Position numbers and translations under genes: made by a program. This document shows positions 1-64,000 of a stretch of 64,000 nucleotides of DNA, piece after piece (within the stretch, counting starts at the first letter, position 1; each line of letters opens with the position of its first letter). A model generated the notes under the pieces. That model was not told the origin of the DNA. It made no database searches and saw only the letters and a program-made list of their open reading frames with translations. The stretch is taken from NCBI RefSeq assembly GCF_009914755.1, contig NC_060945.1; one strand, 5' to 3'. Source of the DNA: the human T2T-CHM13v2.0 reference genome, Homo sapiens.

Positions 1-640
1 TAAATGCTTATTCTAAAAAAGAGAAGTTCAAAACAAGTGAACTAATTTTCTACCTTAAAAAGAAAATCTAAAACAAGAGAGCAAATTAAGTCCAAAACAA
101 GTAGAAGAAAAGAAATAAAACAGAAATTAGAAATCAATGAGACAGAAAACAGAAACAGGAGAAAATCATCATGACCAAAAGTTAGTTCTGTGAGAAAGAA
201 AACATAAATTATAAATATCATGGATTAATGAGACTGTACAGTTGTAGACACAAGAGACATTAACAAGATAATGGAATATTGTGAAACATTTTATACTAAT
301 TTTCATTACTTGGATGAAAGGGTGAATTCCTTGAAAAAAACTTATAAAAAAATTCACAAGATTAAATGGAACATATGAAGTAATTGACATTTATTAAAGT
401 AATTAAATTAATTGTCAAATACCTGCACATAAAAACATAAAACTAAAGAAATAAAAAAATAAGCAAACTCCACATCCAAAGAGTTTTGCTGGTGAATTCT
501 TTCAAAGGTTTAAAAAAAATAAAATTTTTAAATTATTTCAGAAATAAAGAAGGGGGAAATTCCAAACTTTTTTTATGTGTCAGAATCCTGATAGCAAAAC
601 TACAAAACCCAGGAATGCAAAATTGATTTCAACTTAAAGA
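1..640 (+). mobile_element. Old L1M ORF2 fragment
   Basis: A-rich decayed L1 ORF2 sequence (gaaatcaatgagacagaaaacag, ttgctggtgaattctttcaaa); no intact frame. Confidence 0.7.
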
Positions 641-649
641 GCTATCACC

Positions 650-1265
650 ATTCTAATCTGTGATTCTAATGAATTTGGCTATCTTAGATACTTTATACAA
701 GTGGAATCATACAGTTTGTCCTTCTGTGACTGATTTACTTTACTTAGCATTAATGTCCTCTAGGTTCATCCATGTTGCATATTGCCGGGATTTCTTGTTT
801 TAAAGCTGAATAATATTCCGTTGTATGAATATACCACATTTTCTTTATCTTTTCATCTGCCAATAGACATTAACCTTATTTCCACATTTTAATTAGTGTA
901 AATAATGCTGCAATGAGCCTGAGAATCATCCCAATCTCCATTCTTTCAGATAAATAACCTGAAGTGAGACTACTAGATCATATGGTAGTTCTACTTTCTT
1001 AATTTTTTTGAGGAACCACCGTACTGTTTTCCATAGAGGCTGCACAGTTTTACTTTCCCAGAAACACTGTAGAAGTGTTCCAGTTTCTCCCCATTGTTAA
1101 CACTCATTATCTTTTTCTTTTAATAAGACTATTCTAACAGGTTTGAGGCAATATCTCTTTGTGGTTTTGATTTGCATTTCCCTGAGGATTAGTGATGCTG
1201 AGCATTTTTTTCATGTATCTGTTGGTCATTTGGATATTTTCTTTGGAGAAATATCTATTGCTGAT
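650..1265 (-). mobile_element. L1MA/MB 3' region, antisense
   Basis: Typical L1M 3' motifs (ggttcatccatgttgca, tttgaggaaccaccgtactgttttccatagaggctg, gtggttttgatttgcatttccctga). Confidence 0.75.
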
Positions 1266-1269
1266 TTAA

Positions 1270-1460
1270 AAAAAAACTCTCAGCAAGCTAGAAAAGGAAA
1301 TTTTCTCAAAGTGATGGAAAGCATCCACAACAAGACATATAAACATTATATTTAATGGTGAAAGTGTAAATATTTAAACTACATAGATTAGGACAAGAAA
1401 GGAATGTGTGTGTTCATCACCTCTATTCAACATTGTACTGGTGATCCTAGATTCTGAGTA
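1270..1460 (+). mobile_element. L1M ORF2 fragment
   Basis: ctcagcaagctagaaaaggaaatttt...ctattcaacattgtactgg matches the L1 RT region. Confidence 0.6.
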
Positions 1461-3684
1461 TAAATATTTAGGGGACAACTATTGTCACTGAAGTCCAAAT
1501 CTTGGTCATCCTCAGAAAAAAAAAAAGTTGATTAGATTGTATATAATCTAATTCTACTTGCTAACTTAATTTCTCTAAAATTACAGCTTGCATCCACTCT
1601 AGAATTTATTGGGCACCTCCTAGGGCATAAACACTGGAATTTGGTGAGAGACATCAAATAGGAAAGAACCTGGCTCTGACATAAATTCAACACACGAAGG
1701 GGGACACATGTTATGAGACTGACCTGGCCTCTCCATCTCATAAAAGGGGTTCTTGTTGCTGGTAACACAGATTAAAACTATTTCAATTACATTCAAGATA
1801 AAAAGATTAGCAATGGTATGTAAGATGAAAAAATCACCCCACAGGAAGACAAAAGTCTTACAAAAGGATATTTAAACTAGCCAACCCTTTGAAATTCAGG
1901 CAGAGATCGTGCTTTCTGGGTGAACTAAGGTAGCAAGAACAAAGTAGAGGCTCCAATTCTAGGAAAAATGGGCCCTAATAAGGTTTACAATCCAGAAACT
2001 CAAGAAATCCAGACAGAAGAATGCAGTCTCCGCTTTCAAGGCAGTAACAGTACCTGGATTACTAAGCCAATCCCCAACACAATCATAAACACAAATTTGA
2101 TTGAGGAAGAACTTGCCCACCAGAAGATTTAGGTTATTACAAGGTAGAATGTGATAGAGAAAAAGAGCATGGGACTGGAAACAAAAGGAGGTAGCCCCAT
2201 GATCACAACTGGAATATATCTGTCAGAGATGGTGCGGAAATAAGACTGAAGAGAGAGATCCTTAAACCCCACGTGCCTTACATCAGGACTAATCCTGGAC
2301 ACAGGCTGGAAAGCATAGCCTACAGGTGGTGAGGGAGGAGGAGTGGGCTCAGCTGTGAGAAGGAGAAGGAAATATGGCTGAAAACCAGATATGGGTCTTG
2401 AAATCACAGCGAGGATTTGGGCCTTTGCTGCTGTCTGCCAGCAGCTGCCAGTAGTTCTCACACTTTGGCTGGCATCAAAATAACCTGGGGCAGTGGTGGG
2501 GAAGTGGGGGGAGTGTTGTAAAACCACAAGTGACCAGGAAAAAATCACCTGTATGTTTTCCAATTCAGTAAGTACAGAAATATTAATTGGAAAAAGGTGG
2601 AGATCAGACATTGATAGTGCTGTGGACTGCTCCAGGGACATAAGCATGATCTTTAGAGAGGTGACTCTAATCAGTTGAGGGCAACCACCGGACAGAAAGA
2701 GGTCCAGACTAACCGTACACATTGACATCATACAACTACACTTTAGCAACTTCTCCAAATAACATGTCTCTTACTGAAACTTGGGAGGTTGAAAGTTATA
2801 AACATAAAATCCAGTGGCATTTATGTATCCTAGGCACTTACATTTGTCTGATTCTTCCAACTTGCCTTTGCTTGGTTAGAGTTTTGGGTAGATAAGAGGT
2901 GGATTTACATGTGCTAGTGTGAGAACTTTGATACACTCACTTAGACATTGACCTACTATCTTGATGTTTGAAAGTTAAAACCCAAAGAAATTTGTCTTTT
3001 TAGATAAAACAAATTCAGCCCTTACCTTCCTTATCGATTACATCTTCCACTAGCAGTAATAAAAAAGTAACAATATGCATAAGTCAAAGTATCTTCTTAA
3101 ATCTTCTGTAGTGTTTTATTATTTAGTTGTGTTAATTAAAGTAACTGTCTCAAAATTTCAAGGAATGCCTGAGAATAAATTCATGTTCAAAGGTTGCCCT
3201 CTTGTGACAATGTGTTGTATGTTTTACTGTAAAAGTAATCTTATTTTACCTTATAACATCTACAATCCAATTCATAACAGCATAAAAAGGAAATAAAGCC
3301 TTACATAATTTTGAATTTTGAAAAGTACCTTGTTTATATGGTTCCTTTAGCTAATGAATAGACAATTTGGTAAATATTCCAGTGAGTTGAAGGTTTGAAT
3401 CTATCTCACTTAACTAGCTTAATGGATGTATTTCTAAACCTGTACAACCCAATCCTCTGCTTTTAAAAAATTAAAGTTAGCTGTAGATTGAGATGTCAGT
3501 GACACAGTTTATAGAACATAACTTAGATTGTCATCTACATTACTGTAACTACAAATACCACCCTCAGATGGAAGAATCAGTTTTATCAGTGAACATCTAA
3601 TTGAACTATAAATGGTGTATGTCTTCTGGCTTTTACAAGCTCTTGGTCTAACACGGGATATATGATGTAAAAATTACAAAGCAA

Positions 3685-4092
<408 letters not shown>

Positions 4093-6354
4093 TTATTCTA
4101 AGCTCACTGATGTAAACGAATAGACAGAAAAGGTTTGCTGGAAAAACTAATAACTTGCTATCTTTTCTGTCTTTTGTTTTTTAAAAGCTTGAGCATTTGG
4201 GAGAATTTGGAAAGATTGTGGAGTAAGGGCAAAGAAGGAATTTTCTAAAAAAATTATATAGGTTAAAATGAGTTTTTTCCAGGTTAGAAAATATCCACTC
4301 CCTACCCTCCTACATTCCTTTCCCATGGTTAAGAAGAGGAAAAAACGAAGACCTCTTGGTGAGCAGTGGTGACTTCGGCAGTTTCTTAGAAATATTCTAG
4401 AAGGCATAGTCATCTTTTAAAAAAAATAGCTACAAGGATATGTCTAAGCAGAAGGGACCATGGGCCAAATTACTTGTAGATTTTTGCATTCCAAATATGG
4501 TAAAGAAGAAGCAGGAAGCTGGGGGGCCTAAACAAGCCACACAGAAATGGACAAGGAAGAGGCCAGCAGCAGCTTGTGGGGGCAAGATGTCAAGCCCCAA
4601 ATGTTAAACCCACCATCCATCTTCCAAATTCTGGCTCTGCTTAACAAGGCTGTGGTCTGACACTAGATGCCGCCTCAGTGACTAAAGCATAATTCCCCTT
4701 CTCCTGGGAGTGTTGACAGCTGACTCCTGTCAACAATACTCACAGCACAGTAAAGTTCCTTCATCCAAATCCATGTCCCTTCTCAAGGCATCCCACATCC
4801 GAGAACTGCTTGGTACAGAAATATAATGGCCTTGTTTGCTTGCTCCAATTTGAGGTCATTAGGTAAACTCACCAAGATCCCTGTAGAGTGCACTGCGGCC
4901 ATGATAGTGATTGCATTCCAGCCGACTTCCTGCTCCACCCAATCCTATTGCTTTCGCTCTTCCACAGGTGTTGGGAATATCATTTCAACCTCCTTGCATG
5001 CAAATCTCCAACTCGGAGTCGGCTTCCTAGGACACTTGACTGGTGACATCTCTATCACTATCACAGTACTTAGAGGGGAGCATCTTAAAATGATTGAGGG
5101 CTAACTGCCCTAACAGCACAGGCAGATGGTGGCTTAAAATAGAATTTAAGTGGACTTAAAAAAACATGAAAAAAGTTGACATTGCACGCTCATAGGAGCT
5201 TGTGGATCAAACCATACGTATGATTTTTAAGATCCCTCGTGCAGTATATATTTGCACTGTTTATAAATGGCATCCCCTTAAATTGAATTCAGTGCAATTC
5301 AAAACAGTAATTTGTGGGAAAAATTAGATATGCAGATAACCTGGACTCTAGAGAGGAACACATCATTTGGAGAATAATAGTGAACCGGCTGGTCTATGAG
5401 GGAAGAAAACAGAGTGAATATAGACTATTATTGAACAAGGATATTTTCCCATGTATATTCAAATTAAGGTGAATTTTTTTACAGAATTATGCCTTAGAAA
5501 GAAAAAGTATTTCCCTATATTTGAGTCCTCACAAGTTTTCCTACGATGAGTGCTTTTGTGATTATTTTGAATAACAAAATAATATTTAAGTAAACTCTCT
5601 TGCCCTGAATGTACTTTAATTTATGTCAATTGAAGTTGCATATAGAGATCATCAAAGTCAAGCTACAAGAAAAAGAGGAACATAACTTAGCAAAGACTTA
5701 GAGGATTAGTCCTAATAGTGTGAAATCAAAATTTCAAGTGAGGGAATAAATGCAGCTTTTAATGATTACTTAAATGAAGTTTAACTCTAGCAGGATCTAC
5801 AAGAAATTGGCAACCTTTGGCTTCAGTAACAGAATCTCAAGGTATATGCCCTTCAGTGCGTTTGCATTCTGCCTCATATTGAGAGACACTCCTTTAAACA
5901 GCAATAAGAAACTTCCTGTGACAACATAATAAATTCAAAAAGTTCTGTAACTCAGACAATTTAGACAGAAGTGATAACTTTGGCCTATAAAGCCCTGTTC
6001 ACCCTAAAGATGGATTAAACAATGAAAAAGATATTGATATCAAAAATTCAATCAGGAATTTGATTAAAGCATTTCATTAAATGTGATAATTTCTTAGTAT
6101 ATTATCTTACATATGCAATATTCATGTGTAACAAATTAAATACAAGTAAACATTTGACCATATTATCTGCAGCATAATTTAAATATCAATTTACATATTC
6201 AGTTTTGCTCACATGAAAACTTGGATCTTCTCAATAAGAAAATGTATGAAATCTTTAACTCCTCATCCCCAGGAATGTAAATAAATAAATATAAATACTG
6301 TAAGTCAGTGATTTTTTCCTAGGAAGACAGTAAAAATACTTTACACGCCTTCTC

Positions 6355-6855
6355 ATTGTAAACCTAAATAACAAACAGAGAAAGGCTCTCTAAAGGAAAA
6401 AGACACATCTTAGGGAGGAGGGCACTGCAATGGGAATATGCATGACAAAGCAAACTATATAGATTCAAATGGTAAAGGAAGAGAAGGTCTTTAAAAGAAA
6501 AATGATCAACCTGGAAGTATGGGGGAGTAGAAAAAAATAAATAAGGGAAAAGTGAAGAGGCTTCTATAATTGTTTTGATATAGTTACCTTTGAATATAAA
6601 GATCAACAACAAGGTCAATGTCAGTTGAAGTTTGGGCAGGCAGTTGCTGGATAGATGTCCTCACAGAAGTGTATTTTGTGTAAGGTTGCTATGGCCTTTG
6701 TGCAAGGTTGTGGTTTTTGTGGTATTTTGTAATAGTTTTTATCAGGCCTAGAAGCATGAGAACCCTCTCTTCAAGGCCTTCTCTGAATATATTTGTTCAG
6801 GTTTTTTCTTCTCTTTTTAAACATTAGTGACAGTTTTGTTTCTGATAACTTTCAT
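6355..6855. mobile_element. ERV1-class solo LTR (MER31-like; family uncertain)
   Basis: tgtaaacc... start, gaagtttgggcaggcagttgctgg, gcatgagaaccctctcttcaaggcc resemble recalled MER4-group LTRs. Confidence 0.4.
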
Positions 6856-7096
6856 ATCATGATCCCTAATTTCAAAAAAAATTAAACGTGTAACTTATTT
6901 ATGATGTATTTGATAGGCTTGGATTTGTGAATCACCTCTACTATCTATAGTGGTAGATATATCTGAGCCTGCTTACACAGGACTTCCATCAGATTCTCTC
7001 TTCAGTGGAATTGGAAGAGGGGGTTTTGGAGAAGGGAATGAAGGAATTGTGCTGCATCAGCACAGGGCGTTTTTCTGTGCTCTTGCCAGGCCGTTG

Positions 7097-7143
7097 TATT
7101 GGCTGATGCAAAAGTAATTTTGGTTTTGTCATTGAAAGTAATG
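7097..7143. mobile_element. Partial MADE1 (Hsmar1 MITE)
   Basis: tattggctgatgcaaaagtaattttggttttgtcattgaaagtaatg matches one half of the MADE1 palindrome. Confidence 0.75.
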
Positions 7144-7557
7144 AGACCATCTGGCTTACAATGTCTGTGCCATAACCAGCTCCTAATAGCCTCCGAGGAC
7201 AGCTTTGCCCTGACATATACTGTCCTGGAACCACGTCTGCTTTGTAACTCCTGAGGTAGCTGCCACCATGACCAATGCCTTCTCATCTTTACTCTACATG
7301 CTGGTAACAGTTATAATTATATCTCTGTGTATTCACAGAACATCTAGTACATCTGGGACTTCTACAAAATTTCCCTAGCTGATATTGGTGTTCTGGGGTA
7401 CTGGCAGCTCTAGCCATGAAGGGATGATGCTTTATTAGCATTTCTGTTGAGTTTTTTGCTTTTTCTCAAAAACTGATTCCACTTTTCCCACATACGTTTG
7501 ACAATTCATTTGAACTCATTTATTCTAAACCCATTATTTTTGGTCTATTATTTAATA

Positions 7558-7745
7558 GGGAGGGGGGCGAGGGATAAAAGATTACAAATAGGGGGCAGTG
7601 TACACTGCTCGGGTGATGGATGCACCCAAATCTCACAAATCTCCAGAAAAGAACTTACCCATGGAACCAAATACCACCGTACCCCAACAACCTATGGAAA
7701 AAAAATAAAAAATAAAGTAAAAAAGAGTCAGAAAGAAAGAAAATA
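7558..7745 (+). mobile_element. L1PB 3' terminus with A-rich tail
   Basis: gagggataaaagattacaaat...tacactgctcgggtgatggatgcacccaaatctcacaaatc...aacctatggaaaaaaaataaaaaataaa. Confidence 0.85.
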
Positions 7746-8334
7746 ATCACTGTACTTACCATGACACTTAGAAATGGTGACTAACATTATTTGTGTCACC
7801 TAATAATATTATTATTTTTTATTTATGCTACAATCTAGCTCTGCTATTACAATCACTACTATTTGAAGTGTTACTAAATTAAATTAAATCTATTGTATCC
7901 TTCTGGACTCAGAAATGGGGGTAAATGCCAAGATGATTTCAGAATATGATCACATATTAAAAGCATATTATATGGGGAAAATTTGATTTTTAAAAAATAG
8001 AAATTGGTAGAGAAACAATTTTTGGGTCTTTAATTTCCGCACATTTTGCAAGTATGGACAATGACTTTATTGTTCCAAATGATTGTTTTCAAGCATGTTT
8101 GTATAGAAAACAGCCTTGGAATAGAAAACCAGTACCTCCTTCTGGAACAAAGGAAAAGTTTATTTACTGTCTAGTATAATGCAGATAATTTCTCCCTCTT
8201 GGGAAGCATACAGCCAAGTGAACTTCCAATAACACAAGTTGGGTTTTCTTGAGCTTGGGTTTTTCTTCCACAGTGTAATGTGCAGGTGCCACTTGGCTCT
8301 CTTTGTGTTATCCTGGGAAAGCTGATGGCTGTAG

Positions 8335-9106
8335 GTGCATGTGTTTATTTTGGGGATCTCTATTCTATTTCATTGGTCTTTGTGTCTGTTTTCATATCAG
8401 TACCATGTTATTTTGTCTACTGTGGCCCTAGGGTATAGTATGAAGTCAAGTAATGTGATGTCTCCAGTGTTGTTCTTCTTGCTTAGATTTCCTTTGGTTG
8501 TCTGGGCTCTTTAAAAATCCATATGAAATTTAGAATATTTTTTTCTAATTTTGTGAAAAACGACACTGGTTGTTTCATAGGAATAGTGTTGAATGTGTAG
8601 ATTGCTTTTGGCAGTATAGCCATTTTAACAATATTGATCTTTCTAATCCATGAGCATGGAATGGTTTTCCATTTGTTTCGACATCTGTGATTTCTTTCTG
8701 CAGTGTTTTGCAGGTCTCCTTTTAGATATCCTTTACCTCCTTGGTTAGAAATATTCTTTTATTTTATTTTGGGGGTTGCTGTTGTAAACAGGATTGCACT
8801 CTTGATTTACCTTTCAGTTTTAATATTTTTGGTGAACTGCAATCCTACTTCTTTTTATATGTTGATTTTTTTTTATCCTGAAAGTTTGCTGAAGTTTTTT
8901 TTATCAGTTCTGGGAGCCTTTTGGCACAGTCTTTAGGGATTTCTAGGTGTAGAATCATATCATCAGTGAAGAGAGATAATTTGACTTCATTTCCTATTTG
9001 GATGCTTTTTATCGCTTTCTCTTGCCTGCTTGCTCTGGCTAGGACTTGTTAAACAGGAGTGGGGAGAACAGGCATCCCTATTTTATTCCTGTTCATAAGG
9101 GGAATG
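8335..9106 (-). mobile_element. L1 ORF2 fragment (antisense), cut by the HERV-K LTR
   Basis: L1 RT-region antisense motifs (tagtatgaagtcaagtaatgtgatg, gagagataatttgacttc, gctctggctaggactt). Confidence 0.85.
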
Positions 9107-9393
9107 TGTTGGGAGAAAAGCTGAGTGTTGGAAGAGAAGCTGAGGCAGGGCCATATGTTTCTCATTCACTTGATACACCATTTCCTTTTAACCCCCACAT
9201 CCTCACCACCTGTTTCTTTGTTTGAGCACCAACAAATAGCGTGGGCTCCCAGAGCTTGGGGACTTTGCAGACTCCACACTCGTGATGGTCTCCTGGTCCC
9301 ACTTTCTCTCTCAAACTGTCTTTTTCTCATTCCTTTGACTCTGCCGGACTTCATCACCCCCATGACCTAGTGTTGGGTCTGATCACCCCAACA
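9107..9393 (+). mobile_element. 5' LTR of HERV-K HML-1 (LTR14-like)
   Basis: TG...CA termini (tgttgggagaaaagctgag ... caccccaaca), followed by a tRNA-Lys PBS tggtgcccaacatgggg at 9398. Confidence 0.75.
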
Positions 9394-11170
9394 TTCCTGG
9401 TGCCCAACATGGGGTGACAAAGACCCGGTGAAGGAAGGCTAGAGCATATGAAAGCAGAGGACACATCATCAAAAGACACCCGAGGACATACAAAGATGGG
9501 GAGTGAAATTTAGTACTTAGAATTTGTTATCACTCTTTAGTACAGTAAAGCAGTTTTGCCCATGGTTTCCAGAGCAAAGGGACTATGAAGTTGGATGAAT
9601 GGGAGAGAATTGGAAGAGATTTTTAAAAGGCATATAAAGATGGAGCAGAAATTCCAGTTTATATATGGTCAGTGTGGGCACTAATAAAGGCAGCCCTTGA
9701 GCCATTTCAAACAGATGATGAGGCAGATTCAGATGAGGAAGAGGAGGATGAGTGTAAAAAACTAACTTCAAATTCTGAGTGTGAGGAGCAGCTACCGGAG
9801 GAGATTAAAGAAAAGAAAGAAAAACTTTAAAAAGTATGTTTTACTAGCCCGTTGGCTCCACCTGCTGAATTAAGTGAATGGCCACCTCCTCTCTCTCCCC
9901 TAAATGGGTGAGAAAATAAATTAGCTGAAAAACTTACTGCTCCTGTAGTTACAACATTAAAACCTGGAGCAATTGGTGGTGCTAGACAAAATTCTATTCA
10001 AAAAGCTAAAGCCAAGGGAGACCTTGAAGCATGGCAATTTCCCGTTACTATAATCCAGCAAGTAGGACAGAATATAGCTAATTAGCCTGCTTTTTCTTTT
10101 AAGTTAATAAAGAATTTAAGCAAGCCATTAGTCAATATGGACTGAACTCTCTTTTTGCGCAATCTTTATTAAAAATATGGCTCTTGATAATAGATTAATA
10201 CCATATAATTAGGATACTTTGACAAAACCTGTTCTCACTCCATCTCAGTACTTGCAGTTTAAAACTTGGTAGGCTGGTGAACTCAAACTCAGGCAAAAGA
10301 AAACACACACCTGCAGCCACCTGTGCCTGTTTTCTTTGATCAGTTAATATGAGTTGGCCCTAACTGGGGTTGATTAGAGAATCAAGCAGTAATGGAAGAT
10401 GTTGTCATTGTTCAGCTGTGCTTCATGTGCTTACATGCATAGAAAAGGATAAATGTTACAGGGGAAAAGTATCCTTATTTCAGTTCTGTCTGACAAGGAC
10501 CTAAAGAACCATATATTAATTTTATTGCTCAGCTCCAAGAGGCTGTGTATAAAGCCGTAAATGATCAAAACAGCTCAGGATGTTGTAATACAGCTTCTTG
10601 CATACAATAATGCTAATGCAGAGTGTCAAACTGCTATTAGATATCTGAGAGAGAAGGCTCATTTAACTAAATATATTAAGTCTTGCGATGGCATTGGAGG
10701 TAACTTACATAAGGCTATTCTTTTAGCTCAGGCTATGGCTAGATTAAGAGTAAGAAAAAATATGTTTCACTTCTCAGGCTCTTGCCTTAATTGTGGGCAA
10801 ATTGGACACAAGAAAGGAATGTAGAAAGGAATTCAAAAGACGAAAACTACTACCATCAATCAACAGAAAAGACCCAGTGTATGTCCCTGGTGTAAGAAAG
10901 GCGATCACTAGGCAAGGCCGTGTCATTCTAAATTTAGCAAAGATGAACAACCTCTTTGAGGAAATAGGAAGAGGGACCCGCCTCAAGCCCCTCAACAAAC
11001 TGAGGCATACCCAGCACAGCCACTGCCCTTACAAATGTACAGCAATTGTCCCCCGCCTCAGCAAGCAGTGCTGCTGTAGACCTCTACAGCACAATTCCCA
11101 TCTCCTTACTTCCTGAGGAGCCACGAAAGAAGGTCACCACAGGAGTTAGGGCACCCTTACCCTGAGGAAC
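9394..11170 (+). pseudogene. gag: HERV-K (HML-1/HERVK14-like) internal: defective gag and start of pro/dUTPase
   Basis: Betaretroviral capsid end (QGPKEPY, NANAECQTAIR), zinc knuckles CLNCGQIGH and CPWCKKGDH, dUTPase start AVDLYSTIPISLLPEEP; many stops and frameshifts. Confidence 0.85.
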
Positions 11171-11618
11171 TGTTGGGAACAAGCCTCCCCCAAATCCGGC
11201 CATAAACTGGCCCCAAAACTGGCCATAAACAAAATCTCTGCATCACTGTGTCATGTTCTTGATGGCCATAACACACACCCTGGAAGGTTGTGGGTTTACC
11301 GGAATGAGGACAAGGAACACCTGGCCCGTCCAGGGTGGAAAACCACTTAAAGGCATTCTTAAGCCACAAACAATAGCATGAGTGATCTGTGCCTTAAGAA
11401 TAAGGGATACTTTTAGTTAATCTAATATCTATAGAAACAATGCTAATGACTGGCTTGCTGTTAATAAATACGTGGGTAAATCTCTGTTCAGAGCTCTCAG
11501 CTCTGAAGGCTGTGAGACCCCTGATTTCCCACTTCACACCTCTATATTTCAGTGTGTGTGTCTTTAATTCCTCTAGTGCTGCTGGGTTAGGGTCTCCCCA
11601 ACCGACCTGGTCTCAGCA
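11171..11618 (+). mobile_element. MER9 LTR (5' LTR of HERV-K HML-3)
   Basis: tgttgggaac...ggccataaactggccccaaaactggccataaacaaaatctctgc signature, AATAAA, CA end, PBS tggtgccc at 11621. Confidence 0.9.
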
Positions 11619-14600
11619 AGTGGTGCCCATTCATGGGGGCTCGAATACAGGTCAAAGGATCGCTGGAGCAACGATTGGAGAATGTGGAACTAGCTGGAGG
11701 ACATCCGAGTACTCTTAAAGCAATCCCCATGGTGAGTCAGAAGGGGAGCTCAGAAGCATCAGGGTAACAATGGGACAAGTGTGGGCTGTGGTTCGTTCTA
11801 CCTTGGAACTTTTTCACACTGATAATGAGGAGGAAGGAGAGTATAACAAAGTAACAGTAGAGGTTACAGACCAGGTTTATTTGCCACCTAAAGCTAAAGC
11901 AGAAAAGGAGGGAGAGGTTCATCCCTACCCTTCTGCACCCCCTCATTATTATTTTGAAGAAAACGACCCTCCAGATCTTTCTTTTCTGGAGGACACTGGG
12001 TGAAAAGTAGTTGCCCTGGTGACTTGAGCGACTGCTTAGTTCTATTCAGGCAGGAATTCAGCAAGCTAGACAAAAGTGGGATTTAGAGGCTTGGCAGTTC
12101 CCTGTTTGAATACACCCCCCCAGATCAACAGGGAAATATTATAGCTACATTTGAGCCTTTTCCTTTTAAATTACTCAAAAAATTAAACAAGCTATAAATC
12201 AGTATGGACCAGGTTCTCCTTTTGAAATGGGACTGTTAAAGAATGTTGCTGTTTCCAGTCGGATGATTCCTACTGACTGGGACACTCTTACTCTAGCTTG
12301 TCTAACTCCTGCTCAGTTCTTACAATTTAAAACTTAGTGGGCAGATGAAGCTTCCATTCAGGCTGCTCTCAATGCCTGGGCCCAACCTCAAATTAATATA
12401 ACTGCAGACCAACTTTTGGGGGTTGGTGGCTGGGCTGGTTTACATGCACAAGTGGTCAAGCAGGATGATGCCATAGAACAGCTTAGAGGAGTGTGCATTA
12501 GAGCTTGGAAAAAATCACTTCATATGGAGAACAATACCCTTCATTTAGTGCTATAAAACAGGGACCAAGAGAACCATATGTGCATTTTATAGCTTGGTTA
12601 CAGGAGTCTCTGAAAAAGATGATTGCAGATTTGGCTGCTTAGGATATAGTGTTGCAGTTATTAGTTTTGACAATGCTAATCCCTATTGCCAGGCTGCTCT
12701 GTGACCTATCAGAGGGAAAGCACATTTAGTTGATTATAACAAGGCCTGTGATGATATCAGAGATACTTTGTTGGCACAGGCGATGGCAGGACTGAGAGTG
12801 GATAAAGGAAATACTCTATTTCCTGGAGCTTGTTTTAACTGTGGGAAGCATGGTCATACTAAAAAGAATGTAAAAAAAAAAATCAGCAAGTCAGGCCACC
12901 AGATAGGTGAAAAAAGAAAACTGCTGATCCTGAAATATGTCTAAAATGTAAAAAAGGAAAACTTTGGGCTAATCAGTGTCACTCTAAGTTTGATAAAGAA
13001 GGGAACCCGATTTTGGGAAACTCCCTGATGGGCCCATCCCAGGCCCTGTTCTAAACCAGGGCATTTCCAGCTCAGGCCATTCCCTCACCCCCATACATTA
13101 TCTGTCCCCCACCATAGCCCATAGTGCCGCAGTAGATTTATGCTGCACAAAAGCTGTGAGCCTTCTGCCTGGGGAACCCCCGCAAAAGGTCCCAACAGGA
13201 GTCTGTGGACCGTTGCCAGGAGGGACAATGGGATTACTTTTAGGAAGGTCTAGTTTAAGTTTAAAAGGGGTACAAATACACACTGGAGTCATTGATCCAG
13301 ATTACAATGAAGAAATTCAAATTGTGATATCTACTTCTGTTCCCTGGAAAGTACAGCCAGGAATGCGCATAGCACAGCTCCTGAGTGTACCGAATGTGAG
13401 AATGGGAAAAAGTGAAATTAAATGAACTGGAGGATTTGGAAGCACGAATAAAAAAGGCAAGGCAGCTTATTGGGTAAATCAAATTACTGATAAACATCCT
13501 ATCTGTGAAATAACTATCCAGGGAAAGAACTTTAAAGGTTTGGTAGATACTATTTTTTATTTTTAGTAGGAGTGGACATTTCAATCATTTCTCTACAGCA
13601 CTGGCTGTCCATGTGGCCAATTCAGCCCACTCAATTTAACACAGTGGAAACTGCTAAAGCTCCAGAAGTGTATCAAAGTAGCTATATTTTGCATTGTGAA
13701 GGGCCCGATGGACAACCTGGAACTGTTCAACCAATTGCAATTTCTGTACCTATAAATTTATGGGGGAGAGATTTATTATGACGATGGGGAGCACAAGTTC
13801 TAATTCCATAACAATTATACAGCCCTCAAAGTCAACATATGATGCACGAAATGGGACATGTCCCTGGTATAGGAGTAGAAAAAAATTGCAAGATTGGAAA
13901 GAACTGCTTCAAACGGAAAGACAAAGTTCCTGCCAAAGATTAGGATACCATTTTTGATGGTGGCCACTGTTAAGCCTCCAGCACCTACACCTTTAAAATG
14001 GTAAACAGATAAGCCAATTTGGATAGAATAATGGCTGCTAAGCAAAGAGAAACTGGATGCTTTAGAGAAATTAGTTACTGAACAATTAGAAAATGGGCAC
14101 ATACCTCCAACATTTTCCCCTTGGAATTCTCCAGTTTTCATAATTAAGAAAAAATCAGGTAAATGGAGAATGTTAACTGACTTAAGAGCCATCAATTCAG
14201 AAATACAACCTATGGAAACATAACAGCCAGGATTGCCTTCTCCTACTATAATTCCAAAAAATTGGCCTTTAATAGTCACAGATTTAAAAGACTGTTTCTT
14301 TACTACCCTTTTAGCTGAGCAAGACTGTGAACGGTTTGCATTTACAATTCCTGCAGTAAACAACCTGCAGCCTGCTAAGCGTTTTCGTTGTTTCACAGAT
14401 GGGTCTAGTAATGGTAAAGCTTCTTATTCTGGATCAAAAGGTAAAGTTTTCCAGACACCGTATACTTCAGCTCAAAAAGCGGAGCTTGTAGATGTAATTG
14501 AGGTATTGACTGCTTTTGATATGCCTGTTAATGTGATTTCTGATTCTTCATACATAATTCATTCCACACAGTGAATTGAAAATGCTCAGTTACGATTGCA

Positions 14601-14945
14601 TACAGATGAACAACTGATAATAAAAACAAAAAAAAGGGGGAGAAACAGGGATTATGGGATAGCCCATACACAATTGAATCTAACATTATTAACTTTCAAA
14701 TTTTTGAGCCTGCCCAAAGGCCAGATGTTACCAGCAGCTGAACAGCATCTACAGAAACCAGCTGCAAAGACAGAAGCAGAACAACTGGTTTGGTGGAGAG
14801 ATCCAATAACAAAAAGTTGGGAAATAGGTAAAATTATAACTTGACATAGAGATTATGCTTGTGTTCCTCCAGGATCGAATCAACAACTGATTTAGATACC
14901 ATCAAGACACCTGAAATTTTATCATGAATCAGATGCTGAGGAAGA
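11619..14945 (+). pseudogene. HERV-K HML-3 (HERVK9) internal: defective gag, pro (dUTPase+protease), internally deleted pol; env and 3' LTR absent
   Basis: MGQVWAVVRSTLELF matrix start; knuckles CFNCGKHGH and CLKCKKGKLWANQC; dUTPase GLLLGRSSL..GVIDPDY; protease NLWGRDLL; [27 protein letters not shown] and DLKDCFF; RNase H FTDGSSNG; integrase C-terminus VWWRDP. Confidence 0.92.
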
Positions 14946-14982
14946 GATAAAAAGCACAATCATCATTGAAATTAGAGCTTCT

Positions 14983-15196
14983 GGCTGGGCGCGGTGGCTC
15001 ACGCCTGTAATCCCAGCACTCTGGGAGGCCGAGGTGGGCAGTTCACAAGGTCAGGAGATCGAGACCATCCTGGCTAACACGGTGAAACCCCATCTCTACT
15101 AAAAATACAAAAAATTAGCTGGGTGAGGTGGCGGGCGCCTATAGTCCCAGCTACTCAGGAGGCTGAGGCAGGAGAATGGCATGAACCCGGGAGGCA
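14983..15196 (+). mobile_element. AluY, 3'-truncated without tail
   Basis: AluY diagnostics (gagatcgagaccatcctggctaacacgg, gaatggcatgaacccgggaggc); stops mid right arm. Confidence 0.9.
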
Positions 15197-15318
15197 AAAC
15201 TTCAGGTTTTGCCAAGAATGACACTGTAAATATAACAAAGCTTCTGTGCTTGTTAGTGAACACCAAATCAGCTACTCTCCTGTATTCGGAGATCAGGATG
15301 AAATGAAAAGAACAAGCA

Positions 15319-15620
<302 letters not shown>

Positions 15621-16335
15621 ACCCCCAACCTTGTCTAGACTGTGGGGTTTCAGTTTCACCCCAGGGGGGTCCTGGTTTGGTTAGAATCCTGAATCTGGTT
15701 TGAGTTCGAACCCTAAAGAATAAAGGGAATAAAGGCTATAGCTACTGAGCTACTCATTCTGGTCTGGTTCTGGCTTTTGTGTGTCTATCTGTATTTTTGG
15801 TCTAAATATTTGGCCCAACAGAGGTTAAAGGCTTTGATGTTCTCAGCAAAAGCCTTGTGAGATTTCTAGTTTATCTGTGTGCTCAACTGGAACAAAGAGA
15901 CTCCATAAACTAGAAAAACCTAAAGAAAATGGCACACATGAAAAATTGAGAGCCAACTCCTGTTTGTTGTTCTGTCCACCTCCCTCTCTCACTCCTCCTT
16001 CTGCCTTTGCTGTGGTCCCATGGTGTTTCTGTCTTTCTGGGGACCTGAGATTCAGTGTAGGAGTGAAGTCCATGATTTTAAAGCCTTCATGTCTCTGCTT
16101 TTTAACTCTGCCTGCTTTGCTGAGCTCTTATAATGAGAAATAAACGATTCAGAACAGAAACAACAGGGCATCAGAAAACCAACTTCAGGCAGCGCTCTGG
16201 CAAGTACCTCCCTAGAGGGGAAGGGCTTACTAAAGGAGATTTAATCTTGAAAAGGCCAAAATGAGAAGCTCTAACCTTAAGCTTGCTAGGTTTTCTGGGA
16301 CTCGAGCTGGTTATGTATTATGGACCATTCTAGCC

Positions 16336-17097
<762 letters not shown>

Positions 17098-17334
17098 TCT
17101 CTAGTGCACACTTTAAACCTGACGGCCAAATTACATGAAAGAAAATTCAAAACTCAAATAGTTACTATTTTTAAAAACCCTAAAATGAAAAAGTCTCAGT
17201 TCTTTTGCCTATCTTTTTTTTTCCCTGCCTACTTTGAATCTGCTGATTTGTCTACTGGTGTTGAGATAAGACTTACTGTCTGTGGTGTTACCAATTCAAG
17301 GTTACTTGGCTGAAGAAAAACAAAAGAATGAAAC

Positions 17335-17652
<318 letters not shown>

Positions 17653-18134
17653 GACAAAATAGTTCTTTTATAAATACAAATAATTTAAAAAGTATTGATA
17701 AAATAAAAATAGAAATGTCTTCAGAATTGTCAGCATACATTTTTGACTGTGTTTTATATTTACATTTGCTAGATATTTTAAGGTGCTAGGGTTTGGCATG
17801 AAGGTTATAAAGCTATAAACACAGTGAAAAAAAGAATATTTGTTTATGTGATTTTTTAAATACATAAGACCAATTTAATACGGTTTGTTGAACAAAAATA
17901 ATGTAATTTTCTGAGTTATTGGTAAAATACCCTAGTATTTAACTTTGAAATCCTCACTTATGTGAACACCTGATATTCACAGGCTATAACATGGTTAACA
18001 AGAAAATAACCTAGAAATGATGACTAGCTTTGTCTAATACCTCAGTTCTCACAAATACTCTAGATAAACTGTCAAAAATAAGTAAATGTAAATGGATAAA
18101 TGTCTATACAAGACATTTTAATGTATTTTTGAAA

Positions 18135-18408
18135 TTTTTTTGCGCCAATGTCTCTGCCTGTCACTCAGGCTGAAGTGCAGTGGCATGATCACAGCTCACT
18201 GCAACCTTGACCTCCTGCACTCAAGGGATCCTCCCACCTCAACCTCCCAAGAAGCTGTTAATTACAGGCATGCAACACCATGGTCAGCTAACTTTTATTT
18301 TTTCTGTAGAGTCAGCATCTCGCTATTTTGCTCAGGCTGGTCTCACGATACTCCTGCCTTGGCCTCCTAAAGTGTTGGGATTACAGGTGTGAGCCACCAT
18401 GCCCAGCC
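18135..18408 (-). mobile_element. AluJ
   Basis: Antisense Alu body. Confidence 0.88.
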
Positions 18409-18494
18409 TATTTTTGAAATTTTAGTTATGTTAAATTAAATAATAGATACTCATTAAATATCTGGGTTATTTCCAATTTAAAACTTATGTTTTA

Positions 18495-18808
<314 letters not shown>

Positions 18809-19956
18809 CTAAATTATGAAATCATTCTCATATGTAAGATACTGCTATATGACAATTCAAGATTTCTTTCTTCCTAAGTTTTTTATTAAAATAAGAGTTA
18901 CTAAGTGTTAATATCTTGGTAGATATATGTGATTAAGACTACTAGATACAAGAGAAACAATTCTGTATGCAAAATGTATACGGGTTTTTCTTTCAGAGAA
19001 ATTAAATTTGCTTAGAGATTTTTAAGGATTATTTTAAATTGAAGGAATAAAAAAGATAGATAAAACTAAATGTGTATAAAAAGTTGGGGAAGATGGAAAA
19101 AATTATACAAGGTTATTAAAAGTTTATGTAAATCTTACCTCGAGGTCAAAACTGATTGAGATGAGATAGATTGTTTATAAAGTTTATTTAAATTAGCTGT
19201 AATATTAAAAACATAGTGATAAAAAGCAAAAAAAATTGGTTAAAACAACAAGGTTTTCTTAATGTATTTATTTGCTCATAATAAGAGGTAATAAATATTG
19301 ACTTTTAATCCTGATATCTGTTACTATAAAATCTTTTCAGATTTGTATATCAGAAGTTCAACATTTCCTGTACTTTCATGTTACACATGACTCACAGATC
19401 ACATAATTGTCTTCTGTTTCTTCTTGAGAAGGAATAAAAGGCTTGGGTTTCCTGCTTGGCTGGGATGATAACTCCTTCAGCTTTTTCATCAGGTCTAATT
19501 TTGTACTCTTGGCTTTTAAATATGTCTTAATTACTTCATGTAACCAGGAAACTTCCATGCTATCATTGTGAGCTATGGATCCCCACTGCTCTATGCTCTG
19601 GTTTTCCTGTTTACATTCCTCTGTAATATTATGCTCACTCATGACCCTGGACACACTCTTTCTATGTCTAATTAAATTCAAGTCTCCTTGTCATCGGTTT
19701 GACTTCCAAGTGATTTAAATTAGCTTCCCATAAGAAGACACAATTATGCCACAGGAGCTTTTACCCTTTAAATGACTGGCCTGTAATAAATATTTTAGGT
19801 TTTACCAAGATAATCCATGTGTTGCCTTTATTTTTTTTTAATTACTTGGGAAAACTGAGGGTTTTCAGTTTTCACTTCCATGTAACCTTCTATGTTGCTT
19901 TTGATGTCTTTTGGTTGTCATGCTAATTAAATGAATGTTATTTAAAAATGACATGT

Positions 19957-20278
<322 letters not shown>

Positions 20279-20376
20279 TTAGGTCAAATGTTTTCAATTT
20301 TTTGACATCTTTGCTAAAACTTAGTTGGTAACATTGTATGGGAAGCATTGCCAAAAGATAAATAACACTAAATCTT

Positions 20377-20668
20377 CTTTTTTTTTCTCTGAGACAGAAT
20401 CTTGCTTTGTCACCCAGTCTGGAGTGCTGTGGCATGATCTAGGTTCACTGCAAATTCTGCCCCAAGGTTCAAGCAATTCTTCTGCCTCAACCTCCCAAGT
20501 AGCTGGGACTACAGACACGTGCCACCATGCCCGGCTAATTTTGTATTTTTAGTAGAGACAAGATTTCTCCATGTTGGCCAGGCAGGTGTCGAACTCCTGA
20601 CCTCTGATGATCTGTCCAACTTGGCCTCCCAAAGTGTTGGGATTATAGGCATGAGCCACTGTGCCCAG
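20377..20668 (-). mobile_element. AluS
   Basis: Antisense dimer. Confidence 0.9.
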
Positions 20669-21041
20669 CTTAAATCTTCTTTTGGTTACTTTTATAGGTA
20701 TGTTATTAATATAAATATTTTAAACCTTATATAAATTGTAAAAATCTAATAGGGTTTCAGTCATAATTTTGATGATGTTAAATATTTTCTAAAGTTGTAT
20801 GTGTATAGATATATTATTAATATAAATATTCTAAAAATTATATAAAATTTGTGGAAGTCTGATGGATCTGATGCGTTGCCATCAGTCATGATTCTGGCTG
20901 TGATCTTAAAATGCTACATATAATACAAATAACTAAATTTTCTTGAGATTTGAGAACTTCCACTGGATTTTAACCAAAGGCTATTCTAAGTTTTTCTCAT
21001 CCACGGTGATTGATTAAAGTTCTTCTCTAAAACCCTTTACA

Positions 21042-21386
21042 GGCCGGGCATGGTGCTGGAGGCCATGCAGGGCACAGTGCTGGGCATGGTGCAGGGCATG
21101 GTGGCTCATGCGTGTAAATATCCCAGCACTTTGCAAGGCCGAGGTGGGTGAATTGCTTAAACTAAGAAGTTTGAAAGCAGCCTAGGCAACATGGTAAAAT
21201 CCTGTCTCTACAAAAATACAAAAATTAGCCAGGCATGATGATGCATGCCTATGGTCCCAGCTACTTCGGAGGGTGAGGTAGGAGGATGGCTTGAGTTTGG
21301 GAGGGAGAGATTGCAGTGAACCAAGATCATGCCACTGCACTCCACCCTGAGTGATAGAGCCAGACCGTGTCTCAAAAAAAAAAAAG
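21042..21386 (+). mobile_element. AluJ with stuttered 5' end
   Basis: gggcatggtg-type motif repeated several times before a normal Alu body. Confidence 0.88.
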
Positions 21387-22170
21387 CCTTTACAATCAGC
21401 TATCATCTAAATTACTTTTAATGGAAAGGATTCTGACAAGTTCTCTTAAATATGGTTTCAGATAAATTTGGGGATCATACCATTGGACTACGAAAATCTT
21501 CCAGGACTCTAAAAAGCTGAATGAGAATTTCTAATTGAAATCAAGCAAAACACAAAAAACTGAATGAGAATTGCTATTTGAAATCAAGCAGAACAAGATT
21601 TAGTTATATGGGACTGAACTTATAAAAGAAGGAAAAGATTTTATCCATGGCCCTTCCATTAGAAACATTGTTGATCCTCTTTATGTTTTGTTTTCCAAAG
21701 TCAAGAATTTTTTTTCTTTTCAGCTATTTTTAACTTACAATACATTAGATAAACTACATTGTGAACAAAAATTTGAGCCATTTATCTGTCTCTCTAGCTG
21801 ATTTCTCCAGAATTCAGAAGCCATTCGTGAGCATTCTTAAATTATGGCAATATAATTATTTACATAATTTCAATAAGAATCTGTTTTTGGTAACAAGATT
21901 CAATTGGAGACACTGTTTGTTTTATCAAGGCTTTAACTCGAATGGCAGATACAACCAGACCACTTTAAGGAATTGAGGTTGACTTTATAGCACCAATACA
22001 AAGTCCCTTAGAATGACTGGCTTGATGTCCTGTCTACAAAGGTCCTTTACAAAGTTGCTATCTTTGTGGTAAGAAGTAAAGAATGTCACTTTCTGAAGGG
22101 CCCAGGAACCTCAAGATATTTGGGGACCTTGAGAAGAGAGGACTACACCCATTCATTAAAGTATTACAGG

Positions 22171-23466
22171 AGATCTGGCAAGATTTCTGAATAGGAACAG
22201 CTCCGGCCTGCAGCACCCAGTGAGATCAACACAGAAGTCAGGTGGTTCATGCATTTCCAACTGAGCCTCCACTGGTGATACCGAGGCAAAAAGGGTCTGG
22301 AGTGGACCTCCAGCAAACTCGAGCAAACCTGCATCAGAGGGACCTGACTGTTAGAAGGAAAACTAACAAACAGAAAAGAATAGTATAGACATCACCAACA
22401 TCAAAGACCAAAGGTAAATAAATCCACAAAGATGGGGAGAAACCAGTGCAAAAATGCTGAAAACTCCAAAAGTCAGAATGCCTCTTCTCCTCCAGAAGAT
22501 CACAACTCCCCGCCAGCAAGGGAACAGAACTGGACAGACAATGAGTTTGACGAATTGACAGAAGTAGGCTTCGGAAGGTGGGTAATAAAAAACTCCTCCG
22601 AGCTAAAGGAGCACGTTCTAACCCAATGCAAGGAAGCTAAGAGTCTGAAAAATAAAGGTTAGACGAATTGTTAACTAGAATAACCAGTTTAGAGAAGAAT
22701 ATAAATGACCTGATGGAGCTGAAAAACCCAGCACAAGAACTTCATGAAGCATACACAAGTATCAATAGTTGATTCAATCAATCAGGAGAAAGGATATCAG
22801 AGATTAAAGATCAACTCAATGAAATAAAGAAAGAAGGCAAGATTAGAGAAAAAAGAGTGAAAAGAAATGAACAAAGCCTCCAAGAAATAGAGGACTATGT
22901 TAAAATACTGAATCTACGTTTGATTGGTGTACCTAAAAGTGACAGAAAGAATGGAACCAAGTTGGAAAAAACTCTTAAGGATATTATCCAGGAGAACTTC
23001 CCCAACATAGCAAGACAGGCCAACATTCAAATTCAGGAAATACAGAGAACACCACTAAGATACTCCTCAAGAAGAGCAACCCCAAGAAACAAAATCATCA
23101 GATTCACCAAGGTTGAAATGAAGGAAAAAATATTAAGGGCATCCAGAGAGAAAGGTTGAGTTACCCACAAAGGGAAGTCCGTCAGACTAACAGTGGATCT
23201 CTTGGCAGAAAACCTACAAGACAGAAGAGAGTGGGGGCCAATACACAACATTCCTAAAGAAAAGAATTTTCAAGCCAGAATTTCATATCCAGCCAAACTA
23301 AGATTCATAATTGAAGGAGAAATAAAATCCTTTACAAGCAAATGCAGAGAGATATTGTCACCACCAGGCCTGCCTTACAAGAGCTCCTGAAGGAAGCACT
23401 AAACATGGAAAGGAACAACTGGTAACAGCCACTGCAAAAACATACCAAATTATAAAGACTATTGAC
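22171..23466 (+). mobile_element. L1PA 5' end: shortened 5'UTR plus disrupted ORF1; truncated just after the ORF1 stop
   Basis: 5' terminus caagat..gaataggaacagctccgg; ORF1 ATG at 22432 (MGRNQCKNAENSKSQNASSPP); ORF1p motifs NLRLIGVP, IIQENFPN, ARISYPAKL; frameshifts present. Confidence 0.95.
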
Positions 23467-25508
23467 TCCCTCTGAAATCTGGGCGTGGTGGGGGAGTAGC
23501 TGGGACAGACAGGAGAGTCCCAGGGGGCTGGGGGTGAAGACATGAGAGAGACAGGGGAGTAACTCAGTGAAACTGCTGAGTTTGTAGGTGATACCTGGGT
23601 GCCTGGAACTGACTCCTGCTGAAATCTGGGCATGGTTGGAGAGTAGCTGGGACCCACAGGAGAGTCCCTGAGGGCTGGGGGTGAAGACATGAGAGAGACC
23701 GGGGAGTAACTGAGTGAAACTGGTGAGTTTGGTGGTGACTCCGGGGTGCCTGGAACTGACTCCAGCTGAAATGTGGGCGTGGTTGGAGAGTAGCTGGGAC
23801 AGACAGGAGAGTCCCTGAGGGCTGGTGAAGACGTGAGAGAGACTGGAGAGTAATTGAGTGAAATTTGTGAGTTTGGTGGTGATTCCTGGGTGCCTGCAAC
23901 TGACTCCCGCTGAAGTGTGGGCGTGGTTGGAAGGTAGCTGGGACACACAGGAGAGTTACTGAGGGTTGGAGATAAAGACGTGCTAGAGACTGAGGAGTAA
24001 CTGAGTGAAATTGGTGAGTTTGGTGGTGATTCCGGGGTGCCTGGAACTGACTCCAGCTGCAATGTGGGCGTGGTTGGAGAGTAGCTGGGACAGACGGGAG
24101 AGTCCCTGAGGGATGGTGAAGACATGAGAGAGACTGAGGAGTAATGCAGTGAAATTGGTGAGTTTGGTGGTGATTTCTGGGTGCCTGCAACGGACTCCCG
24201 CTGAAGTGTGGGCGTGTTTGGAGAGTAGCTGGCACAGAGAGGCGAGTCCCTGAGGGTTGGAGATAAAGACCTGCTAGAGACTGGGGAGTAACTCAGTGAA
24301 AGTGGTGGGCTTGGCGGTGATCCCTGGGTTCCTGGAACTGACCCGCTCTGAAATGTGGGCGTGGTTGGAGAGTAGCTGGGACAGACTGGAGGGTCCGTAA
24401 GGCCTGGGGGTGAAGACGTGAGAGAGACTGGCCAGGATCTCACTGAGGTCTGTGAGTTTGTAGGTGTTTCTGGGGTGTGGGGTACAGACTCCCGCTGATA
24501 TCTGGGCATGGTTGGAGAGTAGCTGGGACAGACAGGAGAGTCATGGGTGGCTGGGGGTGAGCTGCTGGATGACGGCAGTAAGAACATATGGTATATTATT
24601 GATGAATGAGGTGACTGTGAAGAATCTCCACAGGAGGACACCGGAGAACACAATGATATGAGTGACTGTCCTGCTTGGTTAGGAAAGGGAAACGTAAAGC
24701 TGTGGAATTCTGTTGATGATGGATGTGAGAGTGGTGAAGCCCTGCGGGATGATGTAGAGTACTTCCACATCCCTGGTGAGGAGCTACCCCTTGGGTCTGA
24801 CTTTCTGGGATGGGAGAGGGAGAAGGTGGGTGAGGCAGGCATGAATCTTGAGGAGTCAGGCCTGGGGGACCGCTCATATTCTCCCGAGACCTGTGAGTCT
24901 CTGGGGGACTCCTGGGTGCATGGGGCTGACTCCCGCAGGAACCTGGGGATGGCTGGAGAGTTACTGGGAGCCACAGGAGAGTCCCTGAGTACTGGGGGTG
25001 AAGAGATGAAAGACACAGGGGTGGAGCACCGTGAGGCTCGTGAGTCTGTAGGTGATTCCTGGGTGTGGGGGGCTGACTCCAGCTGAAATCTGGGGTTGTT
25101 TGGAGAGCAGTTGGGAGACACAGCAGAACCCCGGAGAGTTGGGGGTGAGCTGCTGGGTGATGGCAGTAAGAACATGTGGTATATTATTGATGAACGTGGG
25201 GACTCTGAGGAATCCTCAGAGGAGGACACGGGAGAGCCCGATGGCTTCATTGATTGCCCATCACGGTGAGGACAGGGAAATGGGAGCTTCTGGGATTCTG
25301 GTGATGACACAGGTGAGTGTGGTGAAGCCCTAGGGGATGGTGAATGGTAGCTCCGGATCCCTGGTGAGGAGCTTCCCCTTAAGCCTGAGTTTCTGAGAGG
25401 GGAGAGGGAGAAGCTGGGTGAGGCTCGCATGGACCTTGGGGAGTCCGGGCTGGGGGACCGTTCATAAGAAGAGCCAGACAAGACCCTACTGTTCTTAGGT
25501 GCAGACAT
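23358..25508 (-). CDS. ACRO1 unit copy 1: uninterrupted 716-aa Ser/Pro-rich ORF with Pol II CTD-like heptads; last ~35 aa come from antisense L1
   Basis: Single open frame from the first ATG downstream of a TATA/Inr; 49-aa repeats; translation not demonstrated. Confidence 0.45.
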   Translation of the reverse strand: MSAPKNSRVLSGSSYERSPSPDSPRSMRASPSFSLSPLRNSGLRGSSSPGIRSYHSPSPRASPHSPVSSPESQKLPFPCPHRDGQSMKPSGSPVSSSEDSSESPRSSIIYHMFLLPSPSSSPPTLRGSAVSPNCSPNNPRFQLESAPHTQESPTDSRASRCSTPVSFISSPPVLRDSPVAPSNSPAIPRFLRESAPCTQESPRDSQVSGEYERSPRPDSSRFMPASPTFSLSHPRKSDPRGSSSPGMWKYSTSSRRASPLSHPSSTEFHSFTFPFPNQAGQSLISLCSPVSSCGDSSQSPHSSIIYHMFLLPSSSSSPPATHDSPVCPSYSPTMPRYQRESVPHTPETPTNSQTSVRSWPVSLTSSPPGLTDPPVCPSYSPTTPTFQSGSVPGTQGSPPSPPLSLSYSPVSSRSLSPTLRDSPLCASYSPNTPTLQRESVAGTQKSPPNSPISLHYSSVSLMSSPSLRDSPVCPSYSPTTPTLQLESVPGTPESPPNSPISLSYSSVSSTSLSPTLSNSPVCPSYLPTTPTLQRESVAGTQESPPNSQISLNYSPVSLTSSPALRDSPVCPSYSPTTPTFQLESVPGTPESPPNSPVSLSYSPVSLMSSPPALRDSPVGPSYSPTMPRFQQESVPGTQVSPTNSAVSLSYSPVSLMSSPPAPWDSPVCPSYSPTTPRFQRESIVFIIWYVFAVAVTSCSFPCLVLPSGALVRQAWW
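23467..25470 (-). repeat. ACRO1 147-bp satellite array (copy 1, inverted, truncated)
   Basis: Reverse complement of the 147-bp unit cccagctactctccaaccacgccca...gggactctcctgtctgt. Confidence 0.9.
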
Positions 25509-25847
25509 GATTAGGAAACCTACAGCTCCCAGGGGCCCCTACTAATTTTCTAACTCGCAGAACGAAGGAGTGTGTGTGCGTGTGTGTGAGTGTGTGCGTG
25601 TGTGTGCGTGTGTGTGTGTCTGTGTGTGTGCAGTGTGAGGTATGTCCCCCTTAAGAAAATGGAAATCAACCAACCAAAGAGACAGACACACAGACAGACA
25701 CACAGACAGACAGACAGACAGACAGAGATTCACTTGCCCAAGTGTTCTGTCCTGTCCTCTGAATCCGCTTCCAAGTCGCAAGACGCCGTGAGCTCCAAGT
25801 CCACGCAGAGTCCGCCAAACGCTCCGGCCGCTGATCCGCTCCGCGAA

Positions 25848-25918
25848 GATCTGAGTACAGGCCAGCCAGGGTGGGTTTAAATAGCCTCGGGCGCAGCCTA
25901 GCAGCGGAAAGGGCGGAG
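25848..25918 (-). promoter_or_regulatory. Pol II core promoter of ACRO copy 1: GC box, TATA, Inr
   Basis: gggcggag 25911-25918; TATTTAAA (minus) 25876-25883; TCAGATC Inr with A+1 at 25852, 31 nt from the TATA T; locally CpG-rich. Confidence 0.65.
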
Positions 25919-26380
25919 CTTCACTCCTCCTTTCCATCAGTCACCCCCAACTTTCCCAGGCTACACCTCATAGGAAACTATTCTCCTGCTTTGATTTCAT
26001 GCGCCACCTTTGGGACAATCTAAGAACTTCCAAGTTTTCTTGGCCAGATATATTAGGAATTGTATGCACTGAAACACTGAAAACCAACCAGTGGTTCTGT
26101 GGTTCCCACGTTGTGGTTGCGACACCAGCAGCATCCTTGCCACAATCAAATCCCGGACATCCACAGATGTGTGTTGCAACAAGACCTCCCCCTGACCCTG
26201 ATGCATGGCAGTTTAAGAAGTCTTTCCGTGTAAGCAAAAAGACTTTGAAGAAAAAGTAGAGATATGCGTTGTATAAACATTCTTTTGCTCTGGAACCACG
26301 TGGAGACTTGGGAGCCAGTTGGGTGGAGCATTCGTTGCATGAGGGTGCTCCGGTGTGGAATATCAAGGTGTGTGTCCAGA

Positions 26381-26391
26381 TAATCCAATCA
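26381..26391 (+). promoter_or_regulatory. DUX4-type double-homeodomain motif TAATCCAATCA
   Basis: Exact match to TAAYYYAATCA, ~530 bp upstream of the copy 1 Inr. Confidence 0.5.
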
Positions 26392-26439
26392 TCTAATTAA
26401 GAGTCCAGTTATCCTCATCTGTTTTAAAATTCCGTTTGG

Positions 26440-26925
26440 GTAACTTCTTTTAGTCAGACTGAGAATGGCAAAGCCTCAACCCCAATTTCCATGGAGGGTT
26501 GAGAGCCTCAGGTGGAGTTGATCACCAATAGCCTATGGTTTAACCCATCATGCCTATAGAATGAGGTCTCCATAAAAACCCAAAAGGACTGGGTTCAGAG
26601 AGCTTCTGGATAACACTTCCTGGAGGGCAGTGCGCCCCTCCCCACATGCTGGGCCCCACATTTATTTCTGAACTTTTTGCAATGTCCGCTAAAATACAAC
26701 GGCAAATGTAAGTGTTTCCCTGCGTGCTGTGAGCTCTTCCAGCCAATGAATGCAACTAAATCTGGGAGTGGTGGCAACCTGATTTATAGCCAGTTGCTGA
26801 GAAGCACAGGTAAAACAACGTAGGGCTTCCCGTTGTTATGAGTGTGGGAGGCCTGTCTGGCGGGACTCGGCCCTTTGGAATCTAATGCTATGTCCCGGTA
26901 GATAGCGTCACCATTGAATTAGAAG
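26440..26925 (+). mobile_element. MER21-type LTR fragment within ACRO copy 1
   Basis: catcatgcctatagaatgaggtctccataaaaacccaaaaggactgggttcagagagcttctgg. Confidence 0.7.
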
Positions 26926-27104
26926 ACACACATATGTTGAGAATAATCTTTCTGGTCATTTGCTGCATGTCTTATTTACAACATGTAATCAAATTCTTTA
27001 TCCTGACCTTATGGCACCTGGGTTGAGAACCATGATTTTAACCAAACATTGGTCTGTCACTTTCGGAGTTGGAAACTGTATTTTGCCTTTAGCGATTTGC
27101 TATT

Positions 27105-27405
27105 GCTTATTCGTTTTCTTTTGTTTCGTTTCGTTTCTAAGTTCTGGGGTATATGTGCAGGATGTGCAGATTTGTTACTAAGGTAAACGTGGGCCATGGT
27201 GGTTTGCTGCACCTGTCAACCCATCACCTAGGTATTAAGCCCAGCATGCAGTAGCTGTTTTTCTTAACGCTCTGCCTCCCGAAAGGCCCCAGTGTGTGTT
27301 GTTCCCCTTCCAGTGTCCATGTGATCTCATTTTTCAGCTCCCATTATAAGTGAGAATGTGGAGTTTGGTTTTCTTTCCCTAGATCAGTTTGCTGAGGATA
27401 ATGAC
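27105..27405 (-). mobile_element. L1PA 3' end within ACRO copy 1
   Basis: ttctaagttctggggtatatgtgcaggatgtgcag ... ataagtgagaatgtg. Confidence 0.85.
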
Positions 27406-27790
27406 CACACATCACCACTGTTTTTGTTTTTTAGTATAAAGAGTAGCATTTTATTGAATAAGATTTGCTCACAGAAAAATAAGCTTAAATCTACAATGAA
27501 TGCCAGACCTACAGCAGAGAGCAATTTTCTCACTTTTCCACACACAATGCTTCCTACTAAGTGAAAAAAAGCCATAAAATTTCATTCACAAATGTACTAC
27601 TCTGTCTCAAAACATCTCACATAATCATGCACTGTACTAAAGCCATTAGATCACTTCTTCAGTCAGGTTAAAGAAGTATCCCTCTAATAACTGACTTTTA
27701 TAATGCTATCAATATCCACTCCCAATCAGTCTGCTATTGTTAATGGTGTACAGCATTACTGAATACAATGGAATTGATGACACCCATATC

Positions 27791-27831
27791 CACACACACA
27801 CACACACACACGCACACACACGCACACACAC
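27791..27831. repeat. (CA)n microsatellite at the inversion junction
   Basis: Direct reading; the same tract lies in the 5' leader of copies 1 and 3. Confidence 0.95.
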
Positions 27832-27892
27832 TCCTTCTTTCTGCGAGTTAGAAAATTAGTAGGGGCCCCTGGGAGCTGCAGGTTTCCTAATC

Positions 27893-30875
27893 ATGTCTGC
27901 ACCTAAGCACAGTAGGGACTTGTCTGGCTCTTCTTATGAACGGTCCCCCAGCCTGGACTCCCCAAGGTCCATGCGAGCCTCACCCAGCTTCTCCCTCTCC
28001 CCTCTCAGAAACTCAGGCTTAAGGGGAAGCTCCTCACCAGGGATCCGGAGCTACCATTCACCATCCCCTAGGGCTTCACCACACTCACCTCTGTCATCAC
28101 CAGAATCCCACAAGCTCCCATTTCCCTGTCCTCACCGTGATGGGCAATCAATGAAGCCATCGGGCTCTCCCGTGTCCTCCTCTGAGGATTCCTCAGAGTC
28201 CCCACGTTCATCAATAATATACCACATGTTCTCACTGCCATCACCCAGCAGCTCACCCCCAGCTCTCGGGGGGTCTCCTGTGTCTCCCAGCTACTCCCCA
28301 AACAACCCCAGATTTCAGCTGGAGACAGCCCCCCACACCCAGGAATCACCTACAAACTCACGAGCCTCACGGTGCTCCACCACTGTGTCTTTCATCTCTT
28401 CACCCCCAGTACTCAGGGACTCTCCTGTGGCTCCCAGTTACTCTCCAGCCATCCCCAGGTTCCTGCGGGAGTCAGCCCCATGCACCCAGGAGTCCCCCAG
28501 AGACTCACATGTCTCGGGATAATATGAGCGGTCCCCCAGCCCTGACTCCTCAAGATTCATGCCTGCCTCACCCAGCTTCTCCCTCTCCCCTCCCAGAAAC
28601 TCAGACCCAAGGGGCAGCTCCTCACCAGGGATGTGGAAGTACTCTACATCATCCCGCAGGGCTTCACCACTCTCACATCCATCATCAACAGAATTCCACA
28701 GCTTTACGTTTCCCTTTCCTAACCAAGCAGGACAGTCACTCATGTCATTGTGTTCTCCCGTGTCCTCCTCTGGAGATTCTTCACAGTCACCTCATTCATC
28801 AATAATATACCATATGTTCTTACTGCCATCATCCAGCAGCTCACCCCCAGCCACCCATGACTCTCCTGTCTGTCCCAGCTACTCTCCAACCATGCCCAGA
28901 TTTCAGCGGGAGTCTGTACCCCACACCCCAGAAACACCTACAAACTCACAGACCTCAGTGAGATCCTGGCCAGTCTCTCTCACGTCTTCACCCCAGGCCT
29001 TACGGACCCTCCAGTCTGTCCCAGCTACTCTCCAACCACGCCCACATTTCAGAGCGGGTCAGTTCCAGGAACCCAGGGATCACCGCCAAGCCCACCACTT
29101 TCACTGAGTTACTCCCCAGTCTCTAGCACGTCCTTATCTCCAACCCTCAGGGACTCGCCTGACTGTCCCAGCTACTCTCCAAACACGCCCACACTCCAGC
29201 GGGAGTCCGTTGCAGGCACCCAGAAATCACCACCAAACTCACCAATTTCACTGCATTACTCCCCAGTCTCTCTCATGTCTTCACCATCCCTCAGGGACTC
29301 TCCCGTCTGTCCCAGCTACTCTCCAACCACGCCCACATTGCAGCTAGAGTCAGTTCCAGGCACCCCGGAATCACCACCAAACTCACCAATTTCACTCAGT
29401 TACTCCTCAGTCTCTAGCACGTCCTTATCTCCAACCCTCAGGGACTCTCCTGTGTGTCCCAGCTACTCTCCAACCACGCCCACACTTCAGCGGAAGTCAG
29501 TTCCAGGCACCCAGGAATCACCACCAAACTCACAAATTTCACTCAGTTACTCCTCAGTCTCTAGCACGTCTTTATCTCCAACCCTCAGGGACTCTCCTGT
29601 CTGTCCCAGCTACTCTCCAACCACGCCCACATTTCAGCTGGAGTCAGTTCCAGGCACCCCGGAGTCACCACCAAACTCACCAGTTTCACTCAGTTACTCC
29701 CCGGTCTCTCTCATGTCTTCACCCCCAGCCCTCAGGGACTCTCCTGTGGGTCCCAGCTACTCTCCAACCATGCCCAGATTTCAGCGGGAGTCAGTTCCAG
29801 GCACCCAGGTATCACCTACAAACTCAGCAGTTTCACTGAGTTACTCCCCAGTGTCTCTCATGTCTTCACCCCCAGCGCTCTGGACTCTCCTGTCTGTCCC
29901 AGCTACTCTCCCACCACGCCCAGATTTCAGCGGGAGTCAGCCTCCCACACTCCAGAATCACCTACGGACTCACAGACTTCACTGAGGTCCTCCCCGGTCT
30001 CTCTCAGGTCTTTGCCCTCAGCCCACAGGGACTCTCGTGTCTCTTTCAGCTACTCTCAAAACTTCTCTAGGTTCCAGCTGGAGTCAGTTCCAGGCACCCA
30101 CGATACACCACCGAACTCACGAATTTCACTGACTTACTCCCCAGTCTCCCTCATGTTGTCACCCGCAGCCCTCAGGGACTCTTCTGTCTCTCTCAGCTAC
30201 TCTCCAACCATCTCCAGATTTCACCTGGAGTCAGCTTCCCGCACCCAGGAATCACCTACAAACTCACGGACCTTACTGCAACCCTCCCCCATTTCTTTCA
30301 CCTCTTCACCCCCTGCCTTCAGGGACTCTCCTGGGTCTCCCAGCTTCTCTCCAGCCTTCCCCAGATTTCTGCCACAGTCAGCCCCAGGCACCCAGGACAA
30401 CCCTAGACACTCACAGGCCTCACGACACTATCTCCGTATGACCTGTACCTATACAGGGATGGCTCCCACGCATCCCTCAGTGACCCCAAACCCATCTCCA
30501 CCTACACTCAGACACTCCCAGGGCCTGACAGCTACTCCCCGTTATTGTCCTTCAGTTCGAAGCCCTGGCCAATCTACTACCCCACATGACGCAGTTACCT
30601 GGCCATTACTCCACGGTTCCCATGAGTGCCCCACACCCAGCCGCACAAGAGCCCCTCCTGCATTCCGTCCTCACACGCAGGCCTGTCCATCTACTTGCTA
30701 CTGTCACACTCTTGCCAGCAGAAGAGGCCCCTGTCATGGCCGATATCACCACCCAGTCTATCCTCACCCCACAGCTGTGCAAAGGGTCCCTCCTGCTGGC
30801 CCACGTGGCTGCCACATCCCATGCTGGCACGACGCTCCAGCAGGTCGGCGTCCCTGCGGGACACACTACCGGTGA
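27893..30875 (+). pseudogene. ACRO1 unit copy 2 ORF, disrupted and promoterless
   Basis: TAA at 28520-28522 (GAA in copy 1); 1-bp deletions at ~28991 and ~29881; upstream TATA region replaced by the inversion junction. Confidence 0.75.
27930..30420 (+). repeat. ACRO1 147-bp satellite array (copy 2)
   Basis: Period measured 29311 to 29458 = 147 bp; about 17 units. Confidence 0.92.
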
Positions 30876-31069
30876 CATGGCTAGCATCACCCTCCTTCCT
30901 GGCAGTGACACTGTTGATGTGAACCCCAGTTTCACATCTGTCATTTGTAAATAGGACCATTTTCCCTTTTCGCTCTCCCTTCCATTCACAGGGCTTTTCA
31001 TTCTCTCTGTTTCTACCTCCGTTTCAGATATTTACTCACCTTTTTCTCTCTCACTATGTCTGCCGTGGT

Positions 31070-31420
31070 CTCCATGAGAGTGCGCCACATAAGATTCCTC
31101 CATTAAAAGTCATGAATTGAGTGGCTTTTACTATACCTGTGGTTGTGCACATTCAATTTTAATTCGCAATCCATTGTAGAACGTCTTGTCACCCCCGACC
31201 AGAGAAAATCCCTGTAGACATTAGTCACTCCTCATTCTCTCTCAAACCCTCTCCCTGACCCTTAGCCCTAGGTAGCAACTACCTAGTGCGATCAACCCCA
31301 TATGCACAGATTTCCATATTGTGGGCATTTCCTACAAACGGAATTGCACAATAGGTGAGCTGTTATGACTGACATAACACGTAGCACAATATTTTCAAGA
31401 TTCATCCACATTGTAGGCTT
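31070..31420 (-). mobile_element. L1MA/MB 3' fragment within the ACRO unit
   Basis: gaattgagtggctttta...ggttgtgca, attttcaagattcatccacattgtag. Confidence 0.6.
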
Positions 31421-31477
31421 ACCCACAGGGGAAACCATTTTGTGGGGGGTTTTAGTAACACCGGGTGTTTTCTCCTT

Positions 31478-31545
31478 CTTTTCTTCCTTCTTTCCTTCCT
31501 TCCTTCCTTCCTTCCTTCCTTCCTTCCTTCCTTCCGTCCTTCCTC
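31478..31545. repeat. (TTCC)n simple repeat
   Basis: Direct reading. Confidence 0.95.
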
Positions 31546-32289
31546 CTATTTCTCTCTTACTCCTTCTGCCCTCTCTCTTTCATTTGCCTTAGGTGCATCC
31601 CACATTCTGCGTTTTTTTGGGGAAATCCTCAACAGGTGCAGGAAAATTGTGTTATTTTAACTATTTACCGCTATCTCCCTTTCACGGCTCTCCATCAGTT
31701 GTGAACATCTATTGGTTTATCCCAAGTCACTAAGCATATTTTTATTAGGTACACCTGTTTTTCCTTATACAGCTGTTTCTGGTGTATAGGGTCGCATACT
31801 CATAAAACCAGTGTACCTGAGAAACGCATCTAATATTCCAATAAACCCATCATAACGTTGAAAAATTATGAATCAAACCATCATAAATCACGGTTTGTCC
31901 GTGGATATGGTTGTCATCCATTCCATTGTATTCAGTAATGCTGTACACCATTAACAATGGCAGACTGATTGGGAGTGGATATTGATAGCATTATAAAAGT
32001 CAGTTATTAGAGGGATACTTCTTTAACCTGACTGAAGAAGTGATCTAATGGCTTAAGTACAGTGCATGATTATGTGAGATGTTTTGAGACAGAGTGGTAC
32101 ATTTGTGAATGAAATTTTATGGCTTTTTTTCACTTAGTAGGAAGCATTGTGTGTGGAAAAGTGAGAAAATTGCTTTCTGCTGTAGAGTCTGGCATTCATT
32201 GTAGATTTAAGCTTATTTTTCTGTGAGCAAATCTTATTCAATAAAATACTACTCTTTACACTAAAAAACAAAAACAGTGGTGATGTGTG

Positions 32290-32600
32290 GTCATTATCCT
32301 CAGCAAAGTAATCCAGGGAAAGAAAACCAAACGCCACATTCTCACTTATAATGGGAGCTGAAAAATGAGATCACATGGACACTGGAAGGGGAACAACACA
32401 CACTGGGGCCTTTCGGGAGGCAGAGCGTTAAGAAAAACAGCTACTGCATGCTGGGCTTAATACCTAGGTGATGGGTTGACAGGTGCAGCAAACCACCATG
32501 GCCCACGTTTACCTTAGTAACAAATCTGCACATCCTGCACATATACCCCAGAACTTAGAAACGAAACGAAACAAAAGAAAACGAAAAAGCAATAGCAAAA
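32290..32600 (+). mobile_element. L1PA 3' end with patterned A-tail within the ACRO unit
   Basis: cattatcctcagcaaa...acatggacactggaaggggaacaacacacactggggcc...taccccagaacttagaaacgaaacgaaac. Confidence 0.88.
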
Positions 32601-32769
32601 CGCTAAAGGCAAAATAAAGTTTCCAACTCAGAAAGTGACAGACCATTGTTTGGTTCAAATCATGGTTCTCAGCCCAGGTGCCATAAGGTCAGGATAAAGA
32701 ATTTGATTACATATTGTAAATAAGACATGCAGCAAATGACCAGAAAGATTATTCTCAACATATGTGTGT

Positions 32770-33255
32770 CTTCTAATTCAATGGTGACGCTATCTACCGG
32801 GACATAGCATTAGATTCCAAAGGGCCGAGTCCCGCCAGACAGGCCTCCCACACTCATAACAACGGGAAGCCCTACGTTGTTTTACCTGTGCTTCTCAGCA
32901 ACTGGCTATAAATCAGGTTGCCACCACTCCCAGATTTAGTTGCATTCATTGGCTGGAAGAGCTCACAGCACGCAGGGAAACACTTACATTTGCCATTGTA
33001 TTTTAGCGGACATTGCAAAAAGTTCAGAAATAAATGTGGGGCCCGGCATGTGGGGAGGGGCGCACTGCCTTCCAGGAAGTGTTATCCAGAAGCTCTCTGA
33101 ACCCAGTCCTTTTGGGTTTTTATGGAGACCTCATTCTATAGGCATGATGGGTTAAACCATAGGCTATTGGTGATCAACTCCACCTGAGGCTCTCAACCCT
33201 CCATGGAAATTGGGGTTGAGGCTTTGCCATTCTCAGTCTGACTAAAAGAAGTTAC
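32770..33255 (-). mobile_element. MER21-type LTR fragment upstream of ACRO copy 3
   Basis: Reverse complement of 26440-26925. Confidence 0.7.
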
Positions 33256-33303
33256 CCAAACGGAATTTTAAAACAGATGAGCATAACTGGACTCTTAATT
33301 AGA

Positions 33304-33314
33304 TGATTGGATTA
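33304..33314 (-). promoter_or_regulatory. DUX4-type motif (TGATTGGATTA)
   Basis: Identical to the copy 1 site, ~530 bp upstream of the Inr. Confidence 0.5.
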
Positions 33315-33776
33315 TCTGGACACACACCTTGATATTCCAAACCGGAGCACCCTCATGCAACGAATGCTCCACCCAACTGGCTCCCAAGTCTCCACGTGGT
33401 TCCAGAGCAAAAGAATGTTTATACAACGCATATCTCTACTTTTTCTTCAAAGTCTTTTCGCTTACACGGAAAGACTTCTTAAACTGCCATGCATCAGGGT
33501 CAGGGGGAGGTCTTGTTGCAACACACATCTGTGGATGTCCGGGATTTGATTGTGGCAAGGATGCTGCTGGTGTCGCAACCACAACGTGGGAACCACAGAA
33601 CCACTGGTTGGTTTTCAGTGTTTCAGTGCATACAATTCCTAATATATCTGGCCAAGAAAACTTGGAAGTTCTTAGATTGTCCCAAAGGTGGCGCATGAAA
33701 TCAAAGCAGGAGAACAGATTCCTACGAGGTGTAGCCTGGGAAAGTTGGGGGTGACTGATGGAAAGGAGGAGTGAAG

Positions 33777-33847
33777 CTCCGCCCTTTCCGCTGCTAGGCT
33801 GCGCCCGAGGCTATTTAAACCCACCCTGGCTGGCCTGTACTCAGATC
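33777..33847 (+). promoter_or_regulatory. Pol II core promoter of ACRO copy 3: GC box, TATA, Inr
   Basis: ctccgccc 33777-33784; TATTTAAA 33812-33819; TCAGATC 33841-33847 (YYANWYY), A+1 at 33843. Confidence 0.65.
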
Positions 33848-34170
33848 TTCGCGGAGCGGATCAGCGGCCGGAGCGTTTGGCGGACTCTGCGTGGACTTGG
33901 AGCTCACGGCGTCTTACGACTTGGAAGCGGATTCAGAGGACAGGACAGAACACTTGGGCAAGTGAATCTCTGTCTGTCTGTGTGTCTGTCTGTGTGTCTG
34001 TGTCATTGGTTGGTTGATTTCCATTTTCTTAAGGGGCACATACCTCACACCGCACACACAGAAACACACACATGCACACACACACACACGCACACACACG
34101 CACACACACTCCTTCCTTCTGCGAGTTAGAAAATTAGTAGGGGCCCCTGGGAGCTGCAGGTTTCCTAATC

Positions 34171-37154
34171 ATGTCTGCCCCTAAGAACAGTAGGGACTTG
34201 TCTGGCTCTTCTTATGAACGGTCCCCCAGCCTGGACTCCCCAAGGTCCATGCGAGCCTCAGCCAGCTTCTCCCTCTCCCCTCTCAGAAACTCAGGCTTAA
34301 GGGGAAGCTCCTCACCAGGGATCCGGAGCTACCATTCACCATCCCCTAGGGCTTCACCACACTCACCTCTGTCATCACCAGAATCCCACAAGCTCCCATT
34401 TCCCTGTCCTCACCGTGACGGGCAATCAATGAAGCCATCGGGCTCTCCCGTGTCCTCCTCTGAGGATTCCTCAGAGTCCCCACGTTCATCAATAATATAC
34501 CACATGTTCTCACTGCCATCACCCAGCAGCTCACCCCCAGCTCTCGGGGGGTCTCCTGTGTCTCCCAGCTACTCCCCAAACAACCCCAGATTTAAGCTGG
34601 AGTCAGCCCCCCACACCCAGGAATCACCTACAAACTCACGAGCCTCACGGTGCTCCACCACTGTGTCTTTCATCTCTTCACCCCCAGTACTCAGGGACTC
34701 TCCTGTGGCTCCCAGTTACTCTCCAGCCATCCCCAGGTTCCTGCGGGAGTCAGCCCCATGCACCCAGGAGTCCCCCAGAGACTCACATGTCTCGGGATAA
34801 TATGAGCGGTCCCCCAGCCCTGACTCCTCAAGATTCATGCCTGCCTCACCCAGCTTCTCCCTCTCCCATCCCAGAAACTCAGACCCAAGGGGTAGCTCCT
34901 CACCAGGGATGTGGAAGTACTCTACATCATCCCGCAGGGCTTCACCACTCTCACATCCATCATCAACAGAATTCCACAGCTTTACGTTTCCCTTTCCTAA
35001 CCAAGCAGGACAGTCACTCATGTCATTGTGTTCTCCCGTGTCCTCCTCTGGAGATTCTTCACAGTCACCTCATTCATCAATAATATACCATATGTTCTTA
35101 CTGCCATCATCCAGCAGCTCACCCCCAGCCACCCATGACTCTCCTGTCTGTCCCAGCTACTCTCCAACCATGCCCAGATTTCAGCGGGAGTCTGTACCCC
35201 ACACCCCAGAAACACCTACAAACTCACAGACCTCAGTGAGATCCTGGCCAGTCTCTCTCACGTCTTCACCCCCAGCCCTTACGGACCCTCCAGTCTGTCC
35301 CAGCTACTCTCCAACCACGCCCACATTTCAGCGCGGGTCAGTTCCAGGAACCCAGGGATCACCGCCAAGCCCACCACTTTCACTGAGTTACTCCCCAGTC
35401 TCTAGCACGTCTTTATCTCCAACCCTCAGGGAATCGCCTGACTGTCCCAGCTACTCTCCAAACACGCCCACACTTCAGCGGGAGTCCGTTGCAGGCCCCC
35501 AGAAATCACCACCAAACTCACCAATTTCACTGCGTTACTCCCCAGTCTCTCTCATGTCTTCACCATCCCTCAGGGACTCTCCCGTCTGTCCCAGCTACTC
35601 TCCAACCACGCCCACATTGCAGCTGGAGTCAGTTCCAGGCACCCCGGAATCACCACCAAACTCACCAATTTCACTCAGTTACTCCTCAGTCTCTAGCATG
35701 TCTTTATCTCCAACCCTCAGGGACTCTCTTGTGTGTCCCAGCTACTCTCCAACCACGCCCACACTTCAGCGGGAGTCAGTTCCAGGCACCCAGGAATCAC
35801 CACCAAACTCACCAATTTCACTCAATTACTCCTCAGTCTCTAGCACGTCTTTATCTCCAACCCTCAGGGACTCTCCTGTCTGTCCCAGCTACTCTCCAAC
35901 CACGCCCACATTTCAGCTGGAATCAGTTCCAGGCACCCCGGAGTCACCACCAAACTCACCAGTTTCACTCAGTTACTCCCCGGTCTCTCTCATGTCTTCA
36001 CCCCCAGCCCTCAGGGACTCTCCTGTGGGTCCCAGCTACTCTCCAACCATGCCCAGATTTCAGCGGGAGTCAGTTCCAGGCACCCAGGTATCACCTACAA
36101 ACTCAGCAGTTTCACTGAGTTACTCCCCAGTGTCTCTCATGTCTTCACCCCCAGCGCTCTGGACTCTCCTGTCTGTCCCAGCTACTCTCCCACCACGCCC
36201 AGATTTCAGCGGGAGTCAGCCTCCCACACTCCAGAATCACCTACGGACTCACAGACTTCACTGAGGTCCTCCCTGGTCTCTCTCAGGTCTTTGCCCTCAG
36301 CCCACAGGGACTCTCGTGTCTCTTTCAGCTACTCTCAAAACTTCTCTAGATTGCAGCTGGAGTCAGTTCCAGGCACCCACGATACACCACCGAACTCACG
36401 AATTTCACTGACTTACTCCCCAGTCTCCCTCATGTTCTCACCCCCAGCCCTCAGGGACTCTTCTGTCTCTCTCAGCTACTCTCCAACCATCTCCAGATTT
36501 CACCTGGAGTCAGCTTCCCGCACCCAGGAATCACCTACAAACTCACGGACCTTACTGCAACCCTCCCCCATTTCTTTCACCTCTTCACCCCCTGCCTTCA
36601 GGGACTCTCCTGGGTCTCCCAGCTTCTCTCCAGCCTTCCCCAGATTTCTGCCACAGTCAGCCCCAGGCACCCAGGACAACCCTAGACACTCACAGGCCTC
36701 ACGACACTATCTCCCTTTGACCTGTACCTGTACAGGGATGGCTCCCACGCATCCCTCAGTGACCCCAAACCCATCTCCACCTACACTCAGACACTCCCAG
36801 GGCCTGACAGCTACTCCCCGTTATTGTCCTTCAGTTCGAAGCCCTGGCCAATCTACTACCCCACATGACGCAGTTACCTGGCCATTACTCCACGGTTCCC
36901 GTGAGGGCCCCACACCCAGCCGCACAAGAGCCCCTCCTGCATTCCGTCCTCACACGCAGTCCTGTCCATCTACTTGCTACTGTCACACTCTTGCCAGCAG
37001 AAGAGGCCCCTGTCATGGCCGATATCACCACCCAGTCTATCCTCACCCCACAGCTGTGCAACGGGACCCTCCTGCTGGCCCACGTGGCTGCCACATCCCA
37101 TGCTGGCACGACACTCCAGCAGGTCGGCGTCCCTGCGGGACACACTACCGGTGA
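34171..37154 (+). pseudogene. ACRO1 unit copy 3 ORF: full-length template (994 aa reconstructed) with one nonsense codon and one frameshift
   Basis: TAA at 34798-34800 and a 1-bp deletion at ~36160; repairing both joins ORFs 34171-34800, 34837-36264 (5' part) and 36291-37154. Confidence 0.78.
34210..36700 (+). repeat. ACRO1 147-bp satellite array (copy 3)
   Basis: 147/144-bp units as in copy 2. Confidence 0.92.
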
Positions 37155-37528
37155 CATGGCTAGCATCACCCTCCTTCCTGGCAGTGACACTGTTGATGTG
37201 AACCCCAGTTTCACATCTGTCATTTGTAAATAGTACCATTTTCCCTTTTCGCTCTCCCTTCCATTCACAGGGCTTTTCATTCTCTCTGTTTCTGCCTCCG
37301 TTTCAGATATTTACTCACCTTTTTCTCTCTCACTATGTCTGCCGTGGTCTCCATGAGAGTGCGCCACATAAGATTCCCCCATTAAAAGTCATGAATTGAG
37401 TGGCTTTTAGTATACCTGTGGTTGTGCAATTTCAATTTTAATTCGCAATCCATTGTAGAACGTCTTGTCACCCCCGACCAGAGAAAAACCCTGTAGACAT
37501 TAGTCACTCCTCATTCTGTTTCAAACCC

Positions 37529-39715
37529 TCAGGGCCTGATGGGAAGGCACTTTCGTCTGTGGGTGACCCATGCCCTGCTTCTCCTTTGCACGGTTTCTTT
37601 TTTTTTTGCTACGATAGATGCCTTTCCTCTCCTTCCTCAAATCTCACCTTCCCTTCATGTGGCTTCTGTCTGCCTTGGGGTACACCTAGCGGCCCGATTT
37701 GCACTGTGGGATCGAACCAGGGACTCCAGGGTCCCTGAGGCCCAGCACAAGGCCTGATGGGAAGACACTTTCGTCCATGTGGAGGACCCAGTCCCCGCTT
37801 CTCTGTGGCTGGGTTTTTTTTTCTCTGCCCCAGGTGCCTCACCTTCCCCTCTTGTGCCTTCTGCAAGCTTTGGGGTACCCCTAGCGGCCCAAGGCACACC
37901 CTGGGCTCGAACCATGGAAGCCAGGTTCCACAGGGTCAAGCGCAGTGGCTGATGATAAGACACGTTCTTCCTCGGGGACCCCGGCTCTGCTTCTCTGTTG
38001 CGTTTTTTTTTCTTTTCTTTTCCACAGGTGCCTCACTTTCCTGTCATGGGCTTTCTGCCCGCCTTGAGGTACCCCTATCCGGCCCGAGGCGCACCCTTGT
38101 TTTGAGCCAGGGATGCTAGGGTCTCCGGGGCCCAGTGTAGGGCTTATGGGTAGGGACGTTCGTCCATGGGGAACCCAGGCCCCACTTCTGGGTGGCGCAG
38201 TTTTTTATTTTGTTCTCTGCCCCAGGTGTCTCACCTTTCCCTCATGGGCCTTCTGTCTGTCTTGGGGTACCCCTAGCGGCCTGAATCGCACCCTGGTCTC
38301 GAACCAGGAATGCCAGGGTCCCCTGTGCCCAGCGCAAGGGCTTATGGGAAGACACTTTCGTCCGTTGGGGACCCAGGCTCCGCTTCTCCGTGGTGCAGTT
38401 TTTTTTTTTCTGCCACAGGTGCCTCACCTCTCCTTCCTCAAACCTCAACTGCCCCTCATGGGATTTTAGCCCCCCTTGTGGTACCCCTAGCAGGCCCGAG
38501 GCGCACCCGGGGCTTGAACCGGGGTCTCCAGCGTCCACGGTGCCCAGCTCAGGGACTGATGGGAAGGCACTTTTTTTCCATGGGAGACCCAGGCCCCACT
38601 TTTCCGTGGCTCGGTTTCTTTTTCTTTTCTGCCACAAGTGCCTCACCTCTCCTCCCTCACAGCTCACCTTCCTCTCATGGGCTTTCCACCGCGTTGGGGT
38701 ATCCCTAGTGGCCCGAGACTCTCCATGAGCTCCAACCAGGGACTCTAGGTTCCCCGGGGCCCAGCGCAGGGGCTGATGGGAAGGCACTTTCATCCGTGGG
38801 GTACCCAGGCCCCACCTCTCCGCGGTGCGGGTTTCTTTTTTTTCTTTTTCTGTGACAGGTTCCTCACTTCTCCTCCCTCAAAACTCACCTTCCCCTCACG
38901 GGTTTTGTGTCCCCAAAGCCCCCTTGGGGTGCACTTAGTGGCCGAGGCACACCCTGAGCTCGAACGAGGGACACCAGGGTCCTTGGGTCCCAGTGCAGGG
39001 ACTGATGGGAAGACACTTTCGTCTGTGGGGCACGCAGGCCGTGTTTCTCCGTGGTGAAGTTTTTTTTTCTCTGCCCTAGGTGCCTCACCTCCCCCTTAGG
39101 GGCTTTCTGCCCACCTTGGGTACCCCTACTGTCCCGAGGCGTACCTCAGGGTCAAACCAGGGACGCCAGGGTCCCCAGGGCCCAGCGAAGGGGCTGATGG
39201 GATGGCACTTTCATCCGTGGGGGACCCAGGCACTGCTTCTCGGCTGAGCATTTTTTTTTCTCTGCCTCAGGTGCCTCACCTTCCCCTCATGGACCTTTTC
39301 TTTGCTTTGTGGTACCCCAAGCTGTCCCGAGGCACACCCTGGGCTCGAACCAGGGTCGCCAGGGTCCACCAGGCCCAGCATAGGGCCTGATGGGAAGGCA
39401 CTTTCATCCGTGGGGGACCCAAGCCCCGCTTCTCTGAGACGCGGTCCTCTTTTTTTATTTTTTCTGCCCCTGGTGCCTCACCTCTCCTCCCACAAACTTC
39501 AACTTCCACTCACGGGCCTTCTGTCCAAGTTGGGGTACCCCTAGTCGCCTGAGGCACACCCCGGGTGTGAACCAGGGATGCCAGAGTCCCTGGGGCCCAG
39601 CGCAAGGTCTGATGGGAAAAAACTCTCGTCCCTGGATGACCCAGACACTGCTTCACGGCGCATTTTTTTTTCTTCTTTGCCCCAGGTGTCTCACCTTCCC
39701 CTCATGGGCCTTCTG
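37529..39715 (+). repeat. Gamma satellite II (GSATII) array, about 11 units of ~192-229 bp
   Basis: Recurring ggctgatgggaaggcactttc...gacccaggc...poly-T...caggtgcctcacc...ggggtacccctag; anchors near 37538, 37756, 37950, 38145, 38343, 38558, 38775, 39004, 39196, 39389, 39611. Confidence 0.85.
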
Positions 39716-40484
39716 CCTCTCTGCGCCTGCGCCGGCGCTGTGGGCCTCTCTGCGCCTGCGCCGGCGCTGTGGGCCTCTCTGCACCTGCCCCGGCGCTGTG
39801 GGCCTCTCTGCGCCTTTCGCCGGCGCTGTGCGCCTTTGCGAGGGCGGAGCTGCGTTCTTCCCAGCACAGCCAAGGAGAGCATCGCCAGGGCGGAGCTGAG
39901 TTCTCCTCTGCACAGACTTCAGATATACAGCGAAGGCGGAGCAGTGTTCTCCTCAGCACAGACCCAGGCGGGCCGGGGGCACCGCGAGGGCGGAGCTGCG
40001 TTCTGCTCAGCACAGACCCGGGGGACACCGCTAAGGCAGAGCAGCGTTCTCCTCAGCACAGACCTTTGGGGCACTGCCTCGCTTTGGGACAACTCGGGAC
40101 CGCATAGACGGTGAATAAAATCCTTCCCTTTTGCAGCCCTGAATAATCAGGGCCAGAGACCAGTTAGAAGGGCTCAGTGTGGAAAAGGGAAACCAAAAGC
40201 CCCTCTGAATCCTGCCAACCGAGGTTCTCCCAAGCCAAGCCGAGGCGGCCACAGTGCGAGATCCACACCGCAGCCTCGGAAGACAAATGCAGCATTCCTA
40301 ATGCAGACATGACACCCAAATTATGACACTCCCGTTGCTCATGTAACAAGCACCTGTAATGCTAATGCACTGCCTCAATACAAAAATATTAATATAAGAT
40401 CCACAATCCCCTTGCTGCCATGCAGTCCTAAGACAGAGATCATAATAATCTACATTGACATAGTACAAACGTAGTAACGAACCT
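39716..40484 (+). repeat. TAR1 telomere-associated repeat, including four 29-bp CpG repeats and five ~46-55-bp gggcggagctgcgttc repeats
   Basis: ctctctgcgcctgcgccggcgctgtgggc x4; ggcggagc..gttctcctcagcacagac x5; typical TAR1 body. Confidence 0.9.
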
Positions 40485-40752
40485 AGGGTTAAGGTTGGTG
40501 TTAGGGTTAGGGGTTAGGGGTTAAGTTTAGGGTTAGGGGTTGGAGATAGGGGTTGGGGTCAGAGTTAAGAGTTAAGAGTCAACGTTTAGAGTTAGAGGTT
40601 AAGAGAGGTTAGGGGTTAGGGATAAGGGGTTAGGGTTGTGGTTAGGGGTTAGGCTTAGGGGTTACGGTTAAGGGTTAGGGTTAGGGTCAGGGGTTAAGGG
40701 TCAGGGTCAGTGGTTAGGGATCAGGGTCAGGGGTCAGGGTCAGGTTCAGGGG
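40485..40752 (+). repeat. Degenerate interstitial telomeric repeat (TTAGGG/TTAGGGG/TCAGGG)
   Basis: Direct reading. Confidence 0.95.
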
Positions 40753-40754
40753 TC

Positions 40755-43312
<2,558 letters not shown>

Positions 43313-43499
43313 TGTGAGGAACAACCAAATTGTTTTCCACAGCAAGGGCATCATTTTCTATTCCTAGCAGCCAGATCATGAGGGCTCCAACTTCTCTACC
43401 TCCTTAGCAACATTTATTTTCTGTGTCATTGTTATGAAAGCCTTACTTGTGGGTGCAGAGTGGCATGAATGTAGTCAATTAACACGTTTATTACCTCAC

Positions 43500-44670
43500 A
43501 GAATCGTCACCTTTTTGTGTGCATGGGTGGGATAAGAAAACTTAACTCTATCCCCTGTGACGGAATAGTGGCCATTCCAGCTGCTCCAGGCTCCAGCTGA
43601 GGAAGACCAGGGTATGTGGCCCCACCAGGGTGACCCTCAGGCCTGGCGCTCACGCATTCCAGAGGCCACCCAAACCATGCTCCGCCATCTGGGCTCCCAA
43701 GCTGCCGTCGCCCTCTGTGTGCAGGCAGCAGCTGCCTGGCAACCCCCGAGCCCGCTCGCGCTCCTAGCATCACAGAAGCAGGGCCACGTGTCCCAGTGGC
43801 TGCAGCCAAGCCAGGCATTCTGCCCTGCGGCAGCAGCTGCACAGGAGCGAGAACTGAGAACCCACCGCTCAACCCCACACGAGGTGACTGCCGAGTGCCC
43901 ATACAAACGGCTCCGATCTCCCTCAGGTGGAGGAGTGGTCGGGAGGCACGGCCTGGGGGACCTCAGGCTGGGCGCGCTGGCGATCCCAAGGCCGACCAGG
44001 CCATGCACTTCCAGCCCGCCTGGGCACCCGAACTGCAGCTGCCTTCTGCGTGCAGGCAGCAGCCTCCAGGCAACTCCCGAGCTCGCCCACACTCCCCACA
44101 TCTCGGAAGCAGGGCCAAATGTCCCTGTGGCTGTGGCCAAGCCAGGCGGTCTGTCCTGCAGCAGCTGCACAGGGGCGGGAACCGGCCCTCAGCCCCATCC
44201 CCGGTGGCTGCAGAGGGCCCCTGGATAGAGATCTGGAGCTCTGACAGAGGAGGAGCCAGGCCGGGACAGGGTCTGGCAGGCTCTCAGGCCAGGGGCACCC
44301 GCGATCCAGAGGCGGCCCAGGGCATGCTCCACCACCTGGGCACCCAGCTACAGGCGCCGGGCGACTCCCAAGCTGGCTGGCGCGCCCAGCCTCGCAGAAC
44401 TGAGGCTAGATGTCGCCGTGGCTGTGACCAAGCCAGGCGGTCTGCCCAGGGGCGGCTGCACCGGGGCAGGAACCGACCCTCAGCCCCATCCCCGGTGGCT
44501 GCAGACGGCCCCTGGGGCGGCCCCGATCTCTCTTCTGAGGAGGAGAGGGGCAGGAGTCACGGCCAGGCGGGTCCTCAGGCGGGAAGGAATGCGCGCCTGC
44601 AATTCCGGGATGTCCCGCGCCAGCCCAGGAGAACCCGCAAGCCAGCGGCGCCTGTTTCTCTGTGTGATGC
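43500..44670. repeat. GC/CpG-rich island of ~290-330-bp degenerate repeats, family unassigned
   Basis: gtggctg...ccaagccaggc anchors at 43796, 44127, 44418; flanked by 152-bp direct repeats. Confidence 0.6.
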
Positions 44671-44672
44671 TT

Positions 44673-47070
44673 TGAGGAACCACCAAACTGTTTTCCACAG
44701 CAAGTGCATCATTTTCTATTCCTAGCAGCCAGTTCATGAGGGCTCCAGTTTCTCCACCTCCTTAGCAACATTGATTTTCTGTGTCGTTGTTATGAAAGCC
44801 TTACTAGTGGATGCAAAGTGGCATCTCATTTGGGTTTTGCCTTGCATTTTATTAATGAATAATGGTGTTTAGCATCTTTTCTTTTCCTTCTTAGACATTT
44901 GTGTATCTTCTTTGGAGAAATGTCTGTTCAAGTCCTTTGCCTATTTTTTTAATTGGGATCTTAGAAATTCTGTTGTTGAGTTGTGGGATATTAAGCTTTT
45001 ATCAGATACACATTTTGATTTTATCAGATACATATTTTCTCACATATTATGGGTTGTCTTTTCACTCCCTTGATAGTATCCTTTGATGCATAAAGGGTTT
45101 TTTATTTTGATTAAATCTAATTTTCGTGTATTTTCTTTTGTTATCTGTGTTTTTCTGTCATATTTCAAAATACACTTAAAACTCAAAGGTCATAAAGGTT
45201 TACCGTGTGTTTTCTTCTAAGAGTTACATATTTTTAGTCCTTACATTTAAGTCTTTTATTAATTTAGAATTAATTTTTGTATATACTGCAAGGTAGGGGT
45301 CTAACTTCTCTCTTGTACACTGACATCCAGCTGTTGAAGAGACTGTTCTTTCCTCCCTTGACTAGACTTGGCCACCTTGTTGAACAGTCATTGACCATAT
45401 ATGTGAGGACTAACTTGTAGGATCTCAAATCTGTTCTGTTGTATTGGTCTGAAAGTCTATTGGTCTTATTCCAGTACCACACTCTCTTGATTACTGTAGA
45501 TTTGTAGTAGGCTGTGAAACTGAAAAATGTGAGTTTTCCAATGTTCTTTTTCAAGACTGTTTTGTCTGTCAGATCCTTTGAATTTTTGTATGATTTTAGA
45601 ATGAGTTTCTTTGTTTCTGCAAAAATGCCTTTGGGATTTTGACGGTATTGCATTGAATCTGTAGATTACTTTAGATGGTATTGTCATCTTAACGATATTG
45701 TCTTACAACCCGTGAACACAGAATGTCTTTCCACTTATTTCCACTCTCTTTAGTTTTTTGCAGCAATGTTTTGTGTATACCACCATGGTTAGATTTATGC
45801 CTGAATAACGTATTCTTTGATGTCATTATAAATGGAATTTTTAAAATGTTTTCATAGTTCTTTACAACTATATAGAAATATAGCTCATTTGCCTATGTTT
45901 GTTTGCATCCTGCCTCTTTTATTAGTTATAATCGGTTTTGTGTTTTGTTTGGAGCTTTATACCTATAAGATCATGTGTAGATATAATTTTACACCTATTT
46001 TTTATTTCTAATTTAGATGCCTTTTATTTCTTTGTCTTGCCTAATTGCTCTGGCTAGAACTGCCAGTGCTACGTTGAATACAAGTGGCAAATGCACCATC
46101 CTTTTCTTCTAGATGTTAGGAAAACAGCTTTCAGTGTTTCATCATTGATCATGATATTAACTGTTGGGTTTTTGTACATCCCATTGTCATGTTGCAGAAG
46201 ATCCCTTCTATGCCTAGTTTATTGAGTATTTTTATTATAGAAGGGTGTTGTATTTCATCAATGTTTTCTCTGCAGCAATTGAAATAATCACGTGCTTATT
46301 CATTTTACTGTTACAGCATATTACACTGATTGATTTTTTATATGTTGAACCACCCTTGCATTTTGGGGATAAATCTCAAAGGGTGATAGTTTACAATCCT
46401 TTGATTATACAGTATTGCTGCTAGTATTTTGCTAGTATTGCTAGTATTTTGCTGAGATTTTTGCTTATATATTCATAGGGGATATAGTGCTGTATTTCTC
46501 TCTTTTGTGCTCTCTTTGTCTTTGGTATAAGGATAATGCTGTTATCAAAAAATGAATTAGCAAGTATTCCTTCTTCATATATTTTGTCAGAAGAGTTTGA
46601 GAAGAAATGGTATTAATTCTTCTTTAAATGTTAGGTTGACTCACCAGTTAATGCAGCTATTTGGTCATAAATGTTTCTTTGTTAATCGCTTTCGATTACT
46701 AATTCAGTCTCCTAGGTTATAGGTCTATTCAGATTTTCTCTTTCTTCTTGAGCCACTTTGGTAGTTTGTGTCTTTCTAGCGATTCATCCATTTCATCCAG
46801 GGCACCTAATTTGTTGCTAGACAGTTGTTCACAGTATACTCCTGTAATCCTTTTGTATTTCTGTAAAGTTGGTAGTAATGGCTCTGCTTTCATTTATTAT
46901 TTTAATAATTAGTCTTCCATCTTTTGCTCAGTCAATATAGTGAAAGGCTTGATCTTTCAAAGAATCTACATTTTTTCATTCTACTGCTCTCCAACCTTCT
47001 ATTTGATTGATTTATGCTCTAATTATGCTCTTTATTATTTCTTTCCTTCTGCTAGCTTTGGATTTAGTCT
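44673..47070 (-). mobile_element. L1M ORF2/3' region (antisense)
   Basis: Antisense ORF2 peptides YRFNAIP and YYKSTVIKRVWYW. Confidence 0.85.
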
Positions 47071-47272
47071 TCCACCTGGATTTATTTTGGGAGTGGTATT
47101 GATGTAACTTCCTGGAAATAATACTAGATAGAAAGTTAGCGGATAGATTCTCTATCTGATGAGAGTTTGGGGCAAGTCGAGTACCAGGTTACCAAGTTTT
47201 ATTTTTTTCTCTGACCCAAAAAACAATTTGGCAGCCGGTGAGAAACTCTCACAGCTCTGGATGTGAGTTTAG

Positions 47273-47476
<204 letters not shown>

Positions 47477-47579
47477 TGATATAATTGGGTAGAACTGGGT
47501 GGTAGATAAGGTTGATTTGTTTTTGTAGAACTTATAATTTTATGATTTGTAGTTCTAATGAGTAGATCTTTTTCTGGAA

Positions 47580-48060
47580 TAGTAGTTATGGTCAAACACT
47601 TCTAACCAAATGTGCCATGTTGTCCAGTCTGGTCTCAAAATATGGGGCTCAAGAGACCTGCCCACCTTGGCCTCCCAAAATACTGGGATTACAGGTGTAA
47701 GCCCCTGAATCTGGCCAGATATTTTTCTTTTTATGGCTGAATAATACTCTGTGTATGTATATATTACATTTTCTTTATCTATTCACCTACTGATGGGCAT
47801 TAGGTTTGGGCTACCTTTTGGCCACTGTGAATAATGCTGCTGTTAATCGGGTGTACAAATACCTGTTTGAGTCCCTGCTCTCAGTTCTTTTGGGTATATA
47901 CGCTTAAAGGGTGTTGATGGATCATATAATTCTATGCTTCATATTTTTAAGGAGCTGCTAAACCATTTTCCACAGTGGGCTGTACCATTTTACATTCCAA
48001 AAAGCAATGCATACAGCTTCCAATTTCTCTATAGCCTTGCTGACAGTTAATATTTTCTGT
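47580..48060 (-). mobile_element. Partial Alu plus L1MB fragment
   Basis: Alu left-arm antisense followed by tttatggctgaataatactc...ccattttccacagtgg. Confidence 0.75.
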
Positions 48061-48223
48061 TTATGTATTGTATTTTTACAGTGTTTGAAATTAATCTGAG
48101 GCTTTTTGCTGATACCAAAATATTAGGAAAGGTTTTCCAAAAATAATACTGCTTATTATAAAGGATTTTACATGTTACTTGATGCCCTGTGATCTGTTTT
48201 CTAAGTAAGAAGAGGAACTTCTT

Positions 48224-49071
<848 letters not shown>

Positions 49072-49290
49072 TGATCTAACTTATGGAAATAATACTAGAT
49101 AGTTAGCGGATGGATTCTGTATCTGATGAGAGTTTAGGGCAAAACGAATTCCTAGTTTCTGAGTCTTATTTTTCCCCTGATTCAAGAAAACTGTGAATTA
49201 TCCAGCCAGTAAAAAACTCTCACAGCTCCGGATGTGAGTTTAGGACACTGGATTTCTACCACTCATTTTCTTACTACTTTTCTTGTGCAA

Positions 49291-49409
49291 GGATCATGGC
49301 ACAAGTTGCAGTTTCCACCCTGCCCATTGAAGATGAGAAGTCTGTTGAAGATGAGGAGTCCTTGGAGAGCAGGATGGTGGTGAAATTCCCGTCAGCTCTC
49401 GACTCCATG
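49291..49409 (+). pseudogene. GTF2IP: GTF2I-family first coding exon relic, copy B
   Basis: ATG 49296 gives MAQVAVSTLPIEDEKSVEDEESLESRMVVKFPSALDSM; acceptor CAG changed to CAA, donor gtcaga. Confidence 0.88.
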
Positions 49410-49569
49410 GTCAGACCTTCTGTTCTCACATTCTGTAGTTCAGTAGGACTGGGCGGTAGATAAGGTTGATTTGTTTTTGTAGAACTTACAATTTTGTGAT
49501 TTTTAGTTCTAATGAGTAGAACTTTTTCGTGAATAGTAGTTACGTTCAAACACCTCTGACCAAATGTGC

Positions 49570-51055
<1,486 letters not shown>

Positions 51056-51057
51056 TT

Positions 51058-51497
<440 letters not shown>

Positions 51498-51504
51498 GTG
51501 TCCA

Positions 51505-51865
51505 GCAAACACAAGAGGTCTTTATAAGTGAAAGAGGGAGGTAAGAGAGTCCGAATTGAAGGAGATTTGATGATGGAAGCACAGGTCACAGAGGGAGATT
51601 CGAATATGCTTTGCTTCTGGCTTTGAAGATGCAGTTAGGAGCCATGAGCCAAAGAATAGCAGTGGCTTTAGCAACTGGGAAAGGCAAGGGAACATATTCT
51701 CTCCAGAACCTCCAGAAGGGATGCAGTCCTGCTGGCAACTTGATTTTAGCCTTAATAGACCTATTTTGGACTTCTGGCCCCCAGACCTCTTAGTTAGTAG
51801 ATTTGTGGTGTATTAAGCCACTCAATGTAGGGTAGTTTGTAACAGCAGCAAAAAGAAATGAACAT
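51505..51865 (+). mobile_element. MLT1 (MaLR) LTR fragment
   Basis: ctggctttgaagatg, gccatgagccaaagaa, ctccagaacctccagaagg, gtttgtaacagcagcaa. Confidence 0.8.
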
Positions 51866-51867
51866 GA

Positions 51868-52165
51868 AGCCAGAATTGGTGGCCCACACCTATAATTCCA
51901 GCTATTTAGGAGGCTGAGGCAGGATGGTTGCTTTGGCCCAGGAGTTCACGATAAGTCTGGGCAACAAAATGATACCCTGTCTACATGGAAAAAAAAAATT
52001 AGCGGGTGTGGTGGCATGCACTTGTAGTCTTAGGTACTAGAGGCCCTGAGACAGGACAATTTCTTGACCTAGGAGCTCCAGGTCTCAGTGCGTTGTGATC
52101 GTGCCATGGCACCCCAGTCTGAGTGACACAGCGAGATTATATCTTAGAAAAAAAAATAAAAAAGA
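51868..52165 (+). mobile_element. AluJ
   Basis: Diverged dimer. Confidence 0.85.
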
Positions 52166-52194
52166 AATGAGTGAGCATGGCAGGAATAGGGACA

Positions 52195-52700
52195 GATAGC
52201 AATATTAAATAGAGTGGTCAGGGTTGGCCTCCTAAGTGAAAATTGAGCAAAGACTTGAAGGAGGGGAAGGAGCTGACCAAGGTACTGAGGGAAGAGCATT
52301 ATAGGCAGAAACAACAGAATAAAGATGCTAAGAGGGAACTCCATGGTGTGTCTGAAGCTCAGGAAAGAGGTCTGTGGAGTAGAGAGAGGGAGAGAAGTAG
52401 GGAAGGAGGCCAGGGAGTTGTTGGACTCAGATCAGTACAGATTGTGTAAGCCCTGGGAGGCTACTGCTGGGGCTTTGGTTTTTATTCTGTCTGAGATGGG
52501 AGATGAGGAAGGGTTCTGAGCAGAGAGGTGACGCGAACTGTCTACTGATTTAAAAGCATCCCATGGCAGCTGAGTTGAGAAAGATTGTGGGAAGATTTGG
52601 GTAGAAGCAGGGAGGCCATGCTGTGGCAACCTCCAGGTGGGAGATGATAGTGGTTCTGACCAGGGCCCTGGCAATGGTGAGAGATGGTTGATTCTTGTTG
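52195..52700 (-). mobile_element. L2 fragment
   Basis: ttgagcaaagacttgaaggagg, gggaagagcattataggcaga, gagggttctgagcagagaggtgac. Confidence 0.7.
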
Positions 52701-52786
52701 AAATACTAAGTAATTAAAAAAAAAACACTACTGTTTTTCCCAATTATATGAAGTATGGGATGCTAGATTACAGAAATCTTAAGTCG

Positions 52787-53220
52787 GGCCAGGTGAAGTG
52801 GCTTATGCCCGTAGCTTCAGCACTTTGGGAGGCAGAGATGGGAGAATGGTTTGAGTCCAGGAGTTTGAGACCACCCTGGGCAACACAGCAAGACCTCCTG
52901 TCTATGCAAATAAAAATTAATAAAATATAATTATCCCGGCATAGTGGTATTTTCCTGTAGAACCTGTTACTTAGGTTGTTGAGGTGGGCAGATCTCTTGA
53001 GGGCGGGAGTTTGAGGCCAGCTTGGGCAACATAGCAAGGCTCCTCTTTCTACAAAAAAAAAAAATTAGTTGGGTGTTTTGGTGCTCATCTGTAGCCGTAG
53101 CTATGGTGAGGGTGAGGCAGGAGGATCCCCGGAGCCCAGGAGGTCACGGCTGCAGTTAGCTATGAGTGCACCCCTGCATTGCAGCCAGAGTGACAGAGTG
53201 AGACCCGTTCTCAGAATACA
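52787..53220 (+). mobile_element. AluJ-type cluster with three arm-like segments
   Basis: Left arm, second left-arm-like segment, right arm. Confidence 0.8.
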
Positions 53221-53682
53221 GATACAAGTAAAGAAATCTCAGCTCAGAGCAGTCTGTTTGTCACTATGCAGCCTTTTCAACCCCATAGCTGAGCGATTGG
53301 GTTTGTGTTGCTGGAGGTGAGGAGACCCGTGCCCAGGTGTTGTTGCCTGTCTAATCAGTTTATTTTAAAATATATTAATGAAATTTATTTCATCATACTT
53401 TATGGCCTCATACCTGAGTGGTTTTTTGAATTCTCCTTTGAATAGCTTGTAACTATTCAAACCTCTTATTGGTTCTATAATTAATTCTTTTTCTAATTAG
53501 CTTTTTAAAAATCAGAATTGATATTAGACTAATCAGTTATTAGTGAGGAGATGAAATTGAGTTGTTTGTACACTTTATCTAAGATAATGTTATATTGGCT
53601 AACTCAAATCAGTAGTTCAGCAAATGCAGAATCAGAGCTTCTTCAGCGCGGAACTCTCTTGTGGTTCTTGAAGATGCCATTT

Positions 53683-55290
<1,608 letters not shown>

Positions 55291-55294
55291 AAAA

Positions 55295-56412
55295 AAGAAA
55301 GTATACAATTGAGTGGTTTTTAGAATATTCAAGGAGCTGTGCATCCATCACCACAGTCTTTCTTAGAAGTGATTACCCACTTGTGAGTTACCCACTTATG
55401 AATGAGAAACCCTCACCTCTTAGCCGCTACCTCCTACGTACCCCATGTTCATAGGCAACCACTGATTTATTTTCTGTCATTGTAGTTTTGCCTAATCTGG
55501 ACCTTTTATAGAAATAGAATTGTACAATGTGTGATCTTTTGTAATTTGCTTTTTTTTTTCTCTTAGCAGAATGTTTTCAAATTTCTTTCATGTTATAGTG
55601 TGTATCAGGATTTCTTTCCTTTTGTAGCTGAGTAATAGTTTATGTTTATCCATTCATTAGTTGATGGACATTTGTGTTGTTTTTGCGTATTCACCATCAT
55701 GAGTCAGGCTGCTATGAACACTCGTACATAAGTTTTAGTGTGAACATATATTTTTATTTCTCTTGGATTTACACTCAGGAGTGAAATTGTTGCATTATGT
55801 GATTACTATACGTTTAGTCTTTGAGAAACTGCCACGTTGTTTTTCAAAGCGGTTACACTGGTCAGGCACAGTGGCTCACACCTTTAATCTCAGGTATTTG
55901 AGACGCTGAGTTTGGAGGATTTTCTTAGCTCGGGAGTTCAGGACAACCCTGGGCAACATAGGGAAACAATGTCTTGATTTTTTAAAAAAATCAAATGCCA
56001 AGAAAACACCCAAATTGATTACACCATTTTATGTTCCCACCAGTAATGTATGTGAGTTCCAATTATTCCAATTGTCACCAACTTTTTTTTTTGAGACAAA
56101 ATCTTGCTCTGTTGCCCAGGCTGGAGTGCAGTGACATGAACATGGCCAGTGCAGCTGTGACATTCCAGGCACAAGTGATCCTCTCACCTCAGCCTCCTAA
56201 GTAGCTGGGACTTACAGGTGCATGCTATCATGTGCAGCTGATTTTTACAATTTTTGGTAGAAATGGGGTGTTGTCATGTAGCCCAGGTTTGTGTCAAACT
56301 CCTGAGCTCAAGTGATCTGCCTGCTTCAGCTTCCGGAAGTGCTGAGATTACAGGTGTGTGCCACCATGCCCGACTGGTGTAACCACTTTGGAAAGCAGCC
56401 ACTGAGCCCGGC
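55295..56412 (-). mobile_element. L1MB 3' region with a FLAM (55860-55990) and an AluJ (56082-56412)
   Basis: gtatacaattgagtggtttttagaatattca...ataggcaaccactgatt...gttgatggacatttg. Confidence 0.78.
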
Positions 56413-57003
56413 CTTCACCAGTATACCAATATTTGTTAATATCGTTTTATTTTTTACTATTTTTCCATTTTTAAAAACTTATTCTTTTACCTGTATTATT
56501 GATTATAATAAACAACGAATAATTTTGCTGTAGAGTTGAGTCCCCCCAAAAAGTATTTATTGTTTAACTGAAGTAGTTTTTTTTTAACCTGGATATATAT
56601 TTTTTCATTTTCACTTTATTTTTAGTGTTCATTTTTAAAAATTATTTATATGTATTTTTATTTTAATAGGTGTTTGAGAAACAGGTGGTGTTTGGTTCCA
56701 TGAATAAGTTCTTCAGTGTTGATTTCTGAAATGTAGTACCCCTCATTACTTATTAAATTATATATTAAGTCATTATAAAATAATTAATAAACCAAGGACT
56801 TTAGTAAAATGGGAATTTTATTTTAACTTGCAACCTGGGACGTAACTGTCAAAAAAATTAGAGAAATTACCACATTAAGGTTTTAAAATCTTGACCTGAA
56901 AAATGAAAACCTTGGTGCACCTAAGAACCACCAGCCCACTGGTCAAAGTGAACAAAACTAAATGAAAAAATAAAACCAAGAAAACCAAACTCAGGATTAT
57001 TAG

Positions 57004-57378
<375 letters not shown>

Positions 57379-58265
57379 TAATTTTATGTATATTCCAAGT
57401 CAGAATACATCCTATTTTTGAATATTTGATGACTTTAGGATACTATATTAACTCTTAATTGAATTAATACAAGTTTAGGTGTAAAGATGAAGTTTATGTT
57501 GACAAAAATTATTAATGTTTTACATATATGAAAGTAACAATATCATATATTTTTCATACTTGTACAATACTTTGAAATCTATTATTAGCTAATATTTTAT
57601 ATTCATTTTGGGTTTTCACATTATTGTTAGATCCAGAGAAAAGTAATATTGTGTGAATACTCAAATCATAAACATTTTGCTGGATGCATTCATAGATACT
57701 TTATTTAAAAAGTACACTAATTGAAGTTTTACACCATTTTATGATTCATCAAACACAGCAACTGAATACTGGCTTATAGCAACATTACAGATGATGTTAG
57801 TCTAAGATAAAACTCATAACACATTTTAAAAAGGGTAAAAGGAAGGAAAGGAAAAAGGATACAAGGCTGTAGAAAGATTTTAAAAACAAACGTCGTATGT
57901 CTGAACCTTTGCCTGGAGTTTCATATTTTGTGAAAAGCAGTTTGTAAGTAGAGGACTCGTAAGTGCACCTAGTACACTGCAATGGCACAGACACGGCAGA
58001 TAGTCAATAAAATGATCTTTAACTTCTGATCTAGGTTATTTTTGTTGTTGTTCATGTATTAACCTAGTGAAACTCAGCCAATAGCTGTAGTGGCATTGAC
58101 CTGTACAACTTCCAAAATCCCATCCAACCTTAGTGTCCTCTGAAGTTCTCCATAACTTATTGTCTGTTCCAACCAACATTTAGCATAAGCTACAGCTTAT
58201 ATTGTTAATAATTCTTCTATGTTTATGTGCTGATTTGCAAATAAATGGGCCTATATAGTCTTTAT

Positions 58266-59570
58266 CTAGTGTTGGATTGGGATCAAAAGTTTCATGAAAT
58301 CATTGTTTTTAGTATACGTACAGATGGATAATCGTATAAATAAGTACAGATGTGTATAAATGTGTGAGTATACATACATATATTTTCTAGCTCCTCTAAC
58401 AAAAGGGCCTAGAAACAACATCATCCCAGTAACAATGAGAACACCATTCTCCAATTAAAGGAACCAAGGCTCCTTGGGGACATATTTGATATCAGGATTG
58501 GGCAGGGAAAATACAAGATTAGTTTGAAATATTTTGTCATGTTAGGAAGTAAGGAAATGCTCACAAAATGGGGAAAATGTGAAAGGGAAACAGATCCACT
58601 TTGAATAAACTTCCATAGCCAAATTTGAGAAAATTGGGGCAATAAAATAGATAACAATAATAATATATTACAATCTACAGGAGAAAATTTTCAATTAATC
58701 CAGGCCAGGTGCAGTTGCTCATGCCTGTATTCCCAGCCCTTTGGGAGGCAGAGACGGGCAGATCACTTGAGGTCAGGAGTTCAAGACCAGCCTGACCAAT
58801 GTGGTGAATCCCTGCCTCTACTAAAAATACAAAAATTAGCCGGGCATGGTGGCACATGCCTGTAGTCCCAGCTACTCCTGAGGCTGATGCAGGAGAATGG
58901 CTTGAATCCCGGAAGGTGGAAGTGCAGTGAGCGGAAATCGCACCATTGCACACCAGCCTGGATGACAAAACAAGACTCCAACTCAAAAAAAATTCCATAT
59001 TGACATAAATAATAAACCAAAGATTGAGAGTGGGTAGTATTTTATTACAGTAAGATTTCATTAAATGTAGGAGACATAAAATATAAGAATCATCACTTTG
59101 CAAATATCATAGTAATAATTGTTGCAAGAAAGAACCTTGGAGGAATGCTAAGATTAGTGGTGAATATATGTTGGGAAAGAACATATTTGCATAATATGAA
59201 AGTATCTTCCCACAAGATAATTATAGAATAGTAACTTCAAAGTGGAGATGTCAACTTAGCCAAGTGATCAAAGTTAACATTACTAATAATAAGATAAATG
59301 AACTTCATGTAATTTCTTATATGATGCACTGAGTAGGACAAAACATCAATTCTATGGTATTCTTAGACAAAATGTATAACTTTAGTCCTAACCGTGAGAA
59401 AACATCAGACTAACTGAAATTGAGGAGGGACATTCTACAAAATAACTGCCAGTATTCATCAAAAGTATTTTAGAAAGACTGAGGAATTCTCCAGAGACAA
59501 GGAGGCATGTTATCTAAGTGCAATGGAGAACATGCATTGTATCATGAACCAGAGATGGACAACAGTAGGA
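58266..59570 (+). mobile_element. L1MC/MD-type 3' region, with AluS inserted at 58702-58992
   Basis: gggcctagaaacaacatcatcccagtaacaatgag, gagggacattctacaaaataactg. Confidence 0.6.
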
Positions 59571-60260
59571 TATGTACAATAACACCCCAACATTTGAACA
59601 TTAAACAAAATACTTCAGAAAAACCCATTGGCCAAGAAAAGTTTCACACACACACAAATAGTTTAAACTGAAAGAAAATTTTTTAAAAACTTAATAAAAT
59701 GTGGGATGCAGATAAATCGTTCCTTAAAGGTACATTTATAGATGTAATATATTGAAAATAAAAGGCTTCAATCAATGACCTTTAGGCTCTTTTTTAAGAG
59801 GCTAAAAAATAAGCAAAGTATATCCAAATTAAGAAGAAGGAAGATGATAAAGATAAAAATGTAAACCAACAACATAGCAAATAACAAAAGGTGGAGCTAA
59901 TTAATATACCCACAAATTGGTTCTTTGAAAAAAATTTTTTTAATAAACAATGGCTAGCAAGATTTATCTCGAAAAAAATTAGAGAAGCTACATAATGTAG
60001 ATAATGGGAATTAAATAGAGGATGTAACTACAGAACCTACAGACATCAATATAATTATGAAAACTTTAGGCCAATACATTTGACAATTAAAATAACATGG
60101 GAAATTATTTGTAAAACTAATTCTTAAAACTAATGCAAAATGAAATAGAAAAAGTAATAGCTTCTCTATGTATTGAAGAATTTTTTTAATTTAAAAAGAT
60201 TTCTATAATTACAGGCTACATGCTTTCTCAGGTGAATTCTATCAAACATTTAAGAAAGTA

Positions 60261-60606
60261 CAGAGAGTCCTCAACTTACAGTGGTTTGACTTGTGCTCTT
60301 CTTACTTGATAATGGTGCTTTCATCTGTGTACGTTAATGATGAGCATCAATATGACCAGTTTTTCACTATCAGTATAGTTTTCAATAAATTTCATGAGAT
60401 ACTCAATATTTTAAAATGGGCCTTGTGGTAGATGATTTTGCCCAATTGTAGGATAATGTAAGTGTTCTGAGCAAGTTTAAGGTAGGCGAGGCTAAGTCAT
60501 GATATTCAGTAGGTTAAATATATTAAATGCGTTTTAGACTTACAATATTTTCAATTTAGGATGAGTTCATTAAGACATAAAACAATTGTAAGTTGAGGAG
60601 TATCTA
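60261..60606 (-). mobile_element. Tigger-family MITE (Tigger3a-like) with terminal inverted repeats and TA target duplication
   Basis: ta|cagagagtcctcaacttac ... gtaagttgaggagtatcta|ta; ~346 bp. Confidence 0.8.
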
Positions 60607-60651
60607 TAACATCAATCTTGAACGGACTCTTTTTAAGAAATAGAATTTAAG

Positions 60652-60955
<304 letters not shown>

Positions 60956-62789
60956 ATTTAAAGGGACATTTCCTATCTTATTTTATGAACCCAGTATTGC
61001 CGATTCCAAATCGAGACAAAGGCATTATACAACTTTGATGTTTATCCCTCATAAACATAGACTCAAAAGTCCTTAAAACATAATAACCAATTGAATGTAG
61101 CAGTACATAGAATGGATAATAAACTGTGAACAAATTAAATTTCTAGCAAGATTGCAAAGTTAATTTATTATTTGAAAGATCAGTTTAATCAATTTTATTC
61201 ACCTGGATGGTTACATCTGGCAAAACTCAGCAAACTGTGCACTTTAAAATAGTATTTATTTTATGTAAATTATGTTTCAATACAATTGATTTTTTAAGAA
61301 AAAAAAACGTTTCCCAGAGTGATCAAAGTGGAGGGCAGGGAACAGTAAACATCAGTGCTTATGTTATAGCTACTAGAAGCCTCCCAATTCCAACGACATG
61401 CTTTCAAGCAGGTCTGATCCTTCCCCTGGAGGATACCTCTGACCCAGGTGTGCTACAAATGTATTGCCCCTAGTTGCTTCTGTCACCTTAGTGATGGAAG
61501 TGACAAGAGGGTACTGGAGAAAGAAAAGGTGTACAAGGTTCCAAATGTACATTCTATTTCCAAAGGACATTTGTGAAGCCAGTGGAAAGCGAACAAACAA
61601 GCTGCTAAATAAGTCACAAGTGTGTTCTCGTACAGTTTTGCGATTAACTAAATAGGACATTCAACAGATAAAATTTGTTTTACATAGTTACTCCTCTAAC
61701 AGGATGAAGTTGTGGATTGTGAGATAGGGCTGATATAACCTGTTTTCTCTCTGCCTCTTTTTTTTCCCCCAAGTTTTGTGTGCAATACATTAGGAAAAAT
61801 ATAATTGGGCTACAAAGCTACAAAAATGGCTTCCTGGAAGTTCCATGCTTGTTTCCATGTGGTGCCTATGTTAGGCACTGTGTTCTCATTTGCACTTTCC
61901 TACTTGATTAGTTAATGTATGAAGGACAAGCCTGATCTCTACTGTGAATTTTTACCAAGGTATTCTAGTAGAAAAATGAGTATGTAATGGTGCTGTGGAA
62001 TGCTAAAGTGTGTAAAACATTAAGAATCTAAAAATATGCTCATTTCCAAGTTTTGTCCCAGAGCAACTGTGCACTCTGATTATATCGCTACTGCTATTTA
62101 AAGTTATCCATTTGCATGTCTAAAAAATAGATTCATACTGATTGTCCCATTTTGATCTCAAAAAACTCCTGAATATGAGAGTCGTGATCAAGGGACGCTT
62201 CATGAAATGTTCCAAAGTTAAAGTGTGCAATGAAACCAGATTTATCATAGCCTTATTTAAAATAATTATTTCTAAAATTGTTATTGTTTAATTATAAACG
62301 GTATCCTTTCAGGATACTTGGAAGATCCATAGCAGTGTTTTTATTTTCACAGAACAAGCATAAATTATTTATGAAATAATAACTCAGATACAGAGATTAC
62401 TTCCTATTGGCCTTACATATGAATATAAATAAATACATATTATGAACATGAGCATACTTATTTTATAATTATGTAAACGCGTGTGTAATGTTATATATAA
62501 GTTCAATAAAGTCATGCTTATACATGGTTTCAATTCATGCTTCTAAAAACCACTCAATGTAGTCATTATCATATGTTAATAAATAATCTCTGAAAATGTG
62601 CTTCTAGTAGTTGCACAATATCCCATCATAAAGATTGTCATGCTGTTTTTAAGTCATACTTTTGGGTATATAAGTTATATCTGATATTTTTCTGCTACAT
62701 ATATACTATTATAAATCTATTAGTAGCTGATTTTTTGTCAACACATATGATTGTTTCCTCACAATAGTACAAGAGTTGGTTGTAACTTT

Positions 62790-63408
62790 ATTTCCTTCCA
62801 ACATTTATTTTAGGTTCAGCGGGTACATGTGCAGGTTTATTATACGGGTAAAATGTGTGTCAATGGGATTTGGTATACAGATTACGTAGTCATCCAGGTA
62901 GCGAACGTAGTATCTAATAGGGAGTTTTTTGATCCTCACTCTCCCCCGACCCTCCACCCACAGTAGACCTTGTGTCTATTTTTCCCTTCTCTGTGTCCAT
63001 GTGGACTCAATGTTTAGCCCCCACTTATAAGTGAGAACATGCAGTGTTTGTGTGGTTTTCTGTTCCTGCATTAATTCACTTAGAATAATGGTATCCAGCT
63101 CCAATCATGTTGCTGCAAAAGACATTATTTCATCCTATGTTATAGGTGTGTAGTATTCCATGGTGTATGTACGCTGCATTTTTTTAATCCAGTCTTCTGT
63201 TAACAGGCATCTAAGTTGATTCCGTGTCTTTGCTATTGTGAATAGTGTTATAATGAAAATATGCGTACATATGTCTATGACAGAATGATTTATATTCCTT
63301 TGGGTATATACCCAATAATGGGATTGCTGGGTTGAATGGTAGTTCTGTTTTAAGTTATTTCAGAAATCTCCAAACTGCTTTCCACAATGGCTGAACAAAT
63401 TTACATTC
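62790..63408 (-). mobile_element. L1PA (older subfamily) 3' end, antisense
   Basis: ttttattttaggttcagcgggtacatgtgcagg ... ataagtgagaacatgcag ... gggattgctgggttgaatgg. Confidence 0.88.
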
Positions 63409-63409
63409 C

Positions 63410-64000
63410 TGACGAAACTGGAGACTTCCCTGACTCCCCTTGGCAGGATGTGCAACAGGGGTGTGGCTTGTCTGGCCACGGTGTGTGCTGTCAAACCCCT
63501 TACTGGTCTGGGAAGCATGCAGACAGGCAGGTGCAATAGGCAGGGCAAGTGGCCATGGTACTGTCTACGGGTGGGTTCCTGCGACTCCCACAGCCCAAGT
63601 GGGCATGTGTTACAGTGCACTCTTTTAGCTTTGCCATCCACAGACGGCTTAAGTGTTAACCTGTTCAGTGCCCTCTTGGTACCCAGTTCCTTGTCCAGCA
63701 TCCAGAAAGAATTAAGTTGCACACAGACTTGAGGATGGTGAATGTGGGGGTTTTATTGAGTGGTGGAGGTGGCACTCAATGGGATGGATGGGAAGCTGGA
63801 AAGGGGATGGAATGGGAAGATGATCTTCCCCAGGAGCTTTGCCATCCAGAGGCTGATCTCTCCAACCACTGCCAGCCAAACTCCTCTTGGCATTCAGATG
63901 CTCCTTCTCTTCTTTCTGCCACATCATTCTGCAATTCTGCTCTTCTGTTCATCTCCTCATCTGCTTGTCTGCTTCTGGAGCCTGGGGTCTGGGGCATATA
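63410..64000. mobile_element. MER52-like ERV1 LTR inserted in L1 (runs off the window)
   Basis: tgacgaaactggagacttccctgactccccttggcaggatgtgcaacaggggtgtggc; gcatccagaaagaattaagttgcacacagacttgagg. Confidence 0.7.

What the first reader, a model, noticed from the sequence alone, without database searches (positions are those of the whole stretch)
35150..36250. Each 147-bp monomer is 7 x 21 bp: seven degenerate heptads in the YSPTSPS register
Seen: a consensus 49-aa unit splits as YSPTTPT / FQRESVP / GTQESPP / NSPISLS / YSPVSLM / SSPPALR / DSPVCPS, with frequent S2-P3, S/T5 and P6, and Y1 in two heptads. Monomer length variants are 147 or 144 bp, both multiples of 3. Known: the RPB1 CTD is Y1S2P3T4S5P6S7, phosphorylated by CDK7/9/12, and drives condensate partitioning. 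Inference: the satellite grew from a CTD-like heptad coding repeat. A product with >100 heptad-length segments could act as a CTD mimic or a decoy for CTD kinases, Pin1 or CID-domain proteins.
Basis: partly seen in the sequence, partly recalled or inferred. Interest (0 to 1): 0.85.

Follow-up and report, generated by a model that had tools for sequence, protein, structure and literature searches.

The report
ACRO1 satellite: heptad repeat inside an ORF
The 147-base repeat is the known ACRO1 satellite of acrocentric chromosome short arms, whose likeness to the RNA polymerase II tail is already published, but it also forms the repeat domain of a roughly 1000-codon reading frame that is intact in many human copies and recognisable in marmoset, rabbit and whale.

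Summary
The consensus 49-aa unit is exactly as written, and the 21-bp sub-period is significant (lag 21 = 66/147, z about 4.6). One monomer in the span is 146 bp and breaks the frame.

The repeat is the ACRO1 satellite inside the 6.3-kb ACRO/ACRE composite.

Descent from POLR2A is not supported. There is no Pfam CTD match, and codon identity at shared residues is 7/22 against 6.4 expected.

I found no paper describing the following. The YSP frame is a 993-codon ATG-to-stop ORF. The frame is open for at least 1002 codons in 112 of 150 genome copies sampled. Marmoset, rabbit and whale gene models resemble it.

All three window copies are broken or truncated. No amino-acid constraint shows among human copies (dN/dS near 1). 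Translation and any CTD-decoy role are untested.

The parts
35119..36676 (+). ACRO1 147-bp array of unit C (the finding): 10.6 monomers, each 7 x 21 bp
   Evidence: TRF; monomer lengths and translations; 21-bp periodicity
34171..37154 (+). Decayed copy of the family ORF in unit C. ATG at 34171, premature TAA at 34798-34800, 1-bp deletion at about 36160 (the 146-bp monomer), family stop at 37152-37154.
   Evidence: ORF list; stops per frame; three-copy alignment, where copy A has G at 34798 and an extra G at 36160; sequence around the ATG
33304..33314 (-). DUX4-type motif TAATCCAATCA, 867 bp upstream of the ATG of unit C
   Evidence: Pattern scan: 2 hits in the window, 0.98 expected by chance, so not significant by count. 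The same motif sits at -848 to -889 in 34 of 35 family units examined. The consensus TAAYBBAATCA is recalled, not taken from a tool.
33811..33820 (+). TATA-like CTATTTAAAC followed by a CpG-rich stretch; candidate promoter about 350 bp before the ATG
   Evidence: Read from the sequence; present in 26 of 35 family units; promoter function is inferred
28841..30397 (+). ACRO1 array of unit B, tandem sister of C (98.6% identical over 3464 bp, period 6276). Its ORF remnant 27893-30875 carries the same stop and frameshift plus a further 1-bp deletion near 28993.
23464..25508 (-). Inverted unit A. The ORF is open from its ATG (25508) through 7.5 monomers with no stop or frameshift, but the unit is cut off at 23463 inside the array. 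The open frame listed is 23358..25538 (726 aa).
26381..26391 (+). The same DUX4-type motif upstream of inverted unit A
27791..27793 (.). Head-to-head junction of unit A (inverted) and unit B at the (CA)n tract. B therefore lacks the upstream promoter region.
   Evidence: blastn self-comparison; TRF (CA)n at 27791-27831

Best explanation
The span is the ACRO1 satellite, the 147-bp tandem core of the 6.3-kb ACRO/ACRE composite repeat of acrocentric short arms. Each monomer is seven diverged 21-bp units whose DNA consensus reads YSPVSLT. S/T-P falls at heptad positions 2 and 5, as in the Pol II CTD. This likeness is real and already published, and I find nothing showing that it comes from POLR2A.

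The array is the repeat domain of a single-exon ORF. The ORF has a 14-aa leader, about twenty 49-aa units of different ages, and a 153-aa Cys/His/Pro-rich tail, 993 codons in all. Each composite unit carries this ORF behind a DUX4-type site and a TATA-like box, with ATTAAA 226 nt after the stop.

Most likely ACRO is a tandemly amplified old eutherian gene, a coding macrosatellite like D4Z4/DUX4. It would be transcribed at the cleavage stage and encode a disordered Ser/Pro-rich protein with about 100 proline-directed sites. The three copies in this window are dead members: one truncated, two with a stop and frameshifts.

Shown: the identity, the periodicity, the ORF, its intactness across copies, and the homologues. 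Inferred: promoter use, translation, and any function of the protein.
For: Identity. The repeat has a 147-bp unit, 1.56-kb blocks and a 6276-bp period, and it lies on 21p. The published FISH primers for the 4p11 Acro repeat (Warburton 2008) hit beside every array (6 and 2 hits, 0 and 0.01 expected).

ORF. Copy A is open for 726 aa. In unit C the YSP frame has 1 stop in about 1004 codons, against 13 and 20 in the other two sense frames.

Own genome. 28 of 36 units held carry an intact 993-codon ATG-to-stop ORF. In a contiguous, unselected chr14 stretch, 5 of 6 units do. A 100-aa N-terminal probe found 577 candidates, of which 150 were scored. By my count from that table, the open frame is at least 1002 aa in 112, 955-958 aa in 14, 906 or 982 aa in 2, and under 900 aa in 22. 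Frame lengths mostly step by 49 aa.

Old in-frame history. Two 588-bp blocks (4 x 147 bp) are 74% identical with no indel, and P(no stop) is 0.02-0.03 by simulation. The only fixed monomer length change is 3 bp.

Other species. A marmoset model is collinear with the human ORF from M1 over 591 aa, with 67% identity and 5 gap positions, and has the same tail. A rabbit model scores library-wide E 3e-28 and pairwise E 2e-41, with a 49-aa period and the CPSxCYCH tail motif. Whale models score pairwise E 2e-19 and share the I(I/M)YHMF motif.

Flanks. The motif counts are given.

Literature (passages read). [quoted passage not shown]
Against: There is no amino-acid constraint among human copies. Of 181 distinct variants in 22 unique intact ORFs, codon positions take 58/58/65, and 55 are synonymous against 49.6 expected. 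dN/dS among the window copies is 0.68-1.57. In the central monomers 45 changes are synonymous against 42.7 expected. The old blocks give only 0.66, against 0.81 and 1.55 in the control frames.

In the part of the ORF not biased by my sampling (codons 692 to the end), the indel to substitution ratio (2/78) is no lower than in the flanks (11/283 outside microsatellites).

Arrays are homogenised, so intact copies are not independent, and gene conversion can restore ORFs (caveat in bioRxiv 10.64898/2025.12.22.696095).

This composition keeps other sense frames fairly open. In the true POLR2A CTD exon a wrong frame is open for 425 codons.

All three copies in this window are defective, and RefSeq lists no gene here.

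Boots et al. report no stable ACRO1 transcripts in HeLa, and sense ACRO1 inserts abolish reporter RNA.

The marmoset, rabbit and whale proteins are automatic models. The whale match is weak library-wide (E 7e-4). I saw no ribosome-profiling or peptide evidence.
Confidence: 0.6

Rival explanations
1. ACRO1 is a non-coding satellite. The long frame is a by-product of C-rich, stop-poor, homogenised sequence. Whatever the element does, it does as RNA or chromatin: sense transcripts bind Pol II as aptamers and cut short their own transcription (Boots et al. 2020), or the arrays mark nucleolus-associated chromatin.
For: Reporter data: sense ACRO1 inserts of 1.1-1.4 kb almost eliminate RNA and the reverse complement does not (section read). 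No amino-acid constraint is seen. Sense-strand stop triplets are under-represented overall (34 in 3014 nt, against 186 on the other strand). The CTD exon also has an open wrong frame. No gene is annotated here.
Against: The stop depletion is frame-specific (1 against 13 and 20). Old duplicates kept the frame with no indel at 26% divergence. The start, the collinear body and the tail are recognisable in marmoset and rabbit proteins at 67% and 35% identity, which neutral DNA would not keep open. The RNA shows no special fold (z 0.01) and matches no Rfam family.
Confidence: 0.27
2. The repeat descends from the POLR2A CTD coding heptads, and its product acts as a CTD mimic or decoy for CTD kinases, Pin1 or CID proteins.
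For: 22-23 of 49 residues are identical to CTD windows, and S/T-P sits at positions 2 (33) and 5 (15) among 53 sites. Six of the 7 PDB hits listed are RPB1 chains. NCBI's pipeline names the marmoset, rabbit and whale models RPB1. Short blastn pieces of 27-42 nt at 80-89% identity match the CTD exon.
Against: The PDB E-values are 0.52-4.6, and a monomer profile finds nothing at E up to 10. No Pfam family is matched on 993 aa. PF05001 finds the POLR2A exon, but none of its 17 matches lies in ACRO. There is no exact YSPTSPS in 993 aa. Third codon positions match at 18/49, and the same codon is used at 7 of 22 shared residues against 6.4 expected. Best DNA identity is 83/147, against 78.1 +/- 2.9 for the same protein with redrawn codons (P 0.067). 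The 49-aa unit is already present in rabbit, so the repeat is old and not a recent CTD copy. Binding or decoy activity is untested.
Confidence: 0.08

Closest known systems
ACRO1 satellite in the ACRO / ACRE 6-kb composite repeat (Warburton et al. 2008, PMC2588610; Boots et al. 2020, PMC7714431; acrocentric T2T preprint 10.64898/2025.12.22.696095)
   Same: 147-bp unit, about 1.6-kb blocks, 6-kb higher-order unit with inversions, acrocentric short arm, and published probe primers that match. The in-silico translation 23/49 identical to the CTD with heptad periodicity is already stated by Boots et al.
   Different: None in identity: this is that element. The papers I read treat it as a non-coding satellite or RNA aptamer source and call it primate-specific. 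They do not describe the 993-codon ORF or the rabbit and whale protein homologues (searches; passages).
RPB1 C-terminal domain heptad repeats (Pfam PF05001)
   Same: 7-residue period, Tyr1 in 2 of 7 heptads, Ser2-Pro3 in 5 of 7, S/T-P also at position 5, Ser/Pro/Thr-rich and presumably disordered
   Different: There are no exact consensus heptads, no Pfam or significant HMMER match, no polymerase core, and no excess codon identity with the POLR2A exon. The unit is 49 aa with seven distinct heptads, not one homogenised heptad.
Coding macrosatellites such as D4Z4/DUX4 (also RS447/USP17L, CT47, TAF11L; recalled from memory)
   Same: A kb-scale tandem unit, each with its own upstream region and a complete intronless ORF. 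It lies in heterochromatin, is linked to the DUX4 and cleavage-stage programme, and many copies decay while the family frame persists.
   Different: The ORF is low-complexity with no recognised domain. Translation has not been shown. No amino-acid constraint is seen among human copies.
NCBI automatic models named 'DNA-directed RNA polymerase II subunit RPB1' in Callithrix jacchus (P0003), Oryctolagus cuniculus (P0046) and Balaenoptera ricei (P0093)
   Same: Homologues of the ACRO ORF: same start (marmoset, whale), the I(I/M)YHMF motif, Ser/Pro repeats and the CPSxCYCH tail (marmoset, rabbit)
   Different: They are 575-832 aa and carry none of the polymerase, so the name comes from low-complexity likeness. 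The gray-whale model P0092 ends in a DUX4-like C-terminus (94% identical to P0094) and may be chimeric.

Membership tests
ACRO1 satellite / ACRO (ACRE) composite | 147-bp tandem monomer | tested here: met
   TRF period 147 in three arrays; spacings 147/144/146
ACRO1 satellite / ACRO (ACRE) composite | 1.3-2.4-kb arrays inside a roughly 6-kb higher-order unit, sometimes inverted | tested here: met
   1.56-kb arrays, tandem period 6276 bp at 98.6% identity, one inverted copy at 97.2%; published description
ACRO1 satellite / ACRO (ACRE) composite | Sequence match to published probes for the Acro 6-kb repeat | tested here: met
   Primer 4p11-bL: 6 hits with 0-2 mismatches next to the arrays. Primer 4p11-bR: 2 hits with 2 mismatches. 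Chance expectation 0.00 and 0.01.
ACRO1 satellite / ACRO (ACRE) composite | Match to the Repbase/Dfam ACRO1 consensus | not testable with these tools
   No repeat library is on hand. Boots et al. print no sequence in the main text or the held supplement.
RPB1 CTD heptad repeat (Pfam PF05001) | Scores over the Pfam cut-off for RNA_pol_Rpb1_R | tested here: not met
   No hit at E up to 10 on the 487-aa, 219-aa and 993-aa ORFs. In the six-frame genome search, 13 of 17 matches lie on the POLR2A exon on C17, 3 on C16 and 1 on C1, and none in ACRO (150 of 629 candidates scored).
RPB1 CTD heptad repeat (Pfam PF05001) | Tandem copies of the consensus YSPTSPS | tested here: not met
   0 exact heptads in 993 aa, with 17 YSP. 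The POLR2A exon has 21 exact heptads.
RPB1 CTD heptad repeat (Pfam PF05001) | Common descent with the POLR2A CTD exon (codon-level similarity) | tested here: not met
   Same codon at 7/22 shared residues against 6.4 expected; third positions 18/49; DNA identity explained by the protein pattern (P 0.067)
Coding macrosatellite (D4Z4/DUX4 type) | Each tandem unit holds a complete ORF that is intact in many copies | tested here: met
   112 of 150 sampled copies have an open frame of at least 1002 aa. 28 of 36 units held carry a 993-codon ATG-to-stop ORF.
Coding macrosatellite (D4Z4/DUX4 type) | ORF conserved in other species | tested here: met
   Marmoset 67% over 591 aa; rabbit E 2e-41 with the tail motif; whales E 2e-19. 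All are automatic gene models.
Coding macrosatellite (D4Z4/DUX4 type) | Purifying selection on the protein | tested here: inconclusive
   dN/dS is near 1 among human copies, yet the frame, start and tail motifs persist over deep divergence
Coding macrosatellite (D4Z4/DUX4 type) | The product is translated | not testable with these tools
   No expression or proteomic data are on hand. The literature read shows only transcripts.

The most novel reading that the evidence does not exclude
ACRO arrays are not just satellite DNA but a multicopy gene. Well over a hundred intact copies of an old eutherian ORF sit on the distal short arms next to the nucleolar organisers. DUX4 switches them on at the 4-8-cell stage. 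The roughly 1000-residue product carries about 100 S/T-P sites in CTD-like heptad phase and competes for CTD kinases, phosphatases or prolyl isomerases, or seeds condensates, while the embryonic genome and nucleoli are first activated.
Probability: 0.2. Interest if true: 0.85.

Novelty: new member of a known kind. Interest (0 to 1): 0.6.

Why it matters

What would matter is the ORF. ACRO is reported as the repeat class most specific to great-ape acrocentric short arms after rDNA. It is induced by DUX4 and peaks at the 4-cell stage, yet it is treated as non-coding. If each unit carries a frame kept from rabbit and whale to human, then ACRO joins D4Z4/DUX4 as a coding macrosatellite of the cleavage-stage programme. 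The function of ACRO then becomes directly testable by ribosome profiling, peptides and knock-down in DUX4-induced cells.

It also shows that several database proteins named RPB1 are mis-named members of an uncharacterised family.

Tried and rejected
- Pfam on the window ORFs and the full 993-aa ORF gave only noise (DCR, E 0.36 and 2).
- A monomer profile against PDB sequences gave nothing at E up to 10.
- Rfam on 33000-41000 gave nothing. An RNA fold of two monomers had z 0.01.
- Scans of genome contigs and viral contigs for more copies gave no confirmed locus.
- Boots et al.'s main text and held supplement carry no ACRO1 sequence, so identity could not be checked against their consensus. I used Warburton's primers instead.
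- One search used a wrong frame offset, corrected. One search used an anchor that matched nothing, replaced. One search picked the wrong frame of the CTD exon, corrected.
- The literature search was badly specified (it did not require ACRO1) and gave nothing usable.
- Pfam on the whale and rabbit models gave no family.
- The count of DUX4-type motifs in the window (2 against 0.98 expected) is not significant on its own.
- I did not fold the protein or run a complex prediction, because a Ser/Pro-rich repeat would give an uninformative model.
Full report
OBSERVATION

Tandem Repeats Finder reports a 147-bp array at 35119-36676 (10.6 copies, 81% matches). There are two sister arrays, at 28841-30397 and, on the other strand, 23463-24560. 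Cutting at the Tyr codon gives 23 monomers.

The 21-bp sub-period is real.
- Circular autocorrelation of the consensus is highest at lag 21 (66/147, first of 73 lags). This gives z 4.5-4.7 against mononucleotide, dinucleotide and codon shuffles. Lags 42 and 63 are also raised.
- In the raw span 35150-36250 the six best lags under 147 are the six multiples of 21. Lag 21 ranks first in 7 of 9 monomers.
- The 21-nt consensus of the seven sub-units reads YSPVSLT.
The shuffle null for the best register has mean 12.6 and maximum 20 in 20000 trials.

One detail is wrong. The monomer at 36037-36182 is 146 bp.

IDENTITY AND WHAT IS IN PRINT

The arrays are 1.56 kb long.
- Units B and C are tandem copies 6276 bp apart, 98.6% identical over 3464 bp.
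- Unit A is an inverted copy, 97.2% identical over 4335 bp, cut off at 23463.

Warburton et al. 2008 (PMC2588610, passages read) describe roughly 6-kb units with roughly 1.6-kb blocks of the 147-bp Acro satellite on 4p11 and all acrocentric short arms. Their probe primers hit the window next to each array (6 hits and 2 hits; 0.00 and 0.01 expected). The repeat is therefore ACRO1 in the ACRO/ACRE composite.

Boots et al. 2020 (PMC7714431; abstract, sections 7, 9 and 24 and passages read) already state three things. The translated ACRO1 consensus shares 23 of 49 residues with the Pol II CTD and reflects its heptad periodicity. ACRO1 RNA is a Pol II-binding aptamer. Sense inserts of 1.1-1.4 kb nearly abolish reporter RNA in cis, with no stable transcripts in HeLa.

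IS IT CTD-DERIVED?

- Pfam finds no family on the window ORFs or on the full family ORF.
- Against PDB sequences, 6 of the 7 hits listed are RPB1 chains, but with E 0.52-4.6. A profile of 13 monomers finds nothing at E up to 10.
- I ran the Pfam CTD model PF05001 over the window's own genome. Of its 17 matches, 13 lie on the POLR2A CTD exon on C17, 3 on C16 and 1 on C1, and none lies in an ACRO array (150 of 629 candidates scored).
- I aligned the monomer to that exon. It reaches 22-23/49 identical residues, reproducing Boots et al. DNA identity by codon position is 34/25/18 of 49. The same codon is used at 7 of 22 shared residues, against 6.4 expected from the two codon usages.
- Best DNA identity is 83/147, against 78.1 +/- 2.9 for the same protein with codons redrawn (P 0.067). 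blastn gives only 27-42-nt pieces.

The likeness is one of pattern. Descent from POLR2A is not supported, though a very old link cannot be excluded.

THE FRAME RUNS BEYOND THE ARRAY

In unit C the YSP frame is open from 34141 to 37154 (about 1004 codons). It is interrupted only by one TAA at 34798 and the 1-bp deletion at about 36160. The other two sense frames carry 13 and 20 stops, and the opposite strand 45-93 per frame. Copy A has G at 34798 and keeps the base at 36160, so both lesions are recent. Its frame is open for 726 aa until the unit is truncated. Copy B has a further 1-bp deletion. All three window copies are therefore defective.

THE FAMILY IN THE GENOME

A six-frame search of the window's own genome with copy A's ORF gave 2408 first-look candidates. 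Of the 64 scored, 53 have no stop inside the match, and most open frames are 1002-1004 aa. They lie on C3, C4, C13, C14, C15, C21 and C22. That list favours intact copies, so I made two less biased checks.
- A contiguous 40-kb stretch of the distal chr14 array whose units were absent from that list holds 6 complete units. Five carry an intact 993-codon ATG-to-stop ORF and one has a single stop.
- A 100-aa N-terminal probe, which is blind to the state downstream, gave 577 candidates, of which 150 were scored. By my count from the table, the open frame is at least 1002 aa in 112, 955-958 aa in 14, 906 or 982 aa in 2, and under 900 aa in 22. Frame lengths mostly step by 49 aa: 1003, 1052, 1101, 1149, 1248.

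The ORF has a 14-aa leader, two old blocks of 4 x 49 aa, about ten younger monomers (two of them 48 aa), and a 153-aa Pro/Thr/Arg/His/Cys-rich tail. It is 23.6% Ser and 18.4% Pro. It has 17 YSP, 84 SP, 17 TP and no exact YSPTSPS. Within the monomers, 48 of 53 S/T-P sites fall at heptad positions 2 or 5.

SELECTION: EVIDENCE ON BOTH SIDES

Against constraint on residues:
- Among 22 unique intact ORFs there are 181 distinct variants, with codon positions 58/58/65 and 55 synonymous against 49.6 expected.
- The window copies give dN/dS 0.68-1.57.
- The central monomers show 45 synonymous changes against 42.7 expected.
- In the part of the ORF untouched by my sampling bias, the indel to substitution ratio is 2/78. 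In the flanks outside microsatellites it is 11/283.
- Homogenisation and gene conversion make copies non-independent and can restore frames, a caveat stated in the acrocentric preprint.
- The real CTD exon has a wrong frame open for 425 codons.

For constraint on the frame:
- The two old 588-bp blocks are 74% identical with no indel. Simulation gives P(no stop) of 0.02-0.03, and the other two frames behave as simulated.
- The central monomers have 0 stop-creating changes against 4.9 expected. This null may overstate, because the control frames show 1 against 4.4 and 2 against 3.3.
- Fixed length changes are 3 bp or whole monomers. The 1-bp changes are confined to young copies.

OTHER SPECIES

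A word-indexed search found 11 proteins. One is a marmoset nr/UniRef model named 'DNA-directed RNA polymerase II subunit RPB1' (832 aa). Another is an unnamed 652-aa ORF running from the same start to the same '...HYR' end. A human unit and the marmoset model are collinear from M1 over 591 aa (67% identity, 5 gap positions) and again through the tail.

An exhaustive HMMER search of 1.84 billion representatives gave 86 hits at E up to 0.001, none longer than 607 aa. Look-ups named two of them:
- P0046 is a rabbit nr model, again called RPB1.
- P0092 is a gray-whale hypothetical protein. Its relative P0093 from Rice's whale is also called RPB1.

The rabbit protein aligns with E 2e-41 pairwise and 3e-28 library-wide. 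It shares the tail motif CPSxCYCH, and its strongest internal period is 49 aa. The whale match is weaker (7e-4 library-wide, 2e-19 pairwise) but shares the start and the I(I/M)YHMF motif. The last roughly 90 residues of the gray-whale model are 94% identical to a DUX4-like protein of the same species. The model may therefore be chimeric, or the genes may be neighbours.

Boots et al. report no non-primate homologue by DNA search. At the protein level the family appears older. All these proteins are automatic predictions.

GENE-LIKE FLANKS AND EXPRESSION

Upstream of the ATG (34171) lie a DUX4-type motif (33304-33314), a TATA-like CTATTTAAAC (33811-33820), a CpG-rich stretch, and (TCTG)n and (CA)n tracts. 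Among 35 family units, the motif is present at -848 to -889 in 34, the TATA-like word in 26, and ATTAAA 226 nt after the stop in all. The copies are 97-99% alike, so this shows presence, not selection. Two motif hits in the window is no more than chance. The motif consensus is recalled.

Passages read in PMC8990217, PMC11467316, PMC12776069, PMC6545021 and PMC5832720 say that DUX4 induces ACRO1 transcripts. [quoted passage not shown]

IS THE ORF IN PRINT?

- Searching 'ACRO1' with 'open reading frame' found 10 papers, 8 listed.
- Searching 'ACRO1' with 'ORF' found 5 papers, 3 listed.
- I checked the ORF passages only in the two versions of the acrocentric preprint, and they concern other genes. 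I read only the ACRO1 passages of the FSHD preprint and the contamination paper.
- Boots et al. contain no 'open reading'.
- I did not open the other listed papers.

READING

Most likely (0.6), ACRO1 is the coding repeat of an old eutherian ORF that primates amplified as a macrosatellite. The window holds three dead copies. Transcription from the DUX4-type and TATA region, translation, and any role of the Ser/Pro-rich product are inferred.

The main rival (0.27) is a non-coding satellite acting through RNA or chromatin, with the frame as a by-product. The published aptamer effect fits either reading.

Noticed in passing
window 37643-40753: Just after unit C comes a subtelomere-like block: a CpG-rich 195-bp tandem repeat (37643-39483), a 29-bp repeat x4.1 (39715-39835) and degenerate TTAGGG-type repeats (40487-40753). 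From memory it resembles TAR1/TERRA-promoter repeats, here interstitial on 21p.
   Followed up: no
window 36865-37225: The first exon of the RefSeq pseudogene LOC124908136 ('translation initiation factor IF-2-like') overlaps the C-terminal tail of the ACRO ORF in unit C (ORF end 37154). The name is probably another low-complexity label.
   Followed up: no
window 27791-27831 and 34053-34109: Units A (inverted) and B meet head to head at the (CA)n tract of the 5' leader. Across 35 family units the (TCTG)n and (CA)n tracts hold 22 of the 29 indels in the 5' flank.
   Followed up: partly
L035/L036 (G000:C17:7416052-7419450): In the true POLR2A CTD exon a wrong sense frame is open for 425 codons, longer than the real frame's 399. 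Heptad Ser/Pro DNA keeps other frames open, which is a caution for any ORF-length argument.
   Followed up: partly
P0092, P0093, P0094 (whale proteins): The gray-whale homologue ends in a C-terminus 94% identical to that of a DUX4-like protein of the same species. Either the model is chimeric or the ORF lies next to a DUXC-type array. Given the DUX4-type site upstream of the human ORF, this is intriguing.
   Followed up: no
G000, many places (table): Open frames of ACRO units come mostly in steps of 49 aa (1003, 1052, 1101, 1149, 1248). Subfamilies are array-specific, for example 1101 on C22:3.9-4.1 Mb and C15:1.9-2.0 Mb, and 1003 on the distal C14 and C21 arrays.
   Followed up: partly
ORF tail, window 36695-37154 and alignment A3: The 153-aa tail is rich in Cys and His. 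Its motif CPSxCYC(H/Q) is kept in human, marmoset, rabbit and the unnamed P0095. It may be a small metal-binding element.
   Followed up: no
P0007, P0008-P0011: ACRO ORF pieces appear as 'proteins' of unrelated organisms, such as a Plasmodium ovale wallikeri hypothetical protein. This fits the human-contamination problem described in PMC6581058.
   Followed up: no
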